Of a DNA stretch of 64,000 nt, positions 1 to 64,000 are shown one piece after another. A model generated the notes under the pieces. It made no database searches. It was not told where the DNA came from and saw only the letters and a list, made by a program, of their open reading frames with translations. Positions within the stretch are counted from its first letter, which is position 1; each line of letters opens with the position of its first letter. Source of the stretch: Bradymonadia bacterium. GTDB lineage: Bacteria > Myxococcota_A > Bradymonadia > UBA7976 > UBA1532. The position numbers and the translations under genes were made by a program. The stretch is taken from the NCBI GenBank assembly GCA_046290225.1, contig JBKAGE010000079.1, forward strand, positions 32,001 to 96,000, given 5' to 3'.

Positions 1-2
1 GC

Positions 3-173
3 TTCACCCCCTTCGGCAAGGTGCGCGACGAGTCGCTCAAGGTGGTGGACGCCGTCAACGCCGAGTACCGCCAGCGCCCGAACCAGGGCCTGATTCAGAC
101 CCAGGGCAACGCCTACCTCACCAAGGCCTTTCCCAACCTCGACTACATCCGCAGCGCTGAGATCATGAAGTAA
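3..173 (+). CDS. Cyclophilin-type peptidyl-prolyl cis-trans isomerase, 3' end only (5'-truncated by window)
   Basis: Frame reads FTPFGKV...VVDAVNAEY...PNQGLIQTQGNAYL...FPNLDYI*, a typical C-terminus of one bacterial cyclophilin subgroup; TAA at 171-173. Confidence 0.8.
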   Translation, partial: FTPFGKVRDESLKVVDAVNAEYRQRPNQGLIQTQGNAYLTKAFPNLDYIRSAEIMK

Positions 174-210
174 CGACGGCGTACCAGCCGACATCCCTGA
201 GGGGGCTGAA

Positions 211-1959
211 TTGCAGACGAACGGCATCCTCGAGAACCTAGTCACGCAGTTCAGCAACGCCCTGGATTGCCTGCGTGAGCTCGTCCAGAACGCCATCGAC
301 GCTGGCACCCCTCACGTGGACGTGTGGACCGAGTATGAGTCCACCGGGGGCCACGAGGGGGTGATCTCCATCCATGTCGACGACTTTGGCGAGGGCATGG
401 ACGAGCAGATCATCGATCAGCAGTTCACCCAGCTCTTTGCCTCGGCCAAAGAGGGCGATCTCACCAAAATCGGCAAGTTCGGCATCGGCTTCGTGTCGGT
501 GTTCGCCCTGGAGCCCAGAGCGGTTCTGGTGCACACCGGCCGAGGTGGCGAATATTGGGAGGTGCTGTTCCATGCAGACCTCTCGTTCTCCAAGACGCGC
601 TTGGAGAGCCCCGTGGACGGCACCCAGATCACCCTCTTCCTCGACGGTGACGCCCATCGGTACCAGGCCCTGGTGGAGGGCGTGCGCCGAACACTCAAGC
701 ACTGGTGTCGTCACGCGGAGAGCGAGATCACCTTCGAGGATCGCTCACCGCCTTCAGATGAAGCGCCAGTGGTGGAACCCATCAGCGAGCCGTTCACGTT
801 GACGGGCGACTGCACGTGCACCGTGGAACATGCGGGCACCACCATCGTGGTGGGCTACAGTGATCAGCCAGAGTACGGGTTCTACAATCACGGGCTGACC
901 CTGGCCCACACCACCATCGCCGAGAGCCTGCTCGACGAGCGCGCTCCGCGATATGGCCACATCGCCTTCAAGATGAAGTCCCGTTATCTGGAGCACACGC
1001 TCAGCCGGGAGACCGTGCTCCGGAACGCGCAGTACGAGCAGGCCATGCAGCTGCTCGACGAGGCTGTGTGCGATGTGCTCTTGCCTCGTCTGGTGACGTC
1101 CATCGAGGCGCTGGTCGAGCAGCCACAATGGACCCACGCAGAGGTGAGCACGTACGACCGGTGGATGGGGATCTTGCTGCGAGAGCCTCTGAAGCTGGTC
1201 ATGCAGCTGTCAGAGCGGCTGCTGTTCCGTCAGGTGGATGGTACGCCCATCTCGATGAAGACCCTCTTCGAGGTGAGGCGCCGAACAGGTCGAGTGCTCG
1301 TCGCCGAGAGTGCCGATCACCTCACTGAGGCCCTCGGTCAGGCGGGGATACCCGTGGTGTATGGTCGAGTGTTCGATGCCCCTGAAGGCATCACGCCGGC
1401 CACTCAGCCCGTCGCTGTGTTCATCCGGATGGCCAGCGCCGAGCTGCGCAGCAGCGTGACCAGTCGCCTGCACGACATCGCCAGCCGAATGGGCCTCGTG
1501 GAGCCGCGAGGGTACATCCTCGAGGTGTGGGAAAGCCTTGCGGCGCCCGAAGAGGTCTACAGATATGTGGATCTGGACGACACGGCCGATGACGTCAGCA
1601 TCGCGCTCATCGAACATGCGCATCGGCTGTTGAAGGAGATCGAGGCGCCGTACCAGCACCTGGCCGCGGGCCGGTTGACCAGCGTCGAAGAGGAGCCCCC
1701 GCTCTTCGTGGTGGCGCGGCGGCTGTCGCCGCTCATGGCGCGGCCACCGGCGACGCTCAGCGCTGAGCAGCGAAGCCGCATGCAGGTGGCCATTCACGGC
1801 GGGCACCCCCACTTTCAGAGGCTGCGGCGCCTGTATCAGACCGCGCCGGCCCTCGCCGCCTACTGCCTCGCCAAGAGCCTGCTCCTCTCGGAAGATCACA
1901 TGCTCTCCGCCGATCTCGCCCTCATTGGCGCAGCCCGGCCCGATTTGACCCCCCAATAG
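211..1959 (+). CDS. Divergent Hsp90/HtpG-like GHKL ATPase
   Basis: Intact GHKL boxes: LRELVQNAIDA (N), DFGEGM (G1), GKFGIGF (G2), GTQI (G3); HtpG-like HTLSRE and C-terminal IHGGHP motifs; TTG start. Confidence 0.8.
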   Translation: MQTNGILENLVTQFSNALDCLRELVQNAIDAGTPHVDVWTEYESTGGHEGVISIHVDDFGEGMDEQIIDQQFTQLFASAKEGDLTKIGKFGIGFVSVFALEPRAVLVHTGRGGEYWEVLFHADLSFSKTRLESPVDGTQITLFLDGDAHRYQALVEGVRRTLKHWCRHAESEITFEDRSPPSDEAPVVEPISEPFTLTGDCTCTVEHAGTTIVVGYSDQPEYGFYNHGLTLAHTTIAESLLDERAPRYGHIAFKMKSRYLEHTLSRETVLRNAQYEQAMQLLDEAVCDVLLPRLVTSIEALVEQPQWTHAEVSTYDRWMGILLREPLKLVMQLSERLLFRQVDGTPISMKTLFEVRRRTGRVLVAESADHLTEALGQAGIPVVYGRVFDAPEGITPATQPVAVFIRMASAELRSSVTSRLHDIASRMGLVEPRGYILEVWESLAAPEEVYRYVDLDDTADDVSIALIEHAHRLLKEIEAPYQHLAAGRLTSVEEEPPLFVVARRLSPLMARPPATLSAEQRSRMQVAIHGGHPHFQRLRRLYQTAPALAAYCLAKSLLLSEDHMLSADLALIGAARPDLTPQ

Positions 1960-1967
1960 GCCCAGCC

Positions 1968-4900
1968 ATGTCGTCCATTGATCAGGTCATCGCCCGCAGC
2001 CGTCAGGCGGGTGCATTCGTCGAGCGCAAGACGTTCACCGTGGCCCGGGCTCAGGCCATCCGGAAGATGCGCCAGTTCACCCTGGCCGATCCGCATCACT
2101 TCGTGCTCGAGCTGATTCAGGCGGCTCTGGCCAATGGGGCTACGTCGCTCAATGTGGCGTCGAGCAAGCAGTTTTTCGCGCTGTCGTACGTAGGAGGCAG
2201 CTTTCACGAGGCCGAGCTGAGTCAGCTGTTCGACTTCTTGTTCACGGCAAAGTCGGACTTGGAGAACGCTGATCTGCGGCTGTTGGCTCTGGGCATCAAC
2301 GCGTTGATGTTGATGGCCCCCGAGCAGATCGTGATCGAGTCAGGCAACGGCACCACACAGGGCACGACACGGGTGGTGATCCACGGCGCCGATACTTTGG
2401 AGGTTGGTCGCCCGGAGAAGGCTCTGAGCGGGACCTATGTGAGCGCCATGGGCCTGCAGCGCAGCCTCGTCGAGGGCAAGAGCAACTTGATGCCGTCCGA
2501 CTACGGCGAGCGAGAGTGCACAGCCATCGAAGAGCGTTGCCTCGCTCTGCCGGTGCCCATCGTGGTGAACCGCGAGCTGGTTTTTGGGTACAGGAGCATT
2601 CGCACACCGCGCATCGGTGGCTATCGCCGTACGATCAGCTTCGACGAGGGCGATCTGTACGGCACCATCGGTCTGCTGGTGGGCCCGGGCGAGCAGGAGG
2701 CGCACTTCAAGCTCCTCACCTGGGGGGTCTGGGCTCAGACTGTGGAGCGCGACGTTCTGCCGGGTCACCGGATCGGCGGGGTGGTGGGGTTCGATCGTCT
2801 GAACAAGACCGCTGATCATGCCGCCATCGTCCGAGATGCACGTTTCGAGGAGATGTGGGCACGCCTGAAGCCCTATGCACAACAATTGCTCACCGAAGAT
2901 GTGTCGAGCACTGCCTACAGCTTCACCACGGTGATGGGCGAGCCCCTGGCAGTGAGAGATCTCCGGCAGCTGCTGCGAGAGCATCCGCGGGTGGTGGTGG
3001 CCCCGGAGAGCGGGCGGCTCGGAGAGGTGCACCGAGAGCGGGCGTTTCAGATCGGCCGTCACATGGACGCCCTGGTCATGTGTTCGAACGATGAAGACAT
3101 CGACGCCCTGAGATCGCTGGCGGGCAAGCCCGTCCAGATCATCCGCCCCGATCTGCGGACGAAGGACGACGTGGCGTTCTACGCGCAAGAGCAGCTCACG
3201 CCGCCGACGCGGCCCTGGCTCACCGATGCGGTACCGCTCGAGGGCGAGGTCCTCACCGAGGCCGTGAAGCCTCTACTGGAGCAGCTGTCGGATGAGGTGG
3301 ACGATCTCCAGATCTCGCACGGCACGTTGTATACGCCGGAGCACCCCATGGCTTCTGTGGGTGAGGCGCTGGTGCGGGTGGTCCTCCACGAGCGGTTGAT
3401 CTGGCAGGGGAGAGTGCCCTGCGCGTTCCCCAACCACGTGCTCGACGTGCACATCGACGGGGTGGCGCCGAGGGCGGCGTCGAGTCGCCTGCCAGGGTTG
3501 CCCGAGCAGTTCGAGCACCTGGCCCATGGTCTGGCGAGATACATCACAACCCACTGCCTCGATGAGATTCACCGTGCCACCACGCGGGTCATCGGGACCC
3601 TTTCTCACCGAGCGGTGACACCAGAAACCGGGCTGGCGCTGATGATCTTGAGCCACATCGCCCGAGAAGGGGTGGTCAGCCTCGAGGCCGAGTCGCCTGG
3701 CGGGCCACCTGTGCCCACGCTGAGCCTGTTCAGTGCGCCGCAGACCGATGTGCTCGCGTTGCCGCTGCTCGCGCGCCTCGACGGCGAGGCGATTTCGCTG
3801 CGGGCGCTGATGCGCTCCATGTCCGATCACGGCGGGCTGGTCTACGGGGTGGTCCCTGAAGTGCCTGCCGATCTCACTGGCCTCGACGTGTCGGACGTGC
3901 TGTCGCTGTCTCTGGCCTCGGAGCGGCTGCTCGTGGCGCTGTTGGGGCCATCGGCCTATGTTCGCCTCGACCAGCGCGAGGTGCTGGCCACGGCGGAGCA
4001 GGCTGTGTTGCGCGATGTCGCCATAGGGCTGAGATCATACCCTCCTGGTGATTTTCTGCTGGAGACCCCTCAGGCCGTCGACGACTCCACCCAACGACTT
4101 GGTGGCGTGGAGCACACCCTCATCCAGGGGCTCTTGTCTCTGTGCCGGGGCCAGTCAGCCTTGAGCCACGAAGAGGAGAACCGGCGTCAGGCGCTGCGGC
4201 ATCTGCAGTGGTTCGCCATTCAGCGAGGCTTAGGCCTCTCAAAGGGGCCCTTGTGGAACGTCGAGCGGTTGCCCTTGTTCGTCGCCCGTGACGGCACGCC
4301 GTGTTGCCTGTTGCACATCAAGGCCCTCATCGAGCGGACCGGCGCCGTGGTGATGTACGCAGGCCGTGGTTTGGAGGCGGCGAGCCTTGCTGAGCGTCTA
4401 CCGCTGACGTTGATGTTGTCCGAGGATGTGGAGCGCCCCATCGACGGGCTGGCCCTGAACCCTTTCGTGTGTGTAGCTCTGGCAATGCACGTGCCGGTGC
4501 GCAGCGCATTTGAGCACGTGCTGGCGTCGCCGCAGGAGGCTTCGTCGAACCACTTGGTGACCATGGATGTGGAATTGCCAGGCTTCGAGGGGGCGCTGGG
4601 CGTACCCGAGGTGCTGCCGGAGTCACCCGCCATCGCGATTTTGTCTGCCGATCATCAGCAGACAACTCGACTTCATCGGGTCGCCGAGCGATTTGGCGTC
4701 GTCGGTGTATTGCGTCAGACGGCACCGCAAGCCTCGCCGGACGAGCATGCCCTGGCTGCCTGTGCCGAATCCACGTTGCGGGCTTTGCTGGCGCGTCTCG
4801 ATGCCTTTCGCGCAGAAGATGTCGAGCGCTGGCACATGTCGCTGTCGCACTTGCTGAGCTTTGCCGAGCGACACATGCAGCTGATCGTTCAGCCTGACAC

Positions 4901-5595
4901 CGAATGGGTGATGCTTGATGTCTATCATGCCGTGGCCCAGTTGGTGCTGTCGCTGCCGCTGGTCGAGATGCGTGTCGGCGCGCCCGTGAGCGCCCGTGAT
5001 TTCATCACGAGGCACATGGCCGCAGTGCGCTCGGGCGGTGAGGGGCGTCTCGACGCCCTCGACCCGAAGCTCTCACCGGTGCTGAAGCGCTGGATCGCAC
5101 GGCAGGTCGACCCCGGGCGGGTGGTGCATCTGGCGAGCGCGAGCCGACAGGCGCCGGAGGTCGCGCATGTAGAGGCTTTCGGCGTCGATCAGGATGCTGT
5201 GGAAACGCTGGCCCACTGGTTGGAGAGGTTGCGCCCCGACGAGGTGCCCCTCTTCGGTATCCAGGTGGTCTCCCCGACCCACATCTACATGTCGTGGTCT
5301 CGCACGATCCTGGAGCAGGGCTTCGGCTGGTCGGGTCCCATGGACGCGCCCTTCGCCTATGTGGTGGAGCCTGACGAAACCGGGGAGCGGCACATCTTGT
5401 ACCTGAACCGGAGCCACTGGCTGGTGGGGTGGGCCCTGTCGTGCCTGAGCGTCGACGAGGAGGCTCTGGCGTGGCTGCTGTTGTCGAGCTACGCCTTCAT
5501 CAACGAGACGCTGTACGGGGTGACGAACACCCACGAGATGGTCTTTCAGGGGCGCCTGATCGAGGCGATGAGTGGGGGAGCGCTGCTGGCCAACT

Positions 5596-5612
<17 letters not shown>
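1968..5612 (+). CDS. Large paralog of the upstream gene with a degenerate GHKL-like N-terminal domain
   Basis: Starts 8 nt after upstream stop; FVLELIQAALANGA lacks the N-box Asn; repeated LPL-x4-G-x2-(I/V)S modules; C-terminal LYLNRSHWLV resembles HtpG LEINPxHP. Confidence 0.7.
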
Positions 5613-8925
<3,313 letters not shown>

Positions 8926-8929
8926 CACT

Positions 8930-12757
<3,828 letters not shown>

Positions 12758-12887
12758 GGTCCTTCAACTCCCTCTCTGTGGCGAGGCGTGTCACCTCGCC
12801 GATATGTACGGTCTATGCTGTTGGCCTGTGCGATGGCGCAGTCTGATTCGGGCAGTGTAGCAGCGGCCTCGGATCTGGTGCACGGCG

Positions 12888-14897
12888 TTACTCTTCGTCT
12901 TCAGGGAGCCACTCTCCCTGCTCCCAGCGCATCCAGGCCTCGCCTTCGGGGTTCTCGTCTTCCCCGAAGAGCAGCTCGTTGTTCACGCCTGCGTCGTCGA
13001 AGTGCTTGATCGAGCAGACGTCGCTGCCCTGACCGTAGGCCTCTCGAGTCTGCATCTCACGCTCTCTCTCGAGCTGTCGCTCACGACGCAGCTGGTCATC
13101 GTCAAACCCTCGTACGGCGCCGTCGTCTCCTGGCTTGAAGGCATCTCGAGCCTCTTGCAGTGCCATCTCCGTGAGCATCGCGATGGGGTGGTGGGCGTAG
13201 ATGAGGCCTTCTTTGTTGAGCTTGGTATGCACCGTGACCCCGGTATCCCACCATAGGTAGTTCTTGTACTGCTCTCGCCAGATGCGGGCGTTGCGGCGGG
13301 TTTGCCACTCGTACTCCGTGCCGCCGCCGAACATGCCGGCGAAGTCGGTCTTGTCGTACCACTCGGTCACGTGCTGGATGATCAGGTATCGCAGCTCTTT
13401 TGCGCGGGCGCCTTCTGCGTACGCCTGCTGGATCTCGGTGGGCGAGAGCGGGTAGCCCCCCTCGGCGAGCCCGCGGAGCTCTTCACCCTTGCGACCGAGG
13501 CGCCGCCAGACCGCACGGGCGTTGCACAAGATGTCTTCGTAGGGGTCGTCCTCGACGATCTCGAAGGCGGGATCGTTTTTCGCCACAAAAGGCCGGTTGC
13601 CGATGATGGCCATGTCGACGAGGGGCATCATCTCCCCGTCGGCCACCCCGGAGAAGACATCGGCGTGGCCCACAAGCTCGCCGGCTTCGATGGGCACCTC
13701 GATGAGAGCCACCCGACCTGTCTCCAGGGCATAGAGCCCCGGGGCGCTCTTGGCCCGGCCGTCATCATGGTACTCCGCCAGCTTGCTGCGCCCTCGCGGC
13801 TGCTCGATGAGCTTCCTGATCCAGGGGATGGGGCTCTTGGTGGTGAGGGGCTGCTGCTTGAGGTGCATCAGCAGGGTGAAGAACTCCACCGCCCGGCGGC
13901 CGAAGTTGATCTTGTGCTTGATGAGCACGAAGTTGGGGCTGCCGAGACGATCGCGCTCCATGTTCCGGGCCACGAGCAGCGTGCCTGCCGCGGGCGCCAC
14001 CACTGGCGTACCCGGGTAGCCCTCTTCGGCGGCCCGGGCAGGCATGTGCACCCCGGTGTGCCAGGCCTGATTCACCCCGACGGGGAAGAACCCCGACTCC
14101 CCTTGTTCGATCTGCTGAAAGTAGCTCTCGGCCAGGGCCTGCACCCGATCAGCGCTCATCTTGGGGATCTCGCTGAGGTTCTGGGTGTCGGGCAGGGTGA
14201 CGGGGTAGTAGAGCTGGCGCCCGCGAATGCCGGTCACCACCCGCTCCCAGTCGAAGCCGGGGCCTGGATCCCACTTGTTCGCCGAGACGTGATAGTGGGC
14301 CACGATGCCGGCGAACGAGCCAAAGCTCTGCAGCTTGCGATCGACCACCTTGCCGTCGGGCCCGATGGGGATCTTGCCCTCGACGTTGGGGAAGAACTTC
14401 ACGAGGGCCTGCAAGACGGCGATGAGCGACTCGTACTGGGCGTCGGTGTACCCAAGACTCACCAGGCGGCCGCCGTTGATGCGTCCGCTGAAGACCTCTC
14501 GATCCATGTGCCGTGGGGTCTGGCGCTCCGGACGACAGGGGTTGTTGAGATCGATGCCGATGCTGTTGTCGTTCACCCCTGCGGCGTGAAACGCCACATA
14601 GGCGAGGTTGAGCGGCTGATAGATCGTGCCGTCCACGTCGATCAGGATGTGGGTGGACAGGTTGCGGCTGACGAGGACCCGGTAACAGAGATCGCTGGTG
14701 TTGGTGCCGTCGTGGTGCAGCACCACCTTGTTCACCGCGGTCTTGCGGACGTCGGGGCTGAACTTGTTGTACCCGTAGCGTCGCTGGCCGTCGGTGTTCT
14801 GCTTGTGGTGGAAGCTGTGTCGCGGATCTTCCCGGTAGGAGATGACCTCCTTGGCACAGGGGATGGCTTCCTGATTGAAATAGAGTGATCGTCCCAC
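12888..14897 (-). CDS. N-acetylmuramoyl-L-alanine amidase (Amidase_2) fused to an M23-like domain
   Basis: VVLHH...STHILID...FHAAGVNDNSIGIDL...AHYHVSANKWDPGPGFDW; downstream FFPVG..WHTGVH..PVVAPAAG..FVLIKH..LLMHL. Confidence 0.8.
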   Translation of the reverse strand: MGRSLYFNQEAIPCAKEVISYREDPRHSFHHKQNTDGQRRYGYNKFSPDVRKTAVNKVVLHHDGTNTSDLCYRVLVSRNLSTHILIDVDGTIYQPLNLAYVAFHAAGVNDNSIGIDLNNPCRPERQTPRHMDREVFSGRINGGRLVSLGYTDAQYESLIAVLQALVKFFPNVEGKIPIGPDGKVVDRKLQSFGSFAGIVAHYHVSANKWDPGPGFDWERVVTGIRGRQLYYPVTLPDTQNLSEIPKMSADRVQALAESYFQQIEQGESGFFPVGVNQAWHTGVHMPARAAEEGYPGTPVVAPAAGTLLVARNMERDRLGSPNFVLIKHKINFGRRAVEFFTLLMHLKQQPLTTKSPIPWIRKLIEQPRGRSKLAEYHDDGRAKSAPGLYALETGRVALIEVPIEAGELVGHADVFSGVADGEMMPLVDMAIIGNRPFVAKNDPAFEIVEDDPYEDILCNARAVWRRLGRKGEELRGLAEGGYPLSPTEIQQAYAEGARAKELRYLIIQHVTEWYDKTDFAGMFGGGTEYEWQTRRNARIWREQYKNYLWWDTGVTVHTKLNKEGLIYAHHPIAMLTEMALQEARDAFKPGDDGAVRGFDDDQLRRERQLEREREMQTREAYGQGSDVCSIKHFDDAGVNNELLFGEDENPEGEAWMRWEQGEWLPEDEE

Positions 14898-14987
14898 AGA
14901 GCGTCCCGAAGCCTTAATGCGTTACACAGAGAGAACTGATGCGGCAGGCGAGCGAGTCTGGTGCAACAGGTTCTGCCTCATCACCCT

Positions 14988-16643
14988 CTAATCCCAGAGG
15001 GGCTGCTGAGCCTTCACCGCCGCAGCGGCCTGGGCCTCGATGCCAAAAACCAGTTCATTGTCGCCCACACGGATGACGTCGCCTTCCTGGAGAGCGGTCT
15101 GAGTGATGCGCTCGCCGTTCACGAAGGTGCCCGAGTCGGTGTTGTAGTCGGTGAGCACGAACTGCGCGTCGCCGCGATCACGGATGCCGCAATGTCGTGG
15201 CGCCACCCCGCGCTCGTTGATGCGGACCGGACAGCCTGCCTCGGCGCCGATGTCCACCACGTCTGCGGCAAACCGCAACACTTGACCTTCCCAGAGACCC
15301 GAGCGCCCCACGAGCCGAAAGCGCATGGGCACCTCTTTGGCGCGATCTTGAGCGCAGAACAAACACTCTTTCCAGTCGGGCATCATGGTGCGGCCACAGA
15401 CCGAGCAGGGCTTCTTCGAGGCTTCGAAGGCCTGGGCTGCCTGAGCCTGGTCGTTCGCCGCGGCTGCAGCGGCCCTTCGGCGGCGGATGATCTTCACCAG
15501 GGCGATGATGAAGACGATGAGCCCGAGGACGAACCAGATGATGGCTCGGCCCCACCAGGGCATCGTCTCCCAGAGGTCATTGAGCCAGTCGAGTGATCGT
15601 GCGAACCAGCCGAGGCGGTTTTCCACGATGGCAGAGTATTCGAGGGAGAGCTCTCGCCGACCGCCGGACATGCGGGCTTCGGCGACGAAGGAAACGACGT
15701 CGCCGGGCAACGGGGGCGGCGCCTGCTCGACGAGGATCTCCGCCTCAAGCACATAGCGCATGTCGAGCTCTTCGGCGGCGTGCTCGATGGCCTCTTTGAG
15801 CGAGCCCTCGTCATCGGTTGCGGCACGATGGGTGCCTCCTGACTTCCGGGCGAGTACTCTCAGCGCCCAGGGCTCACCTTCGCCTTCGTCGGGGAGGGTG
15901 ATGGTCATGATGCGCACGCCACGGCGGCGGGCCATGAACACCATGGCCCGAAGCACCTCGTCGACGCGGCTGCGGGGGAGGCCCTCGTCGATCACCCCGT
16001 CGGTGACCACATAGAGCACCCGGTCGAGGGGGAACTCGCCGTCGCGCTCCTTGATGATCTCGGGCACCACGCCATCTTCTGGCGACTGCTCCACCCCAGG
16101 GGCCAGGGGGAACCGCTCGAGCATCTTCTCGATGCAGGCGAACTGCCGGCTCGCTGCCTCACCGCCGTAATCGGCGTCGAGGAGCCCGGCGAGGTTGCTC
16201 GGCAGCTGATCGACGGCGTCGGACCAGCGCTCCTTGGGCAGCCGCTCGATGGCTTTGCCATAGACACACACAGCAGCCCGCGAGTCACCGGGTTGATCGG
16301 TGAACACCCGACCGAGGGCCTTGGAGATCGACTTCCAGCGCTCGGGGTAGCGCCCGTCGGCCACTACGGCGATGGCCCGCGGGGCGTCGGCCTCTTTGGC
16401 GAGCATGAACTCAACGTCGTCGGTGACCTGAAAGCCATCGCGCATGATGCGGAACTTCAGGCTCTCCTCTGGTGGGATCGACCGCCAGTCCTGGTCGCGG
16501 AGCATGGTGACCCAGAGCCGGGCGCCGGGCAGAGCCGTGGGCTCGTAGCGATCGATCTTGATGCGGGCAGAGGCCCCGAGGGGGGACAGCGCCATCACCG
16601 CAAAGAGAGTGATGGCGGCGTATCTGAGCCAGGCGCCGATCAA
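14988..16643 (-). CDS. Membrane protein: extracytoplasmic VWA-like domain, TM helix, zinc ribbon, C-terminal FHA domain
   Basis: Signal-like N-terminus from a TTG overlapping the upstream TGA; VVTDG; TM WWGRAIIWFVLGLIVFIIAL; CSVC..CLFC; FHA-like RHC..DYNTDSGTFVNG..LQEGDVIRVG. Confidence 0.75.
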   Translation of the reverse strand: MIGAWLRYAAITLFAVMALSPLGASARIKIDRYEPTALPGARLWVTMLRDQDWRSIPPEESLKFRIMRDGFQVTDDVEFMLAKEADAPRAIAVVADGRYPERWKSISKALGRVFTDQPGDSRAAVCVYGKAIERLPKERWSDAVDQLPSNLAGLLDADYGGEAASRQFACIEKMLERFPLAPGVEQSPEDGVVPEIIKERDGEFPLDRVLYVVTDGVIDEGLPRSRVDEVLRAMVFMARRRGVRIMTITLPDEGEGEPWALRVLARKSGGTHRAATDDEGSLKEAIEHAAEELDMRYVLEAEILVEQAPPPLPGDVVSFVAEARMSGGRRELSLEYSAIVENRLGWFARSLDWLNDLWETMPWWGRAIIWFVLGLIVFIIALVKIIRRRRAAAAAANDQAQAAQAFEASKKPCSVCGRTMMPDWKECLFCAQDRAKEVPMRFRLVGRSGLWEGQVLRFAADVVDIGAEAGCPVRINERGVAPRHCGIRDRGDAQFVLTDYNTDSGTFVNGERITQTALQEGDVIRVGDNELVFGIEAQAAAAVKAQQPLWD

Positions 16644-17035
16644 CAGCCGAACACCAGGGGGGCTGTGAGCACCTGCACGACGACGGGCTCGCCCGTGGCC
16701 CCATCGAGGGTCTCGGGGGTGCAGGTGATTGGGGTCCACTCCTGGTCCCGCTCGAAGTGAGGCACACGGAGCGTGGCGTGGCCCTCAGGGCCGGTGGCGT
16801 CCACGCACTGCTCGGCTACACCTGCCACCACCACCCGGTAACGCTTGGCCCCAGGGCATCGCAGCTGTACCCGGCCACCCGCTCTCACCCTGGACACATC
16901 GGATGTGGCCTCAGGGAGTCGGTCGAGAGGCTGCGAGGCAGCCCCACGGACCACGGCGACGCCTACGAGGCCTGCGGTGGTGGCGCCGAGGACTGCGCGT
17001 CGAGAAGGAGGTCGGGAGGCGTGGTCGTCGCTCAT
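16640..17035 (-). CDS. Hypothetical Tat-signal protein
   Basis: SRRAVLG twin-arginine motif plus hydrophobic stretch; start and stop overlap neighbours (ATGA, TTGA). Confidence 0.65.
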   Translation of the reverse strand: MSDDHASRPPSRRAVLGATTAGLVGVAVVRGAASQPLDRLPEATSDVSRVRAGGRVQLRCPGAKRYRVVVAGVAEQCVDATGPEGHATLRVPHFERDQEWTPITCTPETLDGATGEPVVVQVLTAPLVFGC

Positions 17036-17472
17036 GCTTGGGCTTTGATGAAGGGTTTCACGACGATCAGGATCACAATCCCGGCGAGCAAGAGCAAGGT
17101 GATGATGTGAAGCGCCAGGAAACGCCTGGGGCGATCCGGGCCTTTGAGGCCTCGCATGGCGAGGTGATCAATGACGAACAGGCCGCCGACGAGGCCGAGC
17201 TTGGCGTGCATGAAGGGCTGTCGCAGCAGTGCCTGCTGCTGATGCAGCATCCAGATGCCTGTGAGGAATACGAAGAACGCGCCCGGCGCCGCGAGCCTGA
17301 GGTAGAGCCTTCGGCCAAGTGTCTTGACCTGATCGCCAGGACTCAGCGCCAGCATACGGGTCAAGGCGACAAGGCCGCCTGCCCAGAGGAGAAGCGAGAA
17401 GATGTGAACTGCACGGACCCACTGCATGGCCTCGGTGTAGATCGGGACGCCGTCGACAGCAAGCCCACCCAT
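17032..17472 (-). CDS. hemJ: HemJ/CopD-family membrane protein (putative protoporphyrinogen oxidase)
   Basis: WVRAVHI..W..GL, HAKL and terminal VVKPF motifs; 4 hydrophobic segments. Start may be the later Met (MQW). Confidence 0.65.
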   Translation of the reverse strand: MGGLAVDGVPIYTEAMQWVRAVHIFSLLLWAGGLVALTRMLALSPGDQVKTLGRRLYLRLAAPGAFFVFLTGIWMLHQQQALLRQPFMHAKLGLVGGLFVIDHLAMRGLKGPDRPRRFLALHIITLLLLAGIVILIVVKPFIKAQA

Positions 17473-17563
17473 GATCTCACCCCTGAAAAGTACATGTCAT
17501 CGGTTGACTACCTATTGGTAGGTAGTTACGTTGATTGCATCAAGACACACTGGAGGATCCATC

Positions 17564-18244
17564 ATGAGCACCGCGACAGGCTTTGCATTGCGAGCAGACT
17601 TTGATGTCCGGGAGGTCGTGCATCTCGACGACGAGCCCTGGGTGCCCTCTCCGGCCCCAGGTGTGGATCGACGCATGCTCGATCGGGTCGGTGAAGAGGT
17701 GGCCCGGGCGACCACCGTGGTCCGGTACGCCCCTGGGAGCAGGTTTGACAGCCACACCCACAGCCTGGGCGAAGAGTTCTTTGTGCTCGAAGGGGTGTTC
17801 TCCGACGAGCACGGCCACTACCCCGCGGGGACCTACGTACGGAATCCGCCGGGATCGAGTCACGCCCCTTATACAGAGCACGGCTGTACGATTTGGGTGA
17901 AGCTGCGGCAGTTCGATCTGCGCGACACCGAGCGGGTGGTCATCAACACACGCGACGCCGACTTCGTGCCGGGCCAGGTGCCCGGCCTCACGGTGTTGCC
18001 CCTGCACAGTTTCGAGGGTGAGCACGTGGCCCTGGTGCGGTGGGCGCCAGGGTGTCGCTTCGTGCCCCACACGCACTGGGGCGGCGAAGAGATTCTGGTG
18101 CTCGAGGGGGTGTTCTCCGACGAGCATGGCCACTACCCCACGGGGACATGGCTCCGGAGTCCTCATCTGAGCCGACACGCACCATATTCCGAGGCGGGCT
18201 GCCTCATCTACGTGAAGGTGGGGCACCTGAGCCCTGGGTCATGA
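17564..18244 (+). CDS. ChrR-like double cupin protein
   Basis: Two repeats of HTH..GEE..VLEGVFSDEHGHYP.GT..R.P..S.HAPY..GC.I.VK; GGAGG RBS upstream. Confidence 0.9.
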   Translation: MSTATGFALRADFDVREVVHLDDEPWVPSPAPGVDRRMLDRVGEEVARATTVVRYAPGSRFDSHTHSLGEEFFVLEGVFSDEHGHYPAGTYVRNPPGSSHAPYTEHGCTIWVKLRQFDLRDTERVVINTRDADFVPGQVPGLTVLPLHSFEGEHVALVRWAPGCRFVPHTHWGGEEILVLEGVFSDEHGHYPTGTWLRSPHLSRHAPYSEAGCLIYVKVGHLSPGS

Positions 18245-18450
18245 CGAGGTCGTCCGTGACCCAGCCTCGCTAGAGGCATTCAGAGCAGTAGAGCCTCTTC
18301 AAGGCCTACTTCTGCCCATGCCCGCTCCATCCTCAAGACCATCCCCCCTGAGTCCGAGCGAGACGATGACATCTGTCCGGATCCTGATGTGTTGGGGTCT
18401 CGGCGGCACTGTGATCAAACCGGTGGAGAGGCCGGTCTGGGAGGGGATCC

Positions 18451-21400
18451 GTGAAGCACTCACTGTCAGCGTTGTGGATGATCAGCGCGGTGATGTTCGC
18501 CTGCGAGGGCGGAGATGATGGCAATCAGACATCAGAAACACCCGACGCCAGCCTTGCCGGCGGCATCAGCGGGGAGGCCGGCTCTGGTGGTGGAGCTGCA
18601 GGTGCCGGTGGGGAGGCCGGCGCTGGCGGGGACATCGGCGGCGCTGGCGGTGCGCTCGGAGGGGTCGGTGGTGAGGCTGGCACAGGTGGAGAGCCTGGAG
18701 GCGCAGGTGGGGAGGCCGGCGTCGGTGGCGAAACGGGCGGCGCTGGGGGCGAAGCCGGTGCAGGTGGTGAAGCGGGCGGCGCAGGTGGGGAGGCCGGTGC
18801 TGGTGGCGAAACTGGCGGCGCAGGCGGCGTAGGCGGCGAGGCCGGAGGCGCCGGCGGCGAGGCTGGCGGTGCTGGGGGCGAAGCTGGCGCAGGCGGTGAA
18901 GCGGGCGGCGCTGGTGGAGAGGCCGGTGCCGGTGGCGAAGCGGGTGGTGCCGGCGGCGTTGGCGGCGCTGGGGGGGCCGCACCGGCCGTTGTGTGTGGTG
19001 ATGGCTTCGTCGAAGGCTTCGAAGAGTGCGATGACGACAACCTCTTCGAGGGAGATGGCTGCGATGCGACGTGTCAGCTCGAGGTGCCCGATGTGCGGCA
19101 CGTGGAGCCTGACGGTCGTGAAGCCCCCTTCGATCTGAATTTCGACGAGACCGGCACTGCGTCGGTCATCTTTCAATTCCAGGCCCCAGGAGAAGCGGAC
19201 TGGTTCCGGTTCTCGGTGGACGCGGCCACGGACATGACGTTCGAGACCAGTGGCCTCTTCGAGGCTGCCTGCTCAGGTGACATCTATCTCGAGATCTTCG
19301 CCGAGGGTGAAGAGACCCCCATCGTGGGCGACGACGACGATGGCGTGGGGCTGTGCGCATTGATCACACCCCAGCGGGACGAGGGCGCTCGGCGCTTGGG
19401 CCCTGGTGCATACTTGGTGCGGGTGCGTCCCTCGTTGCCCGACGACGTCATTGGGTGGCATCGCCTCGTGGTCCGTCAGGTGGGCCAGCTGTTGCCTCAG
19501 GATCCATGTGACGAGGTGGGCCGGATGGGTCGCTGTGTGGACGGCAGTTTCTGTGACGCTCTGCTCGATGATCCTGTCTGTGTGAGTCACGGATGCAGTG
19601 ACGGTCGCCGAGGGCCTGCAGAAGAGTGTGACGATCGCAACCTCGTCAACGGTGACGGATGCGACGACACATGCGCCATCGAGACCCCTGGCGTTCGGGC
19701 CACCGAGCCTGACAGCGCCGAGTCGCCCAATGCGCTGCTCTTCGATCTCAGCGGCAGGGCAGAGGTGCTCTTCACCCTCAACCCCGAGCAGGACGAAGAC
19801 TGGTTCTTCCTGAATGTAGAGCCCGGAGTCGACGAACTGCGCATCTCTACGGCGGCCTGGTTTGGTGATGGCGATTGTGCCGGAGACACCACCCTCACGC
19901 TGTACCGAGCCGGTGAGGCAGGACTGGAAGAGGTGGCCTCCGACGACGACGATGGTGCGGGCGGGCTGTGCGCTCGACTCGACCCTGCCCGGGATCCCGA
20001 GATGGTGAACCTGGAGCCAGGGGGCTATCTGATTCGGGCGGCGAGCTTCAACGGTACGATCACGGGTCTCAACCGCCTCGTGGTGGCCAAGATCGGCCGC
20101 GTAGACGTGGGCCTGCCCTGTGTGTCAGAGGATCTCGATCGGCCGTGTGTCGAGGGCGCATATTGCCCTGAGGCAGGCGAGGCGCCTGTGTGTACGCTCC
20201 ACGCCTGTGGTGATGGCCGCGTGGCCCCTGCGGAGGAGTGCGACGACGGTGATCAGCAAGGCGGCGACGGGTGCAGCGCCCTGTGTGAATTCGAGCTGCC
20301 CTACACCGAGCGACACGAGCCGGACGCCGAGGACGCGGCGTTGAGTCTCAACTTCTTCGATGGCGAGGCGAGAGGTCTCTTTGAGCTGGCCACGGCCGGT
20401 GACGTGGACTGGTTCGCATTCTCTCTCGAAGCCCCCGTCGATCTGCGGATTCACACCGAGGCCCACGCGGGCGAAGGCTGTGAAGGGGACATTTCGATGG
20501 TTCTCTATGCCGCTGGCGCCGAGCCTGTGCCCGTGGCCAGCGATGATGACGACGGCCCGGAAGGGTGCGCACGTCTGGACCACATCGTCGACGATGCGCT
20601 GCGAGACCTGCCCGCTGGAGATTATCTGATCGCGATCAGCGGCTTCCTCGATCTGCCTGCAGGTTTGAACCGCATCACCCTCACCCAAATCCCCCGGCTG
20701 GAGGAGGGCGGGGCCTGTCGTTCGGATGGCGCCGAGGGGCGCTGTGGCGCAGGGCTGGTGTGCGGTCGGGTGATCGACGGGCTGGGGAGCTGCCTGCCCG
20801 AGGGGTGCGGCAACGGGTTCCCTGATCCCGGTGAGGCCTGTGACGACGGCAACGCGAATGACGCTGATGCATGCAGCAACCTGTGCGCTCTGAATCAGCC
20901 CCGGGAGTCGGAGCCCAACGATGTTGATGGCGAAGCTTTTGGTGCGTCCCCCGACGCTGGAGACGCGCCCTGGTACATCGTGCACACACTGGCAGCCGAC
21001 GACGTCGATCGGTTCACCTTCGAGGTGGTGGGCACCATCCACGACGTCGAGCTCTGGACGGTGGATGGCTTTGGTCGATGCCCTGGAGCCATCAGAGGCT
21101 ACGTCACCGCAACCGGCGCCGAGAGTGTGCTCGCCGAGACGGAGAGCGCCTGTGCGCGTTGGACTGCCCGAGATCTGGCGCCAGGCAGCTACACAGTGCA
21201 CATCACCGCCACGGGCGATGCCGTGGGCACGGCGCTGGCCAGCAGGGCTCGCCTCATCGACATCAGCGATGTCGGAGGCCCGTGTGACGATGGAGCGGCC
21301 CGATGCAGCGATAGGGCGTGGTGTGGTGGAGGCACGTGCGTGGCGCACCGTTGTGGCGACGGGCTGCTGGCCCCTGCTGAGGAGTGCGATGACGGCAATG

Positions 21401-22836
21401 ACGCATCCGAAGATGGCTGCAGTGCGCTGTGTACTCGGGAGGACATCACCGATGTCTCTACTGGAGGTCGCTTCGATGGTGGCTTCGAGGAAGAAGGCAG
21501 TGATCTCTACCCCTTCACTCTCGAAGGGCGTGGTGAGGTGACCGGTCACGTGGAAGATGCCGAGGGTGGCTGTGCCGAGCTGGTGGAGCTTTCATTGGAG
21601 CAGATGAGCGAGGGTGCCTGGCAAGCCGTGGAGTGGCCCGCCCCCGAAGGTGCCCAGGGCGATTTCTGCGCGCCCCGTGTGGCGGATCTGGCTGCGGGTG
21701 ACTACCGCGTCGTGGCCAGCGGCTTCCTCGGCGCCGGCAGTGGTCCCTACACCCTGGTGGTCGATGTGGTGGACCTGCTCGAGGCCGGCGCTGCCTGTAC
21801 TCCAGAGGCGGTGTCTACGCGCTGTGCGGACGATTTGACCTGCATCGCCGAAGGCGAAGGACACATGTGTGGCTTCCCGACGTCCGCCGCCGAGGTGAGT
21901 GCTGGGGGTGCCTTCGAGGGTGGCTTCCAGGCTGAGGGCGCCGATGACTTCACCTTCAACCTCGAGGCTTCTACCTTGATGAGCGCGGCGCTCTCTGATG
22001 AGGCTGGACGATGCGAAGAAGCTGTGATGACGCTGCTCGCAGAGCAGGGCGCCCATCTCGCGCCCGAGGCCGAGGCACTCGGCGGCGCCGGGCAGTGTCC
22101 GTCGATGACCGTGGAGGTCTCAGCGGGTGATCACCGCTTGCGGGTGACGGGGTATGAAGGGGCTGCCGTGGAGGCCTACACCCTGTCCGTAGCGTTCCAG
22201 ACGATCCGCGAATCTGGCGAGCAGTGTGATCGCAGCGGCCTGTTGGACACTTGCCGCTCTGGCTCGACGTGTTTGATGACCGAGGTAGACGGCACTGGGG
22301 TATGTGGGATCTTCTCGCCTGCTGTATCCGAGGCCGAAGTCGAACCCAACCAGACCGCTGCTCAGGCCCGGGTGTACGCCCCCGATGCCATCGTGCGAGG
22401 TCGCTTGCAAGCAGACGGGGAAGCCGCAGATCTCTGGGATGTGGTGCACGTGGAGATCGATGAGGAGACGCTGCTTCTGGCCCGCACGGGCGATGAGGCT
22501 GGCGGGTGCGGCGCTCAGCAGGACACCCAGCTCTATCGTGTGGACGCCGCTGTGCTCGATGCAGACGGTATAGACGCCGCCATCGCGGGTGCCCTGGCGA
22601 GCAATGATGACGATGAGGGTACGGTGTGTAGCCGCCTCGAAGAGGCTCTGCCTGCAGGTCGACACACGTATGTGGTGCAGACCTTCGGTCGCGCCTTGTC
22701 CTTCGACTACACCTTCACAGTGCGTGCCGCGACTGCAACCGGTGAGCGGTGTGACGCCGCCGGGGTGCAGACTTTCTGTGGTCAGGGGGCGAGCTGCATG
22801 GATGCCGACGGCGACGGCGACGGCCTGTGTCAGTGA
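18451..22836 (+). CDS. Large lipoprotein with Gly-rich linker, 5 myxobacterial disulfide repeats and multiple PPC-like domains
   Basis: Lipobox-like MFACE; CGDG..EECDDxN repeats; repeated EPD/N...DWF.F...DDD.G..C modules. Confidence 0.8.
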   Translation: MKHSLSALWMISAVMFACEGGDDGNQTSETPDASLAGGISGEAGSGGGAAGAGGEAGAGGDIGGAGGALGGVGGEAGTGGEPGGAGGEAGVGGETGGAGGEAGAGGEAGGAGGEAGAGGETGGAGGVGGEAGGAGGEAGGAGGEAGAGGEAGGAGGEAGAGGEAGGAGGVGGAGGAAPAVVCGDGFVEGFEECDDDNLFEGDGCDATCQLEVPDVRHVEPDGREAPFDLNFDETGTASVIFQFQAPGEADWFRFSVDAATDMTFETSGLFEAACSGDIYLEIFAEGEETPIVGDDDDGVGLCALITPQRDEGARRLGPGAYLVRVRPSLPDDVIGWHRLVVRQVGQLLPQDPCDEVGRMGRCVDGSFCDALLDDPVCVSHGCSDGRRGPAEECDDRNLVNGDGCDDTCAIETPGVRATEPDSAESPNALLFDLSGRAEVLFTLNPEQDEDWFFLNVEPGVDELRISTAAWFGDGDCAGDTTLTLYRAGEAGLEEVASDDDDGAGGLCARLDPARDPEMVNLEPGGYLIRAASFNGTITGLNRLVVAKIGRVDVGLPCVSEDLDRPCVEGAYCPEAGEAPVCTLHACGDGRVAPAEECDDGDQQGGDGCSALCEFELPYTERHEPDAEDAALSLNFFDGEARGLFELATAGDVDWFAFSLEAPVDLRIHTEAHAGEGCEGDISMVLYAAGAEPVPVASDDDDGPEGCARLDHIVDDALRDLPAGDYLIAISGFLDLPAGLNRITLTQIPRLEEGGACRSDGAEGRCGAGLVCGRVIDGLGSCLPEGCGNGFPDPGEACDDGNANDADACSNLCALNQPRESEPNDVDGEAFGASPDAGDAPWYIVHTLAADDVDRFTFEVVGTIHDVELWTVDGFGRCPGAIRGYVTATGAESVLAETESACARWTARDLAPGSYTVHITATGDAVGTALASRARLIDISDVGGPCDDGAARCSDRAWCGGGTCVAHRCGDGLLAPAEECDDGNDASEDGCSALCTREDITDVSTGGRFDGGFEEEGSDLYPFTLEGRGEVTGHVEDAEGGCAELVELSLEQMSEGAWQAVEWPAPEGAQGDFCAPRVADLAAGDYRVVASGFLGAGSGPYTLVVDVVDLLEAGAACTPEAVSTRCADDLTCIAEGEGHMCGFPTSAAEVSAGGAFEGGFQAEGADDFTFNLEASTLMSAALSDEAGRCEEAVMTLLAEQGAHLAPEAEALGGAGQCPSMTVEVSAGDHRLRVTGYEGAAVEAYTLSVAFQTIRESGEQCDRSGLLDTCRSGSTCLMTEVDGTGVCGIFSPAVSEAEVEPNQTAAQARVYAPDAIVRGRLQADGEAADLWDVVHVEIDEETLLLARTGDEAGGCGAQQDTQLYRVDAAVLDADGIDAAIAGALASNDDDEGTVCSRLEEALPAGRHTYVVQTFGRALSFDYTFTVRAATATGERCDAAGVQTFCGQGASCMDADGDGDGLCQ
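18560..18980 (+). repeat. Coding low-complexity tandem repeat (GGEAGAGGEAGGA)n
   Basis: Directly visible in DNA and translation. Confidence 0.9.
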
Positions 22837-22846
22837 GCGTGATGCT

Positions 22847-24775
22847 TCACTGAATCTGATCGGCGATGAGGTGCAGCCAGGGGCTCCCTGCGTCTGCGGA
22901 GGCCGGGCCCCCACTCAGGCTCAGGGGAATGGGCAGGGCATCATCGCCCTGGGTGAAGACCTGATCTGCGATCATCGAGGCGATGCTTTGTGCGAGCTGC
23001 GCTGAGAACAGCTCGGTCTGCGTCACGTTCACTGGCCCCCGGGGCGTGCTCACCACGTCGGCGAGGACCTCGATCTGCAAATCAGAGCTGAGGCCGTCAC
23101 TGGCGTCGAGATCTTCAGCGTCGAGGGCCACCCCAGCGTCGATGTGCAGCGACACCAGCACGAGCACTTCACCGGCAGCAGAGACCTCGAGCAGCAGCTC
23201 GGGCAGCACGATGTGCAAAGGCCGGTCACCTGACACCAGGCTGGCCATGGGGGCGAGGAGAGGGCGCGTCTGGATCACCACCGGGGTCTCAGGGGGGATG
23301 CCCTCGGCCGCCGAGCCCAGGGCGTTTCTGAGGCTGCCCACATTGAGGGGAGGCAGCGCGCCTTCGCCCCCAAGCTCGAGGTTGAGGTCGAGGGCGCCAG
23401 TGGACCACGCCCCGTGCAAAATCCTGTTGATGAAGTCGAGGGAGAAGGCCACATCGAGGGGGGCTTGCCCCTGGTGGCTCGGCATGCCGCCCAGGGGGGG
23501 CAGGGTGCGGGCTTGAAGGACCGGATCCGCCACTGTTGCGGAGGCGTCCATCTGCACCGAGACGCCAGCCCGGCTCATGTCGACATCGGTGATCCCAAGG
23601 CGCATCTCCACTGTCTGCTCACCAAAGGTCACGGCACGGGTGAGGGCCGCAGGATCGAAGAGCTCGGCGATGACAGCCATGCGAACTGCATCAGCGATGG
23701 AGGTCTGAATCGTGTTGCGTACAGTGTCTTCGAACCAGCCCTCAGCGAATTCGGGCACGAAGGGGATGTCGTACTCGAAGTTTCGCAGCACCACAGAGGC
23801 TCCGAGGACGTCGAGGCCGAGACTGCCATCGGGGGTGGGGAACACGTCGACTCGGGTCTCCACCTCAAGGGGATCTGCGTCTCCGGTTCCCGAGAAGGTG
23901 ATCTCAATGCCGAGATCCACCACGCCGGAGAGGCCAACATGCAGTGTGTCGACCTCGAGGCGGACATTGAGGTGATCCTCTCGGGGCCGAAGGGCCAGCC
24001 GAATCTCGCCGTGCTCGAGGGCGGTGAGGGTCACCCCCTCGGGCATGTTGGCTTCGAAATAAGGTCGAAGTTCGAGCTCGTTGGCGAAGACCGTGAGCAG
24101 CTCGGAGACATCTTGGAGGCCTTGCTCGGACATGAAGACCGAGAGGGCTTCGACCTCGGCGTTGGGATCAGCAGTGGCCCCTACGAGGACCGACCGACGA
24201 TCTTCCGCCTGGGTGGCGTTGTCCCGAGCCTGGGCCACGAGGGTGTTGATCCCGTGACTCAGAGGGACCTCTACAGAGAAGTCGCCATTGGCATCGGGCA
24301 CCACGGCCTCACCAGCGACGGTGAGGGTGGGGGATTCGCCGCCCTGAACCCAGCCAGAGACCACCACGTGATCTCCGCTCAGGCGCACACCCCGAGCAGG
24401 CTCGGTGATGACCAGCTGGACCGGGCCGGGTCCTGGCGGTGGGCCGCCTGCTGCGCCGCCAGATCCGCCAGGAGGTGGCCCCCCTGCGACACCGCCAGCG
24501 CCCGCTGCGCCGCCCTCACCCCCAGCGCCACCTGCACCTGCCATGGGGGCTGGGGGTCGGCCGCCGTTGCCACCTGCGCCCCCTGTGGGGGTCTCCACAC
24601 CACCAGACCCCCCAGTGGGGATGCCATCGGGGGGCGTGCCCTCCTGATGATTCGAGGGGCCCTCGGGTAGAGGGGTGCTCTCGTCACCTCCGCAGGCGGC
24701 GATGCACAGGGCGAGGCCGGTGAAGATGGCCCATCGGCCCATGCTCGAGGTCAGCGTGGTGTGTTTCATGGCCAC
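22847..24775 (-). CDS. Lipoprotein with Gly/Pro linker, Ig-like domain and possible LBP/BPI (TULIP)-like region
   Basis: Lipobox IAACG; Ig-like ITEP..G..V.G..NGDFSVEVPLSHGINTL; C-terminal DVAFSLDFINRILHGAW..G pattern. The fold call is inference. Confidence 0.6.
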   Translation of the reverse strand: MAMKHTTLTSSMGRWAIFTGLALCIAACGGDESTPLPEGPSNHQEGTPPDGIPTGGSGGVETPTGGAGGNGGRPPAPMAGAGGAGGEGGAAGAGGVAGGPPPGGSGGAAGGPPPGPGPVQLVITEPARGVRLSGDHVVVSGWVQGGESPTLTVAGEAVVPDANGDFSVEVPLSHGINTLVAQARDNATQAEDRRSVLVGATADPNAEVEALSVFMSEQGLQDVSELLTVFANELELRPYFEANMPEGVTLTALEHGEIRLALRPREDHLNVRLEVDTLHVGLSGVVDLGIEITFSGTGDADPLEVETRVDVFPTPDGSLGLDVLGASVVLRNFEYDIPFVPEFAEGWFEDTVRNTIQTSIADAVRMAVIAELFDPAALTRAVTFGEQTVEMRLGITDVDMSRAGVSVQMDASATVADPVLQARTLPPLGGMPSHQGQAPLDVAFSLDFINRILHGAWSTGALDLNLELGGEGALPPLNVGSLRNALGSAAEGIPPETPVVIQTRPLLAPMASLVSGDRPLHIVLPELLLEVSAAGEVLVLVSLHIDAGVALDAEDLDASDGLSSDLQIEVLADVVSTPRGPVNVTQTELFSAQLAQSIASMIADQVFTQGDDALPIPLSLSGGPASADAGSPWLHLIADQIQ

Positions 24776-25075
24776 TCAGTTTAGCGAAGGACGTGCCACC
24801 CAGCGTGAAGTCTTGGTGACAGGTAAATCAAGGGGGGTGCTGGACTTTGTCACCACAAATCGCCTGTGATAACCACAGAAGTGTGTCCGATCTTCAGCGT
24901 GGCGGAGCATGGCCCGTCGTCTGCCCGTGCTGGGGTCGGCGCCCCTCATCGTCCGAGGGCAACTGGTCACCCTGGTGGCCACCAAAATGCCTCGGGGGCG
25001 CTTTTTGGCGACCCCCCCTTTCAGAGGCCCCGGTCTCGATGACGATTTCCTCACTGGGCGAGACAGGAGAGGTTT

Positions 25076-26929
25076 ATGGGCGACGATCTGCGTAGAGGAC
25101 ACGGCGAGGCCGGTCTGGACAAGGACTACGAGGCAGAGGCCAAGGCGGCCCGAGATCTCCTCGGTGAAGGCAAGCTCGCCGAAGCGGCGCAGCGGATGGC
25201 GGCGGTGCTCACCGCTGATCCCACACGGGAAGACTGGATCGTCCTCATCGACGACATCTTGTCTCAGGCCGCCGACCCGCTGGCGCTGCTCGACTTCAGC
25301 ACCCCACGTGTAGAGGTGGGCCAGGTGGCGGTGCAAGCCCGCGCCCTGGTGCACGAAGGTGAGCTCACCGAGGCCCTGGCCCTGCTGTCGCAGGTCTCCG
25401 CGGCCCGGCCCGAGGTGCCGTTCCTCACCTGGGCGGAGTCCTGGCTGGACGAGTACCCCGAGGCGCTCACCGATCTCGAGCCCGATCTCATGGGTGATCA
25501 GGTGGTGGGACCGTGCCTGAGGGCCCTCGGGGAGATGCCCGCGCCCCTCGACGAGGCTGATCCTCGTCGCCTGCTGGTGGCGGCCTTCGAGGCCCTGTGC
25601 AGGCGTTGCCGGGATCACTGGCCCGAGCAGCCCCTGCTCTGGTCTGCTGGCGCCTCCGCGGCGCGGCGCCTGGGGCGGCTGAGCGAAGCCGTGACCCTCG
25701 CCCGTCAGGGGGTGAAGCTCGGTGAAGACTGGCACACCTGTGTGGGCCTCGCCTGCGCCCTGAGAGATGCGGGCCGGGTCGACGAGGCAGTGACTTTCTA
25801 CCGCCAGGCGTTGACCTACGAGCCCGAGGACATCACCGCCCGCCTCGACATCGCCGACACCCTGCTCGATTGTGGTCGCCTCGAGGGCGCCATCGAGGCC
25901 TACGAAGAGGTCCTCAGCCGGCACCCGGCGCACCCTTGGGCGCGGCCCTCGGTGCACTACACGCGCTTCCGCCATGGGGGCAGCCCCACCGAGCGGGCGG
26001 CGTTGTTGTCCATCGCTGATCGCGATCCGATGAACCTGAGGGCGCAGCAGCTCGCCGACGAGCTCGACCCGCCCACGCCCTACGTGAACCGGTTGCCCGG
26101 GCCCGCTGATGCCACGGTGCACGCCCTTCAGCAGGTGGTGGAGCAGATCCGCTTCGAGCCTGCGCGGTACCGTAAGAGCAGCCTCGAGTTGAGGGTGAGC
26201 GCCCTCGAGTCGCCGAGCGCTCTGGTGGCGTGGCGCATGCAACTCATGAAGCTCAAGGCCCACGTCTCCCTCGATCTCAAGGTGCAGTCGGTGCCCACCC
26301 CTGATCCGCGGGTGCCCCGGACCGACGTGGACTTCCGCATCTGGATGTACGACGGGGTCACCCCCCGGCCGGCGTTCCCGCCCCCCTCCGGGGCCACTGC
26401 CGAGGCGCTGGTGCACAGCATCGGTGAGATCGCCCGGCGGCCCTACCGCCTCGAGTCGTGGTCCACGCTCGGCAAGAAGCTCGCCAGCGGCCCCCTCGTG
26501 GAGTCGGCGGGGCCGGAGGCCATGGAGATTTTGCTGGGTGCCATGCTCTACCCCCCTGCGCCTCCGCCGGAGCGCGAGGTGGTGGAGTGGGTGCAGCGCG
26601 TGCAAATCGCCGCAGCCATGACCCTGGCCTGGCTCGGCGACGAGAAAGACGGTGGCAAGGCTGCCCTCGGTGCCTTGAGATCGCTGGCCCTGGGCCCAGT
26701 GGACTGGGTGAACGGCGCGGCCCTGGTGGCGTACACCGCACGGGTCAAAGCCAACCCCACGCTGCGACCACAGCTTGAGGCCATCTTCACCGAGCTGGCC
26801 CGCACGCTCTCTGATCAGGGCTATACCGCCTACGAGCTGCCTCTGGCGTCCTGCTGGTTGAGCCTCGGCGCCCACAGCCACGCCCGTCAGGTGCAGCTGA
26901 GCACCTGGGTGAAGAGCCTGTTGGGCTGA
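25076..26929 (+). CDS. Tetratricopeptide-repeat protein
   Basis: TPR patterns (LGRLSEAV..ARQG; AGRVDEAV..YRQAL..EP; GRLEGAI.AYEEVL..HP); AGGAGA RBS. Confidence 0.85.
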   Translation: MGDDLRRGHGEAGLDKDYEAEAKAARDLLGEGKLAEAAQRMAAVLTADPTREDWIVLIDDILSQAADPLALLDFSTPRVEVGQVAVQARALVHEGELTEALALLSQVSAARPEVPFLTWAESWLDEYPEALTDLEPDLMGDQVVGPCLRALGEMPAPLDEADPRRLLVAAFEALCRRCRDHWPEQPLLWSAGASAARRLGRLSEAVTLARQGVKLGEDWHTCVGLACALRDAGRVDEAVTFYRQALTYEPEDITARLDIADTLLDCGRLEGAIEAYEEVLSRHPAHPWARPSVHYTRFRHGGSPTERAALLSIADRDPMNLRAQQLADELDPPTPYVNRLPGPADATVHALQQVVEQIRFEPARYRKSSLELRVSALESPSALVAWRMQLMKLKAHVSLDLKVQSVPTPDPRVPRTDVDFRIWMYDGVTPRPAFPPPSGATAEALVHSIGEIARRPYRLESWSTLGKKLASGPLVESAGPEAMEILLGAMLYPPAPPPEREVVEWVQRVQIAAAMTLAWLGDEKDGGKAALGALRSLALGPVDWVNGAALVAYTARVKANPTLRPQLEAIFTELARTLSDQGYTAYELPLASCWLSLGAHSHARQVQLSTWVKSLLG

Positions 26930-27044
26930 TCTGAGCCCCCCACCCATGGCCTGCTCAGGTCATGGGTCCATCCCCACCCCCTCGACCCCCCCTCCACCTA
27001 CCTACTTCTAAAACCTTCTAAAATTTCTCTCGATTGAACGGGGT

Positions 27045-30000
27045 ATGATGAAGCACACCCCCCGTTCTATCCGTCGCCGCCCTCAGGGCCGGCACCTCTC
27101 CAACCTCGCGATGACTTTGTGGTCACTGCCCCTGATCGCCATGGTGATGAGCGGGTGTACCCGGTCGAACCCCGCCAACGGGCCAGGGGACGGGGACTTC
27201 GAACCGGATCTGGCGGCGCCCTTCATCGAGGGGGAGCTGCTGGCGCGGTTCCCCGTGGGCATGACCCGGGAAGAGGTCCAGGCCCGCGTGGAGCCCTGGG
27301 GTGGCCAGGTGCTCGACGGCCTCACCTCGGAAGATCTGGAGGTGATGTCCGAGTCCACCATGGTGCACCTCGGCGGCACATGGCGCATCGGCCTGCCCAG
27401 CGGGGTCACCGTGGAGGAGGGCATCGAGCTCCTCGGCGCCGAGGACGATCTGGTGCTCGCGGAGCCCAACCACATCGTCGAGGCGGTGAAGACCCCGAAC
27501 GATCCCGACTACAACCAGCTGTACGGCATGGAGAAGATCAGCGCGCCGCTGGCCTGGGACGTGACCACCGGCAGCCGCGACGTGGTGGTGGCGGTCATCG
27601 ACACCGGGGTGGACTACAACCACCCCGATCTCGCCGACAACATCTGGACCAACCCCGGTGAGATCCCCGACAACGGGGTGGACGACGACGGGAACGGGTA
27701 CGTCGACGACTACTACGGCTACGACTTCTGCAACAACGACGCGGATCCCTTCGACGACCACTACCACGGCACCCACTGCGCTGGCACCGTGGCCGCCACC
27801 GGGGACAACAGCCGCGGCGTGCCCGGTGTGGCTTGGCGGGCGAGCATCATGTCGATCAAGTTCCTGTGTGGGAACGGCAGCGGCAGCTCCTGGGCCGCTG
27901 CTCGGGCGATCCGCTACGCCGTGGACAACGGCGCGGTCATCTCGAGCAACTCCTGGGGTGGCACCGGCCGGTCGAGCAGCATCTCCTCGGCCATCGACTA
28001 CGCCCGGGAGCGCGGTCAGCTCTTCATCGCTGCTGCGGGCAACTCCAACAAGAACATGGATCACACGAACTTCTATCCGGCGGGCTACGACCACGACAAC
28101 ATCATCAGCGTCGCCGCCAGCGACAGCAGTGATCGTCGGGCGAGCTTCAGCAACTACAGCAGCAGCCGGGTCGATCTCGCGGCCCCTGGTGTGCGCATCC
28201 GCAGCACGATCCCCAACAACCGCTACGGCAGCCTCTCGGGGACCAGCATGGCGGCGCCTCATGTCTCCGGCGCTGCGGTCCTGCTCAAGGCCCGCGATCC
28301 GGAGATGAGCTACGCCGCCGTGAAGAACCACCTGCTGGAGTCGGTGGATCCCTTGGACAACTGGAATGGCGTCGTGGCCACCGGCGGCCGGATGAACGTC
28401 GCCGCAGCCCTGGGCCGCGTGGCCCCGAAGCCCGAGGCACCCACTGGGGTGGTGGCCTCTGTGCTCGACGGCAGCCGGGCCGAGGTGAAGTGGCAGCCCA
28501 GCCCCGACGAAGGGGTGACCACCTACTACGTGCACCTCTACGACGCCGACGGCATGCCCATGCCCCCACTCGTGGCCATCGAGGGCCGGGACAACACTCA
28601 GGCGGTCCTCGGGCCCCTCGACGCCGGTGATTACCTGGTGGCGGTGAGTGCCCTGAACAGTGTCGGGGAGAGCGCGCAGTCACAGCAGGCGCGCTTCAGC
28701 CTCGTCGACGCAGATCCCCCGGCGCAGGTGCCTGATCTGCGGGTGACCCCCCTCGAGGGCGATCTCGTCGCCGTGGAGGGTGCCGAGGCCGACAGTGACT
28801 TCGGCCCCGACTGGACGGTGTCCCACCTCGTGGACGACGACGCGTCTACGGCGTGGGCCGCAGAGCCTTCTGCGGCTCAGCAGCCAGCCACGGTGGTCTT
28901 TGATCTGGGTCAGGTGAAGGATGTGGGCCAGGTGAAGCTGCGCCCCGCCGCGGGCTTCCCGGAGCTGTTCCCCCGGGCCTTCGAGGTGGCCGCCTCTGTG
29001 GACGGCGAGCAATGGACCACGGTGATCCGCGAGATCCCCGAGGGGCCGAACGATGGTGGGGTGATGGGCCGCGATCCCCTCGTCGAGTGGCACCCCTGGA
29101 TCATCGATCCCGTGCCCGCCCGCATGCTGCGCCTCACGGTGACTGAGCGGGCCGAGCACGAGGGCGGCCTCTTCTACGCTGTGGTGGGCGACGTGGCCTT
29201 CCACGAGCAGGCCCTCGACTCCAGCGCGCTGCTGGCGAGCTGGACGGCCCCCGGTGACGATGGCGGCGCCGGCCGCGCTGCTTCTTTTGACCTGCGGGCC
29301 GCTCCGGGCCTCACCGCCGATGGTTTCGACGCCGCTCCCAAGTTCCCCACGCCGGAGCCGGGCATGGCGGGCACCCGCCACTTCGCCACCCTCTCGGGCC
29401 TGCCCGGAGAGACCGAGATCGGGGTGGCCATCGCCGCCCGCGACGAGTCGGGCAACCGGGGTCCGCTGTCGAACATTGCCGTGGCCCGCACCCTCGGTGT
29501 GGCCCCTGGCGGCATCGACGATCTCGAGGTCACCGCCGACGGCGAGGCTGTGGTCCTGAGCTGGACGGCCCCCGCTGACGATGGTCGCGATCCCGCCAGT
29601 GGCCCTGTGGCCAGCGTGCGCATTCAGGTGTCGAACTCACCCCTCGACTCGGCCCACTGGGCCGACAGCGAGCCTCTTCAGGTGTCGGTGCAGCCTGTGG
29701 CCCCCGGCACCCGCCAGGTGGTCCGGGTGGAGAACCCCCTCGAGGCGCTGCCCCAGGGTCCGCGCTGGTTCTTCCGCGTGCGGGCCGTGGACGAGGCGGC
29801 CCTGCTGGGTCCCTGGTCCAACGAGGGCGCTCTCAACGCGCCCCCCCGCTTCGATCAGAGCCCCCCGGGGACCATCAGCTTCCTCAACGGCCACTATGTG
29901 GCGGCGTTGTCGCAGCCTGTGCTCATGGCCGTGGACGGCGACGCTGACCGGTTGGCCCTGCTCGATCGCGATCCCCGTACGGGCTGGATGGTGGAGGCCG

Positions 30001-33000
30001 ACGCCGACGCTGGGGTGACCCTGAGCTTCGGCCAGGTCGAAGGGGAGGCCTTCCCCCTGACCCGCGTGCGCCTCTTGCCCCACATGCTCTACCCCGGCGA
30101 CGTGCCCGGGGAGATTCAGATCATCGCCCCGAGCCCTCAGGGTGGGGGCGAGATGGTGCTCACCCGCCGCGTGATCCCCCAGGAGGAGATCGTACCCGGG
30201 CAGCCCATCGACCTGGACTTCGCCCCGGTGATGACCCGCGAGTTCAAGGTGCAGCTGCTGGCGCCCCGCGAGCGCTTCGGCCTCACGGCGGTGGCCCTCG
30301 CAGAGGTCTCGGCCTACGAGGCCCTGCCCGGCGGCGGTGCCGCCCGCCTGACCTGGGTGGCCCCTGGCGACGACGGCTTCGAAGGCCTCGCTGAAGAGTA
30401 CGACCTGCGCCGCAGCGACGCCCCCATCGAAGGCGGCGCCTTCGACCAGGCGGAGCCCGTGGGCCCCATCGCCGCACCCCAGCTCGCCGGGGCCCTCGAG
30501 GTCACCGACGTCGGCGGCCTGCCTGAGGGTCGCGACAGCTGGTTCGCTCTGCGCACCCGTGACGACGCGGGCAACTGGAGCGGCGTCTCCGAGACCGTGC
30601 GGGTCTCGGTCCCGGCGATCCCCCCTGGCGGGATCGTCGACCTGCAGGTGGTGGAGACCGGCAAGGACAGCGCCATTCTCAGCTGGACCGCCCCCGGCGA
30701 CGATGGCGACGTGGGCACGGTGACCGACTACGATCTGCGCTTCGCCGAGTCCCCGATCACCGTAGAGAGCTTCCCCGACGCCATGCGCGTCGAGGCACCG
30801 GAGCCCAGCCTCGCTGGCACCCTGGAGCGCGTGCAGGTCTCGGGCCTGCCCTCGGGGCGCACCCTGTACTTCGCCGTGATGGCTCGAGACGAGGTGGGGG
30901 CCTCCTCGGGTCTGTCCAACATCGCCGAGGGCACCACCCGAGAGAGCACGCCGCCTTCGCCGGTGGCTGATCTCACCGCTGGCGCCGGCCCCGAGACCGG
31001 GAGCATCCTGGTGGCCTTCACCGCCTCCGGTGACGACGCCAGCCAGGGCACCGCTGCGGCTTACGACCTGCGCTACGTCATCGGTCAGGAGATGTCCCCC
31101 GAGGGCTTCGAGCAGGCCATCCCCATTCCTCTGAACACCCGGCCTCAGCAGGCCGGCGCCCGGGAGCTGCTCACCCTCGCGGGTCTGCCCGCAGAGACCG
31201 ACATCGCCCTGGCCCTGGTGGTCATCGACGACGCGGGCAACCGCTCGGGCATGTCCAACGTGGCCCCTGTGCGGGTGCCCGGCGCTGCCCCTTCCCAGGT
31301 GAACGATCTGGCCATCGCCCAGGCGGGGGCCAACGATATGGTGGTGCAGTTCACCGCCGTGGGGGACGACGGCTTGGAGGGCACCGCCGCCCGCTACGAC
31401 CTGCGGGTGAGCGCTTCGCCCATCAGCAACGACGGCGACTTCGACCAGGCCCGCTCGGTCCCCGTAGGGGCCGCCAAGCCCGCAGGTGAGCGCATGACCG
31501 TCTCGGTGCCGGGCCTCGACGACGCCACGCTCTACCACTTCGCCGTGGTGGCCTTCGACGACGCAGGCAACCGCAGCCCCTTGTCCAACCTGGCCTCGGG
31601 CTACACCGCCGACGCCACCGCCCCGGAGGCCATCGGCGACCTGCGCGCCCAGGCCCAGCCCAGCGGCACTTCGGCCCTCGAGGCCAGCATCGCCGGTGAC
31701 ACAGACGCATACGGTGAGGCCACCGGCCCCGAGCTGTTGCTCGACGGCAGCAGCCAGAGCGCCTGGATCACCCCTGTTCGGGATGCCGCCTCGGAGGAGT
31801 CGGTGGTCATCGCTGTCCGCGGCGCCGACGGCGGCCTCGCCGAGGTGGCGGGGATTCGCCTGCGGGCCGCTGCGGACTACCCGGACCTGTTCCCCAGCAC
31901 CTTCACCATCGAGGCCCACGACGGCACCGGCGCGGATCCGCTCTCTGCCGACGTGCCTGAAGAGGGCTGGCAGGTGGTGGTGCGCAGCGAGGGCGCCAGC
32001 GCCAGCGCAGCCGAGGCGCTGGAGCGCAGGTTCGCACCTCAGCAGGCCCGCTGGCTGCGCCTGCGCGCCGAGACCGAGATCGACGAGGCTGGCCGCCACC
32101 TGCTCGCCGTGGGTGACTTCGAGGCCCTCGCCGCCGACAACGGCAGCGCCTCGGTGCAGCTGACCTGGACCGTCCCCAGCGACAAGGGCCCCACGGGGCG
32201 TCCTGCGCGCTACGAGGTGCGCTACGCCGCCTTCCCCCTCACGGCAGAGAACTTCGAGCAGGGGACCGAGGCCGGCGCCGGCGCGCCCAGCCAGCCCGGG
32301 GGCCCCGAGGCCCTCGTGGTGAGCGGCTTGAACCCCGAGACCCGCTACCACTTCGCCGTGGTGAGCATCGACGACGCCGGCAACCGCAGCGCCCTGAGCA
32401 ACAGCGCCGAGGCCGAGACCCCTGGGGTGGCCCCTGGCACCGTGCTCGATCTGCGAGGCACGGAGCTGGAGCAGGATCGCCTCGTGCTGACCTGGACCGC
32501 CCCTGGCGCCGACGGCGACGCTGGCGGCTCCGCGGATCGCTACGACATCCGTATGAGCGCTGCGCCCATCACCGTGGACAACTTCGAGCAGGCGGCCATC
32601 GTCGAGGGCGCCGGCGGCCCCGCTGTGCCCGGTGAGGTGGAGCGCCTGCCGGTGGCGGGCCTCGAGCCCGGTACGGACTACTACTTCGCCCTGCGGGCCT
32701 ACGACGGCGACGAGGCCAGCGCCCTGTCGAACGTGGCTCAGGTGCGGACCCTGGAGCCCCCGGAGCAGGTGCCCCCGGCCACAGTGCAGGACCTCGCCGC
32801 CACCACCGACGAGCGGGTTGCTGGCGCCGTTGCCGTGACCTGGACCGCCCCAGGCGACGACGGCAACCTCGGCCAGGCCACCCGCTACGACCTGCGGTGG
32901 TCTGCGTCGCCCATCAACGACGGCAACTTCGCCTCCGCGACGTCCGTGCAGGGTCTCGATGCCCCTCAGGCTGCTGGGGCCCAGGAGTCCACCATCGTCA

Positions 33001-36000
33001 CTGGTCTGCCGGGAGAGAGCGCGGTGTGGTTCGCCCTCGTGACCTACGACGACGTGGGCAACATGAGCGGCCTGTCGAACATCGCCGAGGCGGCCACTCG
33101 GGCTGAGCCCCCGGCGCAGATCGTCGATCTCGCCGCCGAGGTCCGTGGGGCCGAAGGGGTGCTGACCTGGACCGCCCCTGGCGCTGATGGCGAAGAGGGT
33201 CGGGCCGCGGCCTACCAGCTCTACATCGAGACTGCCCAGTTCGACAGCGTCGAGGGTCTCACCCCTGTGGCCGACGCCCCGGCGCCCGCTGAGGCAGGCA
33301 GCGCCGAGCAATATGTCGCCGCGCTGAGCAACGACACCACCTACTACGCCGCCATCCGCGCCATCGACCCCCAGGGCAACCCCGGGCAGCTGTCGCCGGT
33401 GGTGGGCTTCCAGACTGACGATGGCGTGGCCCCTGGCCGCCCGGTGCAGCTCGTGGCCCGGACCGGCGACGCCGCCGGTACCCTGAGCGTCTCCTTCGGC
33501 GCCCCCGGTGACGACGGCTACGACGGCACCCCCGCCCAGTACGAGGTGCGCTGGTCCACCAGCGCCTTCGACGCCGCGGGCTTCGAGCAGGCCAACCTCT
33601 ATGTGGGTGACCTCGCCGTGGGCGTCGGTGGCAGCGAGCACACTCTTACCCTCTCGGGCCTGCCCGGTGAGCAACGCATCTACGTGGCGCTGCGGGCCAC
33701 CGACGACGCCGGCCTCGTGGGCGACATCTCTGATGTGGCCAGCGCCGAGACCCCCGATGTGGCCCCGAGCCAGATCGCCGACCTCACCGCAGAGTCGGTG
33801 GGCGACGGCGGCATCGCCCTGCGCTGGACCGCCCCCGGCGACGATGGCGCCGAGGGCACCGCCGTGGCCTACGAGGGCCGCATGGGCACCGAGCCCGTCA
33901 CCGAAGACAACTTCGACCAGATGCAGCCGATCCCCAACCTCGGCGCCCCCGCTCAGGGCGGCGCCGCGGAGTCCCTCGCTGTAGAGGGCCTCGCCGGCAA
34001 CACCACCTACCACTTCGCCCTGCGAGCCATCGACGAGCGGGGCAACCGCGGCGCGCTCTCCGCGAGCGCCTCGGCGAGCACCCCCGATCAGGCGGGCCCG
34101 GCCCCTGTGGCCGACCTGCAGGCGCAGACCGGCAACAACGCCGGTGAGGTGATCCTCACGTGGACCGCCGCCGGTGACGACGGCATGGAGGGCACGGCCT
34201 CCTCGGTGGAGATCCGCTACGCCGGAGACGCCTGGCCCGGGTTCGAGCAGGCTGCTGTGGCCCAGGCCGCGGTGACGCCCGTCGCCGGTGGCGAGCGCCA
34301 CGAGGTGACTGTGACTGGCTTGCCCAGCGAGTCCGACCTGACCTTCGCCCTGGTGACCGTCGACGAGGGCGGCAACCGCGCGGCGCCCTCGAACGTCGCC
34401 GCAGCTCAGACCCTCGGCGTGGCCCCTGGCGCACCGAGCGACCTCATCGTCGCCGCCGAGGGCGCCGCGGCCCTGCGCCTGCAGTTCACCGCCCCCGCTG
34501 ATGATGGCGACGACGCCGAGAGCGGCGCCGTGGCCGCCCTGGAGATCGCTTACAGCACCGAGCCCTTTGACGGCGCCGACTTCGACCAGCAGCAGCGCGT
34601 CGCCGGCCCCGCCCCCGAGGCCCCCGGCGCCACGCAGTCGGCGGTCATCGAGGGTCTGCAGAGCAACACCACCTACTATGTGGCGGTCCGCGCCGCCGAC
34701 GAGCGGGCGCAGATCGGCCCCTCCAGCGCTGTGGTGGAGACCCGCACCGGTGACGGTGAGGCCCCCGGCCGCGTGGCGAGCCTGCAGGCCGCGAGCCCTC
34801 AGGGCGGGGGTGAGCCCGTACAGGTGGTGGCCGTGAACGGCAGCGCCTCGCTCTCCGAGGCCTGGCCGGTGTCCCACGCCTTCGACGGCGAGCAGGACAC
34901 GGCGTGGGCGTCTCCCCCTGGCGGTGGCGAGGGCAGCTTCCTCGAGGCCAGCTTCGGTGCCCCCACTCGCATCGGCCGTGTGCGTCTGTACGTCGGGGAG
35001 TGGGTGGATCGGTTCCCTGCGGACATCGCCCTGAGCGCTGACGGTGAGATCATCGCCGAGGCTGGGGATCTCGCCCCTGACGCCCACAGCTGGGTGGAGC
35101 TCTCCTTCGAGCCCGTCGCCGCGGAGCAGATTCGCCTCGACATCCTCCGGGCCGGTGGCGACGACGACCTGGGCTACGCGGTCATCAACGAGATCTCCGT
35201 GATGCCCGCCGACGACGCCCCCGACACCATCTCCCTCACCTGGGTGGCCCCTGGCGACGACGACAACAGCGGTCAGGCCGCGCGCTACGACGTGCGCATG
35301 AGCACCGCCCCCATCACCCCGGAGACCTTCGCCGACGCCACCCCCGTGGACGGCGCCCCGGCCCCTGGCGTCGCCGGCACCCCCCAGCAGATGCAGGTGG
35401 AGGGCCTCGACGAGGAGACCACCTACTTCTTCGCCCTGAGGACCTACGACGAGTCCGACAACGCCAGCGCGCTGTCGAACGTCGCCGAGGCCACCACCAA
35501 CGGTGTGCCCCCGGCCCGGGTGGAGGATCTCGTCGCCGAGGCCGATGGCCCCTACGCCGCGGTGCTCACCTGGACCGCCGTGGGCGCCGATGGCCACGTG
35601 GGCACCGCCGCCCGCTACGACCTGCGCTACCGCCCCTACGATCTGTCCGACGCCACCTGGCACGAGGCCATCCCCGTCGAGGCCCCGGCCCCTGCAGCCT
35701 CTGGCGCACAGGAGACCTTCCGCGTAGATGGTTTGCTCCCCGGCACGCTCTACGCCTTCGCCCTGCGGGTGGAAGATGAGCGGGGCCACGTGTCGCTCAC
35801 CTCTGTGGTGGCCCGGACCCTCACTGGCGACGGCCCCGACGAGGTCGCCCCTGGCCAGATCACTCGCCTGACGGCCCGCGCCGCCGGCGGTGACGGGCTC
35901 CCTCTGGCCCTGGCCTCTGCCGAGGCCTCGGGCTCACAGTTCCCCGACTTCCCTCAGTCCGCCGCCATCGACGGCGATCCCGACACCGCCTGGGCCTCTC

Positions 36001-36584
36001 CGGCGAAGGGTGAGGGGGGCGAGGAGGTGCTCACGGTGCAGCTCGCCGAGGTCACCGCCGTCGACGAGGTGAACATCCTGCCCCACGACGACTTCCTCGA
36101 CCTGTTCCCTGAGGACATGCGCATCGAGACGTCTGTGGACGGCGAGGTTTGGGACACCTTGTTCCAGTACAACGGCCCCTCCGGCTCTGGCGGTGTGGTG
36201 TGGATGGGCGAGGCCACCCCGGTACAGCACGTGCGCATCACCGTGCAGCGTCGGTTCCGGGATCCGGCCTTCCTGGCGGTCATCGGCGAGGTGCGCCTCT
36301 TCGAGGCCGGTGTGGGCGGTACCGCGCTGGTGAGCTGGCAGGCCCCCGGTGACGACGACCAGATCGGCACCGCCACCCGCTACGAGATGGCCACCGTGCA
36401 GCCCGGCCAAGAGGCAGCCTGGTTCGAGCCCGAGCTGGCTCCGGCTCCCGCTGGCGCCCCCGAGGCGGTGTTGCTGAGCGGCCTGCCCGCCGGCGACATG
36501 GTCATCATGATCCGCGCCATCGACGAGGCCGGGAACGTTGGCCAGGCAGCGGAAGCCTCGGTGACCATCAACCCGGTGCAGTAA
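27045..36584 (+). CDS. Giant S8 (subtilisin-like) serine protease lipoprotein with about 18 FN3 and 5 discoidin-like domains
   Basis: Catalytic triad VIDTG, HGTHCAG, GTSMAAP; lipobox MSGC; 17 WTAPGDDG-type repeats plus one more FN3; DGD..TAW..FP..F.. discoidin-like inserts. Confidence 0.92.
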   Translation: MMKHTPRSIRRRPQGRHLSNLAMTLWSLPLIAMVMSGCTRSNPANGPGDGDFEPDLAAPFIEGELLARFPVGMTREEVQARVEPWGGQVLDGLTSEDLEVMSESTMVHLGGTWRIGLPSGVTVEEGIELLGAEDDLVLAEPNHIVEAVKTPNDPDYNQLYGMEKISAPLAWDVTTGSRDVVVAVIDTGVDYNHPDLADNIWTNPGEIPDNGVDDDGNGYVDDYYGYDFCNNDADPFDDHYHGTHCAGTVAATGDNSRGVPGVAWRASIMSIKFLCGNGSGSSWAAARAIRYAVDNGAVISSNSWGGTGRSSSISSAIDYARERGQLFIAAAGNSNKNMDHTNFYPAGYDHDNIISVAASDSSDRRASFSNYSSSRVDLAAPGVRIRSTIPNNRYGSLSGTSMAAPHVSGAAVLLKARDPEMSYAAVKNHLLESVDPLDNWNGVVATGGRMNVAAALGRVAPKPEAPTGVVASVLDGSRAEVKWQPSPDEGVTTYYVHLYDADGMPMPPLVAIEGRDNTQAVLGPLDAGDYLVAVSALNSVGESAQSQQARFSLVDADPPAQVPDLRVTPLEGDLVAVEGAEADSDFGPDWTVSHLVDDDASTAWAAEPSAAQQPATVVFDLGQVKDVGQVKLRPAAGFPELFPRAFEVAASVDGEQWTTVIREIPEGPNDGGVMGRDPLVEWHPWIIDPVPARMLRLTVTERAEHEGGLFYAVVGDVAFHEQALDSSALLASWTAPGDDGGAGRAASFDLRAAPGLTADGFDAAPKFPTPEPGMAGTRHFATLSGLPGETEIGVAIAARDESGNRGPLSNIAVARTLGVAPGGIDDLEVTADGEAVVLSWTAPADDGRDPASGPVASVRIQVSNSPLDSAHWADSEPLQVSVQPVAPGTRQVVRVENPLEALPQGPRWFFRVRAVDEAALLGPWSNEGALNAPPRFDQSPPGTISFLNGHYVAALSQPVLMAVDGDADRLALLDRDPRTGWMVEADADAGVTLSFGQVEGEAFPLTRVRLLPHMLYPGDVPGEIQIIAPSPQGGGEMVLTRRVIPQEEIVPGQPIDLDFAPVMTREFKVQLLAPRERFGLTAVALAEVSAYEALPGGGAARLTWVAPGDDGFEGLAEEYDLRRSDAPIEGGAFDQAEPVGPIAAPQLAGALEVTDVGGLPEGRDSWFALRTRDDAGNWSGVSETVRVSVPAIPPGGIVDLQVVETGKDSAILSWTAPGDDGDVGTVTDYDLRFAESPITVESFPDAMRVEAPEPSLAGTLERVQVSGLPSGRTLYFAVMARDEVGASSGLSNIAEGTTRESTPPSPVADLTAGAGPETGSILVAFTASGDDASQGTAAAYDLRYVIGQEMSPEGFEQAIPIPLNTRPQQAGARELLTLAGLPAETDIALALVVIDDAGNRSGMSNVAPVRVPGAAPSQVNDLAIAQAGANDMVVQFTAVGDDGLEGTAARYDLRVSASPISNDGDFDQARSVPVGAAKPAGERMTVSVPGLDDATLYHFAVVAFDDAGNRSPLSNLASGYTADATAPEAIGDLRAQAQPSGTSALEASIAGDTDAYGEATGPELLLDGSSQSAWITPVRDAASEESVVIAVRGADGGLAEVAGIRLRAAADYPDLFPSTFTIEAHDGTGADPLSADVPEEGWQVVVRSEGASASAAEALERRFAPQQARWLRLRAETEIDEAGRHLLAVGDFEALAADNGSASVQLTWTVPSDKGPTGRPARYEVRYAAFPLTAENFEQGTEAGAGAPSQPGGPEALVVSGLNPETRYHFAVVSIDDAGNRSALSNSAEAETPGVAPGTVLDLRGTELEQDRLVLTWTAPGADGDAGGSADRYDIRMSAAPITVDNFEQAAIVEGAGGPAVPGEVERLPVAGLEPGTDYYFALRAYDGDEASALSNVAQVRTLEPPEQVPPATVQDLAATTDERVAGAVAVTWTAPGDDGNLGQATRYDLRWSASPINDGNFASATSVQGLDAPQAAGAQESTIVTGLPGESAVWFALVTYDDVGNMSGLSNIAEAATRAEPPAQIVDLAAEVRGAEGVLTWTAPGADGEEGRAAAYQLYIETAQFDSVEGLTPVADAPAPAEAGSAEQYVAALSNDTTYYAAIRAIDPQGNPGQLSPVVGFQTDDGVAPGRPVQLVARTGDAAGTLSVSFGAPGDDGYDGTPAQYEVRWSTSAFDAAGFEQANLYVGDLAVGVGGSEHTLTLSGLPGEQRIYVALRATDDAGLVGDISDVASAETPDVAPSQIADLTAESVGDGGIALRWTAPGDDGAEGTAVAYEGRMGTEPVTEDNFDQMQPIPNLGAPAQGGAAESLAVEGLAGNTTYHFALRAIDERGNRGALSASASASTPDQAGPAPVADLQAQTGNNAGEVILTWTAAGDDGMEGTASSVEIRYAGDAWPGFEQAAVAQAAVTPVAGGERHEVTVTGLPSESDLTFALVTVDEGGNRAAPSNVAAAQTLGVAPGAPSDLIVAAEGAAALRLQFTAPADDGDDAESGAVAALEIAYSTEPFDGADFDQQQRVAGPAPEAPGATQSAVIEGLQSNTTYYVAVRAADERAQIGPSSAVVETRTGDGEAPGRVASLQAASPQGGGEPVQVVAVNGSASLSEAWPVSHAFDGEQDTAWASPPGGGEGSFLEASFGAPTRIGRVRLYVGEWVDRFPADIALSADGEIIAEAGDLAPDAHSWVELSFEPVAAEQIRLDILRAGGDDDLGYAVINEISVMPADDAPDTISLTWVAPGDDDNSGQAARYDVRMSTAPITPETFADATPVDGAPAPGVAGTPQQMQVEGLDEETTYFFALRTYDESDNASALSNVAEATTNGVPPARVEDLVAEADGPYAAVLTWTAVGADGHVGTAARYDLRYRPYDLSDATWHEAIPVEAPAPAASGAQETFRVDGLLPGTLYAFALRVEDERGHVSLTSVVARTLTGDGPDEVAPGQITRLTARAAGGDGLPLALASAEASGSQFPDFPQSAAIDGDPDTAWASPAKGEGGEEVLTVQLAEVTAVDEVNILPHDDFLDLFPEDMRIETSVDGEVWDTLFQYNGPSGSGGVVWMGEATPVQHVRITVQRRFRDPAFLAVIGEVRLFEAGVGGTALVSWQAPGDDDQIGTATRYEMATVQPGQEAAWFEPELAPAPAGAPEAVLLSGLPAGDMVIMIRAIDEAGNVGQAAEASVTINPVQ

Positions 36585-37788
36585 ACACCAGCCCCACCAC
36601 AGCCCCCGTGGAGAGGGTGGCCAGGGTCCCGGCGACGAGGGCCCTGGCCCCCAGCCCCGTGAGCTGCCCCCGCCGATCAGGCAGCAAGCTGCCGAGCCCC
36701 CCCACGAGGATCCCCAAACTGCCCAGGTTGGCGAAGCCACACAGCGCATAGGTGGTGATGAGCCGGCTCTGCGCCGAGAGGGGCCCGCCCCCGGTCTTCT
36801 GGAGCAGGTCATAGGCCACATATTCGTTGAGCAGGGTCTTGGTGCCCATCAACTCACCGGCATAACCCGCCTCCTCCCAGGGCACCCCCACGAGCCACAT
36901 GACGGGCTTGAAGCACCACCCGCCGACCCGCTGCACTGTGAGCGGTGCGCCACCCACCTCGCCAAAGAGCCCGAGGCCATGATCGACCAGATATACGCAG
37001 GCGAAGAGCACGATGAGGGTGGTGGCGACGCCGACCACGACTTTGGTGCCTTCGGCGGTGCCCTCCATGAGGGCCTCCATGGCGTTGTGGGTCTGTCGTG
37101 GAGGCATCACCACAGGGCCGTCAGGGGTCGAGGTGTCGGGCATCATCAAGTGCGCGAACGTGAGGGCCGCGGGCACGCTGATCAGCGAGGCCACGATCAT
37201 GTGGCCCAGAGCGCCGGGCAGGGCGCCCTCGACGAGCTGGGCGTAAATCACCATCACCGTGCCCGCCACAGTGGACATGCCGCACACCAGCACGGTGAAC
37301 AGCCCGCTGTTGCTCATGCTGCCAAGCCAGGGCCGGATCAAGAGCGGGGCCTCGATGATGCCGAAGAAGACGCTGCTCGCCGCAGAGAAGGCCACCGCTG
37401 GAGGCACAGGGAGCACCTTGCCCAGGGCCCAGGCGAGCCCCCTGATGATCGCCGGGAGCACGCCCCAATGGAACAACACCGCCGACAGGGCGCTGATGAC
37501 CATGATCAAAGGCAGCACTTTGAAGGCCACGATGAAGCCTTTGCTGGGATCAGCGAGGTAGCCGAACATGAACTGGGTGGCCCGGGTGGTGACGTCGTCG
37601 AGCACGTGCACCACGCTGTTGAGCGACAACAGCGCCTCTTGAACCGCTGGCAGCCTCAGCAGCACCACTGCGAGGACTGCCTGCAAGCCAAATCCGATGA
37701 GGACCCGGCGCCACACGATCTCCCGGCGGGCGGTGCTCAGCCCCACTGCGATGAGCACGAGCACCGCCAGCCCCAACACGGCGATCAT
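36568..37788 (-). CDS. nupC: NupC/CNT-family concentrative nucleoside transporter
   Basis: FFGIIEAPLLIRP, GMSTVAG, GTKTLLNEYVAY, YALCGFANLGSLGI motifs. Confidence 0.9.
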   Translation of the reverse strand: MIAVLGLAVLVLIAVGLSTARREIVWRRVLIGFGLQAVLAVVLLRLPAVQEALLSLNSVVHVLDDVTTRATQFMFGYLADPSKGFIVAFKVLPLIMVISALSAVLFHWGVLPAIIRGLAWALGKVLPVPPAVAFSAASSVFFGIIEAPLLIRPWLGSMSNSGLFTVLVCGMSTVAGTVMVIYAQLVEGALPGALGHMIVASLISVPAALTFAHLMMPDTSTPDGPVVMPPRQTHNAMEALMEGTAEGTKVVVGVATTLIVLFACVYLVDHGLGLFGEVGGAPLTVQRVGGWCFKPVMWLVGVPWEEAGYAGELMGTKTLLNEYVAYDLLQKTGGGPLSAQSRLITTYALCGFANLGSLGILVGGLGSLLPDRRGQLTGLGARALVAGTLATLSTGAVVGLVFTAPG

Positions 37789-38576
37789 TGATGGGGCTCC
37801 GGGTCAAAGGTGTAGATGCGATTGGCCCACTGCACAGGCTTGGATTCGGTGAGGAACCACCGAGACAGTTGAGCCATGGCCCCCCGAGAGGCTTCGAGAG
37901 AGGCGGTGATGCCACCTGTGTCGAGCTGCTGGTCACTGGCGGGGCCGGAATACTTGTGCCCCACCACGGCCACCGCCGTGGCGATGCCGAGCTCGTTGGC
38001 CATGACCAGCTCCGGCCCCACGGTCATGGAGTTCACGTGGGCGCCCTGGGCGGCCCACCAGCGGTTCTCCGCGGCGGTCTTGGTCCGTGGCCCGCCCACA
38101 TAGGTGAAGACCACCTCCGATGACACCGTGTCCTCGCCAATGCGCTGGCGCAGCTGGTCCGAGAGCGCCCGGTTGCACAGCCCCTCGTCGAGCACGAGGT
38201 GCCCTTGCCCGGGGCCAGCAGGGTGAAACACGGTGCAGGCGGTGCCGTCAGGCAGCCTGTTGTCGGGCATCAGCAAATCGGTGACCACCAGAGGCTCAAA
38301 GAGCGGCAGCTCCGCGGTGAGCACCCCCACGGAGCTGGTGATGAGCAGCCGATCGCAGCCCACGGCCTTCAGCGCGAGGGCGTGAGCACGCCACGGAATG
38401 TGGTGAGGCAAAGTGTCGTGAGGCAGACCATGTCGAAACAGCACGTAGGCCTCTGCCCCTGTGAGGCGATACAGCGTCACTTCACCCGCCCTCGTAGCCA
38501 CAGGCACTGGCTCGAGGGCGTCTCCAGCGAGGGTGGGGGACTGGAAGGCGCTGCCCAGAATGACGGCGGTGGCCAT
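37785..38576 (-). CDS. MTAP-like purine nucleoside phosphorylase family protein
   Basis: RHG..H..PH.IPWRA, SSVG, GPRTKTAAE, MT.GPE..ANE motifs; stop overlaps the nupC start (ATGA). Confidence 0.8.
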   Translation of the reverse strand: MATAVILGSAFQSPTLAGDALEPVPVATRAGEVTLYRLTGAEAYVLFRHGLPHDTLPHHIPWRAHALALKAVGCDRLLITSSVGVLTAELPLFEPLVVTDLLMPDNRLPDGTACTVFHPAGPGQGHLVLDEGLCNRALSDQLRQRIGEDTVSSEVVFTYVGGPRTKTAAENRWWAAQGAHVNSMTVGPELVMANELGIATAVAVVGHKYSGPASDQQLDTGGITASLEASRGAMAQLSRWFLTESKPVQWANRIYTFDPEPHQ

Positions 38577-38621
38577 GGATGCTCCAGCAGAGTAGTTGTT
38601 CGGTCTACGAGAGAGGCGCGC

Positions 38622-39974
38622 ATGAGTAACCCGACACGATCGATTTTCGCCACCCTGGATCTGGGCACCACCGGCATCAAAGGGGCGCTCTGGGGCCCTC
38701 GGGGTGGCCTGGTATTGAACGCCCGCACCCCGGCCCCTGTGGTGCAGACCGAAGACACCGGTCGAGCGTGGCAGTCGTGGCATGTCTACGCGCAGAAGAT
38801 CGTAGCGGTCGTGCAAAGCCTGATGAGAGCCAAACCTGCAAACACCTGGGCGGCCCTCGGCATCACCACCCAGCGCGGCACTGTCCTGGGGTTGGACGCA
38901 GATGGCCGACCCTGCACCGAGCTCATCTCGTGGCTCGACGGCTCAGGCGAGGCCGACAGGCTCACCGCCCACGGCGCCCCCGCGAACGCCCGTGTGTCGA
39001 GCTTGATGTCCATCATCGCCGAGTCTCTCGGCCACAGCGCCATCGACACGTCACAGACCTGCCCCCCAGAGGCCCACACCGTCCATCGCCCTCGACCCAC
39101 GATCCATCCACCAGGGCACCTTCTCGAGGCGCACCCGGTCGCCGATGGCCCACTGACCGGAATCCCCAAAGGCCTGCCGGTGATCCTCGCCGGCGGCGAC
39201 AAGCACTGCGAAATGTTGGGGGTGATGCCTGCCCTCGACCCGCAGCAGGCCGCTTTGAGCCTGGGCACGGCGATCAGTCTGGGCTGGTGGGTGCCGCCGG
39301 GTGAGAAGACACACGCTGAGGATGTCCCCGCCTTCGTGACGCCGACCATCTTCGACGGTTGGCAGCAAGTCGAGGTCGGGCTGCCAGGAGGAGGCTCGGC
39401 GTTTCGCTGGCTTCAGGAGGTGCTGCGTTGGTCTCCAGAGACGCCAGGTGCGTGCTTCGATGGACCACCAGAGGTCGACTGGCCAGTGTGCGTGCCCGAC
39501 TTCTGGGGGCGCTTCGGTGTACCCGGCGCCCGAGGTGGCTGGGTGGGGATAGGCCCTGATGTACCACCGGAGCTGCTGGCGTGGTCGTGGATGGAAGGGG
39601 TGCTCTGGACACTGGAGCGTGCTGCTGCGGCCCATCGAGCGGAGCCACTTACGGATGTCTGGTTGTGTGGTGGCGGAGCATCCTGGGCGCCCTGGTCACT
39701 GTGGGGCCCGGCATTGCTCGGCGGCTGTTGGCACCAGATGCAAGGTGACGACGCTGGTTTGATCGGCGTGGCCCGAGTGATGCGGATGGTGTTGGAGACG
39801 GGGGTGGGTGGGGATGGCTTTGCCAAAGCGGCGAGACGCTACAAGGTGATGTCAGGCGCGTCGAGCACGGCGGCTTCGTGGTCTGTGGAGCTGCTTGCCG
39901 AGCGCCGAGGGCGTTTCGAGGCAGCAGTTCAGGCGCTCTCTACAGCCAGCGGGGCGGGCGCATTGAGAGGATAA
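38622..39974 (+). CDS. FGGY-family carbohydrate kinase (divergent, shortened)
   Basis: LDLGTTGIK, GITTQRGT, GGDK, LSLGT, CGGGA motifs; true start taken as MSNPTR. Confidence 0.8.
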   Translation: MSNPTRSIFATLDLGTTGIKGALWGPRGGLVLNARTPAPVVQTEDTGRAWQSWHVYAQKIVAVVQSLMRAKPANTWAALGITTQRGTVLGLDADGRPCTELISWLDGSGEADRLTAHGAPANARVSSLMSIIAESLGHSAIDTSQTCPPEAHTVHRPRPTIHPPGHLLEAHPVADGPLTGIPKGLPVILAGGDKHCEMLGVMPALDPQQAALSLGTAISLGWWVPPGEKTHAEDVPAFVTPTIFDGWQQVEVGLPGGGSAFRWLQEVLRWSPETPGACFDGPPEVDWPVCVPDFWGRFGVPGARGGWVGIGPDVPPELLAWSWMEGVLWTLERAAAAHRAEPLTDVWLCGGGASWAPWSLWGPALLGGCWHQMQGDDAGLIGVARVMRMVLETGVGGDGFAKAARRYKVMSGASSTAASWSVELLAERRGRFEAAVQALSTASGAGALRG

Positions 39975-40034
39975 ACGCGCCCACCCCGCGACCCACACGG
40001 TCCTACCCCGGCCCCGTGGCTGTGGAGTCATTTG

Positions 40035-40079
40035 GCCCTGCCCGAGACGCCCGAGCGTGCCGAGCGCCCCGAGCAGGGC
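40035..40079 (-). other. 20-bp hairpin just 3' of the tRNA array (3'-end stabiliser or terminator-like)
   Basis: On the minus strand GCCCUGCUCGGGGCGCUCGG pairs fully with UCGGGCGUCUCGGGCAGGGC using G-U pairs; no U-tract. Confidence 0.6.
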
Positions 40080-40098
40080 GAAGTCTGTGAATCAGTGT

Positions 40099-40173
40099 TG
40101 GAGCCGTGAGAGGGACTCGAACCCCCGCCTTCTCATTACGAAAGAGATATTCTCCCCGTTAAACCATCACGAC
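40099..40173 (-). tRNA. tRNA-Thr(CGU), atypical body
   Basis: Cloverleaf GUCGUGA/UCACGGC, loop UU-CGU-AA, UUCGAGU T-loop, U73, encoded CCA; U31-U39 mismatch. Confidence 0.85.
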
Positions 40174-40186
40174 GGCACTGATGTTG

Positions 40187-40258
40187 AGCTGCGAGGGGGA
40201 GTCGAACCCGCGTCTCCTCCCTACCATGGAGGCGTTCTGGCCGTTGAACTACCGCAGC
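40187..40258 (-). tRNA. tRNA-Thr(GGU), atypical body
   Basis: GCUGCGG/UCGCAGC, D-stem GUUC/GAAC, loop AU-GGU-AG, one C-C mismatch in T-stem, U73 followed by CAA. Confidence 0.8.
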
Positions 40259-40293
40259 GCTCAGTATCTTGTTCTCAAAAGCAAAATGTGTAG

Positions 40294-40365
40294 AGCCGCG
40301 AGGGGGAATCGAACCCCCATCTCATCGTTGGCAACGATGCGTCCTAGCCGTTGAACGACCGCGGC
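40294..40365 (-). tRNA. tRNA-Gly(GCC), atypical C3:G70
   Basis: GCCGCGG/UCGCGGC, stem CAUCG/CGAUG, loop UU-GCC-AA, T-arm GGGGG-UUCGAUU-CCCCC, U73 followed by CUA. Confidence 0.85.
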
Positions 40366-40372
40366 GAATTGT

Positions 40373-40446
40373 TGGAGCCGTGAGAGGGAATCGAACCCCC
40401 ACCCCCTCAGTACAAAAGAGGGATTCTGCCATTGAACCATCACGGC
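40373..40446 (-). tRNA. tRNA-Thr(UGU), atypical body
   Basis: GCCGUGA/UCACGGC, loop UU-UGU-AC, U31-U39 mismatch, U73, encoded CCA. Confidence 0.85.
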
Positions 40447-40485
40447 GCTCAGGTACGCGTCATTTGGACATCAAACTCTGTGTAG

Positions 40486-40557
40486 AGCCGCTGGGGGGAA
40501 TCGAACCCCCATCTTCTCCTTGGAAGGGAGCCATTCTGGCCATTGAACTACAGCGGC
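40486..40557 (-). tRNA. tRNA-Gly(UCC), atypical C3:G70
   Basis: GCCGCUG/CAGCGGC, loop CU-UCC-AA, G27-A43 mismatch, U73 followed by CUA. Confidence 0.85.
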
Positions 40558-40558
40558 A

Positions 40559-41055
40559 TCCGGCCCTGCGGCGGCGATAGCCGCCGTGAGGCCTCCCTGC
40601 GTTTCTCCCGTTGCGACCGTGAGGCTGATCGGGGGACGGATCGAAAGGGCGATCTCGCCGATCAGCCTTTGGCCGCATCGGATACAGGGGCCACGGTGAA
40701 GTGGCGGATGTCCAACGACAGGCAGACCTGTCGTACGATCATCGAAACATGGCATTCTCCTCGCCCCCTCGGGGCTGAGTTGCACGTGTTGTGGTGGAGC
40801 TGGCCGGAGTCGAACCGGCAACCTTCTGCGAGCCATGCAGGTGCTCTCCCAGTTAAGCTACAGCCCCACAAATATTTGGTGTTTCAGTCGTTCAGTCTTG
40901 GCCCGAAAGGGGTGCCCGACGCTGTGTCGAGGCGCCCCGATAACTTGTCCGTCTATGCCCGAGACAATCCCGCATCCCCCTCTCACCTGATCCCAGTCGA
41001 GATCGGAAATGGCGAAGGGAGTCCCCACGGCGGCTGGCGCCGCCGCAGGGGCGGA
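40559..41055. repeat. Pair of 40-bp inverted repeats (40559-40598 and 41016-41055) within structured tRNA spacers
   Basis: Manual alignment gives 35/40 identity in inverted orientation; each copy is itself a GC-rich hairpin. Confidence 0.85.
40792..40867 (-). tRNA. tRNA-Ala(GGC) with unusual U37
   Basis: GGGGCUG/CAGCUCC with G3:U70, A73, CCA; loop AU-GGC-UC. Confidence 0.85.
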
Positions 41056-41059
41056 CAAG

Positions 41060-41132
41060 TGGAGCTGGGCGGAATCGAACCGCCAACCTTCCCCGTGCGA
41101 GGGGGGTGCTCTCCCAATTGAGCTACAGCCCC
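41060..41132 (-). tRNA. tRNA-Ala(CGC)
   Basis: GGGGCUG/CAGCUCC with G3:U70, A73, loop CU-CGC-AC; followed by CUU, not CCA. Confidence 0.88.
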
Positions 41133-41424
41133 AGAACAATCGAGTCCGGGTATTTCGTCAGAGCAGGGCACAGTGGTGCTGTGCCTGCTCAGGGTGGCTT
41201 GTGGATCGAAAGACAGGGGTCACTGTTCATGTGTGTTCTCCAGTTATAGATGTAAGTATTGCGTCTCAGGAGGGCGTCGATAGATAGACGCTCACCTGAC
41301 AAGAGTCATAACTTCTCGTCCGCGTGATCGATCACGGGCATGAGAAACCAGAGATCCAATGCTGCACCTTCCCCCAATACGGGGGTGGCCGAGCAAGGAG
41401 AGACCGACGTTCGTTTTCGGGTGG

Positions 41425-41465
41425 AAATGAAAACGCCCGCCTCTCCAAGCCAGGAGGGGCGGGCG
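41425..41465 (-). terminator. Intrinsic terminator (attenuator) upstream of the tRNA array
   Basis: CGCCCGCCCCUCC-UGGCUU-GGAGAGGCGGGCG followed by UUUUCAUUU. Confidence 0.85.
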
Positions 41466-41511
41466 CCGCGTAGAACCGTGTTGTTGAACGATTCTAGGGC
41501 GTTACCCCTCC
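41453..41511 (-). promoter_or_regulatory. Antiterminator hairpin overlapping the leader ORF 3' end and the terminator 5' arm
   Basis: GGAGGGGU/GCCCCUCC, CGCC/GGCG and UAGAAUCGU/ACGGUUCUA nested pairings; mutually exclusive with the terminator. Confidence 0.75.
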
Positions 41512-41673
41512 GATGAGACCGATACCTTTACCTGCTCTGAGCCATGAGGCTTGAGCGTTTCCGGCATCGCTGGGCCCTTCTACACACAGACCCGCCGTTG
41601 CCTCGAAGGCATCGGTACGACGTGTTGCGCTCAAGGCCGCGACGTCGATGATGTGGGTGGTGTAGAAAAACAC
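41494..41673 (-). CDS. Putative attenuator leader peptide (59 aa)
   Basis: GGAG 8 nt before GTG; MFFYTTHIIDVAALSATRRTDAFEATAGLCVEGPSDAGNAQASWLRAGKGIGLIGGVTP*; not in the supplied ORF track. Confidence 0.7.
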   Translation of the reverse strand: MFFYTTHIIDVAALSATRRTDAFEATAGLCVEGPSDAGNAQASWLRAGKGIGLIGGVTP

Positions 41674-41751
41674 AGCAAGGGCTCCAGAGTTGTGACCCGC
41701 CTTGGGGTCATGGGTTCAATGTGTGAGTTGTGTATGTCAGAGACGTGTATG

Positions 41752-41780
41752 TTTCTATGGCTCAGTCATGTGTCGGTCAA
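41752..41780 (-). promoter_or_regulatory. Possible sigma70-type promoter for the leader/tRNA transcript
   Basis: TTGACC-17 nt-TAGAAA about 80 nt upstream of the leader start; imperfect -10. Confidence 0.4.
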
Positions 41781-41967
41781 GGAGAAATCTGAGAAAAATG
41801 CTCTGAATAGTCACTCAGTGTCGTAAGTGGCTGTGAATATGGTGTTTTGGTCGGGAAGTTTTTTCGAGAATATACCCCTGCCCATGCGAATGGAGCCGGT
41901 GATGATCAGCCCGTTGACCCCGCGGGCTGCTTGCTTTCCGTTCGGACCCCGTTTACACCCCCAGGCC

Positions 41968-42684
41968 ATGAGCACGCCCGAGCCCAACACGATCCAGCGC
42001 CGCTTCATGTCGCTTCTCGAGCCTATGGCCCACTACCACCAGCATCGCGTAGAGGGCATGGAGCACATCCCCAGAGAGGGAGGCTTCATGTTGTTGGCGA
42101 ACCACAGCTTCGCCACCTACGACAGCTTTCTGCTGGGCATGGCTGTCTACAAGGCCACGGGCCGGCCCCCTGTGGGCCTCGGGGACGACAGCATCTTCAA
42201 GGTGCCGTTCTTGAAGGACTGGGCGCTCGAAGCTGGGCTGCACCCCGCCAACCCCGAGAACGCTGTGGCCCTGCTCGAGGCCGGGGAGATGGTGTTCCTC
42301 GCCCCTGGGGGCATGTGGGAGGCGGTGCGGCCCTCGTCACAGAAGTATCGCGTGCGCTGGGACAGCCGCATGGGCTTTGCTCGTCTGGCGATGCGGGCCC
42401 AGGTGCCCATCCTGATCGCGGCGTGCCCTGAGGCGGACGACATCTACACGCTGTACGACAACCCGTTCACCGAGAAGGTGTACCGGCGCTTCAAGCTGCC
42501 CTTTGCTGTCGCCAGGGGGGTGGGGCCCACGCCGATCCCCCGCAAGGTGCCCCTGGTGCACTACATCGCCCCGCCCATTCGTCCGCCTGCTCTGGAGGAT
42601 GGAGACGAAGAGGCGCAGATTCGGGCGTTTCGAGATCAGGTGATGGGGCAGATGAACGAGTTGCTGTTCCGCAACTCGCCCTGA
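41968..42684 (+). CDS. Lysophospholipid/PlsC-like acyltransferase
   Basis: VEGMEHIP, ANHSFATYD, APGG..EA, GFARLA..AQVPI motifs; start taken at MSTPEP. Confidence 0.88.
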   Translation: MSTPEPNTIQRRFMSLLEPMAHYHQHRVEGMEHIPREGGFMLLANHSFATYDSFLLGMAVYKATGRPPVGLGDDSIFKVPFLKDWALEAGLHPANPENAVALLEAGEMVFLAPGGMWEAVRPSSQKYRVRWDSRMGFARLAMRAQVPILIAACPEADDIYTLYDNPFTEKVYRRFKLPFAVARGVGPTPIPRKVPLVHYIAPPIRPPALEDGDEEAQIRAFRDQVMGQMNELLFRNSP

Positions 42685-42705
42685 GCTGCGACGGAGGCTG
42701 TGGTG

Positions 42706-43192
42706 GGGCCTTGGTAGGCAGTCATCGCTTCGCTCCGCCTGCGTAGGCGCCGGGCCTTCGGCAGTCCTGCGGACCGCCTCGTCTGGCGCGTACACGTTCG
42801 GGCATCCGCTTGCGCGGACACCCTTCCGGGTAGGCAGGGTCGCTCAGGGCTTCGCCCTTCTTGCTCACTCCCCTGCGTAAAGAGTTTCTTCTGTATCTTG
42901 TTGCTGAACCCCGCCGGGATTCGACCTACCGCGAACCTGCAAGCCTCTGAGTGTGAATGCTCGGCGAAAGCCCCAGCAGCGCCGGAATCAGTGCAAAGTC
43001 ACACCAGAACTGACTTTTTACGCAGGGGAGCGAGCAAACAAGGCGAAGCCTTGAGCGACCCTGCCTACCCGGAAGGGTGTCCGCGCAAGCGGATGCCCGA
43101 ACGTGTACGCGCCAGACGAGGCGCATCGAAGATGTGCCGAAGGCCGGGCGCCTACGCAGGCGGAGCGAAGCGACGGCTGCCTACAAAGGCCC
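42706..43192. repeat. Long inverted repeat (about 180-bp arms, about 127-bp spacer), REPIN/MITE-like
   Basis: 42706-42885 is the reverse complement of 43013-43192, including a perfect core of about 70 bp; lies between convergent genes. Confidence 0.9.
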
Positions 43193-43229
43193 AGCCCCAA
43201 CATTCATGGTGTCATGCCCACCCATCTCA

Positions 43230-43901
43230 TCAGGCTCTGCTCAGCCGACAAACCCGAATGCGCGCCGTTCCCCCAGGAATCAGAGGCCCACTCAAGGGCT
43301 TGACGAGCGTGTCCAACTGCCAGCCGGAGAGCTGCTCGAGAAACCTCGGCACGTGATCCCGGCCCGGATCTGCGATCCAGGCCACCCCGTCCTCAGCGAG
43401 CATGGCGTCGATGGCGCCATAGAGCATGGGCCCGTTCCGCGGCTCGTACAGCACATCTGCTGCCAGGATCGTACGCCAGCGCTCATCAGGGGGATGACGC
43501 CAGTCGATCAAGCGACCCGACATCTGCAGCCCGTTCTCTTCTGCGCTCGCCAGGGCGTATTGCTGCGCCTCGTCGATCCAGTCGCTCACCGTGACCGACG
43601 CTTGCTCACCGGATGCCCGAGCTGCGGCCAGGCCCACGAGGGCGAGGCCCGCGCCGAGCTCGAGCGTGGGCCCTGTGACCGGCACCACACCTTCCTCCAC
43701 GAGGGTGGCCAGGCCGATGGCCGAGGGCCACAAGTCAGCCCAGTAGGGCATCTTGTCGTCTGGATCAGGGGGGGCATCGGCGAGGGCGTCGAGGAGATCT
43801 TCGCTGCTCGCCGGTTGCCAGACCTTCAGCGGGCCCAGCGGGAGCGGGACTTCGTTGAGCGTCGATGGATAGGGCAGGGGACGGGGCGGGTTCGCTTTCA
43901 T
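43230..43901 (-). CDS. Class I SAM-dependent methyltransferase (Methyltransf_16-like)
   Basis: PYWADLWPSA, LELGAGLAL, ILAADVLYE, IADPGR. Confidence 0.88.
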   Translation of the reverse strand: MKANPPRPLPYPSTLNEVPLPLGPLKVWQPASSEDLLDALADAPPDPDDKMPYWADLWPSAIGLATLVEEGVVPVTGPTLELGAGLALVGLAAARASGEQASVTVSDWIDEAQQYALASAEENGLQMSGRLIDWRHPPDERWRTILAADVLYEPRNGPMLYGAIDAMLAEDGVAWIADPGRDHVPRFLEQLSGWQLDTLVKPLSGPLIPGGTARIRVCRLSRA

Positions 43902-43982
43902 GGCGCGCACGGTATCACAGCGGCTCAAGGTGCAGCGGCCTGGTGTCCGAAGTACTCCGGCACGGGCGATGAAGGAGGACAT

Positions 43983-45167
43983 ATGGAGTGGGTGTCAGCC
44001 CTGTCGGAGGCCGCGGACCTCAGCGCCGCCATCGAAGCGACCGTGGAAGACGTCCAGAGCCGTATGGAGGGGGCGCCCGACATCGTCTTCGCCTTCCCCT
44101 CGGCGGACTATGAAGAGGCCATCAGCGGCATCGTTGATGCCCTCGATCGAGCGTGGCCTGGTGTGATCGTCATGGGATGTACGGCAGGGGGCGTTGTCGG
44201 CGACGGCCGGGAATTCGAAGGGCCCCGTGGCCTCGCCCTCACCGCGGCGCAGTTGCCAGGTGTCGAGATCACGACGTTCGTCATCGAGAGCGAGCAGCTC
44301 CCCGAAGCCGATGCGGGCCCAGAGGCTTGGAGCCAGCTCATCGGTGTGTCTGCCGACGCTCTGCCTCACTTCGTGGTGACCCCTGATCCGTTCACTTTTG
44401 ATGCTGAGCGGCTGATCCGTGGCATCGACGCCACCTGGCCCCAGAGCACCCTCGTCGGTGGTCTCGCCAGCGGTGGTCGGCGGCCTGGCGGGCATCTGCT
44501 CTTCGCAGGCGATCGTGTGGTGGAGGGGGGCGCCGTGGGTGTGGCCTTCACCGGCGACATCGCTGTAGAGACTGTCGTAGCTCAGGGGTGTCGACCCATT
44601 GGGCACCCCATGTTCATCACCCGGGGGAGCGGCAACATCATCTCCGAGCTCGATGGCCAGCCCGCCACCGAGGTCCTCGCCGAGCTATTCGAAGGGCTCT
44701 CTCCGGAAGACAAGGGGCTGTTTCGCAATGCGCTGTTCCTTGGGCTGGTCATGGATCCCGAGCAGCAGATGTACAGCCACGGCGACTTCTTGATCCGAAA
44801 CATCATGGGGGTGGACCCCACCTCGGGCATCCTCGCCGTGGGGGCGCGGATCAACAGCTCCCAGGTGATCCAGTTCCACTTGCGCGACGCCCGGACCTCG
44901 GAAGATGATCTGCGGGCCTTGCTCAAGGCGTCGCGAGACCGTGGAGATCGGGCACCGGCAGGTGCGTTGATCTTCTCCTGTCTCGGCCGGGGTGAAGGGC
45001 TGTATGGTCAGCCCGACCTCGAGAGCAGGGTGATCCAGGGCACCATGGGGCCAGTCCCCACGGGCGGCTTCTTCTGCAACGGTGAGATCGGCCCGGTGCA
45101 CGGGCGGACCTTCCTGCACGGATACACCAGCGCCCTGGCCCTGTTCCGCCCGAAGAACTGTCAATGA
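43983..45167 (+). CDS. FIST-domain sensory protein
   Basis: GCTAGGVVG, VGGLASGG, VAQGCRPIG, FLIRNIMG, FSCLGRG, GFFCNGEIGP, LHGYT; GGAGG RBS. Confidence 0.92.
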   Translation: MEWVSALSEAADLSAAIEATVEDVQSRMEGAPDIVFAFPSADYEEAISGIVDALDRAWPGVIVMGCTAGGVVGDGREFEGPRGLALTAAQLPGVEITTFVIESEQLPEADAGPEAWSQLIGVSADALPHFVVTPDPFTFDAERLIRGIDATWPQSTLVGGLASGGRRPGGHLLFAGDRVVEGGAVGVAFTGDIAVETVVAQGCRPIGHPMFITRGSGNIISELDGQPATEVLAELFEGLSPEDKGLFRNALFLGLVMDPEQQMYSHGDFLIRNIMGVDPTSGILAVGARINSSQVIQFHLRDARTSEDDLRALLKASRDRGDRAPAGALIFSCLGRGEGLYGQPDLESRVIQGTMGPVPTGGFFCNGEIGPVHGRTFLHGYTSALALFRPKNCQ

Positions 45168-45208
45168 CGAGGTGCTGATCGCCGGCGCCTCCCGCCGGTG
45201 AGCCCACA

Positions 45209-46105
45209 GTGTCCCTGATTCATCTGCCCTTCGACTTCTCCACCGAGCCCTCCCGAGAAGGCCCCCACCGCCCCCGCATGTTGATCACCATCGGCGACGC
45301 CGAGGTGAGCGGTCTGTGGGGCGCCACCCTCGACGCGCGAGTCTTCGCCGCCGAAGGCGCCCGCTGCGCCACCATCATCACCGGGACCGCCCTCGACGCA
45401 CCCGATGGGCCCATCGCCCAGACCCACTTGCCGGCGTCGGCCATCAACCTGCACCTCGGCGCCACCCTCGCTGGAGGCCCGTGTGACGGGGTGAAGCTCG
45501 GCCGTTTGAGTGACGAGGGCGCGGTGAAGGCGGTGCACGAGGCCCTCGGTGAGCAGCCCCCGGAGCCTCTGGTCGTGGCGCCGGCTCTCGCGGATCGTCG
45601 AGGCAACGCGCTGCTCTCGCCCATGGGCGTCATGGCCCTGCGCCGTCTGGTGTTTCCCAAGGCCAGCATCCTGGTGATGGATCTCACCACTGCGGAGCAG
45701 CTCACCGGGCGGCCCACCCGCACCGCCGACGAGATGCGCGACGCGTGTCGCCGGCTCTTCGACGAGGGATGTCGCAATGTGCTGGTCACTGGCGGCCAGC
45801 TCGAAGGCACCCCCATGGATCTCTTCTTCGACGGCTCGGGTTTCATCGACTACGGCGCTGATCGCCGGTCGAGCAAAGGTCTGAGGGGGGTCGGTGATGT
45901 CTTCACCGCGCAGCTGCTCTGCCGGCTCAGCGAGGGCCGCCCGACGCCAGAGGCCATCGACGAAGCCCGAGGCGCGACGATCCAGGCCCTCGACAAGGCT
46001 CTTGAGGGCCCGCCGGGCCTGCGACTGGTCGATCCCATGAACCCCCTGTATCCGAAGCTGGGCAAACACCCTGATCCTGTGTTTGATCGCCCCGAATCCC
46101 CCTGA
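45209..46105 (+). CDS. ThiD/PfkB-like kinase homolog (divergent)
   Basis: Overall ThiD layout (VKLGRL, NVLVTGG, RGVGDVF) but substrate motifs altered. Confidence 0.65.
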   Translation: MSLIHLPFDFSTEPSREGPHRPRMLITIGDAEVSGLWGATLDARVFAAEGARCATIITGTALDAPDGPIAQTHLPASAINLHLGATLAGGPCDGVKLGRLSDEGAVKAVHEALGEQPPEPLVVAPALADRRGNALLSPMGVMALRRLVFPKASILVMDLTTAEQLTGRPTRTADEMRDACRRLFDEGCRNVLVTGGQLEGTPMDLFFDGSGFIDYGADRRSSKGLRGVGDVFTAQLLCRLSEGRPTPEAIDEARGATIQALDKALEGPPGLRLVDPMNPLYPKLGKHPDPVFDRPESP

Positions 46106-46122
46106 GCACCCGGAGCACGCAG

Positions 46123-48077
<1,955 letters not shown>

Positions 48078-48081
<4 letters not shown>

Positions 48082-50549
48082 GATGGCTCGCTCTGACGTT
48101 GGCGGCGGTCCTCGCTGCTGGCGTCGCCCACGCCGATGATCTCACCTCGGCGGTGCACCCTGGGGCCCTGCTCCAGCGCATGGAGGCCCTGGAGAACACC
48201 GGCAGGGCGCTCTATGTCTCCGCGGCCCCAGGCTCGGAGAATCATCGCCTGCTCGCATGGCTGGCTCAGGGCCGGCGGGTACACACCGCGACACTGGCCA
48301 TCACCCGGGGTGGGGCAGGGCACAACCGGTTGGGCCCTGAGCGGGGATCGCTGCTCAGTGTGTTGAGGGCCGACGAGTTTCAGGCGAGCCACCGCGTCGA
48401 CGGGGTGCGCATCTTCACGACCGGCGCCCGAGATTTCGGCGCCGCCCACACCGCCGAGGGTGCCCTCGAAGCCTGGGGGCACGAAGGCACTCTGGGCGAT
48501 CTCGTCCGGGCCATTCGGGTGTTCCGCCCTCACGTCATCATCACCGAGGCGCCTGTCTCTGGTGACGGTCAGCGCCTCGCGGCGGCGCAGCTGGTTCAAG
48601 AGGCCTTCGAGGCTGCCGGTGACTCCAGCAGATTCGCCGAGCAGTTGAAGTCCGCGCGCCCCTGGTCCCCCGTGCGGTTGTTGCACGATATGGGCGCTGG
48701 CGCAGAAGAGTCACCAGGTGATCTGCTCGTCGAGGTCTCGGGCTATGCCCCCCTGCTCGGTGAAAACCTGGGTGACATCGCCCGGGAGAGCGCCGCCGCA
48801 TATCATACGCTCCACGGTCTGCAGAAGCCCGCCCCCGCCGGTGCCGATGGCCCACGCATCGAGATCCTGCGCCCTGTGGCTGGGGCGCAGGCCACCTTCG
48901 ATCTATTCGAAGGGGTGTCACAAGGCTGGGCGGGCCTCGCCGGCGGTGCCGGCGTCTCTGCGGCCCTCGCCGAAGCCCGGACGGCATTTCGACCCCAGGC
49001 GCCCCACAGCGCGTTGCCTGCCCTGGCCCGGGCCCTCGCCGCCGCTCGGGCTCTCGGTGAGCCGGACCTGCGCCGGTGGGCTGTGCAGGCCCTCGAGCGC
49101 TTGATGGTGGACTGTGCCGGGCTCACGCTGAGCGCGACGGCGAGAGCCGAGGCGGTGATCCCCGGGGACAAGGTCTCGATTCGCCTCGGTGCGGTGCTCC
49201 GAGGTCGACGAGAGGTGCGGCTGCGCGGAGTTACGGTGGCGCTCACCTCCGCCGACGAAGGCGAAGGCCGCGCCGAGACCTCCATGAAGCCCGCGCTCTT
49301 GAGCCCCCAGGCCGCCTGGCGTGAGAGCCTCACCCTGAAGATCCCCGCCGATGCATCAGTGTCTACGGTGCCCTGGCTCAGCCGTCCCCCGACCGGTGGG
49401 CGCTACACCTTGCCCGAGGGGGCGATGCCCAATGTGCTCTGGGGCCAGGCCCCCATCGAGGCCACCTTCACCGTGGAGATCGCCGGCGCGGTCATCGACA
49501 TCGTCCGGCCCGTGACCGAGGGGCTGAGTGCGCCCCTCGATCGGCCGGTTGGGGTGGTGCCGCCCATGTGGTTGCAACCGAAAGACAAGCTGTTGATGCG
49601 CCCCGAGAAGGAAGAAGGCCGCCTCACTGTAGAGGTGGTGGCGGTGAAGAGCGGGGAAGGGGTGGTCACGCTGAAGGCTCCGCGGGGCTGGCGTGTGAAG
49701 CCTGCCCAGAAGAAGGTGAAGCTCAAAGCGGGGGCCCGCAAAGCGGTGACCTTCACGGTGACGCCCCGCAGCAGCGCCCGGGCGGGCACGGCCCAGTGGG
49801 CCATCTCTTCTGGCGATCGCACGTGGCATTGGGGCGCTCAGATCGTCGGCGGCAGGCACACGCCCCTGCGTCACGTGCCCGTCATCGCCGAGGCCAATGT
49901 CGTCCCCGGTGAGCTGGAGCTGCCGAGGGGATGGATCGGCTACCTGCCCGCTCCAGGCGACTCACTCATGCAGAAGTTGCGGCAGATGGGCCTCAAGATC
50001 AGAGCCCTCGATGCCCTCGACCTCGCCTCCGGGCCCTTGTTCGAGCTGCCTGTGGTGGTCCTCGGCCCTGGAGTCTTTGGTGATCACGAGGCCCTGGATC
50101 GTCACAGCCGACGTCTCAAGGCCTATGTCCGCCAAGGCGGCCGACTGGTGATCCTCGGTGGTGTCCCTGGCTCGGCTGGAGCGTTGGAGAGTCTGCCGCC
50201 GAAGTCGTTGACCTTGAGCACCGTGCAGGCCCTTGAGGCAGACGGAGCCGTGAAGCTGCTCCAACGCCTCGACCCGCTGATGGTGACGCCGAACCGCCTG
50301 AGTGATGCAGACTTCGAAGGTTGGGTCGAAGGCCGTGCGAGCGCGCTTCCGGAGCGTTGGGATGGGGCCTACAGCGCCCTGGTCGAGGTGGCCGACGAAG
50401 GCCAGAAGAAACAACGCGGTGCGCTGCTCAGTTTGAACTATGGCCGGGGCACGTTCATCTACACCGCCCTCGATCTGGCCCCGCAAATCGCTGCGGGTGT
50501 GCCCGGCGCCTACCGCTTGCTCGGCAACTTGCTCTCACCGCCCAAATAG
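48078..50549 (+). CDS. Secreted PIG-L/LmbE-like protein with NEW3-like and GATase-like domains; catalytic motifs degenerate
   Basis: Signal peptide; TRG..G.N..G.E and DFG motifs; AHPDDE replaced by AAPGSE; C-terminal VPGAYRLLGNLLS. Confidence 0.75.
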
Positions 50550-52168
50550 CGCTTGCCGGCAACGAGCACGCCCAGCGTCTTCAGCGTCTCGAGCTGAGCG
50601 CGCTCACGTGGATCTGCGCTGAGCAGCGTCAGATCGGCCACCTGCCCCACAGCGATGCGCCCACGACGATCCTCGGTGAAGCTCGCGAAGGCGGCGTCGA
50701 GGGTGAAGCCTCGGAGCGCCTCCGCAGGGGTGAGGGCCTCGGCGGCGTACCAGCCCCCTTTGGGCCCGGAGGGCTTCTGGCGGGTGACGGCGGCGTAGAG
50801 CCCGGCAAGCGGATCCGGTGACTCCACGGGAAAGTCGCTGCCCAGGGCCAGCGGTGCCCCAGCGTTGACGAGGCTGCGCCACGCATATGCGTGACGGATC
50901 CGCTCGGGGCCGAGGCGCTTCTCTGCCCAGCCCATGTCGCTGGTGGCGTGCACGGGCTGCACCGAGGCGATGATGCCCATCTCGCCCATCCGGCGCTGAT
51001 CGTCGGGATGTACGATCTGCGCGTGCTCCACGCGCATGCGGTGCCTCTGATCTTTCGGAAGACCAGCATAGGCATCGACGATCTCCCGCACTGCGGCGTC
51101 GCCGATCCCATGTACGCCAATTTGGAACCCCTTGGCGGCGTAACGGTTCACCTTCTCGATGAGCACATCGCCGGTGATGATGGGCGTGCCCTTGTGCCCA
51201 TGGGCGTCGGTGTAGTCGCTCAACAAAGAGGCCCCTCGGCTGCCGAGGGCACCGTCAGCGAACAACTTCACGCCCATGACCTGCACCATGTCGCCCCGTT
51301 GGGGTCCCGCCTCGACGAGGGGGGCGATGTGCGGATCCTGGTCGTCGAGCAACACGTGTACGCGGAATCCGAGCTGCCCTTGCTGAGCGAGCTGGCGATA
51401 CACCTTCACCTGGGCGGCGGTGGCACCCGCGTCGTGCACGCCCGTGAGGCCCACGGCGCGACAGGCCGCCACTGCCCTGAGCACCCATCGGGTGATGTCG
51501 GCTTCTGAGGGCTCGGGCATCTTCTGGCGCACGAGATCGACGGCGCTGTCGATGAGCACCCCTGTGGGCTGCCCGCTGGCGTCACGGAGAATCTGACCCC
51601 CTTGTGGATCAGGTGTCTGCCCGTTGATGCCCGCGTGCTGCAGCACCCGAGCGTTGACCCAGATGGCGTGGCCGTCCACTCGGGTGAGGACCACGGGCCG
51701 GTCGGGCACAGCAGCGCTGAGGATCTCGTGGGTGGGGAAGGCGCCACCGGGCCAGAGGTTCTGGTCCCAACCACGCCCGGTGATCCACTGGCCCTCAGCA
51801 GCTTCTGCGGCGGCGCGCTTCACCTGTGCTGCCACCGCTGAGGGAGAAGAGGCGCTGCGCAGATCGAGCCGCTCTAGGGCCTGCCCAAGGCCTGTGAGGT
51901 GTCCGTGGGCGTCCACGAGGCCAGGCACCACGATGGCCTCGGGCTCGCGGATGAGCGACTTGCCCTCAGGGCCTGTGTGGGTGGGGCCGATCCAGGTGAT
52001 GTGGCCTTTGTGTATGGCGATGGCGACGCCTTCGCCATGACGATGCTCTATCAGGCGACCCTGAGCATCGAAGCTCAGAGCCGCTCGGGCCTCGAGGCGT
52101 AGATCTACGGCAGGCTGCCCCCAAGCGGGGACGGCGAGAAGAGCGACGAGTAGGCTGAGGGCTTTCAT
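50510..52168 (-). CDS. Amidohydrolase_3 (YtcJ-like) metal-dependent hydrolase, secreted
   Basis: PGLVDAHGH, RVDGHA, KLFADGALGSRGA, HGIGD, RVEHAQ, GSDFPV; signal peptide from MKALSLL. Confidence 0.92.
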   Translation of the reverse strand: MKALSLLVALLAVPAWGQPAVDLRLEARAALSFDAQGRLIEHRHGEGVAIAIHKGHITWIGPTHTGPEGKSLIREPEAIVVPGLVDAHGHLTGLGQALERLDLRSASSPSAVAAQVKRAAAEAAEGQWITGRGWDQNLWPGGAFPTHEILSAAVPDRPVVLTRVDGHAIWVNARVLQHAGINGQTPDPQGGQILRDASGQPTGVLIDSAVDLVRQKMPEPSEADITRWVLRAVAACRAVGLTGVHDAGATAAQVKVYRQLAQQGQLGFRVHVLLDDQDPHIAPLVEAGPQRGDMVQVMGVKLFADGALGSRGASLLSDYTDAHGHKGTPIITGDVLIEKVNRYAAKGFQIGVHGIGDAAVREIVDAYAGLPKDQRHRMRVEHAQIVHPDDQRRMGEMGIIASVQPVHATSDMGWAEKRLGPERIRHAYAWRSLVNAGAPLALGSDFPVESPDPLAGLYAAVTRQKPSGPKGGWYAAEALTPAEALRGFTLDAAFASFTEDRRGRIAVGQVADLTLLSADPRERAQLETLKTLGVLVAGKRYLGGESKLPSKR

Positions 52169-52218
52169 GGGGGCAACATACCTTGACTTGGTCTCTTGAG
52201 CGGGGGCAAATGCCAACC

Positions 52219-52974
52219 ATGCGCACCATCATCACCGCCTGTACGCTCAGCCTGCTCGCGGCACCGCTCTGGGCTCAGACGCCACCTGAAGAGGGCGAAG
52301 AGCTGCCAGTGCTCGATCTCACTGGAGATGGGCCCCCAGAGGGCACCACCCTGGGAGAGCCTGATCCCATCGAAGAGGTGCCACCGGCCCCTGAGCGACC
52401 TGATGTGGATCCCGGCGGGGACTTCAGCGCCGATCGCAACCTCTTCAAAGAGGTGGAGACCGATCCGGAGCGCGTCGACGCCGAGCTGGAGTATCAGGAG
52501 CGCCTGCGCAACCGCACTGTGCCCCGATATGTGAAGACCCCGAAGGTGGCCCTCACGGTGCAGGCCCTCGCCGGTGTCTTCGGCGCTGGCCTCGTGGGCC
52601 TGCTCGGAGGCGCCCTCGGCGGGGCTGTGGACGACGGGAACAGCGTCGATCCTCTCGGGGGGTTCAACGGGCCGCTCATCGGCTTCACCGCGGGCTCCCT
52701 CATCGGATCGAGCCTGGCCACGTGGGGCACGGGTCAGGTCTTCGACAAAGAGGCGAGCGCGGTGTGGCACACCTCGGGCGCCAGCCTGGGCACCGTGCTC
52801 GGTGGCGGGGTCGCTGCAGGGATTCTGCTCGGCATCGACGATGGCGACAGCGGATCCACTGTAGCCATCATCAGCTTCCTGGCGATTCAGACCGCTGGGG
52901 CGCTGCTCTTCGGCGAGCTCGGGGAGCCGCCACCTCCTGCGGCGCCACCCCCGCCACAGACAGAGAGCCGCTGA
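52219..52974 (+). CDS. Hypothetical signal-peptide membrane protein with Gly-rich hydrophobic helices
   Basis: Signal peptide ending PLWA-Q; several GxxxG-rich hydrophobic segments. Confidence 0.7.
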   Translation: MRTIITACTLSLLAAPLWAQTPPEEGEELPVLDLTGDGPPEGTTLGEPDPIEEVPPAPERPDVDPGGDFSADRNLFKEVETDPERVDAELEYQERLRNRTVPRYVKTPKVALTVQALAGVFGAGLVGLLGGALGGAVDDGNSVDPLGGFNGPLIGFTAGSLIGSSLATWGTGQVFDKEASAVWHTSGASLGTVLGGGVAAGILLGIDDGDSGSTVAIISFLAIQTAGALLFGELGEPPPPAAPPPPQTESR

Positions 52975-53064
52975 GCAGCCCTCAGGCTGGGTCGTATCAA
53001 CAGCGTGTGAAGTTGGAGAAGGGGCTGGCCCTGGTGTGGGCCCGAGGCGGAGTGCTGTGTTCGC

Positions 53065-54984
53065 TCAGCGCACGTCGCAGGGCGGGATGAAGCAGGCTGC
53101 CGGGGGCAGGGTGCTCGGGGGCGGCTCGGCGGTGCAGTCACTGCCGATGGAGAGCTCAGGGGCCCAGGTCCATTCGCTGAACTGCATCTCGCCGAGATCG
53201 GTGGCCAGACCGCAGAGATCGTAGCCCTTCACCGTGGCGGTGCGCACCCAACGGGTGGTCTGCCGGTAGAACACGCCCACCTGATCGTTGGGGATAAAGC
53301 CCGAGTAGTTCTGGCTGACCTCGTCTGTCGACGACTCCAGCCAGGTCTGCCCTTCACGCTCGGAGCTCCCCTCGGCGACGGTCTCGGTCTGACGCAGGCC
53401 CTCGCTGAAAGACCACGTGCGGGTCTGCTCTCGGGTCATGGTGTCGTTGAAAGAGCGGTTGCGGTCTGCCGAAAGGGCATAGGTGCCCGAGAGGTTCTGA
53501 GACCGGCTGTCGGTGGTCGTGCTGCCGAAGCGGCTCGTCTCGGAGCGGTCACCCGACATGCCCCAGCCGCGATCGGTAGAGGTGCCGACGCGCTCACCGT
53601 TGGTGCCGTTGAATCGCCCGCCGACCTTCACGCCGAGCGTGGTGGAGGTGTTGCCGGTGACCTGGCCCATGCCCGGCACGCCGAACTCTCCCTTGACGCC
53701 GACGGTGCCTTTGACACCGGCACTGCCGTACACACCGGCCATGTAGTCGCGATAAGTGGAGTTGTTCTCACCCTCGCTGTAGCTCGAAGACCAGGACTCG
53801 CCATCTTCGGTGCTGTAGCCCACATCGTTGCGCTCGCTGTTGTTGTAGCTCACTCCGTACGACTCGCTGCTGGTCTCACTCTCGCGCTCGGCGCCGCCGA
53901 CGCTCTGGCTGATGCGCTCGCCCTCGGAGATGCCTTCTTTCCAGCTTTGGGAGTTGCTCACCCCGGCACGGGAGACGAAGTCACGGCTGAAGGCCACGCT
54001 CACCGTCTGCTGGCGGGTCTCCGAGGTGGTCTCGGAGTATTTGACGTTGCTGCGCAGATCGCCGCGGATGCAGCCGGAGACGGGCTGAGGCGCGTAGCGC
54101 TCGGCGAGATGCAGCTTGCCGCTGTAGTTGACCTCGATGGGCCGGTGCACGGTGAAGGGCAGAGCGGTCTCGACGCTGTTGCCATCTTTGTCGAAGGCCA
54201 GCACCCGCACCCCGGAGACATAGAACTGATCTGCGTCGGGGACGGGGTTGAAGAGCACGTACTCGTCTTGTACGCCACCCTCGTCGAGGGGGTAGCCCAG
54301 CGTGTCGGCGCCCACGGGGGCGCTGTACGTGTGGTCGAAGCGCACGACGCCAGACTCACCGTTGACGTTGGCCACCTCGTAGATGAAGCGGGTGGCCTGG
54401 ATGCCCACAGGGCGAACCCGCAGCCGGTAGGGCATGCCTGCGAGCCCTCGGAGGGCCGGGGCGCCACACTCGGCGTCGAGGGGCTGGAGTTCCTCGATGA
54501 CGATCGACGGCCCCACCTCCATCTGGAAGTCACCGGGCTCACCCTCTTCGATGAGCTCGCCGTCGAGCTCGGTGGTCATGACCGAGACCTGGCCCTTGAA
54601 GATGCCGGGGCGATCCTGGCTGTCGAAGGGGTTGGCGAAGGGCCCGAACCGGTTGAGCCGGAGGATGCGCCTGCCCTCGGGGTTCTCGTCGTCTTCAAAG
54701 CCGTCGTAGATGGTGGTGAAGGTGACGTCGACAGGCTCTTGCCGGCCATCGTCGGTGGTGTAGGTGCCCAAGAAGTGCACCTTGTTGAGGCCTTGCTCCG
54801 GGGGCAGAAAATTGTACCCGGCAAAGTCGATGGTCTGGCCGATAACGACCCGACTGGCCGAACTCTCCTCGACGACGGGCCCCGTGGGCGCACTCGCCTC
54901 TTCGGCTTCGGTGCCACATGCGGCAGTGAAGGTGAGCAGCGAAGTCAGCAACCAACGCTGGAGGGGAGACCTACGACTTGTCAT
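53065..54984 (-). CDS. Lipoprotein with very long Ser/Thr-rich putative beta-hairpin (paralog A)
   Basis: Lipobox TAACG; GAGGA RBS; collinear with the upstream paralog over its full length. Confidence 0.8.
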   Translation of the reverse strand: MTSRRSPLQRWLLTSLLTFTAACGTEAEEASAPTGPVVEESSASRVVIGQTIDFAGYNFLPPEQGLNKVHFLGTYTTDDGRQEPVDVTFTTIYDGFEDDENPEGRRILRLNRFGPFANPFDSQDRPGIFKGQVSVMTTELDGELIEEGEPGDFQMEVGPSIVIEELQPLDAECGAPALRGLAGMPYRLRVRPVGIQATRFIYEVANVNGESGVVRFDHTYSAPVGADTLGYPLDEGGVQDEYVLFNPVPDADQFYVSGVRVLAFDKDGNSVETALPFTVHRPIEVNYSGKLHLAERYAPQPVSGCIRGDLRSNVKYSETTSETRQQTVSVAFSRDFVSRAGVSNSQSWKEGISEGERISQSVGGAERESETSSESYGVSYNNSERNDVGYSTEDGESWSSSYSEGENNSTYRDYMAGVYGSAGVKGTVGVKGEFGVPGMGQVTGNTSTTLGVKVGGRFNGTNGERVGTSTDRGWGMSGDRSETSRFGSTTTDSRSQNLSGTYALSADRNRSFNDTMTREQTRTWSFSEGLRQTETVAEGSSEREGQTWLESSTDEVSQNYSGFIPNDQVGVFYRQTTRWVRTATVKGYDLCGLATDLGEMQFSEWTWAPELSIGSDCTAEPPPSTLPPAACFIPPCDVR

Positions 54985-55013
54985 GGTGATTTCCTCGTGG
55001 CGCGTGTTCACCT

Positions 55014-56948
55014 TCAACCTCCACAGGGCTCGATGCGGCAGACGGCGGGGGGCAGCTTGCTCTGCGGGGGCTGACCTTCACAGGAATCCGCAGTGACCAG
55101 CTCAGGGGCCCATTGCCAGTCGGAGAACTGCAGCTCACCCATGTGCTGCGCTACGCCGCAGAGGTCGAATGCCCGGACCTCGGCCCGCCGGACCCAGCGA
55201 GTGGTCTGACGGTAGAAGATGCCGAACTGGCCGTTGGGGATGAACCCGCCATAGCTCTGGATGACGCGGTTGCTCGAGGTGCTGCTCCAGGTGCGCTGCT
55301 CCGCCTCGCTCATGCCCTCGCTCACCACCTGCTCCATGGACTGACCTTGCTCGAGGGACCAGGTGCGGCTGCGGCTGCGGGCCTCGGTATCGGACTGGTT
55401 GCGACTGCGGCTGCGGGAGAGGGAGTACGACCCGCTCACGCTCTGGGAGACGCTGTCGGTGTTGCTGCTGCCGTAGCTCACGGTGTCGCGGGTGCTGGAG
55501 CTGCCACCCCAGCCGCGGCTGCTGGTGGTGCCGTCGCGGCCGCCCCAGCCGGTGCCCAGCTCGGCGCCGCCGGTGACGCCCACTGTGGTGCTGGCGCTGC
55601 CCGAGCCGTTGGCCACGAGGGGGATGCCCACCTCGCCTTCGACGCCGACGGTCATCTCGTAGCTGCCCTCGACATAACCCTTGGCAGTGCGGTTCCGGTA
55701 CTCCTCGGTGCTCTCGCCCTCAGCCATGTTCCAGCTCCAGCTCTCGCCGTCGCTGGTGGAGTAGCCCACGTCGTTGGACTCGCTGCGGCCGTAAGTCACG
55801 CCCTGGTTTTCCTGGATCTGCTCCGCCTCGGTGTTGCTGCTGCCGATGGTCCGGCTGCTGCTCTCGCCGTCGCTGATGCCTTCCTGCCAGTCCATGCTCG
55901 TCTGCACCCCCTGACTGGTGGTGAAGTTACGGCTCATGGTGACGCTGACGCTTTGCTGACGGGTCTCGGTCTTGGACTCGGTGTAGCTGACGTTGGTGCG
56001 CAGGCTGCCGGCGATGCAGCCGGTGACGGGCACGGGCTCGTAGCGCTCCGCCACCTCGTGGTTGCCGTCGTAGAAGACCTCTACGGGGCGGTGCACGGTC
56101 ATGGGGAGGAACGTCTCGACGCTGTTGCTGTCGGCGTCGTAGGCCACCACCCGGATCCCGGTGACGTACATCTGGTCGTCGAAGGGCACGGGGTTGAAGA
56201 CGATGGGCAGCGCGGCGCAGCCCTCGGGGCGCTCGTCGAGGTTCCTGAGCTCGGTCTCGTCGGCGCAGGGGTAACCCAGGGTGTCGCGGTCGATGGGGCT
56301 CGAGAAGGTGTGCTCCACCTGGGTGATGCGATCGTTCCCGTTCACTTTGCCGATGGCGTACTCGTACCGCACAGGCTTGATGCCCACGGCGCGGACGGCG
56401 ATCTTGTAGGGCAGCCCGGGCATGGCCCGCTGAGCAGGGGCGCCACACTCGGCGCCGAGGGGCTGGAACTCTTCGATGATGATCGAAGGCTCGACGTTGA
56501 GCTGCATGTCCATGGCCACGGGGTCGAGGCCGTCGAACTCACCGTCTTCGGTCTCCACCTCAGGGGTCACGGTGCCCTCGAAGACGCCGGGGCGATCATT
56601 GCTGTGGAAGGGGTTGCCGAAGGGGCCCACCCGGCTCCACCGCAGCATGCGGAACCCGTCTTCAGTCTCGCCGTCGAGCACGGGCGTGATGCGGAAGTCC
56701 ACAGCCTCTTCGCTGCCGTCATCGGCGATGAAGCGGCCCTTGAAGGTGAGCCGCACGGTGCCCTCTCCTGGTGCCGGGAGGTTGCGGCCGTAGAAGAAGA
56801 GCGTCTCGCCGACCACCACGTTGGCCTTGGAGATCGCTTCGAGTCGAGGGGCGTCGTCAGAGATCCCGCTGTCGGGATCTTGAGAGGCACAGCCGTGTGC
56901 GATGGCGGTGGCCAGCAGCCCAATGGCGAGTCGGCGCATCGTGATCAT
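55014..56948 (-). CDS. Lipoprotein with very long Ser/Thr-rich putative beta-hairpin (paralog B)
   Basis: Lipobox IAHGC; GGAG RBS; central GVEGEVGIPLVANG aerolysin-tip-like motif. Confidence 0.8.
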   Translation of the reverse strand: MITMRRLAIGLLATAIAHGCASQDPDSGISDDAPRLEAISKANVVVGETLFFYGRNLPAPGEGTVRLTFKGRFIADDGSEEAVDFRITPVLDGETEDGFRMLRWSRVGPFGNPFHSNDRPGVFEGTVTPEVETEDGEFDGLDPVAMDMQLNVEPSIIIEEFQPLGAECGAPAQRAMPGLPYKIAVRAVGIKPVRYEYAIGKVNGNDRITQVEHTFSSPIDRDTLGYPCADETELRNLDERPEGCAALPIVFNPVPFDDQMYVTGIRVVAYDADSNSVETFLPMTVHRPVEVFYDGNHEVAERYEPVPVTGCIAGSLRTNVSYTESKTETRQQSVSVTMSRNFTTSQGVQTSMDWQEGISDGESSSRTIGSSNTEAEQIQENQGVTYGRSESNDVGYSTSDGESWSWNMAEGESTEEYRNRTAKGYVEGSYEMTVGVEGEVGIPLVANGSGSASTTVGVTGGAELGTGWGGRDGTTSSRGWGGSSSTRDTVSYGSSNTDSVSQSVSGSYSLSRSRSRNQSDTEARSRSRTWSLEQGQSMEQVVSEGMSEAEQRTWSSTSSNRVIQSYGGFIPNGQFGIFYRQTTRWVRRAEVRAFDLCGVAQHMGELQFSDWQWAPELVTADSCEGQPPQSKLPPAVCRIEPCGG

Positions 56949-57080
56949 CCTCAACTCCAGTAGCCACCCGGCTGATCGACTGGCCAGGGTCTGTTGTCTC
57001 CACTGGCCCCCGATCATCTCGGGAATCTCTAATGTTTATTGCCGCGAAGCCCTCAGCAGCCTCGTGTGGCCCGGTAATAT

Positions 57081-57096
57081 AGCACAGGCCGTGCCG
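57081..57096 (-). promoter_or_regulatory. Putative sigma54 (-24/-12) promoter
   Basis: CGGCACGGCCTGTGCT matches TGGCACG-N4-TTGCW with exact GG-N10-GC spacing, about 130 nt upstream of paralog B. Confidence 0.55.
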
Positions 57097-57225
57097 GGGA
57101 TTGAGGTCGCCAGCCAGTGTCATTTTGAGGGGGAGCCCACAGTGTGTGCAAGCATTCGTGCTGTGGTGACTGCCGAGGCCGGAGATGTCGCCCTCCGAGC
57201 GTCGAGCGGGCGGGCCTGAATCTGT

Positions 57226-59493
57226 TCAGTTCAAGCCGTTGATGGAGAGGGTGTAGCTGCTGAAGCAGGAGTGACCGCTGTGACGGTGCACCTTGATGAT
57301 GTAGCGGCCACCGTCGTCGCTGTTGAGCTCTTCGGTCCAGGACAGGGCTTCGTCGTTGTTGCCCCCTCGGGTACTCGAGGCCAGCGGTGTACCAGCATCA
57401 CACGCAGCGCGATCTCGATAGAGGAAGATGTCGAAGTCGGCGCCGTTGGGCACGTTGGTGAGCTCGACGTCGATCTCTTCGTAGAGATCAAAGGGGTTGA
57501 GCGGGCTGTTGTCCTCGGCATCAAAGCAGAAGAAGTCTGCGTCGCCGACGTTGTCGATGGTGGCCATGAAGCTGTCGTTGATGTCGAAGTCGTTGGCCCC
57601 CGGGGTCAGGTTGCGACACTGACCACAGCCGTTGTTGGGCTCGAAGTTGTCGGGGTTGGTCTCGTCTTCGCCGTCGCAGTCCTGGTCGAGGCCGTCACCG
57701 CAGACGTCGAAGTCCTCGGGCAGCACCGCGCCGCGACATTCGTCGAAGTCGCCCCACTGACAATTGGCGCCGCAGGTCCTGACCTGTACCCCCAACTCAC
57801 AGATGCCGACGTTGCTCTCGCCACAGTCCGCGCGATCGGTGTCCCCTGGGGCGCAGATGCCCTCGCCCTGGCACACACCCCAGTCTTCCCAGATGCACTC
57901 GTCGCTGCACCCGCGGCTGCGGGTGCCACAGGCGCCACAGGCCTCGTTCTCCTGGTCGCCGGGGGCGCACTGGCCGCCACCGGTGCACTCGCCGAAGTCG
58001 CCCCAGGTGCAGGCGTCGGTGCAGGTGCGAATGCGGACAGAGCAATTGCCGCACGACTCAGCGTCTTCGTCGCCGGGGGCGCAGAGGCCCTCGTCGATGC
58101 ACGCGGTCCAATCACCCCAGGTGCAGGCGTTGGAGCAGATGCGGCTCTGGGTGCCGCATGCGCCGCAAGGGCGCTCTTCACGATCGCCAGGGCCGCAGCC
58201 GTCGCCTATACCTTCCATGCCGCCACAGGCGCTCCACTCGCCCCAACCACAGGCGTCCGTGCAGGTGCGGCTGCGGGTGCCACAGCCGTTGCCGCAGGCT
58301 TCGCTCTCCACCTCGCCGGGCTCGCAGACGCCTTCATTCTTGCAGTCCTGCCAGTCGCCCCACTCACAGCCCGCGGTGCACACGCGGCGGGCAGAGCCAC
58401 ATCGCCCGCACCGCATCTCCTCGTCGGTGCCGGGGGCGCACACCGCCTCGGACTCGTCGCAGGCGCTCCACTCGCCCCACATGGCCTCGACGCACATGCG
58501 GGTGTGGGTGCCGCACTGGCCGCAGACCTGGTTGTCGAGGGTATCGCCGGTGCAAGGGCACTGCTCGGGGGCGGTGCATTCGACCCAACCCCCCTCGACA
58601 CAGACCTCGAAGCCGCTGCCGCAAGCGTTGGAGCAGTCGCGGATGATCTCTTCGTCTACCTTGGCATCGCAGTCGTTGTCCTGGCCGTCGCAGACCTCGT
58701 CGAAGGGCTGAGGCGCCGAGCAGTTGCGGAACGTGGCCTCGATGCAGGTCTCGGTGCCTTCACCGCACTCGGTCTGACACGGGCGAGTCTCCCCGTCATT
58801 GCAGCCGTCGCAGCCTTCGTCGATCTCACCGTCACAGTCGTCGTCGATGGTGTTGCCGCAGAATTCGTTGGGCCGGGGCCTCGGCGCGTCGCAGCCACGG
58901 AACTGTGCCCCGCGGCAGACCTCTTGCCCTGTGCCGCACTCGGTCTCGCAGGGTCGAGTGTCGCCCTCACCGCAACCGCCGCAGCCTTCATCGCTGCTGC
59001 CGTCACAGTCTTCATCGAGGGTGTTCCCGCAGATCTCCAGGCGGGGCATGGCGCTGCAAGGTCCGAAGACCCCGCCCATGCATCGCTGCACCCCCTCACC
59101 GCAGTCGGTGAAGCAGGGCTGTAGAGCACCATCGGCGCATTCGTTGTTGAAGCAGGTGCCGTCGACGCAGCGACGATCAGCGCCGCAGTCTTCGTCTCGC
59201 TGGCACTCGATGGCCCGTCGGCAGACGCCGGAGACACACTCCTGACCTGCAGGGCAAGGGTTGGCGTCATCACACGTAGCCGCCCCCATGCACTCGCCGG
59301 CGACGCACGTCTGGCCGTCAGGGCACCCGCCCTCGCAGAGGCTGGGCCCTGCGTCGGGCTCTGGGGGTGCCGTGGTGCAGCCGCCAAAGGCGAGCACCGA
59401 CATGAGCAGCATGAAGAGCAACGATGTCGAGGGGAGACGCCCGGGGGCATCGGTGACGACAGCGGACGGGTCCTGGGAAGTGCGGGCATCCAT
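57226..59493 (-). CDS. Cys-rich repeat lipoprotein with C-terminal PPC-like domain
   Basis: Lipobox AFGGC; CG.CG.R.R.C...C.WG.W..C repeats; FEPNN...DADFF..DFDIFLY. Start uncertain. Confidence 0.8.
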   Translation of the reverse strand: MDARTSQDPSAVVTDAPGRLPSTSLLFMLLMSVLAFGGCTTAPPEPDAGPSLCEGGCPDGQTCVAGECMGAATCDDANPCPAGQECVSGVCRRAIECQRDEDCGADRRCVDGTCFNNECADGALQPCFTDCGEGVQRCMGGVFGPCSAMPRLEICGNTLDEDCDGSSDEGCGGCGEGDTRPCETECGTGQEVCRGAQFRGCDAPRPRPNEFCGNTIDDDCDGEIDEGCDGCNDGETRPCQTECGEGTETCIEATFRNCSAPQPFDEVCDGQDNDCDAKVDEEIIRDCSNACGSGFEVCVEGGWVECTAPEQCPCTGDTLDNQVCGQCGTHTRMCVEAMWGEWSACDESEAVCAPGTDEEMRCGRCGSARRVCTAGCEWGDWQDCKNEGVCEPGEVESEACGNGCGTRSRTCTDACGWGEWSACGGMEGIGDGCGPGDREERPCGACGTQSRICSNACTWGDWTACIDEGLCAPGDEDAESCGNCSVRIRTCTDACTWGDFGECTGGGQCAPGDQENEACGACGTRSRGCSDECIWEDWGVCQGEGICAPGDTDRADCGESNVGICELGVQVRTCGANCQWGDFDECRGAVLPEDFDVCGDGLDQDCDGEDETNPDNFEPNNGCGQCRNLTPGANDFDINDSFMATIDNVGDADFFCFDAEDNSPLNPFDLYEEIDVELTNVPNGADFDIFLYRDRAACDAGTPLASSTRGGNNDEALSWTEELNSDDGGRYIIKVHRHSGHSCFSSYTLSINGLN

Positions 59494-59597
59494 GCCCGGT
59501 AAGATAATGGTCTACCTGGTCTGGGGAAAGTCGCCCCCGGCCTTTGTCGCACAAAAGCCACGATGTCGGCCCCAGATGATGCCTCGGAATGCCCGAT

Positions 59598-59813
59598 TCA
59601 GCAGCCTCTGAGCTCAGGCTTCCGGGCCTCGGCCGCCATTTCGGGCACCGGCGTCACGTGCCGCAATGCCCCAAAGAGCGCCGCGGTGGCCAGCAGGTCA
59701 GCCTCTTCCTGGTCTTTGGCCATGGCGATGGCCTCTTCGTACACCGCCCGAGCGAGATCGAGCACGGTGACGCTGGAAGGGGCTGCAGACTGCGGTGACG
59801 AGGGCTGTTCCAT
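59598..59813 (-). CDS. Small hypothetical protein (71 aa)
   Basis: GGAG 7 nt before ATG; helical sequence VTVLDLARAVYEEA...EADLLATAAL. Confidence 0.55.
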   Translation of the reverse strand: MEQPSSPQSAAPSSVTVLDLARAVYEEAIAMAKDQEEADLLATAALFGALRHVTPVPEMAAEARKPELRGC

Positions 59814-60006
59814 CTCACGACTCCAGGTGTTGGCCCTTTCGAACACGGCCAGGACCCTCTCGTACGCGCCCCGTGGGTCTTCGAAGACCCACTGAGATCC
59901 ATGCGTGCCAGAGCATGTGTCGGGCGGGATTCCCTTGCTCTGAACAAAAGCCTTGGAGATCCTGCGGTCTCGGGTCGTCTTCGAGACGACACAGAGAGGA
60001 ATCGGC

Positions 60007-62037
60007 ATGCACATCCCCCGGAAGGTCGCCTTTGCCCGAGTATGGGCGGCCTGCATCTTCGCTTGCGTCGTCACCCCAGGGCTCAGCTTTGCCCTGCCCA
60101 CCCTTGAGACCGTGGAGACCACGGTGGACGACGCGCGTCTCGTGCTCTCTGCCCGAACCGAGTACATCACCGGAGACACGCAGAGTGAGTGCACGGTGCG
60201 CCTGGTCGTAGACGGAGAAGGGGTGGCCATCGGGGAGGGAGATCGCGCTGTCGTTCGGGTCTACGAGAACGACTTCATCGGCGACGACGCCTACTGGTCC
60301 ACCGAGTTCGAATTCAGCCCACGGGAAATCTCCGAGCAGCAATCTGATCGTGTCTTCGACTGCAGCGGTCAGTTTCCGGGAGATGGCAATGACGAGATCG
60401 AGCTTGTCGCCACCGCGGAGGTGCAGAAGGGTTCCTGCGGCTTCTTCTGTGTTTGGGATCGTCCCACCACCCCTGAGATCGTGATGACCGACGTGGGCGA
60501 CGACGCAGCTGAGCAGGACGATGCTGTCGATCAGGCCACTCCGCTGCCGTTGGGTCTCACTGAAGGCCGGGTGGGCATCGATCAGGACTTCTTCGAATTC
60601 GAACTCGTAGGCCCCACCCGGGTGCTCTTTCAGGCCGAGCACGTGGCCAGTGTGGGTCGGCTCGAGGTGAGTCTCTTCGGCAGCGACGGTGAGTCCCGAG
60701 TGGGCGAGGGCATGAACGAAGATCAGGCCACCGTCCTCGACGCGCCTTTTCTCGACCGCGGCACCTACTATGTGCGGGTCACCCCCCGTGAAGGCGACAA
60801 CTTCAACTTCTACGACGTGCGTTTCGCCGTGGCCCCCGTCCAGCAGGATTGCTCTCCGGGCACCGAAGAAGAGGAAAGCTGCGGGAACTGCGGTGTCCGG
60901 GTCCGGTCCTGCGATGCCATGGGCAGCTGGGGCATGTTCGGACCCTGTGAGCAGGAGGGCATCTGCAGCCCTGGCGAGAGCCGAACTCAAACGTGTGGTC
61001 TGTGCGGTGAGCGCACCGAGACGTGCGATGACACGTGCAACTGGGGTGATGCTGGGCCTTGCGAAGACGAGGGGGAGTGTCTGCCCGGTGACATCGACAC
61101 CCTGCCATGCGACGGCAATCCCGAGATGGAGAGCATCCGCGACTGTGATGATGCCTGCACATGGGGGCCGTTCTCCTCGTGTGAAGGCGCAGCCTGTGAA
61201 GAGGGCGAAGAGGAGAGCTGCTACTCAGGCCCTTCTGGGACTGAAGGGCTCGGCGCCTGCCGAGCAGGCATTCGCGTGTGCGCCGAAGGTGTGTGGGGGC
61301 CGTGTGAAGGCGAGAAGCTGCCCACAGAAGAGCAGTGCGCCGACAACATCGACAACGACTGCAATGGCGCCACTGATGACGAAGACGCAGTCTGTGGCGG
61401 AGGCGCTACCATTGGTGAGCCCTGCATGGGCACGCCTGATTGCGCGCGGCCCTTCGAGTGTGTGGGCCCCGCAGAGCACCCGATGTTCGTCGACGGTTAC
61501 TGCGGCCTCACCGGGTGTGATTCCGATTGTGGCCCCGAGGCGGCCTGTGTCCGGGTCTTCGGGTTGCCCTACTGCCTCAAGCGATGTGATCGTCTCGATG
61601 ATTGTCGCGAGGGGTACCTGTGCAGCCCCATCGGGGCCAGCAGGGTGTGTGTGCCGCGATGTACGGCAGACGTGCACTGCCGGGATGCGGCGCGACCATT
61701 CTGCGACTTGAACACGGGGCGATGTGCCGAGGCCCCTGGCGCGGAGCTGCCGGACGCTGGCGTGACGCCGGATGCGTTCATGCAGCCACCTCGGCCGGAC
61801 GCAGGGCGCATCATGCCTGATGAGGGCGTAGTGCCCGGCGACGACGTCGCCGTACCCGCTGCATGCGAATGCAGAGCGGGATCTGGGGGTCAGCCCCCGT
61901 GGCTCTGGTGGGGCATCCTCGCCTTGGGCGGGGTGATTACTCGGCGCCCTTCTCGGGGGTCTTCTCGCCAGCTTCGCCCCCGTGGTCCTTCTTCCCCTCG
62001 GCGTCGAGGGCCTCGAGGCTGGTTCCTACGAGGTTGA
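60007..62037 (+). CDS. Secreted PPC-like and Cys-rich protein with MYXO-CTERM-like tail
   Basis: Signal peptide ending SFA; DQDFFEF..GTYYVRV; Cys repeats; CECRAG..WLWWGILALGG..RR. Confidence 0.8.
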   Translation: MHIPRKVAFARVWAACIFACVVTPGLSFALPTLETVETTVDDARLVLSARTEYITGDTQSECTVRLVVDGEGVAIGEGDRAVVRVYENDFIGDDAYWSTEFEFSPREISEQQSDRVFDCSGQFPGDGNDEIELVATAEVQKGSCGFFCVWDRPTTPEIVMTDVGDDAAEQDDAVDQATPLPLGLTEGRVGIDQDFFEFELVGPTRVLFQAEHVASVGRLEVSLFGSDGESRVGEGMNEDQATVLDAPFLDRGTYYVRVTPREGDNFNFYDVRFAVAPVQQDCSPGTEEEESCGNCGVRVRSCDAMGSWGMFGPCEQEGICSPGESRTQTCGLCGERTETCDDTCNWGDAGPCEDEGECLPGDIDTLPCDGNPEMESIRDCDDACTWGPFSSCEGAACEEGEEESCYSGPSGTEGLGACRAGIRVCAEGVWGPCEGEKLPTEEQCADNIDNDCNGATDDEDAVCGGGATIGEPCMGTPDCARPFECVGPAEHPMFVDGYCGLTGCDSDCGPEAACVRVFGLPYCLKRCDRLDDCREGYLCSPIGASRVCVPRCTADVHCRDAARPFCDLNTGRCAEAPGAELPDAGVTPDAFMQPPRPDAGRIMPDEGVVPGDDVAVPAACECRAGSGGQPPWLWWGILALGGVITRRPSRGSSRQLRPRGPSSPRRRGPRGWFLRG

Positions 62038-62170
62038 GGTACTCCTCACCACGGGCCTTCATGGGGATCTCGCGATCTCCGTTGACGCCCTTGGGGTCGA
62101 GCTTGTCCCAGCAGGCGCTGGTACCCAGGGCTACGGCGGCAATCATCATCACGTGTACGATCTGCTTCAT
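61937..62170 (-). CDS. Small lipoprotein (77 aa)
   Basis: GGAG RBS; MKQIVHVMMIAAVALGTSAC lipobox. Confidence 0.7.
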   Translation of the reverse strand: MKQIVHVMMIAAVALGTSACWDKLDPKGVNGDREIPMKARGEEYLNLVGTSLEALDAEGKKDHGGEAGEKTPEKGAE

Positions 62171-62246
62171 GGTCACGCTCCGGTGCGGGGGGGTGAACAT
62201 CAAAGCCTGAGTCGGCTTTGGGCGCAGATGACTACACCGAGGTGGG

Positions 62247-63764
62247 TCAGAAGTCCAGCCCTGAGCACACCCCAATGCCTCGAAGACCCTGCAATTGATT
62301 ACCTGCTGCAGGTTGGCACGCCTCTGGGGGCGGGCAGTCGTCGAAGCCGTCACCGAGCCGGCAGAGGGGCAAACAGCGTGGATCTTCACCTTCTGCCGAG
62401 GCGACACAGCTGTATCGGTGCAGACAGTTCGAGCCTCCGGTGAGCGCGTCGACGGTACAGGGCTGACCGGGCCCTGCGAGAGGCCCCTCTGGCCTCGGGC
62501 GGCACCAGCCTGCGAGTGTGGGGCGGCCACGGTCGTCGCGACCCTCGTGCACCGGCGTGCACAGCGCCCCGCCTGGGCAGTCGCTCACCATCGCCAGGGG
62601 GTCACACTCACCGATGCATAGCCCCACGTGGTCGAGAGGGCCTGTGGCCGTGCGGCCCTGTGACAACACGTCGAAGACGCAGGCGCTGTTGCCACGGCAG
62701 GGCTCCGCCAGGGTGAGATCACACCAGCGTGTGCAGCGGTGCAGCCAGTCCGGGCCCACCGCCGCGCAGACGTGACCAGGGGCACAGGTGCCGCCCAGCA
62801 CACGGTCGGATGGAGTGCACGGATCACCCTGCTGCCCTGAGGCGCTGCTGCGTCCACCAGAGATCAGACATGCCCCCACCATGGCGCCGTTCTGCTGATC
62901 GACGACGACGCACTCTGCCGCGGGGCCGCAGCCTGCGGCCTCCAGCGGATCACAGGGGCGATGGCAGAACTGGTACCGCGTACCCCGCAGTCGAGGGCCA
63001 TAATCGATGCAGATCTCACCCTCACCACACTGGCTGAGGGCGTCACAGGGCGCTTTGCATCGGCCGTAGTGACAGAAGAGCCCCGCTCGACACAGCTCTT
63101 CCGCAGGGCGCACCCCTTCAGGATCGATGACACAGGTCTCTCCGGTTTCAGCGAAGCCCGGCCGGGCGCACAGCGAGAGTGGGGGCAGGGTGATGCAGCT
63201 GCTGCGATCGCCGAGCGGGCACATGCTGCGATCCTCGGTGCTGCACTGGGGCGAAGGCCAGCACCAGCCGCCGGCCTCCGGTCGCTCGGCGTCGAAGGCG
63301 ATACACGCCGCGGTGCCCTCACAGGGCGAGACGGCTGTGGGATCACAGGTTGCACGGCAGGTGCCTGCGCCTGCCTCGCCCACACATCGAGTGCCGTCTT
63401 CACAGGGCAACTCGTCGGGACCGCACGGTTCGCCGAGGGGTAGATCGACACGGGCATCAGGGGGACCGGCATCTGGGGTCGCTGCGTCAGGTGTCCCGAG
63501 ATCAGGCGCCCGCGCATCAGAAGGCTCGGCGTCCGGGATGCGAGCGTCTCTCGGCAGCGCGTCGGCAGGGGCACCCTCGTCAGGTGGAGCGAAGGCGTCG
63601 TTGACAACATCACCATCGACGGCAGATCCGTCGGGACTGTGGGCGTCGGCGTCCTGGGCGAGCGCATTGGCGTGCTCGGCGTCTGTCTGCTGTGTGTTCT
63701 CGGCGTCGTCACACGCGACGAGCGTGAGCGAGATCAGCGCCGCAATGGCCCTCGTGCACACCAT
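62247..63764 (-). CDS. Cys-rich lipoprotein with PDA-repeat linker
   Basis: Lipobox LVACD; PDA/DA repeats; repeated C...CDP modules. Confidence 0.8.
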
Positions 63765-63838
63765 GTTTCTTCTTCACCTCTTGCGCTGTGAACGCGCCTG
63801 GCTATCCTCTGCCGTTTGTTCAAGAAGACAAGTGCCAC

Positions 63839-64000
63839 ATGTCTCAAATCAACTACATCAGCGCTCAAGGCGCCAAGAAGCTCCGCGACGAGCTTGATCA
63901 TCTGGTCCGGGTAGAGCGCCCTCAGGTGGTGAACACCGTCTCCGCTGCTGCCGCTGAAGGCGATCGCAGCGAGAACGCAGAGTACATCTACGGCAAGAAG
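63839..64000 (+). CDS. greB: Transcription elongation factor GreB, 5' part (truncated by window)
   Basis: [68 protein letters not shown] is GreB-typical. Confidence 0.88.

What the first reader, a model, noticed from the sequence alone, without database searches (positions are those of the whole stretch)
40035..41780. Leader-peptide attenuator controlling a cryptic Ala/Gly/Thr tRNA operon
Seen in sequence (minus strand): possible promoter, GGAG RBS, a 59-codon ORF (41673-41494), then an intrinsic terminator (41465-41425), then 7 tRNA genes: Ala(CGC), Ala(GGC), Gly(UCC), Thr(UGU), Gly(GCC), Thr(GGU), Thr(CGU). The leader's last codons (GGA GGG GTA ACG CCC TAG) form the 5' arm of a long antiterminator that sequesters the terminator's 5' arm. 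24 of 59 leader codons are Ala (10), Gly (8) or Thr (6), the same three amino acids the tRNAs read, with five Gly in the last 12 codons. Established: ribosome-coupled attenuation is known for amino-acid operons, and a translation-stress-induced tRNA operon is known in Anabaena, where a repressor controls it. Inference: a ribosome reaching the stop codon blocks the antiterminator (OFF), while stalling or failed translation (Gly/Thr/Ala-tRNA loss, toxins, antibiotics) gives readthrough (ON). That would be a self-sensing backup tRNA system; I do not know of it being described for this lineage.
Basis: partly seen in the sequence, partly recalled or inferred. Interest (0 to 1): 0.92.

Follow-up and report, generated by a model that had tools for sequence, protein, structure and literature searches.

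The report
Leader-peptide attenuator gating spare tRNA genes
A short translated "test" gene and a switchable transcription stop sit in front of seven spare tRNA genes, and the same codon-matched layout precedes the other spare tRNA blocks of this myxobacterial genome, so the cell probably makes each spare set only when ribosomes read those codons slowly.

Summary
Seven tRNA genes lie on the minus strand (Ala CGC, Ala GGC, Gly UCC, Thr UGU, Gly GCC, Thr GGU, Thr CGU). They follow a TTGACC-17-TAGAAA promoter, a GGAG ribosome site, a 59-codon GTG ORF (41673-41494), a 13-pair terminator with a U-run, and a 297-nt spacer.

The ORF-end segment GGAGGGGU pairs with the terminator's 5' arm (antiterminator; 0.3% of shuffles fold as well).

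This leader's own Ala/Gly/Thr enrichment is weak (24/58, P=0.011; codon level P=0.067). The strength comes from paralogs. The genome holds about twice the tRNA genes of its family relatives. Three more isotype-sorted arrays (Gln/Glu/Asp/Phe, Leu/Ser/Tyr, Val/Arg/Lys/Ile) and a Trp-like tRNA have the same promoter, leader, middle hairpin and terminator. Each leader is written in its own array's amino acids (55-59% against 17-21% background). Together the four array leaders sample 29 of 30 array anticodons.

Two marine RNA libraries hold a contig of just the leader, from a strain with four base differences.

Best reading: trp-type ribosome-mediated attenuation applied to redundant tRNA operons (confidence 0.72). 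No orthologous array was found in other genomes, and no experiment exists.

My literature searches found no description. This scan has noted the same logic before on other DNA, mostly phages.

The parts
41781..41805 (-). A/T-rich stretch just upstream of the -35 hexamer (UP-element-like)
   Evidence: All six leader promoters of the genome have an A/T-rich run at this place. The function is inferred.
41775..41780 (-). -35 hexamer TTGACC
   Evidence: Sequence. Aligns with TTGAC(A/C/T) in 5 of the 6 leader promoters and TTGCAT in the sixth, each with a 17-nt spacer. Below the threshold of the consensus scanner (0 sites).
41752..41757 (-). -10 hexamer TAGAAA; predicted start of transcription near 41745
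   Evidence: The RNA-library contigs begin at 41727, 18 nt downstream of the predicted start (weak hint only).
41682..41685 (-). GGAG ribosome-binding site, 8 nt before the GTG
   Evidence: The same GGAGCC(C/T)TT context stands 9 nt before the ATG of the C20 and C77 leaders.
41494..41673 (-). Leader ORF, 59 codons plus stop; Ala 10, Gly 8, Thr 6; samples all 7 anticodons of the array
41504..41511 (-). Segment 2: GGAGGGGU (codons 55-57), 5' strand of the antiterminator
   Evidence: Pairs with GCCCCUCC (41460-41453) in the nascent-RNA fold. G-rich equivalents stand at the end of all five leaders.
41472..41495 (-). Middle hairpin between the stop codon and the terminator, enclosed by the antiterminator
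   Evidence: Present in all five leaders. A near-identical strain changes U.G to U-A in its stem (41476) and one loop base (41486).
41434..41465 (-). Terminator stem-loop (13 pairs, one mismatch, loop UGGCUU); its 5' arm is segment 3
   Evidence: 76% identical over 51 nt to the terminator before the C42 array, with a G-C to A-U compensatory change.
41424..41433 (-). U-run UUUUCAUUUC
   Evidence: The strain variant at 41424 turns the C into U.
41133..41423 (-). Spacer between terminator and first tRNA. It holds a 13-codon mini-ORF (41230-41189) with its own GGAG and a 12-pair hairpin. No TTGnnn-16/18-TAnnn[TA] promoter-like site was found.
41059..41132 (-). tRNA-Ala (CGC)
40792..40867 (-). tRNA-Ala (GGC)
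40485..40557 (-). tRNA-Gly (UCC)
40373..40446 (-). tRNA-Thr (UGU)
40293..40365 (-). tRNA-Gly (GCC)
40186..40258 (-). tRNA-Thr (GGU)
40099..40173 (-). tRNA-Thr (CGU)

Best explanation
This is a trp-type, ribosome-mediated transcription attenuator placed in front of a redundant Ala/Gly/Thr tRNA operon. It is one unit of a genome-wide set of codon-matched attenuators that gate a second, isotype-sorted tRNA set. Transcription starts at the TTGACC-17-TAGAAA promoter. The 59-codon leader is translated while RNA polymerase moves on. If Ala, Gly and Thr codons are read quickly, the ribosome reaches the last codons and the stop. There it covers the G-rich segment GGAGGGGU, so the CCCCUCC strand pairs with its downstream partner and transcription ends at the U-run, 297 nt before the first tRNA (OFF). 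If the ribosome stalls earlier for lack of usable Ala-, Gly- or Thr-tRNA, or does not load at all, the G-rich segment is free. It then pairs with CCCCUCC as soon as that strand is made, the terminator cannot form, and the seven tRNAs are transcribed (ON). The sequence and folds show the parts, the alternative pairings, the codon matching across paralogs and the redundancy of the tRNAs. Translation of the leader, the switch itself and the physiological trigger are inferred. Candidate triggers are tRNA loss to toxins or nucleases, high demand, or translation inhibitors.
For: (1) All parts are present and the antiterminator is far more stable than with a shuffled ORF end. The fraction of shuffles at or below the observed energy is 0.003 here, and 0.000, 0.010, 0.010 and 0.033 in the four paralogs. 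(2) Of the 5 arrays with at least 7 tRNAs, 4 have promoter, RBS, a 32-59 codon ORF, a middle hairpin, and a terminator 55-65 nt after the stop. A Trp-like tRNA follows a 26-codon leader with tandem Trp codons. (3) In the cross-matrix, the fraction of each leader's residues that belong to its own array's amino acids is 0.41, 0.55, 0.59 and 0.59. The same fractions for the other arrays are 0.09-0.19 and the background is 0.17-0.27. P values are 0.011, 2e-5, 3.5e-8 and 1.3e-6. (4) At codon level the leaders sample 7/7, 6/6, 8/8 and 8/9 of their array's distinct anticodons, against 2-6 for foreign arrays. Matched codons number 19/58, 17/31, 20/34 and 19/34 against 13.6, 6.2, 5.7 and 6.5 expected. 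The leaders use rare synonymous codons, and the Leu/Ser/Tyr leader omits exactly the Leu codons whose tRNAs the array lacks. (5) Genome-wide there are 1117 terminator-like sites. Of these, 69 are preceded at 40-80 nt by the stop of an RBS-bearing 20-65 codon ORF. Six of the 69 (5 distinct leaders) are followed by a same-strand tRNA within 400 nt, and they are exactly these units. My arithmetic expects about 0.08. (6) All six promoters share an A/T-rich run, TTGAC, a 17-nt spacer and TAnnnn. No promoter-like site was found between U-run and tRNA in the five units scanned. (7) In a masked-ribosome model the antiterminator forms with the ribosome absent or upstream, and is reduced from 10 to 2-5 paired bases for most, though not all, A-site positions in the last ~9 codons here; C20 and C42b behave similarly. 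(8) The tRNAs are supernumerary: every anticodon has another copy, and the genome gives 85 tRNA-model matches against 19-56 in 27 family relatives. (9) A strain differing at 16 of about 490 covered bases in a DNA run keeps the design. Its changes fall in the terminator loop, the U-run (C to U), a U.G to U-A change in the middle hairpin, two synonymous sites, and an E24G plus G38E pair that leaves the Gly count unchanged. (10) RNA-library contigs from two studies span 41508/41511-41727, the leader, while a DNA run continues past both ends. The tool rates this a weak hint.
Against: This leader on its own is only weakly enriched (P=0.011 by amino acid, 0.067 by codon). Three of its 10 Ala codons (GCA) are not read by the array. 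No orthologous array was found in any other genome, so structure covariation across species could not be tested. The paralogs share the GAGGGG/CCCCUC motif, which could be conserved for another reason. The 297-nt spacer is long and holds a second mini-ORF, and an unrecognised promoter there cannot be excluded because promoter prediction is weak (one search found none anywhere, not even the leader's). The ribosome-masking model is crude and ambiguous for the C37 and C77 units; here too, two late A-site positions keep 9-10 paired bases. The RNA contigs stop at 41508-41511, before the terminator; they may hold DNA, and graph breaks at strain variants could explain the ends. Making more tRNA during amino-acid starvation would not obviously help the cell, so the adaptive trigger is unclear.
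Confidence: 0.72

Rival explanations
1. The leader is a general translation-coupling sensor rather than a codon-specific one. Any slowing or loss of translation, from antibiotics or ribosome shortage, lets the antiterminator form. The amino-acid bias adds little specificity.
For: In the nascent-RNA model the antiterminator forms whenever no ribosome sits on the last ~9 codons, including with no ribosome at all. The known Anabaena spare-tRNA operon responds to general translational stress (abstracts of PMC8421152 and PMC10272220). This leader's own bias is weak.
Against: It does not explain why each leader is written in its own array's amino acids and samples nearly every one of its anticodons, 29 of 30 over four arrays, with off-diagonal values at or below background. 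It also does not explain why the arrays are sorted by isotype.
Confidence: 0.15
2. The promoter, small ORF and terminator form an independent small gene (micropeptide or small RNA). The tRNA operon has its own promoter in the 297-nt spacer, and the terminator simply insulates the two.
For: The spacer is long (297 nt here, 79-209 nt in the paralogs). RNA-library contigs hold the leader as a separate piece. Promoters of this lineage are poorly predictable.
Against: The same pairing of leader and array recurs five times with matched composition. The peptides share no sequence beyond composition and the G-rich end. The ORF end pairs with the terminator arm far better than shuffles do. No TTGnnn-16/18-TAnnn[TA] site lies in any of the five spacers scanned.
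Confidence: 0.1
3. Chance: a GC-rich random ORF and the terminator of nothing in particular happen to lie upstream of a tRNA cluster.
For: For this leader alone the enrichment is marginal. ORFs of this length are common in 64% GC DNA.
Against: There are five independent units with the same architecture and own-array matching. About 0.08 such sites are expected upstream of tRNAs and 5 are seen.
Confidence: 0.02

Closest known systems
Leader-peptide transcription attenuators of amino-acid operons (trpL, hisL, leuL, pheL; multivalent thrL and ilvL) - from established knowledge, recalled
   Same: A promoter, a short translated ORF rich in the regulatory codons, an ORF-proximal RNA segment that can pair with the 5' arm of an intrinsic terminator, and a U-run before the regulated genes. 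Several amino acids are sensed at once, as in thr and ilv.
   Different: The regulated genes are tRNAs, not biosynthetic enzymes. The output therefore feeds back on decoding capacity rather than amino-acid supply. Regulatory codons are scattered and cover nearly every anticodon of the array instead of forming a tandem run. A separate hairpin sits between stop codon and terminator. No Rfam leader family matches.
Anabaena sp. PCC 7120 trn operon / L-arrays (PMC8421152: abstract, section 18 and a term search read; PMC10272220: abstract read)
   Same: Supernumerary tRNA genes in arrays that add isodecoder redundancy. They are absent from close relatives, silent by default and induced when translation is impaired.
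   Different: The Anabaena array is one long operon of 23-26 genes controlled by the protein repressor TrcR. The words attenuat*, leader and terminator do not occur in PMC8421152. Here several short arrays (7-10 genes) are sorted by amino acid, and each has its own cis-acting leader switch.
T-box riboswitches (recalled)
   Same: An antiterminator/terminator choice that reports on the state of a specific tRNA.
   Different: A T-box binds uncharged tRNA directly, needs no ORF and mostly controls synthetase genes. No T-box or other Rfam family was found in 38000-44000 at E up to 1.
Earlier notes of this scan: codon-matched leaders before tRNA arrays in phages, one bacterial genome and a myxobacterial remnant (66 notes in at least 60 genomes)
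   Same: The same logic: a promoter, a short ORF written in the array's amino acids, and a switchable terminator before tRNA blocks.
   Different: These lie on other DNA and were not checked here. No sequence similarity to this window was found by the scan's own look-ups. Here the system is chromosomal, in large contigs among ordinary metabolic genes, and covers most of a second tRNA set.

Membership tests
Leader-peptide (ribosome-mediated) transcription attenuator | Short ORF with a ribosome-binding site directly downstream of a promoter and upstream of the regulated genes | tested here: met
   GGAG 8 nt before the GTG; 59 codons; TTGACC-17-TAGAAA promoter shared in form with five paralogs.
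Leader-peptide (ribosome-mediated) transcription attenuator | ORF enriched in codons of the amino acid(s) the regulated genes deal with | tested here: met
   Weak here: 24/58, P=0.011; codon level 19/58, P=0.067; 7/7 anticodons, P=0.023. Strong in the three paralogous arrays, with codon-level P below 5e-5.
Leader-peptide (ribosome-mediated) transcription attenuator | Intrinsic terminator between leader ORF and regulated genes | tested here: met
   A 13-pair GC-rich stem plus U-run, -25.7 kcal/mol, with the U-run ending 64 nt after the stop.
Leader-peptide (ribosome-mediated) transcription attenuator | Mutually exclusive antiterminator that uses an ORF-proximal segment | tested here: met
   GGAGGGGU (41511-41504) pairs with GCCCCUCC (41460-41453). 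0.3% of shuffles fold as well. The same holds in 4 of 4 paralogs tested.
Leader-peptide (ribosome-mediated) transcription attenuator | The outcome depends on where the ribosome sits | tested here: inconclusive
   Masking model: antiterminator pairs drop from 10 to 2-5 at most, not all, of the last ~9 A-site positions here. The drop is clear in C20 and C42b and unclear in C37 and C77. In silico only.
Leader-peptide (ribosome-mediated) transcription attenuator | Leader is translated and read-through rises on starvation for the cognate charged tRNA | not testable with these tools
   There is only a weak hint that the leader RNA exists, from RNA-library contigs of two studies.
L-array of supernumerary tRNA genes (sensu PMC8421152) | Adds redundant isodecoders and is absent from close relatives | tested here: met
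   Every anticodon is duplicated elsewhere. 85 tRNA-model matches against 19-56 in 27 family relatives. No array-type Gly/Thr tRNA was found in 400 other genomes of the phylum.
L-array of supernumerary tRNA genes (sensu PMC8421152) | One long array (up to 43 genes) of mixed isotypes | tested here: not met
   Arrays hold 7-10 genes, are sorted by amino acid and lie on different contigs.
T-box riboswitch | Match to the T-box covariance model (specifier loop, T-box sequence) | tested here: not met
   No Rfam match other than tRNA-clan models and sub-threshold chance hits in 38000-44000 at E up to 1.

The most novel reading that the evidence does not exclude
This myxobacterium carries a near-complete second tRNA set built as modules. 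Each module groups tRNAs of a few amino acids behind its own sensor, a mini-gene written in exactly the codons those tRNAs read. The cell would then measure decoding speed codon family by codon family and top up only the tRNAs that run short. That would be a cis-encoded tRNA-supply homeostat, or a backup against tRNA-cleaving toxins. The array tRNAs are sequence-divergent from the housekeeping ones, which could let them escape such toxins. The same design in phage tRNA arrays (earlier notes of this scan) would point to a widespread, undescribed control principle for tRNA genes that moves between phages and cells.
Probability: 0.4. Interest if true: 0.92.

Novelty: new variant of a known kind. 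Interest (0 to 1): 0.85.

Why it matters
How bacteria match the supply of individual tRNAs to demand is largely open. tRNA genes are usually treated as growth-rate-controlled, constitutive units. A leader peptide that reads its own operon's codons would be a direct feedback from decoding speed to tRNA transcription, resolved by amino-acid family. It would give supernumerary tRNA arrays a mechanism and a purpose, as an inducible reserve. It would extend classical attenuation to a new class of target. It would also offer a compact, programmable sensor of the availability of chosen tRNAs. The design is directly testable with reporter fusions and recoded leaders.

Tried and rejected
**Searches for orthologous arrays all came back empty.**
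- BLAST of 40035-41830 against 40 relatives gave only single tRNA-Ala genes at about 72-80% identity. 11 of 11 fetched loci held no array.
- BLAST of the Gly/Thr part against 400 further genomes of the phylum matched 8 genomes. All 8 hits are the ordinary Thr-Tyr-Gly-Thr cluster.
- The neighbouring acyltransferase has relatives of at most 53% identity in genome contigs and at most 57% in metagenome contigs. 0 of 13 and 0 of 21 of those loci hold an Ala/Gly/Thr array.
- A two-tRNA DNA pattern that hits the window 3 times found 0 metagenome contigs.
- A one-tRNA pattern found 13 viral stretches, with only one tRNA called among them.
- BLAST against phage and plasmid records gave only generic tRNA-Ala matches.

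**Searches that were uninformative.**
- The class-wide tRNA count scored only 50 candidates per genome, so counts saturate at about 51.
- Rfam found no family for the leader.
- The sigma-70 scanner found 0 sites in 39500-42500.

**Sequencing runs.**
- All six runs hold only 5-8% of the sampled words. No habitat or strain claim is made.
- The four runs laid give no cover over 41133-41371, the tRNA spacers or most tRNAs.
- The short pieces at 40804-40937 and 40559-40592 run on into unlike sequence and belong to other organisms.

**Literature.** Seven searches found no paper on leader-peptide control of tRNA genes. Supplements were not consulted.

**Other leads.**
- A sixth unit (C42:38124-38237) has a His/Met/Cys/Pro-rich leader before a Cys-like tRNA. 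It has a hairpin but no U-run of 4 or more, so I count it only as possible.
- The Pro-Arg-His-Arg-Lys-Lys-Leu array (C35) has no leader or terminator.
Full report
**What is there.**
- ARAGORN finds seven minus-strand tRNA genes between 40099 and 41132 and no others in the window. In order of transcription they are Ala(CGC), Ala(GGC), Gly(UCC), Thr(UGU), Gly(GCC), Thr(GGU) and Thr(CGU). Rfam confirms six of them at 52-67 bits.
- Upstream on the same strand lie TTGACC (41780-41775), a 17-nt spacer, TAGAAA (41757-41752), GGAG (41685-41682), and a GTG-started ORF of 59 codons (41673-41494).
- A small hairpin follows, then a 13-pair GC-rich stem-loop (41465-41434, -25.7 kcal/mol) and UUUUCAUUU.
- 297 nt separate the U-run from the first tRNA.
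- The flanking genes are ordinary: an acyltransferase, an FGGY kinase, a nucleoside phosphorylase, a nucleoside transporter, a methyltransferase and a FIST protein. GC falls from about 66% in the flanks to about 55% over the leader, as non-coding DNA does here.
- Rfam finds no known RNA family in the leader.

**Is the switch real in silico?**
- I folded the RNA from the last 30 nt of the ORF to the terminator loop, which is what exists before the 3' arm is made. GGAGGGGU (41511-41504, codons 55-57) pairs with GCCCCUCC of the terminator's 5' arm and encloses the middle hairpin.
- The energy is -34.4 kcal/mol, against -22.9 +/- 3.3 when the ORF end is shuffled. 0.3% of 300 shuffles do as well.
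- In a crude model a 30-nt ribosome footprint is masked at each codon. The antiterminator keeps 10 paired bases with the ribosome anywhere up to codon 50, and drops to 2-5 at most, though not all, of the positions over the last ~9 codons and the stop. It also forms with no ribosome.
- This is the geometry of the trp attenuator's segments 2, 3 and 4.

**Is the codon bias more than GC?**
- For this leader alone, barely. Ala, Gly and Thr make 24 of 58 residues against 15.5 expected from the proteome (P=0.011).
- Codons read by the array's anticodons number 19 of 58 against 13.6 expected (P=0.067). All 7 anticodons are sampled (P=0.023). Three GCA codons are not read by the array.

**The decisive context.**
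- The assembly has 8.58 Mb, 83 contigs and 64.4% GC, and is rated 99.4% complete and 2.2% contaminated. It holds 96 ARAGORN tRNA calls, with nearly every anticodon present twice.
- By the Rfam model it gives 85 matches, against 19-56 in 27 genomes of the same family.
- The extra genes sit in arrays sorted by amino acid:

| Contig | tRNA genes | Amino acids |
|---|---|---|
| C79 (this one) | 7 | Ala/Gly/Thr |
| C42 | 7 | Gln/Glu/Asp/Phe |
| C37 | 10 | Leu/Ser/Tyr |
| C20 | 9 | Val/Arg/Lys/Ile |

- Reading their upstream DNA shows the same layout each time: an A/T-rich run, TTGAC(A/C), a 17-nt spacer, TAnnnn, an RBS, a 32-35 codon ORF, a hairpin, and a terminator whose U-run ends 55-65 nt after the stop.
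- A Trp-like tRNA has A1-U72, G73 and a CCA anticodon (identity features recalled) and a reduced D-arm. It follows a 26-codon leader with tandem Trp codons and a terminator.
- Of the five arrays with at least 7 genes, four have the leader. The fifth, Pro-Arg-His-Arg-Lys-Lys-Leu on C35, has none.

**Each leader matches its own array.**
- The share of leader residues that belong to the array's amino acids is 0.41, 0.55, 0.59 and 0.59 on the diagonal. It is 0.09-0.19 off the diagonal, and the background is 0.17-0.27. P values are 0.011, 2e-5, 3.5e-8 and 1.3e-6.
- At codon level the leaders contain a Watson-Crick or G:U codon for 7/7, 6/6, 8/8 and 8/9 of their own array's distinct anticodons. For foreign arrays the figure is 2-6.
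- The leaders use synonymous codons that are rare in this genome.
- The Leu/Ser/Tyr leader uses all six Ser codons and four Leu codons. It uses neither CUA nor UUA, whose tRNAs that array lacks.

**Genome-wide control.** 69 of 1117 terminator-like sites are preceded at 40-80 nt by the stop of an RBS-bearing 20-65 codon ORF. The six followed by a tRNA within 400 nt are exactly these five leaders. From 50 tRNA clusters I expect about 0.08 by chance; this is my own arithmetic.

**Structure across paralogs.**
- In all four paralogs tested the ORF-end G-rich segment pairs with 8-11 bases of the terminator's 5' arm in the nascent RNA. Shuffle fractions are 0.000, 0.010, 0.010 and 0.033.
- The terminators of C79 and C42 are 76% identical over 51 nt. 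They differ by a G-C to A-U compensatory pair.
- Between C79 and C20, two antiterminator pairs differ on both sides, G-C to U-G and U-G to G-C. I read this from the folds.
- Five paralogs are too few for a formal covariation test.

**Relatives and expression.**
- The neighbour gene's relatives are named Myxococcota or 'Deltaproteobacteria' MAGs at 53% identity or less, and none has the array.
- No genus mate is held, and no array-type Gly/Thr tRNA was found in 400 other genomes of the phylum.
- Public runs hold only small shares of the stretch. When laid, one DNA run gives two contigs (41372-41646 and 41626-41862) with 8 differences each.
- Those differences fall in the terminator loop (41449), the U-run (41424, C to U), the middle hairpin (41476, U.G to U-A; 41486, loop) and two synonymous sites (codons 50 and 59). 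The two amino-acid changes seen across the runs, E24G and G38E (the latter only in the RNA-library strain), cancel in Gly count.
- Two RNA libraries from different studies each hold one contig, 41508-41727 and 41511-41727, with no loose end, while the DNA run continues past both ends. The tool rates this a weak hint of an RNA with those ends. The contigs may hold DNA, and their ends may be graph breaks.

**Comparison with what is known.**
- The mechanism is that of enterobacterial leader-peptide attenuators. It is multivalent like thr and ilv (recalled), but its target is a tRNA operon.
- The nearest functional precedent is the Anabaena trn L-array: supernumerary tRNAs, silent by default and induced by translational stress (PMC8421152, abstract and section 18 read). 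That array is controlled by the repressor TrcR (PMC10272220, abstract read). The words attenuat*, leader and terminator do not occur in PMC8421152.
- Seven full-text searches found no paper on leader-peptide control of tRNA genes.
- This scan has noted the same logic before on other DNA: 66 notes in at least 60 genomes, mostly phages, plus one bacterial array and a myxobacterial remnant. Those notes are unchecked leads and I did not test them.

**Verdict.**
- Regulation, translation of the leader and the trigger remain inferred.
- I rate it a new variant of a known kind, with high interest.

Noticed in passing
G000 C34:374632-375086 (L016 333-448, 522-630, 681-787): Three tandem tRNA-like genes score 47-52 bits on the tRNA model but are 107-116 nt long. 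The anticodon region holds an insert of about 35-45 nt with a conserved core, just upstream of Pro(UGG) and Pro(CGG). The insert is too short for a group I intron. Unexplained.
   Followed up: partly
G000 C44 about 41080-41110 and C34 about 374570-374600: The Asn-His pair and the insert-bearing Pro-like array are preceded by near-identical CTGGCACGCCC(T/C)CTGCTCTAG. This looks like a sigma-54 -24/-12 promoter (consensus recalled, not tested). That would be an unusual way to drive tRNA genes.
   Followed up: no
G000 C42:38124-38609 (L013 225-710): A 37-codon GTG ORF rich in His (5), Pro (7), Met (3 plus start) and Cys (3) is followed by a hairpin without a U-run and an odd tRNA-Cys-like gene that Rfam misses at E 0.01. 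A nucleoside-hydrolase-like ORF (my reading of the sequence; not searched) and Pro(GGG) follow. This is possibly a broken-up His/Met/Cys/Pro unit.
   Followed up: partly
window 41013-41055 and 40559-40601: GC-rich palindromic repeats in the tRNA spacers are inverted copies of each other. Similar copies lie on C43, C20, C18 and C12 (86-93% over 30-43 nt). They look like REP-type elements.
   Followed up: no
window 41189-41244: A second mini-ORF of 13 codons with its own GGAG lies in the spacer, followed by a 12-pair hairpin without a U-run, 50 nt before the first tRNA. It is not rich in Ala/Gly/Thr.
   Followed up: no
G000 C37:77832-77917: Inside the Leu/Ser/Tyr array, an 86-nt long-arm tRNA is called Thr(UGU) by ARAGORN, and Rfam lists it under the tRNA-Sec model at 42 bits. 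The anticodon loop looks enlarged and its identity is unclear.
   Followed up: no
window about 42640-42870 and 43020-43200: ORFs on opposite strands translate to near-identical peptides. This indicates an inverted repeat of about 150-200 nt flanking 42.9 kb, between the acyltransferase and the FIST gene.
   Followed up: no
G000 C20:1-1226 and C24:1-334: The Val/Arg/Lys/Ile array runs off the start of contig C20, and contig C24 starts with Arg(ACG) and Arg(UCG). The two may be one array split by the assembly.
   Followed up: no

Follow-up and report, generated by a model that had tools for sequence, protein, structure and literature searches.

Glycine and threonine tRNAs with one shared body in a spare, putatively attenuator-controlled tRNA operon of a Bradymonadia bacterium

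Leader-peptide attenuators, such as those of trpL, hisL, thrL, ilvL, pheL and pheST, encode a short ORF rich in the amino acids being sensed, and its stop codon lies just before alternative antiterminator and terminator hairpins that include a U tract; multivalent examples are the thr and ilv leaders. A search by title and abstract opening, with subscription papers outside its scope, found no attenuator control of tRNA genes in the literature. Bacteria and phages commonly carry spare tRNA arrays, and the one case worked out so far relies on a protein repressor. In Anabaena PCC 7120, the trn L-array is an extra, divergent tRNA set beside a full housekeeping set; its distribution is patchy, it has links to an RNA ligase and to stress on translation, and TrcR represses it (PMC8421152, PMC10272220). 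The array responds to ribosome-targeting antibiotics (PMC8421152), and the words "attenuat" and "leader" are absent from the accessible text of PMC8421152 and PMC10272220.

The operon described here has the ORF-antiterminator-terminator layout of the trpL, hisL, thrL, ilvL and pheL attenuators and would be multivalent like the thr and ilv leaders. The genes under its control would, however, be tRNAs rather than enzymes, and leaders of this type are longer (26–71 codons), with control codons that are scattered rather than in tandem. The tRNA set to which the operon belongs resembles the Anabaena trn array in being extra, divergent, patchy and linked to an RNA ligase and translational stress. 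Unlike that single contiguous array, it is split into clusters of 1–10 genes on several contigs, attenuation rather than a repressor appears to control the clusters, and the Gly and Thr tRNAs of the Anabaena operon lack a common body.

The window analyzed is a 64,000-nt stretch of a Bradymonadia bacterium (assembly GCA_046290225.1, contig JBKAGE010000079.1, positions 32,001–96,000 of the forward strand). ARAGORN and Rfam called five tRNAs on its minus strand at 40099–40557, transcribed in the order Gly(UCC), Thr(UGU), Gly(GCC), Thr(GGU) and Thr(CGU) (Table 1), and their RF00005 scores of 51.9–67.4 bits against a cut-off of 29 place all of them among cloverleaf tRNAs. An earlier note on this DNA had recognized the five genes and their common body; it had omitted the two tRNA-Ala genes and the leader, which lie upstream on the same strand in the same operon, and had recognized neither the attenuator nor the second tRNA set that extends across the genome. 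The five genes are likely the Gly/Thr part of a spare Ala/Gly/Thr operon, itself one module of a chromosome-wide second set. A sugar-kinase-like gene and an acyltransferase gene, both on the opposite strand, flank the operon. The Ala-Gly spacer (40559–40601) contains a short, GC-rich hairpin repeat that also matches contigs C12, C18 and C43. Elsewhere in the window, a 3179-residue ORF on the plus strand (27045–36584), with a subtilisin-like N-terminal part and many repeats, is by eye a likely secreted protease.

Table 1. Features of the Ala/Gly/Thr operon, in window coordinates, and leaders ahead of other accessory tRNA clusters.
Feature	Location	Strand	Details
Putative sigma70-type promoter, TTGACC, 17 nt, TAGAAA	41752–41780	minus	Read by eye
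Shine-Dalgarno-like GGAG, 8 nt before leader start	41682–41685	minus	From the sequence
Leader ORF, GTG start, 59 codons	41494–41673	minus	24/58 Ala/Gly/Thr
Predicted antiterminator hairpin	41453–41511	minus	Terminator 5' arm pairs with the end of the leader (last codons and stop) and the spacer
Intrinsic terminator with U tract, about -28 kcal/mol	41426–41465	minus	28 nt past leader stop
tRNA-Ala(CGC), accessory copy	41059–41132	minus	ARAGORN, Rfam
tRNA-Ala(GGC), accessory copy, A32 and U37	40792–40867	minus	
tRNA-Gly(UCC)	40486–40557	minus	Shared body; C3:G70, C5:G68; ARAGORN, Rfam
tRNA-Thr(UGU)	40373–40446	minus	Shared body; U31:U39, C38, CCA encoded
tRNA-Gly(GCC)	40294–40365	minus	Shared body, all pairs formed
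tRNA-Thr(GGU)	40187–40258	minus	Shared body; A32/G38, C50:C64 mismatch
tRNA-Thr(CGU)	40099–40173	minus	Shared body; U2:G71 wobble, U31:U39, CCA encoded; sister of Thr(UGU)
Tandem duplication of Gly-spacer-Thr unit	40174–40557	minus	Repeated flanks
Val/Arg/Lys/Ile cluster leader	C20		Own amino acids 20/34, p=2e-6
Leu/Ser/Tyr cluster leader	C37		Own amino acids 20/34, p=4e-8
Gln/Glu/Asp/Phe cluster leader	C42		Own amino acids 17/31, p=2e-5
Trp cluster leader	C77		Trp 2/25, p=0.04; fails base shuffle (p=0.11)
Leu/Ser/Tyr leader	G095		21/35
Asn/Cys/Gly/Phe/Ala/Thr leaders	G095		40/53 and 52/70
Asn/Cys/Gly/Phe/Ala/Thr leader	G099		31/55

All five Gly/Thr tRNAs possess U73, a GUUY/GRAY D-stem and a 4-nt variable loop, and none has G3:C70, which is replaced by C3:G70 in four, including both Gly genes, and by U3:A70 in one. 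Outside the anticodon arm, Thr(GGU) matches Gly(GCC) at all but 8 of 55 positions. These observations of the earlier note stand, but its description of the body as Gly-like does not suit this genome. U73 is not specific to Gly here, being carried by three of the four housekeeping tRNA-Thr, and the housekeeping tRNA-Gly (n=3), like the tRNA-Thr (n=4), all have 5-nt variable loops and RCUC/GAGY D-stems. The five-gene body is therefore unlike either housekeeping set, whereas identical housekeeping bodies would have counted against the earlier proposal. The genome (8.58 Mb, 64% GC, 99% complete) yields 96 ARAGORN tRNA calls, and among the 70 class-I-like tRNAs readable by the parser, Thr(GGU) and Gly(GCC), identical at 37 of 43 fixed positions, are the closest of 2255 pairs with different amino acids (mean 24.5, sd 4.4). 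Four of the top 11 such pairs fall within the five-gene cluster.

An Arg-to-Thr anticodon shift has reportedly been produced experimentally in E. coli. In alloacceptor anticodon shifts, duplication and anticodon change leave a tRNA that is closer to another amino acid's family (PMC3923123, PMC4783518). Such recruitment has been described mainly in eukaryotic and organellar genomes, whereas here the whole Gly and Thr complement of a bacterial operon shares one body. In a tree of 39 Gly, Thr and Ala genes built without the anticodon, the five form a single clade (99/97), grouping with tRNAs of another amino acid rather than with their own; its rows came from this genome, two genomes of another family (G095 and G099) and Anabaena, and it left out the 18 of 57 rows that had been fetched with hybrid-body patterns. 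The clade has as its sister an accessory G099 gene for Thr(CGU) and falls on the Thr side (87/95, 89/97). Constraining all Thr genes to group together gave a p-AU of 0.043, and constraining all Gly genes gave 0.077. The tree of all 57 rows is weaker, with support of 85/61. Identical sequences of 7 nt follow both Gly genes, and identical sequences of 6 nt precede Thr(UGU) and Thr(GGU), these repeated flanks indicating that a Gly-Thr gene pair underwent duplication. With the clade, the flanks and the different housekeeping bodies, the earlier proposal that the genes arose by duplication and anticodon switching between Thr and Gly is well supported by comparison of the genes. A single tRNA gene would have been duplicated and its anticodon switched, after which the Gly-Thr pair would have been duplicated and Thr(UGU) would have given rise to Thr(CGU). 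The first reading, in which Thr had been built on a Gly body, was set aside given the weak 57-row tree and the position of the five beside the accessory Thr(CGU) of G099 in the smaller one. We lean toward a switch from Thr to Gly, a direction that would account for C3:G70. Thr/Gly switching would be easy because both synthetases ask for the same acceptor top (G1-C72 and C2-G71) and discriminate at bases 35 and 36.

Parallels exist for each half of the body. Pattern searches for Thr genes with this D-stem and variable loop returned 49 GTDB loci, 22 of them with titles naming Patescibacteria groups and several in long arrays, as well as 74 viral loci, and a Rhodothermales genome (L067) has a Thr of this type at the thrU place of a tuf-type Thr-Tyr-Gly-Thr cluster. 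Likewise, tRNA-Gly with C3:G70 occur at 15 viral loci and as three genes in G095 and G099. The joint Gly/Thr body was matched in 1 of 113 genomes of the class and 1 of 401 of the phylum, in no case beyond the present genome, using exact patterns and with many of the genomes incomplete, and there is thus no cross-species conservation to vouch for it. No Gly-Thr pair, of the 84 compared from 42 other loci, matched at more than 35 of 43 positions. A BLAST-type search with the cluster against 61 relatives matched stretches of housekeeping-type tRNA-Ala only, a metagenome scan for the shared body gave three unrelated loci, none of 36 records from a phage search covered 80%, and the Gly pattern with an 8-nt D-loop matched no viral locus. 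Many Patescibacteria tRNA-Thr(CGU) (L025–L073) have a GUUC/GAAC D-stem and a 4-nt loop and often lie near a tRNA-Gly(CCC). In G099 (L139:502), a tRNA with a GCC anticodon, A73 and G2 sits on a long branch within tRNA-Ala and is perhaps another recruitment.

Conceivably, the operon came from a mobile tRNA array, with its Thr copies now decaying, gene conversion having homogenized neighboring genes, and the hybrid body unselected. All three Thr genes are irregular (U2:G71, U31:U39 twice, C50:C64, A32/G38 and C38), Thr(GGU) is nearer to its Gly neighbor (37/43) than to Thr(UGU) (32/43), as conversion would give, and the distribution is patchy. The Gly genes are clean except for G27:A43 in Gly(UCC). 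Genome-wide, 19 of the 34 accessory tRNAs have an irregular anticodon arm, against 11 of the 36 housekeeping ones (p=0.053), the accessory label being set by cluster position and including two C34 genes that are probably housekeeping. The other stems, however, are irregular in only 4 of 34 accessory tRNAs, much as in housekeeping ones (2 of 36). Of the 105 stem cells in the five tRNAs, 101 are paired, and 7 of the 21 pairs show two-sided changes. The three Thr and two Gly anticodons all differ and, with wobble, suffice to read every codon for Thr and Gly, and the promoter, reading frame and switch are retained in related strains. Acquisition followed by decay is judged improbable.

Non-proteinogenic tRNA-Gly of staphylococci have lost the D-loop GG, have an altered T loop and carry pairs in the T stem that are weak for EF-Tu. 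The five tRNAs instead all keep the D-loop GG, the TTCGA T loop, G49-C65 and G51-C63, which, with the translated-looking leader at the head of the operon, speaks against the non-ribosomal aminoacyl donor role that the earlier note had offered as one of three options. Another of its options was cross-charging, with Thr placed on Gly anticodons or the reverse for stress mistranslation. Bacterial Gly identity elements are listed as U73, G1-C72, C2-G71, G3-C70, C35 and C36, and those of Thr as G1-C72, C2-G71, G4-C69, G5-C68, G34, G35 and U36 (PMC9976931 Table 1). By this list, a bacterial determinant, G3-C70, is missing from both Gly genes, whose acceptor stem is Thr-like, and G5-C68 is missing from the Thr genes; mischarging of tRNA-Thr isoacceptors is mentioned in the same source (PMC9976931). 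The earlier point about the missing G3:C70 is weakened: the bacterial list includes it, but the third pair is described as mattering in yeast more than it does in E. coli or Thermus thermophilus (PMC9976931). Moreover, the genome encodes one ThrRS (C78) and a dimeric GlyRS (C80), with no α2β2 GlyRS, and tRNA-Gly with C3:G70 recur in two other genomes, under both GlyRS types, and in the viral loci. Anticodon bases 35 and 36 are determinants for both enzymes (PMC9976931), and each of the five genes keeps its own (C35 and C36 in Gly, G35 and U36 in Thr). Since the Gly and Thr identities coincide at the top of the stem and part at these two bases, one body could serve both. The second set also spans 19 amino acids, as a replacement set would, and none of eight proteins scanned has an aminoacyl-tRNA transferase domain. 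Cross-charging of the five tRNAs is unlikely, cross-charging and donor roles taken together are given very little credence, and correct decoding by anticodon appears the likeliest of the three options.

The putative promoter ahead of the leader was read by eye, and a scan for consensus promoters called none. The GGAG is identical in two strain contigs (X1 and X3) and in two RNA contigs that span the site. Ala, Gly and Thr are enriched in the leader 1.6-fold over the proteome (p=0.009; base shuffle p=0.001), and the ORF has no Pfam match. This is the weakest of the multi-amino-acid leaders, Ala and Gly being common in a 64% GC genome, and it includes three GCA codons although the operon has no Ala(UGC) gene. 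Nine substitutions separate the leader ORF from those of related strains, without stops or frameshifts; four are silent, two are gains of Ala or Gly, one is a Gly loss and two are others (five of nine change the residue). Four strain changes within the switch leave both folding energies unaltered. RNA contigs from two studies span 41508/41511–41727 with the same 5' end at 41727, a weak hint that the leader is transcribed; the sequencing runs contained only 5–7% of words, and their contigs of this organism reach the leader and not the Gly/Thr genes.

Between this leader and the tRNA genes lies the intrinsic terminator, whose 5' arm is also predicted to be captured by an antiterminator (fold of about -34 to -38 kcal/mol, capture of -16.3 kcal/mol); 3 of 300 shuffles captured the arm equally well. 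In folding models, the antiterminator disappeared once the stretch covered by a ribosome at the stop codon was masked. When the full transcript is folded to equilibrium, most models of a stalled ribosome favor the terminator, and the choice made by the switch would therefore have to be kinetic. General folding gave no evident separate 1:2 (anti-antiterminator/pause) hairpin of the trpL kind and, with two states and no evident upstream sequestering helix, an untranslated leader should also read through. On these models, an attenuation switch ahead of the operon is quite probable. A ribosome finishing the leader at its stop codon would open the antiterminator, allowing the terminator to form and turning the tRNA genes off. 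A ribosome stalled on Ala, Gly or Thr codons, or the absence of translation, would instead leave the antiterminator in place and RNA polymerase would read through.

The second, divergent tRNA set of this genome serves 19 amino acids, and its clusters are organized by amino acid. A leader and terminator precede five of the 18 tRNA starts inspected, and all five belong to the nine accessory-looking starts; the other four of the nine, including the Cys, Pro and Asn/His clusters, lack a leader. The amino-acid sets of the five are disjoint, and each leader is enriched in its own set only (Table 1). Accessory clusters are present in G095 and G099 too, where a simple scan of 41 loci found four leaders ahead of three clusters and none at the remaining loci, which are most of the 41. 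Across nine leaders, the gap from stop codon to terminator is 20–37 nt and an antiterminator folds in all nine. Its capture of the terminator arm beats shuffles in eight (at most 6 of 300 as good); the exception is the Leu/Ser/Tyr leader of G095, where 74 of 300 did as well. A composition-blind scan of the genome, which replaced a natural antiterminator control that had only three sites, found 369 terminator-like sites, 17 of them with a short ORF led by a Shine-Dalgarno sequence. Capture of -12 or stronger was predicted at five of seven sites ahead of tRNAs and at 24 of 362 others (Fisher p=4e-5).

Several further observations concern the set and its surroundings. In G095 (L114, G095:C658), two leader-terminator units stand in tandem ahead of one nine-gene tRNA operon. 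The starts of contigs C20 and C24 carry an identical repeat, and the two Arg genes of C24 thus probably continue the Val/Arg/Lys/Ile operon. At C37:77832–77917, the "Thr(UGU)" called by ARAGORN has a long variable arm and is, by eye, a third accessory tRNA-Tyr called one base out of register. G095 (L093:1094–1924) and G099 (L104:47–122) have accessory tRNA-Leu whose variable loops are short, a trait shared with the Anabaena trn operon, and an array-type Ser pattern is exact in 3 of 113 class genomes, with two more at two mismatches. A well-formed tRNA with a CUA anticodon (C14:27995–28067, L082, minus strand; 65 bits, tRNA-Pyl according to ARAGORN) is a possible amber suppressor. Finally, four tRNA-like RNAs lie among two tRNA-Pro at C34:374630–375560 (L078), with a conserved insert containing GUCCGA or UUCCGA in place of the anticodon loop, and they adjoin a TROVE-domain gene (about 376000–377770, L249). 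They probably resemble Y RNAs but, in contrast to YrlA, have the orientation of a tRNA; the fourth has 15 bases of its 5' end in common with the Thr(UGU) of the window.

Such a switch could also sense translation arrest in general, as caused by antibiotics or ribosome damage, in the manner of uORF switches before ribosome-rescue genes. The tRNAs would then be a bulk supplement, as proposed for Anabaena trn, and the amino-acid match would merely fine-tune the response or be inherited from a donor element. A two-state switch that reads through when untranslated fits general sensing, as does the induction of the Anabaena array by antibiotics. The same design, moreover, heads an EF-Tu gene and an RNA ligase gene. 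The second, divergent EF-Tu gene (C57:43020–44700, L247, minus strand) follows a promoter, a Leu/Ser-rich leader of 39 codons and a look-alike terminator, with no tRNA behind, and a DRB0094-type RNA ligase, a candidate tRNA repair enzyme (C34:29900–31400, L248, minus strand), lies behind a look-alike leader and terminator; both units also count in favor of the preferred reading. General sensing would not, however, need leader composition to track differing groupings in three genomes: Ala/Gly/Thr form one group here, and Asn/Cys/Gly/Phe/Ala/Thr form one in G095 and G099. That grouping differs between the genomes and the leaders follow it is the strongest sign, from sequence comparison, that leader composition has been selected, and general sensing is regarded as rather unlikely.

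The shared body may also bear on toxin resistance. FaRel2 selects tRNA-Gly and tRNA-Thr through pairs 1, 2 and 4 and a purine at position 5, and does not read pair 3 (PMC11559606), the pair stressed by the earlier note. All four determinants are present in the seven housekeeping Gly/Thr genes of this genome, whereas all five spare genes have a pyrimidine at position 5. The five descend from one ancestor, and this loss thus counts as a single event. In G095 and G099, nine of nine accessory Gly genes lack one determinant, five of five accessory Thr genes keep all four, and two of four housekeeping Thr genes lack one. Escape from FaRel2 as a general rule for accessory tRNAs was rejected on account of those accessory and housekeeping Thr genes. 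Any diverged stem would tend to lose FaRel2 determinants, and the loss of purine 5 is consistent with escape without being diagnostic of it. A secreted toxin, TreThr, is specific for tRNA-Thr(GGU) (PMC13617354). Escape of the five tRNAs from tRNA-targeting toxins is plausible; toxin-resistant tRNAs described from phages (PMC10264068) are phage-borne, whereas the present genes are chromosomal and their resistance putative.

Taken as a whole, a spare tRNA operon under leader attenuation, with amino-acid-specific sensing and correct decoding, is on balance the probable reading of the locus. Its tRNAs would be charged, decode by anticodon and replace housekeeping tRNAs that are cut, modified or scarce, and toxins that target tRNAs may act poorly on their divergent body. 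If this is true, attenuation would extend from amino-acid supply to tRNA supply, with the identity of the leader codons setting the response, and the leaders could readily serve as reporters of toxins that act on specific tRNAs. The Gly/Thr clade would exemplify anticodon recruitment occurring naturally in a bacterium, and it makes clear predictions about charging and toxin resistance.
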